Below are positions 1-64,000 of a DNA stretch of 64,000 nt, piece by piece (positions within the stretch are counted from its first letter, which is position 1; every line of letters starts with the position of its first letter). This DNA is from Eledone cirrhosa. Lineage: Eukaryota. Under the pieces are notes generated by a model, which was given only the letters and a program-made list of their open reading frames with translations, did not search any database and had not been told where the DNA came from. Location of the stretch: positions 340,628,001 to 340,692,000 of the forward strand of contig OZ024742.1 in the NCBI GenBank assembly GCA_964016885.1. The letters run 5' to 3'. The translations under genes and the position numbers were made by a program.

Positions 1-82
1 TTCTTTTAATAGGACACAACTTGTGAACGAAAGAACGTGACAACCTTTCATTGGTTGATTCGTTCTGTTACCGTTTGTCACT

Positions 83-84
<2 letters not shown>

Positions 85-113
<29 letters not shown>

Positions 114-146
114 CATAGATAAATACACAGATTAACTGTAATAAAC

Positions 147-215
<69 letters not shown>

Positions 216-383
216 ATGTGTGTGTGTATTTGTGTATGTATATGTATGTATATGTATGTATATGTATGTATATATATTCATGTATATGCATGTATATATA
301 TATATGTGTGTGTGTGTTTGTATGTGTGTGTGTGTATTTGTATGTGTATATGTATATGTATGTATATATATTCATGTATATGC

Positions 384-424
<41 letters not shown>

Positions 425-534
425 ATTACACACATGTAAGTACATACACACATTCATTCATACATACATAAATACATACATGCATTCATACATACATACA
501 TACATTCATTCATATATACATAGATACATACATG

Positions 535-595
<61 letters not shown>
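85..595. repeat. Compound (CA)n/(TA)n/(TG)n/(TACA)n microsatellite
   Basis: Directly visible dinucleotide and tetranucleotide runs; the overlapping ORFs are YI/CV/HT repeat artefacts. Confidence 0.95.
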
Positions 596-597
<2 letters not shown>

Positions 598-881
598 CAA
601 ACGTTGCTACCAAATCCACCATATTTCTTCGTACCTGCAACATTAGAAAACATCAAATGACCAATATTTTAAAAGAAGACAGTTTAGTGTTCTGTGGTGT
701 AATAACTGCAAAAGGCCTGCATTAAAAATTAGTAAACCATCTGCAATAATTTAATGGCGGCCAATGTAATGTAGCAAAGCAGAGCCAAAGAAGTAAATTA
801 CTGCAGACGAAATAGTTTTATTCTTTAATTCTTTTATTGGTTTCAGTTATTACACTGCGGCCATGCTGTGTCACCACATTT

Positions 882-919
<38 letters not shown>

Positions 920-933
920 TACTATTATTATAC

Positions 934-1135
934 AAGGGCGGTGAATTGGCAGTATCGGTAGAGGGTTGGACGACATGCTTTCTAGCATAGTTCTGTCCCT
1001 TTACGGTCTGAGTTCAAATCCTGTCGAGGTTAACTTTGCCTTTCATCCTTATGGGGTCGATAACATAAAGTACCAGTAATGCACTGGGTATTTGCTGGCC
1101 TGTGAAAAAGTAGAAACAATTATTATTATTATTAT
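934..1135 (+). mobile_element. tRNA-derived SINE, full-length copy with (ATT)n tail
   Basis: A-box-like TGGCAGTATCGG, B-box-like GAGTTCAAATCC, core TTAACTTTGCCTTTCATCCTTAYGGGGTCGATAA..AAGTACCAG and tail AGAAACAATTATTATT; more than 10 related copies in the window. Confidence 0.85.
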
Positions 1136-1369
1136 TGTTTTTATTTTATTTTATTATTGTTTCTGAGGTATATGCCGAGTGTCTTCCTGACACCTAGGGC
1201 AAATAAATTCTCAGTGTGCATTGGTAAGCTTATTATTATTTTAAATATATCGACCCCAGTATTTATGTCTTTCAAATATGGAACTTATTGTAAAAATGTT
1301 TTGTTGAACAGCTAATTTACGGGTACATAAGCACAGACTCATACGGAAACATCGGCTCAGGAACAGAAG

Positions 1370-1418
<49 letters not shown>

Positions 1419-1419
1419 G

Positions 1420-1535
<116 letters not shown>

Positions 1536-2279
1536 AGAGTATTGAAGTTTGCTTGAAGCATTGTGGAATAATAAGGTAAATTTCTTTAAGTCGTTTGGAA
1601 GCCTCGACAATGCAAATGGGTAAATCTCCGGGTAACAAGATCCGGTGGTGGAGAGAGAGATGTAAGTGGGTGTACGTTGAGATGCGTGGCGTGTATAAGA
1701 CGTGTAGAGGAATGAAGGAAAGAGCGTAAAGGATAAAATAAAAATAACAACACGAGAGAGAATTACCTTGGGAGAGATTTAATTGTCCCTATATATTTCG
1801 GATTCACATCCATCAACTGGGGGTTTTTTCAGGGGTGGGGGAAAGGGTGTCTGTCGGAAAGGTGCGAAACGCGTCTCCGCTGCTCGTTGTTTTGAATATT
1901 CAGCAGAGCGCGCGTGCGCGTGTAATGGGGTCGGTCGGGCAGAGGTCAGCGGCCGAAGTAGTTCTTTCAATTGTGGGAGTGTGGTGGCGCTAGCTGTCAG
2001 TCCATTCTTTGCCTGTTTGTTGAATGTTACTGTGTGTGTGTGCGTGGGTGTGTTGTTGTCTCGCTTGAGTGTGTGTGTGTGCGTGTGTTGTTGTCTCGCT
2101 TGAGTGTGTGTGCGTGCGTTGTTGCCTTGTTCCTCTGTATTGGCAGTGTAGTATGTTCGTATGGTGGAATGCTACTGTGTGTGTGTGTGTGTTTGTGTGT
2201 TGCTGTCTCGCTTGTGTGTGCGTGTGTTGCTGTCTCGCTTGTGTGTGTGTGTGCGTGTGTTGCTGCATCGTTTGTTAAC

Positions 2280-2600
2280 TTAAACCAACCACCTCATTTC
2301 GCTTCTCTCGGATCGATTGTTTATTTGTGGCTCTAGGCGTTTGAGCCAAAGTGCTTCCTTGATACGTAACGTGCCGACGTTTCTTTCAGTCGCTAGAATT
2401 GTGACAATGGGCCTTCGGTCTTTGTTTCCGCATTTATCCATGTGTTTCCGGAAAGACGAGGCCCTGGTTTTAGTGTGTTCCTTGATCCGGATGTGCAAAG
2501 GTTGGATTGTGCTACCTATATAGTATTGGTTGCACTTATTACATTCTGTCTTATACACGACGTATGTGCGTAGGCAAGAGTTCGCATGGCGCATCGGGCA
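2280..2600 (-). pseudogene. Penelope-like element fragment, GIY-YIG endonuclease C-terminus
   Basis: VVYKTECNKCNQYYIGSTIQPLHIRIKEH...LRIKEALWLKRLEPQINNRSE parallels the GIY-YIG domain of the 764-aa ORF at 28670-30964. Confidence 0.8.
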
Positions 2601-2798
2601 GTCTCTGAGGGAGCACGCATCAGTTGATTTTCCGGGTTTCCTGGAGAGGCATCTTCGCAGGGAGGGGCCCGAGTGGGCCAGGAGCCTTGCGGATAGCGTT
2701 GGTGGTATTCTCGCCTAAGTGTGGCATTTTAAGGAAGCACTTGCCTTGGGTTTCTCTCTGTCTCTTGTGTCTAGTGTCTCCTACTCTGTCTGTGAGCG

Positions 2799-2888
<90 letters not shown>

Positions 2889-2903
2889 CGTCTCTCTATG
2901 TCT

Positions 2904-2949
<46 letters not shown>

Positions 2950-3560
2950 TGAAGTAAAAGTTAAGTGGAAATATCCAAGAGTAAGAACACTCAGTCCATA
3001 GGACGAGTTTAGTATAAATAATTACATCAGTGACATAAATAGGTACTCAAGTTTCGTTGGGTTCTGAGCTCCAATTTCTTCAGCCAGTCATGAGAAAAGA
3101 TGGACGCCTATGTTTGATTGTGCCTTCCTATGGGGATATAACAAAAGAGTTCACGCAGGGACAGGTAATTTAGAAAAAGTATGGAAAAAAGGGGTTATTT
3201 TAAAAGAATAGGGGTAAGCTATAAGGGAGGTAACTTATGAGAGACCTCAGTCTATTCAGAATGGAAATAGAAGCACAATAATTTCTTCTAGTTGACTCCG
3301 GGGATCACATTTCACTGAAATACAATATAGTCAGTAACTCGAAAAATACTTCTGGTCCTGTTAGTCAGGCCTAATCCATTTATCCAAAATATATTTCTTC
3401 ACATGAGGATAATCGCCAAAGCAATCGAGTCGTGTGCTAAGGCAGTGCTTATCCGAAGCTAATTGTGAGAGTATCCACCATTTTTCGGAATTACAAAACC
3501 GACAAAATTTCGACCCATTTACGTAGGCGGTAAATATATCCAAAATACGCCATTTGATGG
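2950..3560 (-). mobile_element. Second PLE 3' fragment (endonuclease C-terminus plus 3' region) ending in (TA)n
   Basis: AYVNGSKFCRFCNSEKWWIL...LSTRLDCFGDYPHVKKYIL resembles the PLE C-terminal Y..xxKxCxLCxxEK..LNxRxE..CxH motif (from recall); a hammerhead motif lies downstream at 3042-3085. Confidence 0.6.
3042..3085 (-). ncRNA. Minimal hammerhead ribozyme motif
   Basis: Minus strand: GG-CTGAAGA-A-ATTGG[agctcagaac]CCAAC-GAAA-CTTGAG-TA-CC. Stem I is only 2 bp and stem II has one mismatch. Confidence 0.55.
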
Positions 3561-3649
3561 GAAAAGGCGCGCCATTGTTTTTAAGGTCCTATACGTGGTT
3601 TGCGAGCTGGGTGGTATGTTTTTTTATCATGATATATGAATGGGACCTT

Positions 3650-3850
3650 AAGAACGTTGTCATATTTTGGGATGGTCATGTTGCTAACATTGCCAATAGA
3701 AAAACACACACGCACCATGTAATTTTCTTTTTATATTTATTCGTCGTTATTCATTTGTTTATCAAAGTTCTTTCGTCACACATTCTGTGATCTCCTCAAT
3801 GACTATCTGTTTTGTGCCTTCTTTTTCCCCTCGTCTTAAAATTATACTCA
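3650..3850 (-). mobile_element. Diverged copy of the 3' end of the 28-32 kb PLE family
   Basis: TTTGGGATGGTCATGTTG...CCAATAGAAAAACACAC and AAAGTTCTTTCGTCACACATTCTGTGA match 28280-28460. Confidence 0.7.
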
Positions 3851-4014
3851 ATCTTGTCTTTGTCTGTGTGTTTTGTGTAAATATTTGTGTGTTTGTATGT
3901 ATGCACGTATGTATGTATATATTTGTGTGTTTTTATGTATGCGCGTATGTATGTATATATGTATATATACATACACATATTGTATGTATACTTACGTATA
4001 TATTATATGTATAT

Positions 4015-4103
4015 AATTGTTTCTACTTTTTGGCACAAGGCCAGCAATTACCCAGTGCATTACTGGTACTTTATTTTATCGACCCTGTAAGGATGAAAGG
4101 CAA
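4015..4103 (-). mobile_element. SINE 3' half
   Basis: Reverse complement of the SINE core and tail. Confidence 0.8.
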
Positions 4104-4199
4104 GTGGTGGAGATACACATGTGTGACTTTGTGTCTCTTGTTACGCATATTATAATAATCAAAATATTGCGTACAGTGCTCAGGTGCACCACAACTCAT

Positions 4200-4490
4200 C
4201 AAAAGTGTATGTATTGTACATAGGGTAATGTACAACGTCAGGAAAATGAACAGTGCATGAGTCATGATATACACATGTATGCATGTGTATGGAAGGGGTA
4301 CATCAAGTGTAGTTTTGGCGTATTTCGGGTAGCATGAGGGTTTTAAAGGATGCAGTGTCTCGGCAGCTAACAACTGACGCAGGCAGTTTATTCCATGCTT
4401 CAGCATGTTTCCGAAAGTCATGGGAGCTGTGCTGTTTTTTGACTTTGTAGGCATGTCCACGTGTGTTAGACACATGGAGATCAAAGAAGG
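4200..4490 (-). pseudogene. CR1/L2-type LINE 3' fragment
   Basis: NTRGHAYKVKKQ...RKH...AWNKLPASVVSCRDTASFK matches the CR1 ORF2 C-terminal TRGH..K/WN.LP..VV/FK pattern. Confidence 0.7.
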
Positions 4491-4683
4491 TGCGCAGGGT
4501 TGTTATCTGCATTAGTATCGAAGTCCAGTAACTTACCGGTTCGGCAAAGAATAAGATCGATGAAATAGGTACCCGACTTGAAACCATATGCACTGGGTAT
4601 GATAAGATCGATATCGATTAAAATCGATGTGGTGTTCAGGCATGGCCATAGATTAACATCCGAATTTAGGAAAAAGAATATAT

Positions 4684-4865
4684 AATTGTTTCTACTTTTG
4701 GCACAAAGCCAGCAATTATCCCAGTGTATTACTGGTACTTTATTTTATCGACCCCGTAAGGATGAAAGGCAAAGTTAACCTTGGTGGGATTTGAACTTAG
4801 AACGTAAAGGGACGTAACTATGCTGGAAAGCATGGCGTCCGATCCTCTACCGATACAGCCAATTC
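4684..4865 (-). mobile_element. SINE, near full length
   Basis: Reverse complement of the 934-1135 SINE. Confidence 0.85.
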
Positions 4866-5477
4866 AAATAATACCAAAGAATTACCTCCATTTGTTTAAA
4901 GACAACATTTCATTTAATAATAATTCGGCTGGTATTTCTAGCATGTCAAGTGACCTAATAGAGACCCCTATGGTAACAAAGGGAGACCACTAGGAGCCAA
5001 CGAAGCATCACGAGCGTATATTTTCCCTGATCTTCTCGAAAAACATTCGACAAATGTTTTATTTGCATCAATCTTAATGGGAGGAAAAAAAACCCTCCGC
5101 GTGTTTTATGAAAGGTATTTGTCAGCATTTACACACAAACACACAGAACATACACATACGTAAATATAGACACATACATACACACGTTAGTAAATACGTT
5201 AGTGTATGTGTATGTGTGTGTATATGTGAGTGTATGTGAGTGTGTGTATGTATTTGTGTGTGTGAGTGTACGTGTGTGTGTATGTGTGTATGTGTGAGTA
5301 GTGTACGTGTGTGTGTATTTATGTATCTGTGTGTGTGCATGTGTGTGTATTTATGTATGTGTGAGTGTATGAGTGTTTCCTTTTGAACGTTAGAAATGGA
5401 ATAAAAGATACTTTGAGATGAATTTCTAGAGATAAAAACATACTCGCTTACACTGGCATTGATATAGTTGTGTGTTC

Positions 5478-6650
<1,173 letters not shown>

Positions 6651-7524
6651 TGTAAGTTTGACCGTATCTATTTCTGTTTGTGTGCGCGCGTGTATGTATA
6701 TATACTTGTATGTATATAATATATATGTTGGTACGTATCAGTGCACATACACAATGTGAGAATGATATCAATGAATAGTTATAGCTCATTCATTGTTGGA
6801 ATCATCAATGTTTTGATGGATCGATTCCCGTGGGGGACTAGAACCACTGACCTCACCGTTTCTCTCTTCTCGCTCGGCTACAAGCTGAATCATTTGAAAA
6901 GAAAATGGAAGTTAAAAAATAATCAAAAACCACTCTACATATCATAAGTTTTTTGGTATTTACGCGAACAGAATTAGAGTACTCTATAGATATAATATGA
7001 TATAGTCCGTTAGTTATAATACATCGTAAATCTATGCTTCATACACATCTCATACCAAGCAATTATCAGAGAAGAGACACAATCGATTTCTAGAAATATG
7101 CGAAACATAGGGAAAAATATACTATGGCCATCATTTACAATCGATTATTATTTGGTGGTATGTACCAAGAGTTTTAGGTGCCCATGCTATTGCGAGTACA
7201 CATAGTTACCCAACTGATTATTCACCTCTTGATCAAATGGAACGTCTATGATGTGAATGCTAGAAAAGGAGACACCTCTACCAGCAATCAAATGATACAT
7301 TTTGTTTTTCGATCTTGAAACGATGACATGTAAAAACGTCCTGGGCGAGATTTGAACTCAAAGTGCTGAGAACCGAAACAAATATCCAAACTGCTAAAGA
7401 CTGCAAATCTATTCTGCCATATATTGTTTATTAGTGTTTCATATATTGTAATGGTGCTAGTTAAAGCTGATGATCCTCAATGGTCCAGGAACTTGTCTAG
7501 AGTTTAATCCCTTGCCGGGAAAAT

Positions 7525-7562
<38 letters not shown>

Positions 7563-7564
7563 TT

Positions 7565-7860
7565 ATGCCAAGCTGAAAGGGTATTGAAAGACACTGTTTT
7601 CTGTTATATAAAAACTACATAATAGTACCACTGATGATGTCACAGATGTGTGACGAAAGAACTTTGATAGATTATATATATATATTTATATCTGTATTTT
7701 TAACCGGTGGTTGATCAATGGTAAACATTGTTTGCCAAATAAATTAACTATGAAGATATAAAGGATACAGAAGCGAAAACCAACCCAAACAAAACAGTGA
7801 GTGTGTTTTATATATTTCTGGCAATATTATAACAATATGACCCTCCCCAAATATAACAAT
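7565..7860 (+). mobile_element. Diverged PLE 3' end with hammerhead core at 7631-7658, flanked by (TA)n
   Basis: CTGATGA-T-GTCACA[gatg]TGTGAC-GAAA-GAAC-TT-TGA; ends ATGACCCTCCCCAAATATAACAAT as at 31877-31900. Confidence 0.75.
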
Positions 7861-8006
7861 ATATATATATATATATATATATTTGTGTGTGTGTGTGTGT
7901 GTGTGTACGTGTGTTTCATCTTCCGGCTAATAAGGGAACAAACTCGAGACAAGTTTCTGGATCATATGTGAAACCCTAACCATATGGTAGAATAGATTAA
8001 CAGTCT

Positions 8007-8093
<87 letters not shown>

Positions 8094-8099
<6 letters not shown>

Positions 8100-8360
8100 T
8101 AACAGATTAAAGTTTAAGCAAAGAATCGCTGCTTTCACCCTTAACGGGATCTTCTGAAACTAAAAAAAATTATTTTTAGTTTCAGAAGATCCCGTTAAGG
8201 GTGAAATCAGCGACTCTTTGCTTAAACTTTAATCTGTTCTTGATGAAGGACTAGCGTCCGAAACGTTAAAACCCTCTCCCTGCTATATCAAGCGTGAACT
8301 GAATATATCCTTTCCCTATACTGTACCGATTGTGTTGTTATTTCTGTTTACCTTTTACAT
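8094..8360. mobile_element. Palindromic PLE-type end between (TA)n tracts
   Basis: Arms ~8101-8166 and ~8174-8238 are inverted repeats. The right arm continues into TTGATGA-A-GGAC[tagc]GTCC-GAAA-CGTT, a hammerhead-like motif. The left arm recurs at 37844-37918 and 40290-40362. Confidence 0.75.
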
Positions 8361-8566
8361 ACATATATATATATATATATATATGAAATACGTTCCTTCA
8401 CGCACAAGGCGCCAAGGTACGCATGACCTACCTCCTTTTGCCTCTATCTTTGCTACGGCCCTTGATAAACCTGTTCTACATCATCCACTCTCATCCCAGG
8501 AACAGTTTTTGATAGTGCTAGTTTGTGATTTAAATTCAGGAATTTTATATTCTTTGAATGAAAAGA

Positions 8567-8650
8567 ACCTTCTGACGAGAATCTTTCTTTGCAACGAAGG
8601 CCGTATGGTCTCCGTTTTATTTTTGGGATTCGAAACCGATCGGTAAAGGT
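8567..8650 (+). ncRNA. Type I hammerhead ribozyme, long stem-II loop
   Basis: ACCTT-CTGACGA-GAATCTT[~39 nt]GGGATTC-GAAA-CCGATCGG-TA-AAGGT: intact core, 5-bp stem I, palindromic stem III and a GUA cleavage triplet. Confidence 0.8.
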
Positions 8651-9529
8651 AACTATAGTAGGTAAAGTCAATTTTTTTAAATTTATTTTGAAACTTTTTC
8701 ATTATTTACTAAACCTTGTTTATATATATATATATATATAGTTCCAGTTCAATGGAATAGCTTGCCCGTGAAGTTAATATGTAAGCAGCTAAGTATTCCT
8801 GTGACACGTGTGTATATAACGTAAGCCTCAGATACATTCAGCGTGGCAGAGTGTGTGATGAATCTGGCCTTTTGAATTACAGCTACAGTCCATCTGACAG
8901 ACTTGGATTTACATAATTTAACACACGGGGCTTGGGTCAACCCGTGACTATCGTAACTGACATTTGCCGGCCCAGCCATGCTGTGAGATCAAGCTTAGAA
9001 CCTCAAAATTGCCAAACGTACTTAACTATTCAGTCCTACTGTGTCCATAATCGAGTTGCACGATGTTTTTCGTTCAGTAAATATTATTTTCCCGGCTTTA
9101 GTATATTTTTTCACGTTCCATGAATTAAATATATTTATATGTACTATTATTTACCTAACTGTTTATCTGACCTATCGTGTCTCGGGATTATTCAATGTTC
9201 CATGAATTAAATATTCTGACACCCGTTTACCTGCTGATAGATAATCCATTCAGTCAATCTCTTATTTTTTGACACTTTTACTCAATAATATATCCAGTGT
9301 TTACCCTTGTAGCAGTCATGCTCAACACAACACCGGTGTTGGTTTACATCAACACAACAGATGTTTCGGGCCACAAACAGTCAAAATATTACGTGACTCA
9401 TTTTTCGTAGAAAAAGAAAAAAACAAACAAAGTGTATTGAATATCGAACCTGATCCGTTGCAGACGAGAAATGGCCAAAATAAACGCTATGAATATTATT
9501 TTTATTATTATTATTGTTATTATTATAAT

Positions 9530-10190
9530 TGAAGGCGGTCGTTTGGAAGTGTCGGTAGAGCGTCAGACGCCATGCTTTGCAGCATAGTTATGGCCTTTTG
9601 CGTTCTGAGTTCAAATCCACCGAGGTTAACTTTGCCTTTCATCCTTACGAGGTCGATAAAATAAAGTACCAGTGGTGCACTGGGGTAATCGCTGGTCTTG
9701 TGCCAAAAGTAGGAAATTATTATTGAAGGCGGTGGATTGGCAGTATCGGTAGGGGTCGGACGCCATGCTTTGACGCATAGAGTTACGGCCCTTGCCATTC
9801 TGAATTCAAATCCCGCCTAGGTTACCTTTGTCTTTCATCCTTACGAGGTCGATAAAATAAAGTATAGGTCACGCACTGGGATCGATTTAATCGACTTTCC
9901 CCTCCCCCTAAAATGGTTGGCCTTGTGCCTAAATCAGAAACCATTGTTGTTGTTGTTGTTGCCGTTGTTGACGGCGGTGGATTTGCAGAATCGTTAGGGC
10001 ATCGGATAAAATGGTTTGTGACATTTAGTTACGGCGCTTTACTTTCTGAGTTATAAAGCCACTGAGGTCTTCTTTTGCTTTTCATCTTTCCAGAGTCGAT
10101 AAAATAAAGTACCAGTCACGTACTGAGTCTATGTAATCGACTTTGTCCCACCCCATAAATTGCTGGCCTTGTGCTTAAATTAGAAAGCTT
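9530..10190 (+). mobile_element. Three tandem head-to-tail SINE copies (~9530-9720, ~9725-9945, ~9970-10190)
   Basis: Each starts with GGCGGT(G/C)G.TT(G/T)G and contains the B box and core; copies are separated by (ATT)n or (GTT)n. Confidence 0.85.
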
Positions 10191-10456
10191 CTAGTTTCTT
10201 TTTTGCCTAAAATTGACGTTTTTTGTAACAAAAGGAAGTTTATTTCCTTAACGTTTTGTGTATATTTGATTGAACAAGGACACAAGCCACCATTTGTTCT
10301 CCCTTAAGTTACCTTTATCACTGCGAGTGTGGAGAAGCAAGTTTTATTTGGGAGTCATCAAAATTTGACATTTTAAAAATAGTCAATCGAAATATGGACA
10401 TCCATAAAGCAACAACAACGATAATAGTATTTGAATAAGACATCTACGTTACAGAT

Positions 10457-10532
<76 letters not shown>

Positions 10533-12169
10533 TTATAGAGAGAGGGGGGGGCTAGAGAGGCAACATACTACAGAGAAGGGCTGGAAAGGGATAGTACAAA
10601 AAGGGGTAACGTTGACTCGCAAAGTAGCAGCCATATATTACACCAGACATGTAAGAAATATGGAACTTTAATTAACAATAGTAGCAGGGTCATCTACAAC
10701 AACAGCAACAACAACAGCCACAGTAAAAGTTGAAACACAGCAACAGCAACACCAACAACTAATACCTACATCATCACCAACACCGACAACAAGACTGATA
10801 CCGACACAGATTTAATAAAAAGAAATTTAACTTTTGCCTGGACAAGAAAATTCCTGGACGACTCATAATGTAAAGAACATCTCAAGTTTGAGACAGAATT
10901 TTCAAAGCTGACATTATACGACCCAGTGTAATGGGGCTATACTCAAAAGGAAAGAGCAGGCCATTCTCTAAAAATGCAGTACTGTAGGGAAAATAATACT
11001 GAGATACCCTGCTCCCAACGAGACTAAAGAATTCATAAAGAGAATGTGACCCTTAGTCTTCTGTATTCAGAGTAGAAAGCAACACGGCGATGGCAGCCAT
11101 TTGAGAAAGGGAGGAAGAAGCTCGCCACAATATTCTGTAACTGTTGACACTTTGTGACGGTCGCCTTATATATAGGACACTGACACACATGAATTAGCAT
11201 TAACGACGTTCCGCTCCACTGGGATACGACCCGATTGAGGATGAAGGATTATGGACTGAGCTGAAACCATCCCCCAAGCAAACAAAATTGGAATATCATT
11301 CAAGTTCTAAGCAATACTGCATGCTGGACCATTTCTAGTTCGAAGACTGTGAAACATTTCGGGCTAAAGAGTAAAAAACCAAAGTCGTACTGATGCAATA
11401 AAATAAACCTTAAGACCTTCTCAAACACTGGAGTAACAACAATAACAGGAGCTTGGTCCTTACACTTAAATGGAGGGAATCAGGAGAACGTGACTTAAGA
11501 GTGCAAGAAAGTAAAGGCAGCAACCGCTGGAAGAAGCCCATAAACAAGTACACCATCCACATTCAATAAGGGCTGAAAGATAGAGAACCCAAGGAGTCCG
11601 AATATCAACTGATGGAGAGGAGGGTTGAACAGCTGGAATCAGCACTTCAAAGCTCAAAACAACAGCATCAAGGCAAACAACACATCGAAACTAATTACAG
11701 TCACATCGTCCACAACAACAACCACCCCGGGAACAAAGCAGCAATAGTCACAACAACAAAGAGAACAACAGCTGCCACAGAAATTAAAGAAAGCATAAAC
11801 ACAACAGCAAGAAAGAATACAACCATAACAACAACTAAAACAACAGAAACAGAAGCAACAATAACAGCATCTCGAAAGAGAACGGTGAACACAGCCACAC
11901 GAACCACAAGTACGCATTCCTCCAAAAGGAGAACGTGCATTGCTAGAGTTCGTAAACATGAACAAAGACATACTTTTTACTTTGGGCAGGAGACTCGGTG
12001 AGGCAACCATCTGCGGAGTCCCACAGGGAAGAGTCTTAAGATTACATTTGAAATATATCAATGACTGAGAAGATATTTACCATATAGCATGAGATCTCTC
12101 AATAACATTCTAGACGAAAGAGATTTGGAGGATGCTTAGAAGGGCACCGAAGAACAAGATGAGCAGCCA

Positions 12170-12410
12170 GACAAGTGTAAGCCAGGGAATGGTTACACTG
12201 ATAACAATAGACTTGATCAAAGGTGACGGTATAGAAAATGTCAGGGCCGTAACTCTACTGAACAAAGATGTAAATGTTTTGGCATAGGTACTTGCCAAGA
12301 GGTGATCCCCGGTAGATCTATCCATAACAACCTAGACATCATGAGATACATAATCGTAAAGTGGGTCGGATGTTGACCCAACTCTAGTGGGGCACTGGTT
12401 AAGTTTTAGA
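12170..12410 (+). pseudogene. Relic L1/Tx1 ORF2 RT fragment (third copy)
   Basis: Manual translation gives SVSQGMVTLI..GDGIENVRAVTLLNKDVNVLA*VLAKR..RSIHNNLDIMRYI, compared with SVSRGAVALL..GDNIDNFRPITLLNTEFKILAKVLAKR..RSIHDNLHLMRYI in the intact ORF2. The upstream ACA-rich 10600-12100 may be its decayed 5' part. Confidence 0.7.
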
Positions 12411-12464
12411 ATAGTTCCTCTCCCAAAATTGCTGGCCTTGAGCCTATGTAAGAAACCATTATTC

Positions 12465-12572
12465 TTGTTTTTGTTAATTTGTTTTTACTCCTTTTACTGT
12501 AAATACCCACTGTCCCTGTCTTTGTATTGTCCCCTATATGTCGGCCCTCGTGGCCAATAAATGAAACCATTA
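12465..12572 (+). mobile_element. Isolated Tx1 3' UTR fragment
   Basis: CCCACTGTCCC..TTTGTATTGTCCCCTATAT..GTGGCCAATAAATGAAACCATT closely matches 18383-18450. Confidence 0.8.
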
Positions 12573-12573
12573 C

Positions 12574-12679
12574 GGAGTCGATAAAATAAAGCACCAGTAA
12601 TGCACTGGGGTTACTACTGGCCTTGTGCCAAAAAACAGAAACATCATTATTATTATTATTATTATTATTTATTATTATT
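12574..12679 (+). mobile_element. SINE 3' half with (ATT)n
   Basis: GTCGATAAAATAAAGCACCAG..CTGGCCTTGTGCC..AGAAACATCATTATT. Confidence 0.8.
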
Positions 12680-12884
12680 GGTCTAAGCGGACCTATTTTG
12701 CTCGCTCCCAGTAAGTCGCTTTATTTGCCTGTTAAAATTATTTCTTTTTAAATATTTCTGGTTGTGTAAGGGATATAAGCCCTTAGACTTTGCCCTGTGA
12801 AGGGGAAAGTATAATATTTGGGCTTTTTGGCCCAAATATTTGAACTTTTTTTACATGTTAAAAAATTTACGGAGAAAAAGAAAC

Positions 12885-14720
12885 ATGGCTGAGCCACGCC
12901 CCCAGCGATATGTCTGCTGTCGTGCGACAACGACGTAGAAGTTGAGAGGAGTGCTACAGAGAAATTAACACAAATTGATAACACAAACACCACCACAAAC
13001 AAGGTAAACAAAGACACCAATGATACCAATGACAACTCTAATTTTGAAAAAAATGACAGTAACAGCGACAACGAAAATACAGATAATAAAAAAAAAATAA
13101 GAAATGCAACAACAATATCAATACCACTAACATGAAAACAAATAGCGACAACACCAACAGCAACAATACCAACTGCACCGAGAACAACGGTGGCAACAAA
13201 GACAACAATGATAACAGCGACAGTGTTAACAACAACACCAACAAGAACAACGACAACAAAACCCCCAACGAAAACAAGAGAAGACTTTCGCTGCGGCAGC
13301 AGCAAAAAAGAGGCCATGCTTGAACATGGACCTCTCAAACAAAGATGAAAAGTTGGCCCAGGCATGGAAGCTCATCAAGCAAGAGCAAACCTGGGCCAAC
13401 TTAACTGTCCCGGTAGAAGCTATTGAGGTAGTGGAGCGCAGAACGGTGCAATATAGATGCATCTCAGCACAAACCAAAAGGGCAGCGTTAATCCCACAAG
13501 AAGATGTCGAAGTCGCGCTGAGGTGCAAATCAGAAGCCCTCGCTATGAAACACGCTATGACTCCTTGCAAAACCAGCAAGGTCATAATGTACCCCTCCCA
13601 CATGGGAAAAAGAACGGCCCGTCTCCGCATTCCCAGAATCCCACCAGGACTTGACATGTGGTGGCTTCTGGGATGTGTGATTGTGGAGGGGACGGATACC
13701 GTCCCTATAGAAGTGACCAGAACGGCCAGAGAGGACTCGTCCGGGGTTGACCTGGAGATCCTTCTCCAGATCAGTCCCGAGAATGTGAAGACAATCCCGG
13801 ACCACATCCGCCTTCAGAATGGGACGGTCATTCACATTATGACCGAAGGCAAAAGGCCGCAGTGTTTTGTTTGTGGGGAAAAAACACATTTGCGAGCCTT
13901 CTGCCCTCAACTGCTGAAAGAGTAAAGGGGTCGAAAGGCCCCACTGCTGCCGACGCCGGGGCGAGGACCAGAACCAACACCAGCACCGGCAAAACCACAA
14001 ACAACACCAATAGAAAGACTACCACCAACAGTGACCACCCAGGGGAGAAACGAGGAAAGGTGTCAAATCCCCCCCCCTAATACACACACCAATAAAACCA
14101 TAAACATACATACAAACACACTTACAGACACCGACCCCCTCATCTACCAGTAGTGAAGATGAGGGAAAACCAAAATCATCCAAAATACAAAAAAGGAAAC
14201 ACAAAAAGAAAAAAACTCAACAAAGCACAAAATCACCCACAATTAAAAGCGGAGACACCACCCACGCAAATATCTCTCCAATAACATCAACATCAACACC
14301 ACCATCACCATCACCCCCTCAAACGCAAACAACCTAAACAGACGCAAGAACAAATATACACACAAACATCTGAAAGCACAGACACCGCATTCACAACAAA
14401 CACAGATACAACCGAAACAACACCACCAAAACCATCACCACCACAGCCACGCAAACAAATAAAATCACACCAACAAAACATACACAACTTCGTGCTCGTC
14501 AGGAGGGCCAACAAGGAACTGATGGCCCTCGTAGCACGAAGTGAAAATATACAAAAAGAGGGGGAAATTTTTAAATCGAACGAATGTCGATCGATATATT
14601 CAAAGAAATACGAGACAGCTTTCCTCGGGACGTGGGAACCCCGAACGTAAAATCCACTTCAAGACTTTTAAAGGGGTTCCCAAAAGAAACCCCACCAACT
14701 ATGGAGGTCGAACAACCCGA
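12885..14720 (+). pseudogene. Tx1 copy A ORF1 (frameshifted; main piece 13320-13925)
   Basis: Starts AAAC-ATGGCT like copy B; EGKRPQCFVCGEKTHLRAFC versus EGKRPKCFRCGSKTHLRAFC in copy B. Confidence 0.75.
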
Positions 14721-14779
14721 CCTTCACAAGAGCCCGGAAGGTAAGTAAACCTTCCTCTCTCTCTTTTTAACCTGCCAAC

Positions 14780-17700
14780 ACGGCCGTATTAAGAGTAGGA
14801 TGTTTAAATGTTCGAGGTCTTGGATCGTCCTGGAAGCAGGGTCACCTGCTCAACGACCTCAGGTCTATAGAAATGGATGTAATTGCCGTCAGCGAGACCA
14901 GGATTTCCGACACGCGCGCACTAGCACCCATTTTCGACGACTATCAGATCTTTGCATCTGTCAGCCGGCCGGGAATGGGGGGCAGGGTGGGAGTGCTGTT
15001 TAGGAAAGGCCTGGAACTCGAGGTAAGGTCGATCTTCCGGGACCCGGACGGGAAGTTGGTGGTCCTGGACGTGAACAATAACGAAGGTGGTGCCTTTAGA
15101 CTGGTGGCCGTCTATGATCCTACTGGGGCAGGATGGCCGGACTTCTTTAGACGCCTGGAAGCCTTTCTGGGTACGTCTCACCCTTTACTGTTAGCGGGGT
15201 ACTGGAACGGCATCTTAGACGCACGCTGGGACTGTGTGGGAGTATCCGATAGGAGAGGGGGTGCAAAAGCCTCAAGAACCTGATCAGCCAGTTCCAACTG
15301 TCTGACAGGTACCGACTAGATTTCCCTAATGCCCCTGTGTGGACCTGGGCTAACCGCATAGGGTCATCTAGATCATATATAGACAGGATATTCATTAGGA
15401 AAATAGACAGAAATAGTGTAACCTGTACACGTTTTGAAACGGTCGCCTATTCACATCACAAGTTTGGGATCTGTATGGTCGACCTAGATAAGACGCGTAG
15501 GTTAGGACATGGTTACTGGAAGCTAAACATGTCATTTCCGGCACGTAAGGCTTACAGGGACCAGGTCAACAATTTAGTTAAGAAAAAGTTGACAGGAGGA
15601 GTCGTCAACAATAGATGGTGGAGGGGGGGGGGGGCTATGAAAAGAGAGATTAGAGTAATGTCGATAGAGTTTAGCAAAGAAGTAGCATTAGAGAAAAATA
15701 GAAAGGAGGGGGAGTTGGTAGATAAGTTAGACGAGGCTATTGGTAGTGGCATTGCAACTGATGTGCTAGCGGCGAAAATGGCATTAGACCATTTCTTCAA
15801 TGCGAAACACGAAGGTTGTATTGTCAGAGCTAAAGCGCGTGCTCTGAGAAACGAGGGAACCAAAGCTGTTCGATGGGCCCGCGTGGCAGAGGCGCAGCGT
15901 GGTAATAAAACAACCATTCCGTCTTTGACGGACCGAGACGGGCACGAGCTGAGCGATTCCAAGAGGATGTGTGAGGCCTTTCGCCAACATTTTGCTCAGT
16001 TGTTCGGGGGAAGTGGCGGGTCAGAGATAGTGGCGGACTTCAGTCCCTACCTCGATGGCTTGCCGCAACTCTAGACGGCTGACTCTGGGCGCTGCGAAAG
16101 GCCAATTACTTCAGCCGAGATTCAGGATGCCCTTGTCGGCTGCATGAGGCGCAAGTCACCCGGTTTGGATGGTCTGCCCTACGAGCTTTACGTAAATATG
16201 CCAGACTTGTTCTCCATCTCCTCGAAGCACTCTACTGCAACTGGCAGCAAAACGCGAGTATTCCCAGTTCTGTGAGCCGGGGCGTAGTGACGCTGAAAAG
16301 GAAAGACGAGAACAAGAGGGACACATTAGACAATTTCAGGCCCATAACTCTGCTCAACACAGAGTTTAAGATTTTGGCCAGGGTGTTAGCAAAGAGGGTG
16401 GCGCTTGTCGTCGGGATTTGGTTGGGGAGGCGCAAACTTGAGCAATCCCAACCAGGTCGATACACGACAACCTCCACCCAATGCGATACATCATAGAGAG
16501 GGTAGGGTGTAAACCTCGCTTCGGTGGGGCTCTGATCAATTTAGATCAATCGAAAGCATTCGATAGGGTCGACCATCGGTACCTGGAGGCTGTCCTCAAG
16601 GCGGCTGGCTTCGGCCCCGTCTTCAGAAGTTGGATCGCTGCAATGCACAGCGGTACCTGCTCGATGGTCAAAATTAATGGTCACCTCTCGGAATCGTTTC
16701 AGGTCTCCCGATCGGTCCGTCAAGGGTTCCCTCTCTCCTCCCTTATGTACGTATTGACTCTCGAGCCTTTACTGCGGAAGCTGGAGCTGTTGCAGGGCAT
16801 CCCGCTCGAACCGGGACGTGGAAAGTCTGTGTCGGCTTATGCGGACGACATCACCGTGATGGTGTCGGACACCTCAGATATCGAGGTGGTCGGCAACTTA
16901 TTGGAGGAATATGAAAGGTTGACGGGAGCAAAACTTAACCCGGAAAAGTCGGTGGGCTTGCAACTCGGCACCTGGAGAGGCAAGTCCATGCCGTCCAACA
17001 GCGTCGTTAGGCGCTGGACGGACGGACCGGTAAAGTTGCTAGGGGTTTGGTTCGGGCCAGACCTCCAGGTGGATAAGAATTGGGACGAGGTGACGGGCAG
17101 GGTAGCCAATCTCACCCAGAAATGGGCTGGGATGAAGCTATCACTGAAAGGTCAGGCGGAGGTGGCGAACGCATACATCGCGTCCGTCATCTACTACCGT
17201 CTGACCGTCATCCCTTGCTCCCGTTCGCGCCTCGAGGGGTCAGGTTCCGCTGGTGACGCGGTCCATCTGCTGCCAGCACCCTCTACGTGGAGGGCTGGAC
17301 ATGCCGTGGCTAATGATGCGCAGGTACGTGCTGAGGCTGCGGCATCTCCAGATATTCTGCCTAAACGGTGAACAGGTGTGGTCGCCGTTTGTCAGACGGG
17401 CCTTTCCGCAGCTCGTTTCTTTGACTGAGCTGCAGTCCTGGGTCAAGAAGAGACCGAGACTGGGTGACTGGCATCTGGAATGTTGCCGGGCACTCACTGC
17501 CCTCTACCAGGCGGGCAATGCGGTCAGTAGAACTTCCACTCTCGAGTTCTATAGAGGATTAGCGGTGGGCAAGTGCGACGAGGCACTCGGAGAGGCCCTG
17601 GGCGTCGACGAAGTCGAACTAGCCAGTCTGTACCGGAGGACTTTCGAGCCGGGGACGATGGATAATTTCCAAAAATCCCTCGCTTGGCAGTGCTACCGGG

Positions 17701-18183
17701 GGGCACTGCCGGTTCGAGATAAACTCTACAGGCACGGAAGTGCTGTTAGACGGACCTTCCCGAGATGCGCGCACAGCGACGAAACCGTTCTGCACGCACT
17801 CGTCCAGTGTCCGTGCATTACTGACTTGTGGAGTTATGTTGAACAGCTGTTGTCGCGTGTAGAACGGATCCGGCTATCGGCCGAGTCCATAGTGAAGATC
17901 GACCCGTCGCCTTCTTTTGGCCAGGAAGGGCAGGCAGTTGTCCTCTGTCTGGTGGCAGTAGCGAAAGAGGTTGTATGGTGGACGAGGTTGAAAGGACTGA
18001 AGACAGAGACTTTTCTCTTCGGTCAATCCCTCATCAACTTTTTCAAATTTCACTTGGAAAGGAAGGTAAGGGTGGAGAGGGAAATGGTGCCCCCCCCCCC
18101 CCTCCAGTACATTTGCTGAAAGGTGGGTGAATGTGGCGAGAATGACCCGTGTGAGTGGGCCTACTCTGGTCATGCGGCTGTAG
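14780..18183 (+). pseudogene. Tx1 copy A ORF2 (APE endonuclease + RT), multiple frameshifts and stops
   Basis: Pieces 14873-15283, 15337-16074, 16272-16496, 16481-17371 and 17253-18119 align in order to ORF 20817-24236 (VSETR, DNFRPITLLN, DQSKAFDRV, YADD). Confidence 0.92.
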
Positions 18184-18683
18184 GTAGGTAAATTTGAGGA
18201 GGAGAGGGGTGCCTTTCCAGGGTGCTCTCGAAGCGTCGGGTCGTTCAGGACTGGTGGGGTACCTGAGCGAACCCTAGGTGGTCATCCCCCCTATTGGGGA
18301 ATTTTTTCTTGTAATTTTCTTGTTACTTTATTGCTACTTTGTTATTATTATTCATATTGTTTACTCAATTTTTCTGTAAAACCCCACTGTCCCACTCATT
18401 TGTATTGTCCCCTATATCCCGTCCCTGGTGGCCAATAAATGAAATCATTATTATTATTATTATTATTGAATGCCATGGTTGACGGAGGCTCGGCTCTGTA
18501 AGGTATAGTAATTTTTAACCGTTAAAACAATTGTAAATTGTTTAAAACTTGAACCAAATTGTTGATAAAGACACCCTCCTCCTCGTGAGAGGGGTCTTTC
18601 TGTCCGTTATTTGGCCCTTCGGGGTTAAATAACCGCTTATTGGGGTTTTGTACCCAAAATTTCATTTTAAACAAAAAAACAAC

Positions 18684-19352
18684 ATGGCTACGAAAAAGAA
18701 ATTTCATACGTCACTCCCACTCATTCCGTCTTCTTCTTCCTCAATCATCACTACAGCAGAGAGAAGATTGTCTCTCTCCCTCCCTTCTTTAAATGTGTCT
18801 CTCTCCCTCCCTTCTCTTTCGCAAGTGACGAAAGAAAAGAAAAGTCTCGTGCAAAGCGTGCAAGGTTTCTCCACCACGACGACGACAGCGACGAAACAGG
18901 TGTGCGGGAAATACGAAAACCCAGTTCATTCGTCTGACGTCAGGAATAATAGCAGTAACAGCCGTAATAACAACAGCAACAGTGACAATGAAAACAACAG
19001 TAGCAGCCGCAACAGCATCACCAGCAGCATAAACAACAACAGCATTAGCAGCAGCAACACCAACAACAACCACAGCAACAGCGGCGGAGGCAGTAGTCGT
19101 AGTACCTGCAGCAACAACAAAAGTACCAGCAGCTCTGACGACAACAACAACAGCAGAGAAAAACCAATCTCATTTGCAGGTATTGCGAAAAACTTGGAAA
19201 CAATCCTCATAACAAATGAGGAATTAGAGGAAGCGAAGAAGATGGTGACAAAGAACGGACACCGAGCAATCTGCAAAGCAGCGGAAAAAATGTTTCGAAA
19301 CCCAAGAGCACTGTATGGTCACGTACCGTACAGTAAGTACAAAATCCCGTAG
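18684..19352 (+). CDS. Tx1 copy B ORF1, N-terminal part (Asn/Ser-rich)
   Basis: ATG at 18684 in AAC-ATGGCT context; its end (EELEEAKKMV) aligns with copy A DEKLAQAWKLI; continues in the +1 frame. Confidence 0.65.
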   Translation: MATKKKFHTSLPLIPSSSSSIITTAERRLSLSLPSLNVSLSLPSLSQVTKEKKSLVQSVQGFSTTTTTATKQVCGKYENPVHSSDVRNNSSNSRNNNSNSDNENNSSSRNSITSSINNNSISSSNTNNNHSNSGGGSSRSTCSNNKSTSSSDDNNNSREKPISFAGIAKNLETILITNEELEEAKKMVTKNGHRAICKAAEKMFRNPRALYGHVPYSKYKIP

Positions 19353-20697
19353 GGTGGAAAGAGCCACAGAGGCCCAAATACAAAAAGCCTTGGGGTCTGT
19401 GTGGCAGCGGAAAACGCACATCACCCGAGGCAAAAAATATGCCACCGTAGACGTACTTTTTGCCACACCCCAGGAGGCAAAGGCCCAATCAGTAGTGACC
19501 CTAAGGAGCGAGGAAATGGTGTTGGTGCCCTCCTACTGCGGGCAAAAAATTGTGAGGGTCAAACTGACCCACGTCCCCCCCGGAATGACCCCTTCTTGGC
19601 TGGCCGCGTCTGTCCTCGTCGGAATCGAGGACAAAACAACTGTACTGCAAGTACAGAAAAAAGTAAGAGAAGATTGGGTCGGCTCCTCCATTGAGATGCT
19701 AATCCAAACCAACCAGGAGTGCATCGAAGCTATCCCGGATGTGATAGACTTCGATAACGGCACTCAACTGCCCATAAGTGTTGAGGGCAAACGCCCGAAA
19801 TGCTTTCGCTGTGGATCGAAGACTCACCTCAGGGCCTTCTGCAACGAGAAGACCCTGAGAAAGGAGAAAACCCCCCTCCTTCCGAATCCGGCTCCACGGC
19901 TACCAGCAACAGGACAAGCGGCAACCAGGAACGATAGGTCCGTGGCACCCATACCCACTCCACGGAAATCAAAAACAGCAGCAGCAGTGGAAATATTAAC
20001 AACAACAACAGCAATACCAAATGCAGCTGCGACAGAGACTCCAGTGCAAACATCACCAACAACAACAAGTGAAAGAGTGGAGCTGGTACCCCTCCCCGAC
20101 CTCACAGAATCAGACATGGAGTGTGAGGTGGGAGAGGGATGGCAAAAGGTCGCAAGAAGGCACAAACGGAGAAGCAGCGCATCGTCGCCTTTGAAAAGGG
20201 AGGAAAGAAATGAGAAAAGGGTAAAGTCTACTGCAAAGAGACCCACAGCAGCAACACCACCAACACCATCACCACCCACACCAGCACCACCATCACCACC
20301 GGCGACAACCCCACCGCCAACAACACCTTCAACACCACCACCACAAGCACCAACATCGCAAACACAACAACAAAACACACACACCCAGCAACAACGACAA
20401 GAAAATAGCAGAACCACACCCCACCCCCAGAAAAACAAATGCACGGCAATAAACACACACAACAAGAAACTAATGACTTACATAATTGAACACACAGACA
20501 TTTCACAACAGGACTACATAATACCAGCACCAATCAAAACGCCAACTAACATAAGACTGCTAAAAATAGCACAGAAACAATACACAAACATTAAAACGAA
20601 ATTCCCCAACGCAGTTGGTGATTTCAGGGACCTAGGAGGAACCATCAATCGAAGAGTATATTCAGACATTCTCTTAGAAGAGCCGACGACCAGCTGA
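19315..20697 (+). CDS. Tx1 copy B ORF1, C-terminal part (gag-like CCHC zinc knuckle, Pro/Thr-rich linker)
   Basis: CFRCGSKTHLRAFC (CX2CX4HX4C); homologous to copy A 13320-13925. Confidence 0.8.
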   Translation: MVTYRTVSTKSRRVERATEAQIQKALGSVWQRKTHITRGKKYATVDVLFATPQEAKAQSVVTLRSEEMVLVPSYCGQKIVRVKLTHVPPGMTPSWLAASVLVGIEDKTTVLQVQKKVREDWVGSSIEMLIQTNQECIEAIPDVIDFDNGTQLPISVEGKRPKCFRCGSKTHLRAFCNEKTLRKEKTPLLPNPAPRLPATGQAATRNDRSVAPIPTPRKSKTAAAVEILTTTTAIPNAAATETPVQTSPTTTSERVELVPLPDLTESDMECEVGEGWQKVARRHKRRSSASSPLKREERNEKRVKSTAKRPTAATPPTPSPPTPAPPSPPATTPPPTTPSTPPPQAPTSQTQQQNTHTQQQRQENSRTTPHPQKNKCTAINTHNKKLMTYIIEHTDISQQDYIIPAPIKTPTNIRLLKIAQKQYTNIKTKFPNAVGDFRDLGGTINRRVYSDILLEEPTTS

Positions 20698-20816
20698 AGG
20701 GACGATTCAACGGTCCCTTCACCAGACGATCAAGTGAAAAGGGATGTAAAAACCATCCCTCCTCTACCAAAAGTACGGTAAGTGGTCTTTCCCATCTTTT
20801 CCACTCTATTTTAAAC

Positions 20817-23800
20817 ATGACCTCACTCAGAATAGGCAGCATAAATGCGCGTGGCTTGGGGTCGTCATGGAAGCAGGGTCACCTGCTCAACGACCTCAGG
20901 TCACTAAACATAGATGTAGTGGCCATCAGCGAGACCAGAATTTCCGAAGCACGGGCCTTCGCACCGATCTTCGGCGGCTACGATGTGTACGCATCTCCCA
21001 GCCGTCCTGGATCGGGTGGAGGAGTTGCTGTGCTTTTTCGGAGAGGTTTGGATCTCGCCATACGGGCCATCTTCCTGGACCCAGAGGGTAATCTGGTGGT
21101 GCTGGACGTGACCAGCGGAGACGGGCAAGATTTCAGGCTAGTGGCCGTCTATGCCCCGACAGGAGCAGGGCGGCCTGATTTCTTCCGGCGTCTGGAGACC
21201 TTTCTTGGAACGTCCCGCTCTTTAGTGTTAGTGGGCGACTGGAACGGGATCTTAGATGCACGCTGGGACTGTGTGGGATTAGCGGATAGGGGTGGAGGGT
21301 GCAAGAGCCTCACCAACCTGCTCAGGCGTTTTGAACTGTCTGACAGGTACCGATTGGATTTCCCGAATGTGCCAATGTGGACTTGGACAAACCGCATAGG
21401 GTCATCCAGATCATATCTAGATAGAGTATTTTGTAGGGAAATAGATAGGTCTAGCATAGGCTGTCCACAATTCAAGATAGTCAGCTACACGGACCACAAA
21501 TTCGTGATCTGTGTGCTTGACTTAGATAGGCTTCATAGACGAGGACCCGGCTACTGGAAGCTAAACGCGTCCTTACCAGCGCGCAAGGCCTACAGAGACC
21601 GGATTAGCGAACTAGTTAAGCGGGCGTTGACGGGGGCCATCGTCAACAACAAGTGGTGGTTTGCTCTGAAAAGAGCGATTAGAATAGAATCGATTAGGTT
21701 TAGTAAGGCTTTAGCAATAGAGAAAAATAGAGCAGAGGGAGAACTAGTTAGAAAATTAGACGAGGCGCTTAGCAAAGGCATTGCGACCGACGTGCTTGCG
21801 GCGAAATTGGCCCTTGACCAATTCTTCAATGCAAAGCACGAAGGCTGCGTTGTCAGAGCTAGGGTGCGTGCTCTCAGACACGAGGGGACGAAAGCCGTTC
21901 AATGGGCCCGAGTGGCGGAGGCGCGTCGTGGCAACAAAGCCACGATCCGGTCTTTGGTGGACCACGACGGGCGCATGCTACTCGATCCCGGGCAAATGTG
22001 TGAAGCTTTTCAGCGACACTTCGCTCAGCTGTTCGGGGGAAGCGGGGGGCCGGGTAGAGGGATGCACTTTAGTGTCTACCTCGACGGACTGCCGCGGCTC
22101 TCGGCCACTGAGGCGAAGTGTTGCGAAAAGCCGATAACAGCCGCTGAAGTACGGGAGGCAATGACTGGCTGCACAAGGGGTAAATCGCCTGGTTTGGATG
22201 GTCTGCCCTATGAACTTTACGTACAGATGCCAGACTTGTTCGGAGGCCTCTTGGCGGACGTCTACTGCAACTGGCAACAGAACGGGAGAATTCCCAGTTC
22301 TGTGAGCCGAGGAGCGGTGGCACTGCTGAGAAAGGATCCGAACAAGGGGGATAACATAGACAATTTCCGGCCCATAACTCTGCTAAACACAGAGTTTAAG
22401 ATTTTGGCCAAGGTGCTAGCAAAGAGGTTGGCGCTTGTCGTTGGTGGTCTGGTGGGAGAGGCGCAGACATGCGCCATTCCCGACAGATCCATCCACGACA
22501 ACCTCCACCTCATGCGATACATCGTAGAGAGGGTAGCTAGGGAACCTGGCACGGGTGGGTCCTTGATCAATTTAGATCAGTCGAAAGCTTTCGATAGGGT
22601 CGACCATCGTTACCTAGCGGCAGTCCTGAGGGCGGCTGGCTTTGGGCCCGTCTTCAGAGGCTGGATCGCTGCCATGCACAGCGACATCTGCTCTGTGGTG
22701 AGAGTGAACGGTCACCTGTCGGAACCGTTCAACATCATGCGCTCGGTCCGCCAAGGATGTCCCCTCTCGTCCCTCTTGTACGTATTGACTCTCGAGCCAT
22801 TACTGCACAAACTGGAGACGTTGAGGGGAGTCCCGCGCGAACTAGGATGCGGAAGATCCGTGTCAGCATATGCGGACGATGTCACCGTAGTGGTGTCGAA
22901 CGCCAAACACATCGAGGCGATCGGCACTACACTAAGAGAATACGAAGCGGTGACAGGAGCAATGATCAACCAGGAAAAGTCAGTGGGCCTGCAGCTCGGC
23001 ACCTGGAGAGGCAGGTCCATGCCGTCCAACAGCGTCGTCGGGCGCTGGACGGACGGACCGGTTAAATTGCTAGGGGTCTGGTTCGGTCCGGACCTCCAGA
23101 CGGACAAAAACTGGGACGAGGTGACGAGCAGGGTGGCTTCTCTCACCCAGAAATGGGCGGAGAGGAAGCTATCCCTGAAAGGTCGAGCGGAGGTGGCTAA
23201 CGCGTACATCGCGTCTGTCATCTGCTACCGCCTAACCGTCGTACCTTGTCCTAAGCCTCGCCTGACTGCGCTGGAGCGTTTGCTCTTTCGCTTTTTGTGG
23301 AAGGGACGTGCTCCGATGGTCAGGCGGTCCATCTGTTGTCAACACTCGCTACGTGGAGGGCTGGGCATGCCGTGGCTGATGATGCGCAGGCACGCGCTCA
23401 GGCTACGACATCTCCACCTCTTCCTCGACGGTGATCAGGTGTGGTCGCCGTTTGCTAGACGCGTTTTTCCCCAGCTCGTTTCCTTGACGGAGCTGGAGTC
23501 CTGGGTCAAGCGAAGACCGAGAGGGAGCGCCTGGAGACTGGAATGTCTTCAGGCGCTCACAGCCCTCGACCAATCGGGCAATGTGATCGGTGGAAACTCC
23601 ACCTCGGCGTTCTATAGAGGATTAGTGGAGGGGAAGAGCGACGACGTACTTGGGGAAACTCTAGGCGTCGACGAAAATCAACTAGCCAATCTCTTCGGAA
23701 GAACTTTCGGGCCAGGGCCTATGGACAACTTCCAGAAATCTCTGGCCTGGCAGTGCTACCGAGGAGCCTTGCCAGTTCGGGATAAACTCTACAGGCATGG

Positions 23801-24236
23801 AGGTGCCGTCAGCCGGGCATGTCCGAGATGCGCGCAGGGCGACGAAACCGTCCTGCACGCACTCGTCCAGTGTCCGAAAATTGCTGACTTGTGGGTTTAT
23901 GTCGAACACCTGCTGTCGCGTTTAGGACGGATCCAGCTATCATCTGAGTCTATCGTGAGGATTGCCCCGCCCTCCTCCTTTAGCCGGGAAGGGCAGGCAG
24001 TTTTTATCTGTCTGGTGGCCATGGCGAAAGAGATAGTATGGTGGACACGTTTGAAAGGGCTGAAGACGAGCACTTACCTCTTCAGTGATGCTCTGATTGA
24101 CTTTTTCAAATTTCATTTGAAAAGGAAAATCAGAGTAGAGAAGGAAGTGCTCTCTTCCCAGCATTTTGTTGAAAGATGGGTGAGAGAAGCAAGAATGGCC
24201 CGAGTGAATGGGCCGACTCTGAGTATATATCTGTAA
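20817..24236 (+). CDS. L1/Tx1 ORF2 polyprotein: APE endonuclease, reverse transcriptase, C-terminal Cys/His motif
   Basis: 1139 aa uninterrupted. EN: NARGL, ISETR, VYAP, GDWN, TDH. RT: SPGLDGLP, FRPITLLN, DQSKAFDRV, VRQGCPLS, YADD. C-terminus: CPRC...ETVLHALVQC. Confidence 0.96.
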   Translation: MTSLRIGSINARGLGSSWKQGHLLNDLRSLNIDVVAISETRISEARAFAPIFGGYDVYASPSRPGSGGGVAVLFRRGLDLAIRAIFLDPEGNLVVLDVTSGDGQDFRLVAVYAPTGAGRPDFFRRLETFLGTSRSLVLVGDWNGILDARWDCVGLADRGGGCKSLTNLLRRFELSDRYRLDFPNVPMWTWTNRIGSSRSYLDRVFCREIDRSSIGCPQFKIVSYTDHKFVICVLDLDRLHRRGPGYWKLNASLPARKAYRDRISELVKRALTGAIVNNKWWFALKRAIRIESIRFSKALAIEKNRAEGELVRKLDEALSKGIATDVLAAKLALDQFFNAKHEGCVVRARVRALRHEGTKAVQWARVAEARRGNKATIRSLVDHDGRMLLDPGQMCEAFQRHFAQLFGGSGGPGRGMHFSVYLDGLPRLSATEAKCCEKPITAAEVREAMTGCTRGKSPGLDGLPYELYVQMPDLFGGLLADVYCNWQQNGRIPSSVSRGAVALLRKDPNKGDNIDNFRPITLLNTEFKILAKVLAKRLALVVGGLVGEAQTCAIPDRSIHDNLHLMRYIVERVAREPGTGGSLINLDQSKAFDRVDHRYLAAVLRAAGFGPVFRGWIAAMHSDICSVVRVNGHLSEPFNIMRSVRQGCPLSSLLYVLTLEPLLHKLETLRGVPRELGCGRSVSAYADDVTVVVSNAKHIEAIGTTLREYEAVTGAMINQEKSVGLQLGTWRGRSMPSNSVVGRWTDGPVKLLGVWFGPDLQTDKNWDEVTSRVASLTQKWAERKLSLKGRAEVANAYIASVICYRLTVVPCPKPRLTALERLLFRFLWKGRAPMVRRSICCQHSLRGGLGMPWLMMRRHALRLRHLHLFLDGDQVWSPFARRVFPQLVSLTELESWVKRRPRGSAWRLECLQALTALDQSGNVIGGNSTSAFYRGLVEGKSDDVLGETLGVDENQLANLFGRTFGPGPMDNFQKSLAWQCYRGALPVRDKLYRHGGAVSRACPRCAQGDETVLHALVQCPKIADLWVYVEHLLSRLGRIQLSSESIVRIAPPSSFSREGQAVFICLVAMAKEIVWWTRLKGLKTSTYLFSDALIDFFKFHLKRKIRVEKEVLSSQHFVERWVREARMARVNGPTLSIYL

Positions 24237-24496
24237 ACTAAAGGTGGAAAACTGGGAGAGGGCACTTGCCTTGGTGGTCAGGGTCATTGTGGCTTTTTAC
24301 TGGGCTTTCTCCACAAATGTCCCTCCGAAGTCTCCCCCCTATTGGGGAATTTTTCATTGTTATTTTCATTGTTATTTTTGTTACATCCTCTGTTTTTGTT
24401 TTTTTGCACGCAGAAATGCCCATTTGTACCGTCCTGCATTGTCCTGCACTGTCCTTAATGTCTACTTTATGTAAACCCTTGTGGTTAATAAAGAAA

Positions 24497-24533
<37 letters not shown>

Positions 24534-24545
24534 TATTATTATTAT

Positions 24546-24880
24546 TAAGGGCGGTGGATTGGCAGTATCGGTAGAGGGTCGGACGCCATGCTTTGCAGCA
24601 TAGAGTTACGGCTCTTTATGATTTGAGCTCAAATCCTGCCGAGGTTAACTTTGCCTTTCATCCTTATGGGGTCGATAAAATAAAGTACCAGTCACGCACT
24701 GGGGTCGATTTAATCGACTTTCTCCTCCCCCAAAAAATTACTGGCCTTGTGCCTATATAAGAAACCATTATTATTATTAAGGTTAACTTTGCCTTTCATC
24801 CTTACGGGGTCGATAAAATAAAGTACCAGTAATGCACTGGGTAATTGCTGGCCTTGTTCCAAAAGTAGAAACAATTATTA
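24546..24880 (+). mobile_element. Full SINE (24546-24778) followed by a 5'-truncated SINE (24779-24880)
   Basis: A and B boxes, core and (ATT)n tails. Confidence 0.88.
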
Positions 24881-24972
24881 ATGGTTCTAGTTAGCCTTTC
24901 TGTTAGCCTTATATATATATCACAAATAGCCGTCGAAACGGCTTGAGCTCTGCCGTCGGGGTCATACTTTTT

Positions 24973-25060
<88 letters not shown>

Positions 25061-25102
25061 GAAGCTATATTTAATTTGTTGGGATTCAACAAGCTTAAAA
25101 GT

Positions 25103-25582
25103 TTTATAACTGATATAAAGCACTCAACTGTTTACTGGAGTAAATATACAATATATTAAATAAATGGAAACTACATTTATAAAACCATAATTATTTTATT
25201 ATATATATTTCAAGGGCAACCAAGGCAGTTTTGGTGCGCTATCCATCCACCGAACCTTCAACCGTCAAGGTTGTTTTTCTACGGGTATGTCAACATTTAT
25301 AAAACAAATTTTGTATTTTATCTGATGAAAGCGCACCAAAACTGCCTTGGTTGCCCTTGAAATATATATAATAAAATAATTATGGTTTTATAAATATAGT
25401 TTCGATTTATTAATATATTGTATATATATATATATATATATAATGATATTAAATAAATGGAAACTATATTTATAAAACCATATTTATTCTATAATTATAA
25501 ATATAAATATAGTTTCCATTTATTTAATATCATTGTTTATTATACTCCAGAAAACTGTTGAGTGCTCTGAATCAGTTATAAA
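25103..25582. mobile_element. Nested palindromic PLE-type end between (TA)n tracts
   Basis: ~25146-25240 is inverted at ~25330-25423; ~25445-25474 is inverted at ~25502-25531; ~25105-25142 is inverted at ~25543-25580. Confidence 0.75.
25315..25377 (+). ncRNA. Type I hammerhead ribozyme
   Basis: ATTTTAT-CTGATGA-AAGCGCA.CCAA[aactgcc]TTGG.T.TGCCCTT-GAAA-TATATA-TA-ATAAAAT: perfect 7-bp stem I, extended stem II with one mismatch, palindromic stem III. Confidence 0.75.
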
Positions 25583-25626
25583 CATTTATATTTGTTGAAT
25601 TACCAACAAATTGAATATCCCTTCTG

Positions 25627-25677
<51 letters not shown>

Positions 25678-25967
25678 CGTTTCTGATATATATAGTTTTG
25701 AAACCGATTAAATTTATTATATATTTTGGCCATCGACACTGTATTACCGAGCACAGCTCTGTGCACCTTGTTCACGTGCAGTGTGGTTTTTGGTGGTTGC
25801 TTTTCTATTGTATTGAAAGTACTCTTCGTAATATGTGTGTGGTAGCCAGTAGTGTTATTGTTTGTATGATGTGTTTGTAAGTCCTGAGGTTATGTATGTC
25901 TCGTTGTTATTGTCGTTACTTTCGTTGTTCATATTGATCCGAACACGCTTGATTAGAAGCAACATTG

Positions 25968-25990
25968 TTATCAATGTCACCATCATAGTT

Positions 25991-26025
<35 letters not shown>

Positions 26026-26037
26026 TATCATCATCAC

Positions 26038-26078
<41 letters not shown>

Positions 26079-26260
26079 CCATTGTCATCATCATCACCAT
26101 CGTCGACGTCGCCGTCCTCATTAGGATCATCAAAGCGATGGCAATCATCATCATCATCATCATCATCATTATCATCATTACCTTCATCATCTTTTCTTTG
26201 TCTTCTTCGATTCGGATTTGCTTTTTATTCCCTCTCATCATCATCATCATCAACATCACC
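25968..26260. repeat. (ATC)n microsatellite
   Basis: Directly visible. Confidence 0.9.
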
Positions 26261-26609
26261 ATTATTTCTTCGTTTTCTTTCTTTCCGATTTGCTTTTTAT
26301 CCCCCTCCCTCTCTTACCCTCCCCCTCTCTCTCTCTCCTTCTCTCTCTCTCTCTCATCATCATCATCTTCACCATTAACACTATTGATTTAAATATATAT
26401 TTCTATTTATCCGTCTCTAAACCCATATATATAACATTGTCCTTGCTTTTCTTTTGTACTTGTAAATGTTTTGACTTCTTCTTTGTTTCGTTTCGTCTCC
26501 TTTGTTGTCCTCAACACATCTACATGTTTTGTATTCTCTTGACGTTTTCTATTGTTTTCTAGTCTTGTTATGATTATTTATATGTTTTGTTGGTTGTGTG
26601 AAGTTGGCG

Positions 26610-27040
26610 GTTGGTGTACTGTGGTGTGGTGTGGTGTGGTGTGGTGTGGTGTGGTGTGGTGTGGTTGGTGTGGTGTGGTGTGGTGTGGTTGGTGTACTGT
26701 GGTGTGGTGTGGTGTGGTGTGGTTGGTGTACTGTGGTATGGTGTGGTGTGGTGTGGTGTGGTTGGTGTGGTGTGGTGTTGTGTGGTGTGGTGTGGTGTGG
26801 TGTGGTGTGGTGTGGTGTGGTGTGGTGTGGTGTGGTGTGGTGTGGTGTGGTGTGGTGTGGTTGGTGTGGTGTGGTGTTGTGTGGTGTGGTGTGGTGTGGT
26901 GTGGTGTGGTGTGGTGTGGTGTGGTTGGTGTACTGTGGTGTGGTGTGGTGTGGTGTGGTGTGGTTGGTGTGGTGTGGTGTGGTGTGGTGTGGTGTGGTGT
27001 GGTTGGTGTACTGTGGTGTGGTGTGGTGTGGTGTGGTGTA
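26610..27040. repeat. (GGTGT)n pentanucleotide repeat with recurrent GGTTGGTGTACT variants
   Basis: Directly visible. Confidence 0.95.
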
Positions 27041-27166
27041 GTGCGGGGTTTTTTTCTCATTCTAATTATAAAAGAATTATTAAGTCATTTATATATTTGC
27101 ATGCATGCATGCTTGCTTGAGAGGCGTGTATATATATATATATATATATACACGCCTCTCAAGCAA

Positions 27167-27243
<77 letters not shown>

Positions 27244-27309
27244 CATACTTACATTTAAGTAGGTGCCGTATTAAGAGTGAGAAATGAAATTTCGTTTCAT
27301 TCTATTCCA

Positions 27310-27480
27310 TATATATATATATACATTTAACATGTACATATATACGTATGTTAAATGTATATATATGTATATATATATATATATATATATTTGTGTGTGT
27401 GTATGTGTATGTTATATGCATATATATATATTTATATGCATATATATATATATATATGCATATTTATATATATATGTATA

Positions 27481-27570
<90 letters not shown>

Positions 27571-27631
27571 TATATATATATATAAATATATATGCATATA
27601 TATATGCATATATATATATATGTATATATGC

Positions 27632-27684
<53 letters not shown>

Positions 27685-27760
27685 CATATATATATATGCA
27701 TATATATATATATATATATATATATGCATATATATATATGCATATATATATATATATATA

Positions 27761-27810
<50 letters not shown>

Positions 27811-27930
27811 TAATTATATATGCATATATATATATACATATATATATATATGCATATATATATATATATATATATGCATATATATATATGCATATATATA
27901 TATATATATATATATGCATATATATATATG

Positions 27931-27961
<31 letters not shown>

Positions 27962-28080
27962 GCATATATATATATATGCATATATATATATATATATATA
28001 TGCATATATATATATATATATATGCATATATATATAATATATATATATATATGCATATATATATATGTATATATATATGC

Positions 28081-28131
<51 letters not shown>

Positions 28132-28237
28132 CAAATATATATATATATATATGCATATTTATATATGCATATATATATATATATGTATATATATATATGC
28201 ATATATAAATATGCATATATATATATATATATATTTG

Positions 28238-28270
<33 letters not shown>
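27310..28270. repeat. (TA)n tract periodically interrupted by TGCA
   Basis: Directly visible. Confidence 0.95.
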
Positions 28271-28272
<2 letters not shown>

Positions 28273-28425
28273 TGTTATACTTTGGGAGAGTCATGTTGCC
28301 AATAAGAAACACACGCACCAGTCGCTTTCACTTCAATTCATTATAATAAATTTATAATAAATTTATAAATTTATAAATTTCTAGTTGGTTGGTTGGTTCC
28401 ACAACCAGATAGTTGTTTATATATT

Positions 28426-28468
28426 GTCATAGTTCTTTCGTCACACACTCTGTGACCTCTTCGGTGAC
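28426..28468 (-). ncRNA. Minimal hammerhead motif in the left PLE arm (core reads CCGAAGA)
   Basis: GTCA-CCGAAGA-G-GTCACA[gagtg]TGTGAC-GAAA-GAAC-TA-TGAC. Confidence 0.6.
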
Positions 28469-28669
28469 TGGGGATTCCTTTCTTTGTTTCTGTGCCTCTC
28501 CTTTGTACTGTCCTACGCCATTTTGTTTCTGTGTGTGTGTTGTGTGCTCAGTCTGCGCATGCGCCACATCCGGGTGTCTGTGTGTGTTTATGTTCATTTA
28601 TTTATTTGTTTATTTACATGTTACTGGTTGGTTGTTTGTTCTATGTGTGTGTGTGTTTTCGTTTTGTCC

Positions 28670-30964
28670 TTAATTGTAAGTTGTGATGTTGCTGTTCCAC
28701 TCATATTTTCTATTTAATTTTGGTTGTAATTCTTTTATGTTTATTGCCTCTGTAATTTGTCTAAATATTGCGTCTTTTCTGTGTGTAGATTCTATTTTTA
28801 TTTCTATGTTCTCTAATTTACCCTTGTATTCTATTTTAGCATGTTGGTAGAGTACAGATGATTCTTTACTATCTTGAAGGTCTCGCCAGTGTTCATTTAT
28901 CCGTTCCCCTATACTACGAGCTGTCTCACCTATGTACACTATATTTTTGTCTCTACATTGTCCTTCAGTACATCTTATGCTATACACTACATTTCTAGTT
29001 TTACAGTTAATATGGGGGCTTATTTTACAGGTTATACATTTTTTATCTATACATGAGGGTCTTTGAAAAGGGTATGTCTTGCTAATAAGTGTTTTTACGG
29101 AGGTACCTGGTCTTTCTACTATCTTAATATTGAGTTTATGTTTATATAGGGCCCTTCTAAATTTGTAAGCTAGTTCACCTCTAGCGGTTGTATCGATGAA
29201 CATTACACTCTGGTATTTATTGCTATCATACCATGAGTTTATTCTATTAGCCTTGTTCCTAGTTCTTTCTATTCTATTCCAAAATTTGCTCCTATACAAG
29301 GGGCAGGTCCCATTTATTTCATTATTTACCATTTTTTCCCATTTGGTTCTGGCTCCTCTATACACTCTGATTTTATCTCTCTGATTGTAGCCAGAGAACT
29401 GCATACGGTGGATGAAGTATTGTATGTCTCTCTCTAGTTCTTCGGGGTTGCACATGCGGGACACGTTTCTCATCACCCGTACCAAATCCGCAATCAGTAT
29501 GTTGATTTTGGTATGGTCCGAAACGGCCGAGTTTCGGTGGATCAGGTGTTTGGAAGTCATGGGTTTGGCATAATGGGAATGGAGGATTTGTTTTTTGTTA
29601 TTAATGGTATCTAACCAGAGCTCTGTGTCTAGTACAGGTAATCGATGGTTGGGGTGTTTACTAGGGTAGTCTATAGTAACTCTAATGCTCTGGTGGATGG
29701 AGTTAGCTATTTGCTGGATGCTTTCCATTGTGTTTTTCTCTAGTTCCTGACTGTTCTCTAGTGGGGGTGTCTTAACTACGATGTTTATATCATCAACGTA
29801 GCGGGAGTACATTATCAGGGTTAAGGGGTCTTCTAATTGTTCTTTAAGCTTAAGTTTATGTCTACCGTCCCACCATACCATGAATAAGTTAGCTATGTCG
29901 CCTGCAATGCTAACACCAATGGCTGCTCCTTCCTCTTGGGCATATGTTTTTCCATTAAATTTGAACATATGTTCCTTAAGGGTTAGTTTTATGCTGGCCC
30001 CTACCGCATGTGCAATGATTTTCTTCAGTTCATCGTGGTTTTCGGGTGTCCGTATGGCTCTGGTCCACCCGTTCCATCTATCTGTGTGGGTTTTCTTGGC
30101 CATTGAGGTAATGGTAGGTGGTCTGCCTCTTGCTGGTCTTGTAGGGCACAAGTTGCAAAGGTCATATGTGTCTAGGTAATTATTACTATAGGTAAGTTTA
30201 AGTAGGAGTCCGAGCTCACTGGTATCAATCCCACGGAACTCAACATTGCTCTCACTGATCATTTCTACGCATTTCTCAACAGCAAAACCCACGTCAATAG
30301 ATGGATACAGGGACACAACATCCATACTACCTATTATGCAGTTTGTTAGGTCCCTAGATCGGTTACTCACGCCGATTCTGCTGAGGAGGTCCTCCGTGCT
30401 GTCACATACATCTGGGGACATTTCGATGATGGGGCATATGATCAGGGAGAGGAAGTAGGACAGTCTGTAGTTACTAGCAATGTTAGCTCCACAGACTGGC
30501 CGTGTTGGTGGTCCCGCGACAGGGTCACTGCCCGTTTTATGGTCTTTTCGAAGCCCATACAACGCCGGCACGTCATTGTTCCAGGCCTGGAAGTTGTTGG
30601 CAGTCCTTTTGTTGGGCTGCATTATATTCGTCCACATCACCATATGGGCATTGAGGGCTTTTTCTCTATCCTCATGCTCCTGTGGTGTTACCTCTCTTGT
30701 GTTAGTGATGTGGGGTTGCATTGCCTGGATGTAGTTTGGCAGGCTGTCAACCGACATTCTGCCAGACTTGTCTGTTGGAAAACATGCTATCTCTCCATTA
30801 CGCGAGCGCTGCATGAGCTTACGCAAGCCATTTGCAGATTTTTCTCCCAGTTGCTGGGCCTCCATTCTATTATGCTTCTTGCTATACTGTTCTACAATAT
30901 TTCTAAGTTCGGATCTAGCTATACTAAATTGTGCTTCTGTTTGTTCATCGACCTGCGACGGCAA
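28670..30964 (-). CDS. PLE reverse transcriptase + GIY-YIG endonuclease (probably 5'-truncated)
   Basis: PTDKSG, LYGLRKDHK, PTRPV, SMDVVSLYPSI, QEEGAAIG..IANLFM, RYVDD, LPVLD, Cys-rich linker, NVVYSIRC..YIGETARSIGERINEH. The start is non-ATG and abuts the inversion junction. Confidence 0.92.
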   Translation of the reverse strand: MPSQVDEQTEAQFSIARSELRNIVEQYSKKHNRMEAQQLGEKSANGLRKLMQRSRNGEIACFPTDKSGRMSVDSLPNYIQAMQPHITNTREVTPQEHEDREKALNAHMVMWTNIMQPNKRTANNFQAWNNDVPALYGLRKDHKTGSDPVAGPPTRPVCGANIASNYRLSYFLSLIICPIIEMSPDVCDSTEDLLSRIGVSNRSRDLTNCIIGSMDVVSLYPSIDVGFAVEKCVEMISESNVEFRGIDTSELGLLLKLTYSNNYLDTYDLCNLCPTRPARGRPPTITSMAKKTHTDRWNGWTRAIRTPENHDELKKIIAHAVGASIKLTLKEHMFKFNGKTYAQEEGAAIGVSIAGDIANLFMVWWDGRHKLKLKEQLEDPLTLIMYSRYVDDINIVVKTPPLENSQELEKNTMESIQQIANSIHQSIRVTIDYPSKHPNHRLPVLDTELWLDTINNKKQILHSHYAKPMTSKHLIHRNSAVSDHTKINILIADLVRVMRNVSRMCNPEELERDIQYFIHRMQFSGYNQRDKIRVYRGARTKWEKMVNNEINGTCPLYRSKFWNRIERTRNKANRINSWYDSNKYQSVMFIDTTARGELAYKFRRALYKHKLNIKIVERPGTSVKTLISKTYPFQRPSCIDKKCITCKISPHINCKTRNVVYSIRCTEGQCRDKNIVYIGETARSIGERINEHWRDLQDSKESSVLYQHAKIEYKGKLENIEIKIESTHRKDAIFRQITEAINIKELQPKLNRKYEWNSNITTYN

Positions 30965-31059
30965 TTGCGTGCGTTTGTTAAATGGTAAAGTCGTGGCGTG
31001 GACTTTTTACGGAGGTACCTGGTCTTTCTACTATCTTAATATTGAGTTTATGTTTAGCA

Positions 31060-31505
31060 AAAGACCAGGTACCTCCGTAAAAACACTTATTAGCAAGACA
31101 TACCCTTTTCAAAGACACTCATGTATAGATAAAAAATGTATAACCTGTAAAATAAGCCCCCATATTAACTGTAAAACTAGAAATGTAGTGTATAGCATAA
31201 GATGTACTGAAGGACAATGTAGAGACAAAAATATAGTGTACATAAGTGAGACAGCTCGTAGTGTAGGGGAACGGATAAATGAACACTGGCGAGACCTTCA
31301 AGATAGTAAAGAATCATCTGTACTCTACCAACATGCTAAAATAGAACACAAGGGTAAATTAGAGAACATAGAAATAAAAATAGAATCTACACACAGAAAA
31401 GACGCAATGTTTAGACAAATTACAGAGGCAATAAACATAAAAGAATTACAACCAAAATTAAATAGAAAATATGAGTGGAACAGCAACACCACAACTTACA
31501 ATTAA
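31060..31505 (+). pseudogene. Inverted duplicate of the PLE GIY-YIG coding end
   Basis: RPGTSVKTLISKTYPFQR...EWNSNTTTYN is almost identical to the C-terminus of 28670-30964; YIG has become YIS. Confidence 0.9.
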
Positions 31506-31706
31506 GGACAAAATGAAAACACACACACACATAGAACAAACAACCAACCAGTAACATGTAAATAAACAAATAAATAAATGAACATAAACACACACAGACA
31601 CCCGGATGTGGCGCATGCGCAGACTGAGCACACAACACACACACAGAAACAAAATGGCGTAGGACAGAACAAAGGAGAGGCACAGAAACAAAGAAAGGAA
31701 TCCCCA

Positions 31707-31749
31707 GTTACTGAAGAGGTCACAGAGTGTGTGACGAAAGAACTATGAC
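31707..31749 (+). ncRNA. Minimal hammerhead ribozyme in the right PLE arm
   Basis: GTTA-CTGAAGA-G-GTCACA[gagtg]TGTGAC-GAAA-GAAC-TA-TGAC. Confidence 0.7.
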
Positions 31750-31966
31750 AATATATAAACAACTATCTGGTTGTGGAACCAACCAACCAGAAATTTATAA
31801 ATTTATAAATTTATTATAAATTTATTATAATGAATTGAAGTGAAAGCGACTGGTGCGTGTGTTTCTTATTGGCAACATGACCCTCCCAAAGTATAACAAT
31901 ATCGGTTTCAACACAAGATTTCAGATAAAGAATCTTGCTAAACAAATTCAGAAACGAAATATATGT

Positions 31967-32015
<49 letters not shown>

Positions 32016-32219
32016 TATATATATACATATATATATATATTATATATATATGCATATATAAATATGCATATATATATATGTACATATATATATATATATA
32101 TATGCGATGTTGATTAGGGTGTTGTTGCTCGCGAATAAGTTGTCTGGGTTAATGTTTCAATTATAGAATGAACAGCGGGGAGGCGGTGTAGTGTGGTTGG
32201 ATGTGGTCATCGGTCACAC

Positions 32220-32256
32220 TAGTAGTAGTATTAATAGTGCTAGTGGTAGTAGTAAT

Positions 32257-32329
<73 letters not shown>

Positions 32330-32358
32330 AGAGCAGCAGCAGTAGTAGTAGTAGTAGC

Positions 32359-32401
<43 letters not shown>

Positions 32402-32437
32402 AGAGCAGCAGCAGTAGTAGTAGTAGTAGCAGTAGTC

Positions 32438-32498
<61 letters not shown>

Positions 32499-32505
32499 CA
32501 GGAGC

Positions 32506-32549
<44 letters not shown>

Positions 32550-32574
32550 CAGTAGTAGTAGTTGTAGTTGTAGT

Positions 32575-32612
<38 letters not shown>

Positions 32613-32635
32613 TAGCAGTAGTAGTAGTAGTAGCT
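32220..32635. repeat. (AGT)n/(AGC)n microsatellite
   Basis: Directly visible. Confidence 0.95.
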
Positions 32636-32807
32636 AGGTGGTGGTAGTAAGGAAGTAATGGTGTATATCTTCTATGATGTATACTTTTTATGAACAAAGA
32701 TTCGACTGAAGCCTTCTTAGAGAAAATTGGTAGACAGAGACTAAGCTGAAGCCAGTTTAAATATTGTCACACGCCGTGTCATATTCATTGTGCTGGAAGT
32801 TTACATT

Positions 32808-32998
32808 TAATAATTGTTTCTACTTTTGGCACAAGGCCAACAATTATTCCAGTGTATTACTAGTACTTTATTTTATCGACCTCTTAAGGATGAAAGACAA
32901 AGTTAACCTCACCGGGATTTGAAGTCAGACCATAAAGGGCCGTAACTCTTTGCTGCAAAGCATGGCGTCCGACCCTCTACCGGTACTGCCAATCCACC
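32808..32998 (-). mobile_element. SINE, full-length
   Basis: Reverse complement of the SINE consensus. Confidence 0.85.
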
Positions 32999-33129
32999 AG
33001 GTGTCTGTGGAATACTCAGCCACTTTGCTCCCTAATTCAACAGGTAAGTATTTCAGTTGATCAACTGGAATATAGATCTTCGAAACCGACGGATATCCAT
33101 TTACATTATACATATGTACTAAATATACA

Positions 33130-34085
33130 TGTGTGTATGTGGTGTGTGTAGTGGTGGATGTGGTAGTGTGTGTAGTGGTGGGTATAGTGGTGGGTGTGGT
33201 AGTGTGTATATGTGATGTGTGTAGTGGTGGGTGTGGTAGTGTGTGTAGTGGTGGGTGTGGTAGTGTGTGTATGTAGTGTGTGTAGTGGTGGGTGTGGTAG
33301 TGTGTGTAGCGGTGGGTGTAGTGGTGGGTGTGGTAGTGTGTGTATGTGGTGTGGTGGGTAGTGTGTGTATGTGGTGTGGTGGGTAGTGTGTGTATGTGGT
33401 GTGGTGGGTAGAGTGTGTAAGTGGTGTGGTGGGTAGAGTGTGTAAGTGGTGTGGTGGGTAGAGTGTGTATGTGGTGGGTAGAGTGTGTATGTGGTGTGGT
33501 GGGTAGTGTGTGTATGTGGTGTGCTGGGTAGAGTGTGTGGGTAGAGTGTGTGTGTGGTGTGGTGGGTAGCGTGTGTATGTGGTGTTATGGGTAGAGTGTG
33601 TATGAGGTGTGGTGGGTAGAGTGTGTATGTGGTGTGGTGGGTAGAGTGTGTATGTGGTGTGTGTAGTGGTGGGTGTGGTAGTGTGTGTATGTGGTGTGTG
33701 TAGTGGTGGGTGTGGTAGTGTGTGTATGTGGTGTGTGTATGTGGTGGGTGTGGTAGTGTAAGTGTGTGGTGGGTAGAGTGTGTATGTGGTGTGGTGGGTG
33801 GAGTGTGTATGTGGTACGTTGGGTAGAGTGTGTGTGTGGTGTGGTGGGTAGAGTGTGTATGTGGTGTGGTGGGTAGAGTGTGTATGTGGTGTGGTGGGTA
33901 GAGTGTGTATGTGGTGTGGTGGGTAGAGTGTGTATGTGGTGCGGTGGGTAGAGTGTGTATGTGGTGTGTGTAGTGGTGTGGTGTGTGTGTGTGTGTAGTG
34001 TGTGGTGTGTGTGGGTGTGTGTGTAGTATGTGTGTGTGTAGTGTGTGGTGTGTATGTGTGTAGTGTGTGTGGTGGGTGTGGTGTC
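33130..34085. repeat. G/T-rich minisatellite, unit ~GTGTATGTGGTGTGGTGGGTAGA
   Basis: Tandem imperfect units are visible. Confidence 0.9.
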
Positions 34086-34087
34086 TG

Positions 34088-34545
34088 TGTAGTAGTAGTA
34101 ATAGTAGTAGTAGTAGTAGTAGTGGTAGTAGTAGTAATAGTAGTAGTAGTAGTAGTAGTAGTAGTAAGTAGTGGTAGTAGTGTAGTAGTAGTGGTGGTGG
34201 TGGTAGTGGCAGTAGTAGTAGTGGTAGTGTTAGTAGTAGTATTAGTAGTGTAGTGTAGTAGTAGTAGTAGTAGTGTAGTAGTAGTGGTAGTAGTAGTGTA
34301 GTGTAGTATTAGTAGTAGTGTAGTAGTGGCAGTTGTAGTAGTAGTGGTGGTAGTAGTAGTGGTGGTAGTAGTGGTAGTGGTAGTAGTAGTAGTGGCATTA
34401 GTGGTAATGGTAGTAGTAGTAGTAGTAGCAGTAGTGGCATTAGTAGTAGTATTGGTAGTAGTGGTAGTAAAAGTAGCAGTCGTAGTGGTAGTGGTAGTTG
34501 TAGTAGTAGTGGTGGTAGTCATAGTCGTGGTGGTGGTAGTAGTAT

Positions 34546-34595
<50 letters not shown>

Positions 34596-34802
34596 CTGGT
34601 AGTAGTAGTAGTAGCAGCAGCAGTAGTGGTAGTGGCAGTAGTAGTGGTGGTTGTGATAGTAGTAGTAGTAGTAGTAGTTGTGGTAGTAGTAGTAGTGGTG
34701 GTGCTGGTGGTAGTAGTAGTGGTGGTAGTGGCAGTAGTAGTAAGAGTGGTGGTTGTAGTAGTAGTAGTAGAGGTAGTGGTGGTGGTAGTAGTAGTAGTAG
34801 CT

Positions 34803-34834
<32 letters not shown>

Positions 34835-34841
34835 GGTAGTG

Positions 34842-34886
<45 letters not shown>

Positions 34887-35417
34887 CTAGTGGTGGTGTA
34901 GTAGTAGTAGTGTAGCAATAGTAGTCATCATCATCATCATTCTTCGACTACTGTCGAGATGATGGATCTCACTCTCATGCCCCAGAACTCCCTGTCCCCC
35001 ATATAGTGCGGTTCCCTGAGGAACAGGAACCCTGGTGCAGTCAGTTGCGAAATCCATCATCTTTTCAAATAGCAAATAATGTGTGTGGGCGCCACTACTA
35101 CACATGTGAAAGAATTTGACAGCCAAGTGTTGAAGAAGGTGCTTTCTCCTCCGTGTGGTGGGTTACCCGGCGCCAGATACCAACCTGTCTACTAGTATGC
35201 TGGTAAGCTAGTACAACGTATCTCCAGACGGATAGAGTGGGTCCGTAGCTTTGGTTAGCGACTACTCTAGTGCTTGCAACACGAACAATTAGGGCGAGGG
35301 CAATAGTAGTAGTTGTAGCAATAGTGGTAGCAGCAGTAATAGTAGTTGCAGTAGTAGTAGTAGTACTAGTAGTGGTGGTGGTATGTAGTGGTAGTATTAG
35401 TAGTGGTGGTATTAGTG

Positions 35418-35448
<31 letters not shown>

Positions 35449-35702
35449 CGGTGGTGGACGTAGTGGTAGTAGTGGTAGTAGTAGTAGTAGCGGTGGTGGA
35501 GGTGGTAGTAGTAGTAGAGGTGGTGGTAGTGGTGGTGGGGATGGTAGTAGTAGTAGTAGTAGTAGTAGTCGTAGTAGTAGTAGTACTGGTAGTAGTAGTA
35601 GTAGCAGCAGCAGTAGTGGTAGTGGCAGTAGTAGTAGTGGTGGTAGTGATAGTAGTAGTAGTAGTAGTTGTGGTAGTAGTGGTGGTGCTGGTGGTAGTAG
35701 TG

Positions 35703-35743
<41 letters not shown>

Positions 35744-35810
35744 AGTAGTAGTGGTAGTAGTGGTGGTAGTAGTAGTGGTAGTAGTGGTAGTGGTGGTGTA
35801 GTAGTAATAG
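34088..35810. repeat. Degenerate (AGT/GGT)n tracts, interrupted by a non-repetitive insert at 34930-35300
   Basis: Directly visible. Confidence 0.9.
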
Positions 35811-36029
35811 TTAATTGTTGTGGTGACAAAAATATAACAAAGTGTATATCATACACAAACTTCCAACATTGATCCTATATGTATATATATATACATATAT
35901 ATATATGTATATATGTATATATATATATATATGTGTGTGTGTATACATATTTATATATATGTATATGTGTGTGTGACAGTATGTGTGTGTACATTTATAC
36001 ACACATATATATATAAGAGGGGGGGGGGC

Positions 36030-36680
36030 TATGCGTGTTTGTGTGTTTGTATATGTGGTTGTGCATGTTAGTGTGTATTTGTTTCTGTGTACGTATATGT
36101 TTGGGTGTGTATGTGTTACTGTGTTTTTCTATATATGATTGTGCGTGTTAGTGTGTCTGTATGTGCGTGTTAGTGTGTGTGTTTGTGTGTGTTAGTGTGT
36201 CTGTATGTGCGTGTTAGTGTGTATTTGTATGCGTGTGTCTTCTGTGTTTGTGTATATATGATTGTGCGTGTTAGTGTGTGTGTATGTGTGTGTTAGTGTG
36301 TCTGTATGTGCGTGTTAGTGTGTATTTGTATGCGTGTGTCTTCTATGTTTGTGTATATATGATTGTGCGTATTAGTGTGTGTTAGTGTGTGTTAGTGTGT
36401 CTGTATGTGCGTGTTAGTGTGTATTTGTATGCGTGTCTTCTGTGTTTGTCTATATATGATTGTGCGTGTTAGTGTGTGTTAGTGTGTGTGTATGTGTGTG
36501 TTAGTGTGTCTGTGTGTGCGGGTTAGTATGTATTTGTATGTGTGTATGTGTGTGTGTTTTCTGTGTTTGTGTATATATTATTGTGCTTGTTACAGTGTCT
36601 GTATGTACGTTTTAGTGTGTCTGTATGTGATTGTTAGTATGTATATGTGTGTTTCTATATGTGTGTATATGTGATTGTAC
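36030..36680. repeat. TG-rich minisatellite with recurring GTGTTAGTGTGT and ATATATGATTGTGCGT units
   Basis: Higher-order units recur at about 36130, 36255, 36355 and 36450. Confidence 0.8.
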
Positions 36681-36957
36681 GTGTTATTGTTTCCTGTTCG
36701 ATAATTGACTTATGTTATCGATCTCGACCAGGTTACTTGCAGGAGCTACTTTGTTGTAACAATCTTTTGTTTACTTCCCTTTTATGGCCGTTTTTCATTC
36801 CTTTATTATTACCGCCATTACTATTATTATTGTTGTTGGTGTTGGTGGTGGTGGTGGTGGTGTTGTTGTTGGTGGTGTTGGTGGTGTTGGTGGTGTTGGT
36901 GTTGATGGTGGTGGTGGTGGTGGTGGTGGTGGTGTTGTTGTTGGTGGTGGTGGTTAG

Positions 36958-36989
<32 letters not shown>

Positions 36990-51130: not shown

Positions 51131-53227
51131 AGAGATGATAATAATAATGTTGATAAATGGCATTTGTAATCAAATTTTCCAGACATCTTCAAGAACTGTC
51201 GTTATTTTCCTCTAAACACAAAACGTTTCGTATAATAATGATTAGCATAAAGCTAGTTGTTAAACAGCGGTGAGTGATTCTCATGCAAAGGAATCTTATA
51301 ACACGTCAGCAGTAATTGATTTTGGCACTCTGCAAAAGTTATCATAAAATTATCGCCATAAGACTATAAATGATGAAATTTTTGCATCTGATATTAATCA
51401 GATCACCACAACACAATCATTTTACTAATAAATGGCTTTGAGATATGAATCAACTTTTGCGCGGGCTTTTGTCCGCTGCTATAGTGTCATTTGATTAAAC
51501 TCTATAAATATGGTTTCCAGTTGTAATTGATGGGGAGTAATTCTGTTAGTCAAGTCGGCAGCAGTAAAAAGAAAAACGCTGAGCGATTTCACCCGTCGAT
51601 TTCATTTTATTTTTGCTGCTTGTAGCTAGCTAGCTCGCTTGTTACTCATATTGCAGAGGGCGGCGTAGACATGGCGGAGAGGATTTAAAGAAGAGAGAAA
51701 AGAGAAGATATGGAGGACAGGAGAGAGTAAAGTGGGATGAAAGAGGAAGCAGAAGTGAGAGAGAGAGGGATATGGGGGAAAGAGGTGGAAGTTGTGAGGG
51801 ATATGAGGTCGATTAAAGTAAACTGAAATAGAGTCTTTGATTACAAAGTAATAACTGTTGTTTGTATCGCTGGAAGTTGCAAAATCCTAGCGATTGTCAG
51901 CATTCGGCATTCTGTGGCAAATGGTAAACGTTGGCTTTTATCAGGAATATAATATTTACTGATATCCGGAAACAATAATGCTAACATTGACGGCAATTAG
52001 CGCTATCGGTGGCTGGCACATACTTCACTTCAATACTCGATAAATTCAAAATGGTGGATTAAACTAAGCTATAAGTCAGATCAAACGACTGATTGCATAT
52101 ATAACTCGTATGTAGTATTAAATTTAGAGATATAATCACCTGAAATTAACAAGGAATAAAAAGCAGCGATATCTGTGTGGCGGCAGAAGACAATATCCTA
52201 TGGCCGGTGCATTAATTCAATGAGATGCTGTATTATGCCTAAGTACAGAAGAGTCTAATTGTCCGTCTCCTCTGCGTTCAAATGTGAAAATTGAATTGCT
52301 AACTTAGCTTGCCATTATTGTTGTTGTCGTTGTTGTTGTCGTTGTTGTTGTTGTTGCTGTTGTTATTGGCAGTGTTAGTGATGATAGTGGTGATGATGTA
52401 GTAGCTTGTACAAGTGCCAACACAACAGAGATTAATGGACGGTGGGGGTATGGTTTATATATATGGTGGGTAACAAGAAGGAGAAGGTGAAGTAGGAGAG
52501 ATATATGCGAAGATGTATTGACTGCTAGTTCGCTGCCAGATCAATCAGAGAGAACTGTAGACATATGTGGCCGATCATGCTACATCGTTATACCGACCGA
52601 TATGGTAACTAAAAGAAAACAAGGACAAATGGAGAAAAAATAATAGCCTACAACGTTGGAAACATCTTCACATAGAACCTTAATTGGTGTTAAGGGGGGG
52701 TGGAGGGAGGAGAAAACAGAAGAAAAAAAACGAAAAAATAATGATAATAATAACAAATAAATAAATAAGGATATATAAATGGCAAAAAAAGACAAAAGAA
52801 GAGAGAAAGAGATAGAATGAGGAAAACAGGAAAATAACAAGCAAACAAGACATGAGTTTGAAAATGGAGGATAGCCTCGTTAGAGTTGTAATACAGATGG
52901 AGATGGCAAATGATGCTGGTTCAGTGTTTTAAAGGGGGGAGAGGCGGACAGGGGAAAATTAGAGACCAGCAAAAGAATCGCCGTTGTGTGTAGGGGGTAG
53001 GGTGGAGTGGAGGATGGAGAAGGAGGGCTACGGTGGAGGAGGAAGAGGTGAGAGGAGGAGTAGGTAGGGTGGAGGAGGGAGAGGGCGAGAGAAGGAGGGA
53101 AAAAGAAGATAAAAAAGGAATAAAAGAAGAGAGAAAAAATAGGAGAAGGGGGGTGTTATAATCAAACAATATAATTCTAACACATTTTTGCAAATGGCTT
53201 CTTAGAGCAAGTTTACCCGGAATCGAT

Positions 53228-55140
53228 TGGTGATGGTGTAGGTGATTGTTATAGCGGAGGTGGGGGTGGTGTAGGTGATGGTTATAGTGGTGGTGGTGGT
53301 GTAGGTGATTGTTATAACGGAGGTGGGGGTGGTGTAGGTGATGGTTATAGTGGTGGTGGTGGTGGTGTAGGTGATTGTTATAGCGGTAATGGTGGTGGTG
53401 GCATAGGTGATGGTTATAGTGGTGGTGGTGGTAGTGTAGGTGATTGTTATAGCGGAGGTGGTGGTGGTGTAGGTGATGGTTATAGTGGTGGTGGTGGTGT
53501 AGGTGATTGTTATAGCGGAGGTGGTGGTGGTGTAGGTGATGGTTATAGTGGTGGTGGTGGTGTAGGTGATTGTCATAGCGGTAATGATGGTGGTGGCGTA
53601 GGTGATGGTTATAGTGGTGGTGGTGGTGGTGTAGGTGATGGTTATAGTGGTGGTGGTGGTAGTGTAGGTGATTGTTATAGCGGAGGTGGTGGTGGTGTAG
53701 GTGATGGTTATAGTGGTGGTGGTGGTGGTGGTGTAGGTGATTGTTATAGCGGAGGTGGTGGTGGTGTAGGTGATGGTTATAGTGGTGGTGGTGGTGGTGG
53801 TGTAGGTGATTGTTATAGCGAAGGTGGTGGTGGTGTAGGTGATGGTTATAGTGGTGGTGGTGGTGGTGTAGGTGATTGTTATAGCGGAGGTGGTGGTGGT
53901 GTAGGTGATGGTTATAGTGGTGGTGGTGTAGGTGATGGTTATAGCGGTAATGGTGGTGGTGGTGTAGGTGGTGGTTATAGTGGTGGTGGTGGTGGTGGTG
54001 TAGGTGATGGTTATAGCGGAGGTGGTGGTGGTGTAGGTGATGGTTATAGTGGTGGTGGTGGTGTAGGTGATGGTTGTAATGGTGGTGGTGGTGGTGTAGG
54101 TGATGGTTATGGTGGTGGTGGTGTAGGTGATGGTTGTAGTGCTGGTGGTGTAGATGATGGTTATAGTGGTGGTGGTGGTGTAGGTGATGGTTATAGCGGT
54201 AATGGTGGTGGTGGTGGTGTAGGTAATGGTTATAGGGGTGGTGGTGATGGTGTGGGTGATTGTTATAGTGGTGTAAGTGATGGTTATAGTGATGGTGGTG
54301 GTGGTGGTGTGGTGGTGTAGGTGTTGGTTATAGCGGTAATGGTGGTGGTGTGGGTGGTGATGGTTATAGTGGTATAGGTGATTGTTATAGTGGTGGTGTG
54401 GTGTAGGTGATGGTTATAGCGGTAATGGTGATGGTGTGGGTGGTGATGGTTATAGTGGTATAGGTGATGGTTATAGTAGTGGTGGTGGTGTAGGTGATGG
54501 TTATAGAGGTAATGGTGGTGGTGTGGGTGGTGATGGTTATAGTGGTATATGTGATGGTTATAGTGGTGGTGGTGGTGTAGGTGATGGTTATAGCGGTAAT
54601 GGTGGTGGTGTGGGTGGTGATGGTTATAGTGGTGGTGGTGATGGTGTAGGTGATGGTGTGGGTGGTGGTAGTGTGGGTGGTTGGTGATGGTTATAGCGGT
54701 GGTGGTGTTGCGGGTGATAGTTATAGTGGTGGCGTGGATGGTGGTTATAGTGGTGTCGGTGGTGCGTTGGGTGATGGTTATAGCGGTGATGGTGGTGCGT
54801 CTGATGGTTATAGATGGTGATGTGGGCGATTTTTATAGCGGTGGTGGTGATGGTGGTGTTTGTGGTGTGAGTGAGGGTTATAGTGGTGGTGGTGGTGTTG
54901 GTGATGGTTATGGTTGTGGTGGTGGTGTGGGTGATGGTTATAGTGGTGATGGTGGTGGTGGTGGTGTCGGTGATGGTTATAGTTGTAGTGGTGGTGTGGG
55001 TGATGGTTATAGTGGTGGTGGTGGTGTGGGTGATGGTTATATTGGTGGCGGTGGTGTGGGTGATGTTTATATTGGTGGTGGTAGTGTCTGTGATGGTTAT
55101 AGTGGTGGTTTCTGTGATGGTTATAGTGGTGGTGGTGTGG
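53228..55140. repeat. G-rich minisatellite, unit GGTGTAGGTGAT(G/T)GTTATAG(T/C)GG(TGG)n
   Basis: Dozens of tandem ~27-33 bp units, diverging toward the right. Confidence 0.92.
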
Positions 55141-55674
55141 TGTTGTTGTGAGTATGACGGTGGTGTGGTGGTGTTGGTGCGGTGGTGGTGTGGTGGTGGT
55201 AGTGATGATGTTGGTGTGGAGATGGTGGTGGTGAAACTAAAATGGAATAATATAAAGAATGATTGTTTTAAATAGGGGGTGGAGGGCCAAATGGTTAGGG
55301 GTGGGGAGTGATAGGTAGAGAAGGGAGAGGAAAAAAGACTAAGGAAACGACGATGAGGATGAGACAAATATCAGTAATACTAATAACAACAACAGCAGCA
55401 GCAGCGACGACAGCAGCAGTAACAGTAACAACAGCAGGAATGACAGGGACAACAACAACAACAACAACAACGATAACAGTAATAGAAGCAATCACAGGGA
55501 AAACAACAACAACAACACCAATCACGGGGACGACAACAACAACAACAAGGACGACAACAACAAGAAATAAAAGCTATGAAACCAAATGTAATGGTATTGG
55601 AATCAATGACCAGGGTTGACCATTCCACTAGTCACTGTGAACATTGGTAACCAGACCATTATATCTTTATTGAT

Positions 55675-56420
55675 CTCTCTCCCTCCCACCATCTCTCTCT
55701 CTCTTCTCCCTCCCTTCCCTCTCGCAATCTCTCTCCATCGCTCTCCCTCCCTCCACCTCCCTCACTCTCTTTCTCTCTCTCTTCTCTTCTCTCCCTCCCA
55801 CCATCTCTCCCTCGATATCTCTTATTCTCCCTCCCTTCCTCTCTTCATCCCTCCATCTCTCTTTCTCCCCTTCTCCCTCCCTTCTTCTCCCTCCACCACT
55901 CGCCTTATATCTCTCTCCATCACTCTCCCTCCCTCCACCTCTCTCTTTTCCTTCTCTCTCCTTCCCTCTCGCTCCCTCATCTTTCACTCTCTCTTCGCTC
56001 TCCCTCCCACACTCCCTCCCCATCTCTCTCCCCTTCTTTCCCTCCCCCACCTCTATCTATCTTCTCTTCTCCCTCAGTCCATCTCTCTCCCCTTCTTTCC
56101 CTCCACCACCTCTCTCTATCTCCTCTTCTCCCACCATCCCTCTCTCCCCTTCTCTTCCTCCCTCACTCCATCTCTCTGTTTCCCTTTCTCTATTTCATTC
56201 CTCTTTCGATCCCTCTCCTTTCTCTATTTGTCTCTATCTCTCTCTCTCCCCTTCCTCCTCTCTCTTTTCCTCGCTCTCCCCCTAAATCTCTCTCTATCCC
56301 TCTCTCCCTTGCTCTCCCTCCCCCCGTCTCTCTCTACCCTTCGCTCACTCCCTCTCTACTTATCCCTCTATTCCTCTTTTCTCACCCCCTCCTCGCTCTG
56401 TCTCTCTCTCTCTCTCATTC
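55675..56420. repeat. Polypyrimidine (C/T) low-complexity tract
   Basis: Directly visible. Confidence 0.9.
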
Positions 56421-57366
56421 TATATATATGTATGTGTGCGTGTATTTCTGCAAGTTATTCTTTCTGACGTTTACAGTTATATATCTGTTCACACACACAC
56501 ACACACGCACACGCACACACACACACACACACACATTTATATATCTATATATCTATAATATTATAAAGATGAGCGTCGTATCTATGTATTATGTATGTAT
56601 GTATCCTACACACCTCCCTATTGTTTCTTAGCTTTACTCTCTCCGTCGCTTTTCCCTCTCTCTATAATAGATCACACAAATACACATACTTTCACACCTG
56701 ATTTCGCCAATTGCCGGATAACATCAAAACAAAACAAACAGACACACACATGCACATACACACATACACAAACACGCATACACATACACAAACGCACACA
56801 CACACATATCTATACTTATAAAGCCGACGGTCGTATGTCATACGGCCATCCGAAAGTGTGTAAATATGTATATACACATGTTCTGCGCGGTTAAACCACT
56901 GGGAGTGAAGGACCCCTAGCCTTTGTCAGGGCATTCTTCTAGGAGAAGGCAACTCAGGAAACTGGGATAACTCTGATATAAAACCTGTGGCTCAGTAGTT
57001 ACCGATGATGTTGATCTTTTCTTCTTTTCGGATTACAGTTACTGTCGCTCAGAGAGTGGGATTGGCTCAGTGCACAGTCTTTCCTCACTTCAAAAAATAT
57101 CTTCACGCACAGGCATTGCATGATAGAATTGATTAATAATTATTAATAATGGTATATCGATAACGAGGGGGCAGCCATCATCATGTATGTATGTATATTA
57201 ACAACACAGCTTAACTCTTTCTATTTAAACTCATTTCTACGGTAGCTCCTCCCCTTTGCTACGAAGCCGGAAGGACAATGTGACACGGGAGGGTGTGTGG
57301 TAATTTTGCAGTGGAGTGGTGGGGGCAGGTATACCTACCCGGACGTCAGCCGGACGGGCCAGCTAG

Positions 57367-57411
<45 letters not shown>

Positions 57412-57832
57412 CCTTCTTAGGTTATTTCGTTTGTTTTCAATCGATTTTACACCTGACTCGCTCGCCAATGACTCCTTCCTCCCACCGAAAACGGAGGCGG
57501 GAAGAGAAGGGCACCTTCTTGGTACTGTGTATGTATAGACATGTAACTATTGATCAAGTCATAGGGGTTCTCCCTTCTCCTCAGGTCTAAACACAGTCCA
57601 TTTCTTCGAGGGAAGGGGAGGGAATGTGTGTGTGTGTTTGTGTGATAGAGAGGAAGTTAGAAAAACATATAGAGGAAGAATCGACACCAGTACTAGACTG
57701 GTACTGTGTGTGTGTGGACTTGTAGCTCTTGATGAGGTTGTTGAGATACCCCTCTCCATGTCTGAACACAGCCGATTCCTCCCAGACAGTGATAGAGAAG
57801 AAGAGGAAGAAAGTGATATAGAGGAAGAATCA

Positions 57833-57990
57833 ACCCAGTGCATTACCGGTACTTTATTTTATCAACCGCGAATGGATGAAAGACAAACTTGAACTTAAGC
57901 AGGATTTGAACTCAAAATTCATCAGAAAGAACCAGAATTAATACCACAAGACATTCTGTTGTTCTAACGACTCTGCCAGTTCATTAAATG
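57833..57990 (-). mobile_element. Diverged SINE
   Basis: CCCAGTGCATTACCGGTACTTTATTTTATC..GGATGAAAG..GGATTTGAACTC. Confidence 0.7.
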
Positions 57991-58177
57991 TGTTACTACT
58001 ACTACTACTACTACTACCACTACTACTACCGATACTACTACTACTACTACTACCACCACCACCACCACCACCACCACCACCACTACTACTACTACTACCA
58101 CCACCACCACTACTACTACTACTACTACCACTACTACTACCGATACTACTACCACCACCACCACCACCACCACCACC

Positions 58178-58213
<36 letters not shown>

Positions 58214-58279
58214 TCTTCCACTTATTCTTGTGAGGGTCGTGGAAGTAGAGCTTTCAAACACTTCTTTCAACGGGTCGTA

Positions 58280-58520
58280 TCACAGCCAACCGTCTCCAAC
58301 TGATCCAGCTGGATCCCCAAGTGTGACCAGTCCAGCTCATGGATGTTATCCGATCATCTTGCTTGTGGTTTTCCCCTGGGACTCCTGCCGGTAGGGTTTG
58401 CCCGTAAAATCTGTCCAGTGATTGTTTCCTGGGACATTCTAACATCATATCCGTAATATCGGGGCTGTGATCTCTCAATTCGGAGAAGAGGTGGGGTGGG
58501 GATACTCACAAGCGTCCGGC
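58280..58520 (-). pseudogene. RTE-type LINE ORF C-terminal fragment
   Basis: IERSQPRYYGYDVRMSQE..QILRANPTGRSPRGKPQAR resembles the RTE motif QLRWxGHVxRM...GxRPRGRPxxRW. Confidence 0.7.
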
Positions 58521-59423
58521 TATCAGAATGTTTTATGGACACCTGTATTAAACCATCTAAAATACCTGTAGGTACCTATACCACATATATTACTTGAGAG
58601 GACGAATAAAATTACCATATTGGCTAGCGTATTGCACGCACTTTTGTCCACAAAAAACATAACAAATCTTCCGTGCGTCCAATACGCCCATATCACCGAT
58701 GGGAGGCCAAACGGAGGGTTAAACAAATTTAGTTTGTATTACTATTAGAATAAGTCTGTCTCAAGCCAGTGTTTATCCCGGTTTCGTTGCGTGAACTGAG
58801 AGAACAATACATCAGTCTATCACAGAGGTTATCACAATCGATTACAATATTAAAAAACAAATATGAATAAATTTGAGAGAAAATTTATAAACTTACATTA
58901 AAAAATTACATTCAGAGGATTTAGCTGCGCAGCCAAGTGTCCACAACGCAAGAAGGGGTCTACAGGTGACACAAAACAGTTCCCCGTGGTAAATCCAAAA
59001 TGAAAGTATCGGGAATTTCCGTAAATAAATAAAAAAATTGGTAATTTTTTTCCTTATATTTTAACCATTTTATTTAGAATGTTGATAAAATTTGAGTAAA
59101 TTTATTTTTAAAAGCATTCGCTGGAGTTTGCTATGAAATAATTTTTTTCTAGATCCACTCAACACGTGTGTTTTAAAATAATCTCACCTACAACATGCTC
59201 ACGAGCTACTCCCCTGCCCCCGAAAAAAAACCTTACTTGTGAGAGATGTGAAGGACCCTCATATTTTCTATGTCTGGGAAATTTCTTCGGGGGGAGGGGT
59301 CACATTTTTTCCAGAGATTATTTCGTTAGTTTTCGACTGATCTGACATTCCACTCACTCGTCAACGATTCCTTTTCCCACCCCACCCCGAAAACGGATGC
59401 GAGAAGAGAAGGGAACCTCGGAG

Positions 59424-59492
<69 letters not shown>

Positions 59493-59495
<3 letters not shown>

Positions 59496-59808
59496 TTCGT
59501 TTTTGTATTTCTTTTACAAGATTTCTTATCTGAAAACGTGTGTTGAAACAGATATTGTTGTAGTTTGGGCGGGTCATGCTGCCAATAAGACACACAGCTC
59601 ACAAAGATAAGATGGTTTAAGACAGTACAAAGAAGAGATACAAAATAACAAATTAATCACTGAGGTCACAGAATGTGTGAAAAAAGAGCTTTGACAATAA
59701 ACAAAGTACGAACCGGTTATTAAACTAACCAACTGGAAATTTGTAATAGATTGAAGTGAATACAAGAGATGCGTGAGGATTTTATTGGCAGCATGACCCG
59801 TCCAAAGT
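59493..59808. mobile_element. Diverged tails-out doublet of PLE 3' ends
   Basis: 59493-59598 is the reverse-complement terminus; 59600-59808 is a sense end with a decayed hammerhead (CTGA-GGTCACAGAATGTGTGA..GAGCTTTGAC) and TTATTGGCAGCATGACCCGTCCAAAGTAT. Confidence 0.7.
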
Positions 59809-60009
59809 ATATATATATATTTTTTTCTATTATCAATGATTTATATTCACATATAGAACAGTTCTAGGTTCACTAATGGCGTCATATATAAAAATTAGTT
59901 AAAGAAATTTCCAAATGAAATTTTTATACAAAGTTTTTCTACAGTAAAGCAGTTTATCTGAATAATTTATTAGACATTTATATAACATGTTGAAATTAAC
60001 GGTATTGGT

Positions 60010-60409
60010 TATGATGGTGGTGGTAGTGGCAGTTGTGTTGTTGTTGTTGGTGCTGGTGGAGGTGGTGGTGATGGTGGTGGTAGTGGCGTTGGTGGTGGTG
60101 GTGGGGGGGGGGGGTGATTGTGGTGATTGTGGTGGTGGTGGTAGTGGTAGCTGTGGTGGTTGTAGTGGTTGTAGTAATGGTTGTGGTGGTGGTGGTTATG
60201 GTTATAGTGGTGGTTATGATGGAGGTGATGGTGGTTATGGATAGCGTGGTGGTTATAGAGATGGTGGTGATTGTGATGGCTGTAGTGGTGGCTGTAGTAG
60301 TGGTGGTAGGGGTGCTGATGAAAGTCGTGGTAATTGTTGTGATGATAGTGGTTATAATGACAATTATTAATTATTATAATGTCAATCACAATGATGCTAG
60401 CGTTGCTGG

Positions 60410-60447
<38 letters not shown>

Positions 60448-60489
60448 GTGATGATGATTTTGGTTATGATGATGATGATGATTTTGGTT

Positions 60490-60524
<35 letters not shown>

Positions 60525-60745
60525 GGTGATGCTGATGATGACGATGATAATGATGACGATGGTGTTGATGATAATGATGATAATGATAATGATGATGATG
60601 GTGATGGTGATGGTGATGAAGATGATGATGATGATGGCGATGATGTGGTTGGTGATGATGATGGTGATGGTGATGATGTGGTTGGTGATGATGATGTGGT
60701 TGGTGATGGTGATGATGATGGTGATGACGACAACGATGGTATTGA
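60010..60745. repeat. (GGT)n and (GAT)n degenerate microsatellites
   Basis: Directly visible. Confidence 0.9.
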
Positions 60746-61069
60746 TAAGTGTGATGCTTGTAGCAGGAGAAATGAAGTTATTACTATTTACAATTCACGG
60801 CACGTAAAAGTGAACGAATCAGACAACAACTTAGTGAAATGTATTTCTCACATTGGCTAAACACTGATACAAACCTTCTCTCCTTGTCCTGCCTCCCCAT
60901 TAAACCAAACTATTATATAAACGTCTGTTTAGAGAACAGACCTAGCACGCAAACCTAGCTAAATATTTGATGTTCGTGCAATGAGCAAGCTATGAATGAA
61001 GGGGTTTTTTTTTTAGTTTTTTTTTTTAGTTTTTTTTTTCTACAATTATTTCTACGCTCTAATGTGTGT

Positions 61070-61144
<75 letters not shown>

Positions 61145-61201
61145 TGTATGTATGTTTGTATACACACACATATATATATATACCTGTATATATACATACA
61201 T

Positions 61202-61266
<65 letters not shown>

Positions 61267-61577
61267 TATATAGAGAGAGAGATATGTAATATATATATGT
61301 ATATATGTATATATGTACACGTGTGTGTTAACTGAACATATGTGTGTATCTGTGTTGTGTATGTACATTGTTACATTGTATGAATGCATGCGAATGTGTG
61401 GTGTACATTGTATGAGTATGTATGTGTGTATGTAATTTACAAATAGATACTAATGCTTATTTAATTAGATACGGAACCAAACAACAACAATAACAACAGC
61501 AACAACAATAACAACAGCAACAACAAAAACAAAAACGGAAACAAACATTATTGAGATATAAAAGAAAGAAAGAAAGT

Positions 61578-61613
<36 letters not shown>

Positions 61614-61912
61614 AATAAAGAAGGAAAACAAAGCTAGGCGTGTCATATAATTAGCCATATCTCTCCTAAGTGTATGATACGTCATAACAATAAGTGAAGC
61701 CATCCCAACGGGGAATCGAAACGGAGTCCCTGGATTCCAATATGGCCGAACTTTTACGACCTCCGAAAACGTGACCCTTGAACGGACAGCATTCCCATGC
61801 TGAGAGACAAATGGATATTAATAATCTAACAACTATGATTGGGTAACCTTTTCCAAAGCACACTATGTAATTTATCTGTATATAAATGTGAGTGTACATA
61901 TGTATGTGTATG

Positions 61913-62006
<94 letters not shown>

Positions 62007-62181
62007 CATGTGTATGTGTATGTATGTGTGTGAGTCTTGGGTTCAATCGGGGGTAAGCAGAGTTAGTAAGGTAATGAATACATTAGCAGAGTGCAAATAT
62101 CAAGTTTTATAAAGAAATCACCAGGAAAACCCTTTTGAATGAAACATATCTACACTTGTAGAAGCTATTTCTATATTAAAC

Positions 62182-62239
<58 letters not shown>

Positions 62240-62312
62240 AAATCAAGGAAGAGCAAATAAAGAAAAAAATTTAAAATAAATTTCAAAACAATTCACTGTA
62301 CTTACTATATGT

Positions 62313-62394
62313 GCCTTTACCGCGGTTTCAGATCCCAAAACAAATAGATAATCCAAGCGGGTTTTCATTGAGAAAGAGATCCTCGTCAGAAGGC
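62313..62394 (-). ncRNA. Type I hammerhead ribozyme, homolog of 8567-8650
   Basis: Minus strand: GCCTT-CTGACGA-GGATCTC[~38 nt]GGGATCT-GAAA-CCGCGG-TA-AAGGC. The ~80 nt from here to (TA)n resemble 8651-8720. Confidence 0.8.
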
Positions 62395-62802
62395 TGTTCT
62401 CTCTCGGAGAATATAAGATTTCCGAGTTCAAAATACAAACTGGCGCCATAGAAAACTGCCCCAACAAATGAATGATGAAACAATTTTGTCTAGTACCGTG
62501 TGCAAAGACTGAAAGCAAGGTGGACAGGTCAATCTCTCGCTACTAAAAATAGCAGCCGTTCAAATGACCAAAGGTTTCTCTACCGTTAGGGAGAATAATA
62601 ATAAAAGTATGTGTTCCTATATGTAAATAATACTCACATATATATATATATATATATTTGTATATAACTTACTGTGATTACAAAAACCATCTTTCTTAAT
62701 ATATTTCTTATACTTAATCTCCGTCGTAACTATACACTACAAATATAGAGAGCTTTCTCCTACTTACTCCTTTTTTTTACGAAAACAACTTTATTACTGA
62801 AC

Positions 62803-62892
<90 letters not shown>

Positions 62893-62908
62893 TATATATA
62901 TATATATA

Positions 62909-62946
62909 GTTGACGGACCCGGCGTATTTAACAATGCCAGGACCGG
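62909..62946 (+). repeat. ~37-bp direct repeat GTTGACGGACCCGGCGTATTTAACAATGCCAGGACCGG (second copy ~63807-63844)
   Basis: Identical sequence at both sites; resembles non-autonomous Helitron 5' ends (from recall). Confidence 0.6.
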
Positions 62947-64000
62947 TTGAATTTCAGCGTACTCAATAGATATATTTCTTTATTTGCCACATAGATAATG
63001 TAGAATACATTCCAGATTATACACATAGTTATTCGCTTCAACGCAACACACGTAAACGGGTGTCTATATTAGTTCCCGGGCTCGAGTTTCGGCCACACCT
63101 AATGCAGCAATAGGGTGCACTGCACCCTCTCTCTGCATATATTATGCAACAATGCATAATCGGCATATATTATGCACAATGTATATGTGGGTTCATCAGC
63201 GGGTATCGCCTAATCAATAACCAATCGATCGACAGAATTGAACCCCAGTCCATGCCGGCTATGACTATATATGACGGCCGACACAGTAAAGTGATTAACA
63301 ACTGGAATATAATACAACTCCGTCCCTCGATCAGCCAATGATTTATAAATTTACGTGGTGACAGGAGATTAGAAAATAAATATTTTCGCTCCCGCCAAAG
63401 GCACTCAGCCAACGTGTCTCAAACACACATTGATAAGATAGTGAAACGTTGGTTTTTAGAAAAAGCAATTCCACATCTTTGCACAGTAGAATAGTAGCAT
63501 TCAGCTCCAGTCTCCACGTCCCATGGCAATAGGATGGCGATGGTAACAGTGGTAGGGCCCAGAACCTTTAACGGACATTAAATGCCTCCACTATACAACG
63601 ATATAGAGTGGCGTGCTTGTAGCGGCAGTCACGTGCGTAAACCATTCCATCTCACAACTTTAACAATTCAATATGCGAGTGAGAGAGAAAAAAAAATTAA
63701 TAGCAGGAATTAGAACGCATATCGAAACAAAGAACACAATAAAAAAAAGTGAAAAATTGTTTAACTTACTCTCATTAGTCTGCTAGTTGGGAGATAATAA
63801 TAATAGGTTGACGGACCCGGCGTATTTAACAATGCCAGGACCGGAATGTGCGGATCACGACATGGTCTGTCGGTTTTGAAACAGATAAAAAGAAGCGCTC
63901 AACGACTTGTATAAATAGTACAAGACAGAGCATTATATATTAATAAAAGATCGGAGGCCATATTCAGTTGATTCAGGTTTATTTAAAACTCCGTTATACA

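Follow-up and report, generated by a model that had tools for sequence, protein, structure and literature searches.

The two hammerhead ribozyme motifs found in the window (the whole analysed stretch of 64,000 nt from the genome of Eledone cirrhosa) probably belong to a non-coding, (TA)n-inserting retrozyme with ~3,000 intact-core copies, which is likely copied in trans by a Penelope-like element (PLE) and is predicted to cut itself with the aid of a pseudoknot. The class of element is known; its stem II, extended and pseudoknotted according to our structural model, is predicted to be a new structural variant.

Both motifs had been noticed in an initial annotation made from the sequence alone and were re-found at the same coordinates, with their cores, three helices and palindromes. 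Copy 1 (8567..8650, + strand) is composed of stem I (ACCUU 8567–8571 / AAGGU 8646–8650), the core segments CUGACGA (8572–8578), GAAA (8632–8635) and GUA (8643–8645), a basal stem II (GAAUCUU 8579–8585 / GGGAUUC 8625–8631, with 39 nt between the strands) and a palindromic stem III (8635–8644), all on the + strand, with the cut predicted between 8645 and 8646. Copy 2 (62313..62394, − strand; predicted cut between 62318 and 62317) has GCCUU/AAGGC as stem I and GGAUCUC/GGGAUCU as stem II, and the core spacer is 53 nt in both copies. With CUGANGA, GAAA and a NUH triplet placed around three helices and the structure open at helix I, both motifs are type I hammerheads. The structural census of the window (core plus three helices) returned these two motifs together with two short-stem matches, and nothing in the reversed window.

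The 39 nt between the strands of stem II had been described as a long, variable loop, equal in length and different in sequence between the copies. The equal length was confirmed by the shared spacer; the sequences turned out to be alignable homologues with structure of their own, and what was taken for a loop is instead an extended helix with a predicted pseudoknot. In copy 1 this extended stem II (8579..8631, +) consists of the 7-bp basal stem, an internal loop (8586–8592 and 8617–8624) and a distal hairpin (8593–8616); in copy 2 the distal hairpin is weakened by substitutions, relative to its subfamily. Across 32 variants, selected via the core pattern to span subfamilies, 91.3% of the cells in the structure of basal stem II plus distal hairpin were paired (22–58% in slid controls), and 10 of 26 pairs were changed on both sides, two of these double changes being located in the distal hairpin. 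The covariation score was reached by 0 of 500 shuffles, a control which is inflated by the kinship of the variants and is therefore lenient. This covariation, which was observed for both helix I and helix II, upholds the earlier proposal of a selected structure with compensatory changes in its stems. An outer extension of stem I was also considered and rejected, as it did not covary.

The same layout was found in a second, retrozyme-like group of elements (L131–L160) with units of 650–710 bp, ends ~300 and ~410 nt after the cut, and a basal stem followed by an internal loop of ~6–7 nt per side and a distal helix. RNAalifold recovered only the basal stem II in this group, and per-sequence folding was used because the gapped alignment limited RNAalifold. 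The inner insert alone folded better than its shuffles in 28 of the 32 variants and in 16 of 17 sequences of the second group. When 30 loci were picked by a motif in the tail of the element and not by the core, a hammerhead region was present in 13 (spacers of 48–59 nt), with 11 cores intact, while 12 loci were truncated before the hammerhead and 5 gave no match.

In our model, the 5' strand of the internal loop in stem II is likely to pair with the bases just 5' of stem I, which would hold both stems parallel. For copy 1 the predicted partner of 8586–8592 is a purine strand at 8560..8566 (+; 6/7 pairs, based on complementarity and covariation), and for copy 2 the predicted pseudoknot strand is situated at 62395..62401 (−; 5/7 pairs). 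The two strands form on average 6.0 of 7 Watson-Crick pairs in the 32 variants, compared to 5.4 with swapped partners (the observed value being reached in 0 of 5,000 cases) and 1.9–3.75 when slid, in windows that were set after inspection of the sequences and for strands that are of low complexity. One position switches from A-U (19 variants) to G-C (12 variants), which may reflect one change that separates two clades and is accompanied by a one-base register shift. Between the peripheral strands of the two stems, at least four covarying pairs were counted, with windows chosen post hoc and a small number of independent changes. The second group pairs via different sequences (4.4 bp with its own partner vs. 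2.6–2.7 across groups), compared with 2.9 for base-shuffled (0 of 2,000) and 4.0 for partner-shuffled controls (185 of 5,000, i.e., modest support), and the pseudoknot is predicted from these matching sequences of its own together with the complementarity in the 32 variants. In nine families, pairing amounted to 5.4 bp with the own partner vs. 3.8 bp with another one, and for five distant families the observed pairing total was reached by 1 of 120 permutations; the best pairing was found at a different offset in two distant families. No comparable pseudoknot pairing was evident in the hammerheads of coding PLEs. Pairing of the purine strand within a local hairpin upstream of stem I was dismissed: the C of this hairpin is invariant in 31 of 32 variants, whereas the base facing it varies (A in 20). 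Pseudoknots between stem I and stem II are common in other hammerheads, where they are needed for fast cleavage (PMC3088659), and the one predicted here bears on the question of how a dimer-type hammerhead becomes activated.

In free folding, the hammerhead was not the minimum-energy structure (z −0.86 for copy 1 and +0.09 for copy 2), and forcing it came at a cost of 2.1 and 4.2 kcal/mol, respectively. Stem III was almost unstable as a hairpin (−0.9 and 0.0) and stable as an intermolecular duplex (−16.6 and −14.1); its palindrome is perfect in both copies and compatible with action as a dimer, as had been suggested before. Transcripts of tandem copies would be expected, with good probability, to self-cleave after GUA, mainly as dimers joined via the palindromic stem III; among Xenopus retrozyme dimers, one of nine was reported to cleave in vitro (10.64898/2026.07.22.740005). 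Rfam returned five matches over 8225–8720, none of them a hammerhead, no hammerhead among the 150 matches listed of 278 in the whole window, and no hammerhead match in the loci of the relatives. This silence says little, because a short-stem hammerhead-like motif in one of these loci (L106) was missed too, i.e., the search is insensitive here.

Judged by their sequences, the two copies are independent insertions that differ in age, and not the meaningful pair that the initial annotation had seen in them: they are two among thousands and represent different subfamilies. Copy 1 belongs to subfamily A (unit of 483 bp, 38.9% GC, longest stop-free stretch of 81 codons) and copy 2 to subfamily B (unit of 472–473 bp), the units of both being 68% identical. 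The 3.0-Gb genome contains 1,423 candidate relatives of copy 1 and 2,182 of copy 2, and in the 40 candidates scored per copy the full-length matches were 99–100% and 92–96% identical, respectively. The core pattern with a 48–58-nt spacer had 2,970 matches in the genome vs. 24 for the reversed control. The units are arranged head-to-tail in tandem with one type I hammerhead each, in arrays of up to 8.8 units (L107). An open reading frame (ORF) with reverse transcriptase (RT) and GIY-YIG domains between terminal repeats was absent from the unit, both in the ORF scan and at the loci picked by the tail motif, so the copies are not placed inside a coding PLE but in a non-coding unit repeated head-to-tail.

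Insertion 1 is a head-to-head pair flanked by two TA runs. A (TA)n run at its left end (8363..8384), the target microsatellite, is followed by an inverted piece of the element (8381..8425, −; unit positions 144–188) that ends at a second fixed 3' terminus against the (TA)n, by a forward, 5'-truncated piece of subfamily A (8424..8725, +; 0.63 of the 483-bp unit, 99.3% identical to a unit of a tandem array) that ends at the first fixed terminus (+80), and by the (TA)n run of the 3' junction (8726..8739). Insertion 2 (62233..62636, −) is a single 5'-truncated copy of subfamily B (0.86 of the 472-bp unit, 95% identical to another genomic copy) between two (TA)n runs, of which that at 62185..62233 forms the 3' junction. 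The (TA)n end noted earlier near each copy is hence real, the junction being located 80–84 nt downstream of the cut. In subfamily A (40 loci, after removal of 11 overlapping loci), 56 of 61 pieces terminated at +80 or +188–193 after the cut, 54 of these were scored as TA-flanked, the 5' ends were variable, and both orientations were present in 20 of the 40 loci. Subfamily B had 44 of 49 ends at +80–84 or +191–197, and both orientations in 17 of 29 loci.

By analogy with described elements, two fixed internal 3' ends, 5' truncation, an inverted partner and a microsatellite target are the insertion signature of PLEs, which bears out the link to these elements drawn in the initial annotation. PLE insertions have 5'-truncated inverted partner copies and a tail, and those of the Hydra clade prefer (TA)n as target (PMC8557442), while reverse transcription of the anole PLE Poseidon starts internally, at two sites that define the tail, from nicks in an AT-rich target with both strands being extended (PMC11167929). 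The tail is ~108 nt here vs. 30–40 bp in these PLEs (PMC11167929; PMC8557442), and no protein is encoded here. Since this signature is carried by a non-coding tandem unit, the element is, by every feature testable here, a metazoan non-LTR retrozyme. A PLE enzyme (reverse transcriptase/GIY-YIG endonuclease) would very probably nick both strands of the (TA)n and start copying inside the RNA; copying would begin 80 or ~190 nt after the hammerhead cut. As for the origin of this enzyme, the Hydra clade would be the most likely source, with a probability slightly above even. That the arrays are a satellite amplified at the DNA level, with the hammerhead as a dead relic, is very improbable: decay is seen in single copies (2 of 13 cores are broken, and the distal hairpin of copy 2 in the window is weakened as described), but the copies are dispersed over many chromosomes, have two fixed 3' ends and inverted 5' joints, and retain the core between subfamilies of only 68% identity while the stems covary.

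A hairpin just past the first end is conserved in the tail of both retrozyme groups (4,410 matches vs. 0 in the control) and is likely an enzyme-recognition site. Among the 165 occurrences of the tail motif in the loci read, none led into a PLE ORF: beyond the tail, 87 continued with the own unit again and 62 with (TA)n, and the other 16 had no PLE protein match. These continuations, together with the ORF-less arrays of up to 8.8 units and the (TA)n runs that separate the copies from the inspected PLE fragments near them, speak against the copies being mere fragments of the terminal repeats (pLTRs) of a coding PLE that escaped sampling in its full-length form. We regard such an origin as improbable, even though long-stem-II hammerheads do occur in the terminal repeats of coding PLEs of this genome, the retrozymes of Xenopus have matches in PLE pLTRs (10.64898/2026.07.22.740005), and the loci read amount to a few hundred.

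Among the coding PLEs, a young family (L200–L215) has frames of 819–821 codons in 16 of 16 loci, which had been chosen for long frames, and 96–98% protein identity among 131 scored matches. The hammerhead in its terminal repeats has a stem II of 36 nt and a palindrome as stem III, and the two ends of the element, ~95 nt apart, are positioned at (TA)n in an inverted geometry like that of the retrozyme. The RT motifs and the C-terminal GIY-YIG region agree by eye with published Hydra proteins (PMC8557442); Pfam reported no relevant family for the protein. This family is a candidate driver by geometry only, and it has no detectable sequence in common with the retrozyme unit; a partner PLE sharing the end sequence was found in none of the four or five PLE families sampled. 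An older family (L112–L130), with a C-terminal GIY-YIG domain, a CxxC linker and 3' ends at (TA)n, was rejected as driver, given its degenerate short hammerhead core and lack of homology to the unit, and another PLE family was discarded as it had no hammerhead near the end of its ORF. One locus (L191), considered as a coding element between two long-stem hammerheads, proved to be a separate PLE nested between TA runs.

A second core pattern had 3,290 matches in the genome vs. 46 in the control, partially overlapping with the first set, and a third pattern with an 85–125-nt spacer had 11,589 matches vs. 1. The inserts of 85–125 nt (L216–L245) fold as long rods; stem I reaches ~10 bp in these motifs, stem III is palindromic, and some of the cores directly adjoin the end of a Hydra-like PLE ORF.

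The template of reverse transcription would be either a circle, to which we give an even chance, or else an uncut multimer, because a cut linear unit provides only 80 or ~190 nt and the genomic copies cross the cut site. Units within arrays differ by 0.48% (80 pairs) vs. 2.6% between arrays (1,267 pairs), and this low within-array divergence fits a circle. Behind one fixed end, the longest array comprises 8.8 nearly identical units, and circular RNAs were reported for related animal retrozymes (PMC7229834). Folded as a circle, the 483-bp unit is only mildly stable (z −1.9, 40 shuffles). If the template were instead an uncut linear multimer of the same element, copied by the same driver, the circle would be unnecessary and the ribozyme would merely release or trim the transcripts, an alternative that we entertain as possible though short of an even chance. 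Some arrays contain units with different variants, which fit a multimer or later exchange and would not be given by a single monomer circle: in two arrays (L006 and L014) variants are common to two of three units, and in a third (L022) one unit has four differences, with none of ten checked variant sites located at a CpG in the reference unit. Moreover, the anole PLE works on unprocessed RNA in vitro, where hammerhead mutants had no effect on insertion (PMC11167929). Going further with the circular template, a joint reading can be proposed tentatively, namely that the copies in the genome are records of rolling-circle reverse transcription which a PLE enzyme initiated within the RNA, that hammerheads with a stem II of 35–125 nt, of which this genome has well over ten thousand, go unnoticed by standard descriptors, that the new peripheral architecture of type I marks a large radiation of circular-RNA retroelements parasitic on PLEs, and that PLE clades described as lacking hammerheads (the 'HHR_half_core' cases of Naiad) may hide them.

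Like the element described here, with its non-coding unit of a few hundred bases, known metazoan non-LTR retrozymes (PMC7229834; 10.64898/2026.07.22.740005) are non-coding tandem units with one type I hammerhead each, a GC content <45%, a short palindromic helix III and co-existing PLEs proposed as drivers. The unit size is 472–483 nt here vs. 170–400 nt (PMC7229834) and 51–972 bp (10.64898/2026.07.22.740005), and the extended stem II with its predicted pseudoknot stands in contrast to the canonical loop contacts described for those retrozymes. What we report here are internal ends at fixed positions, insertion into (TA)n and inverted joints, whereas RNA circles were reported for the known retrozymes (PMC7229834); the terms 'microsatellite' and 'target site' are absent from the main text of that study. 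The minimal hammerheads of PLEs (PMC4209133) are likewise characterized by a helix II of 7–8 bp, a helix I of 4–5 bp and a palindromic helix III, action as dimers having been proposed there too, and the basal geometry found here also matches their description in a review (PMC6765202). In contrast to these, helix II is prolonged here by an internal loop and a further hairpin, and the motif is located in an ORF-less unit and not on the flanks of an RT ORF (PMC4209133).

A long helix with an internal loop and an extra hairpin cap is also present in the atypical type III hammerheads of HDV-like RNAs from toad and termite (PMC7936874), as a mirror image: in that type III fold, helix I harbours the internal loop, which pairs with loop II, whereas in the type I fold described here, with its palindromic stem III, helix II harbours it and the predicted partner is the strand 5' of stem I. 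The supplement of PMC8557442 lists Hydra hammerheads with a short stem II, and a long loop 2 is recorded in it only for two Selaginella PLE-X1 motifs marked as deviating; eight Naiad 'half-core' cases, with separations of 35–50 nt, are a further precedent for a long loop 2. No description of a type I hammerhead with an extended, pseudoknotted stem II was found in the literature searched, which comprised few subscription papers.

So far, PLE-driven movement of animal retrozymes has been based on co-occurrence and on the similarity of terminal repeats, and the insertion signature adds direct genomic support for it. The presence of a 99%-identical subfamily and of young intact PLEs in the same genome makes the PLE step testable in vitro. 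The long stem II also implies that thousands of hammerheads in a genome can go unrecorded when a census is based on descriptors.

Other features were observed in the window as well. Short-stem hammerhead-like cores of another repeat family are located at 7631 and 31711 (+), 48176 (−) and 48297 (+), the copies at 48.1–48.3 kb forming an inverted pair. Near the core at 31711, an open frame of 778 codons (28673–31006, −) had no Pfam match and contains a motif like the DKS-G of PLE reverse transcriptases. Within 8095–8268, a near-perfect inverted repeat (about 8118–8221) is present, and after it comes a hammerhead-like motif with U in place of C at the first core position. A non-LTR retrotransposon frame of 1,204 codons (20622–24233, +) encodes endonuclease, RVT_1 and zf-RVT domains, and a broken copy similar to it is situated upstream (15253–18100, +).
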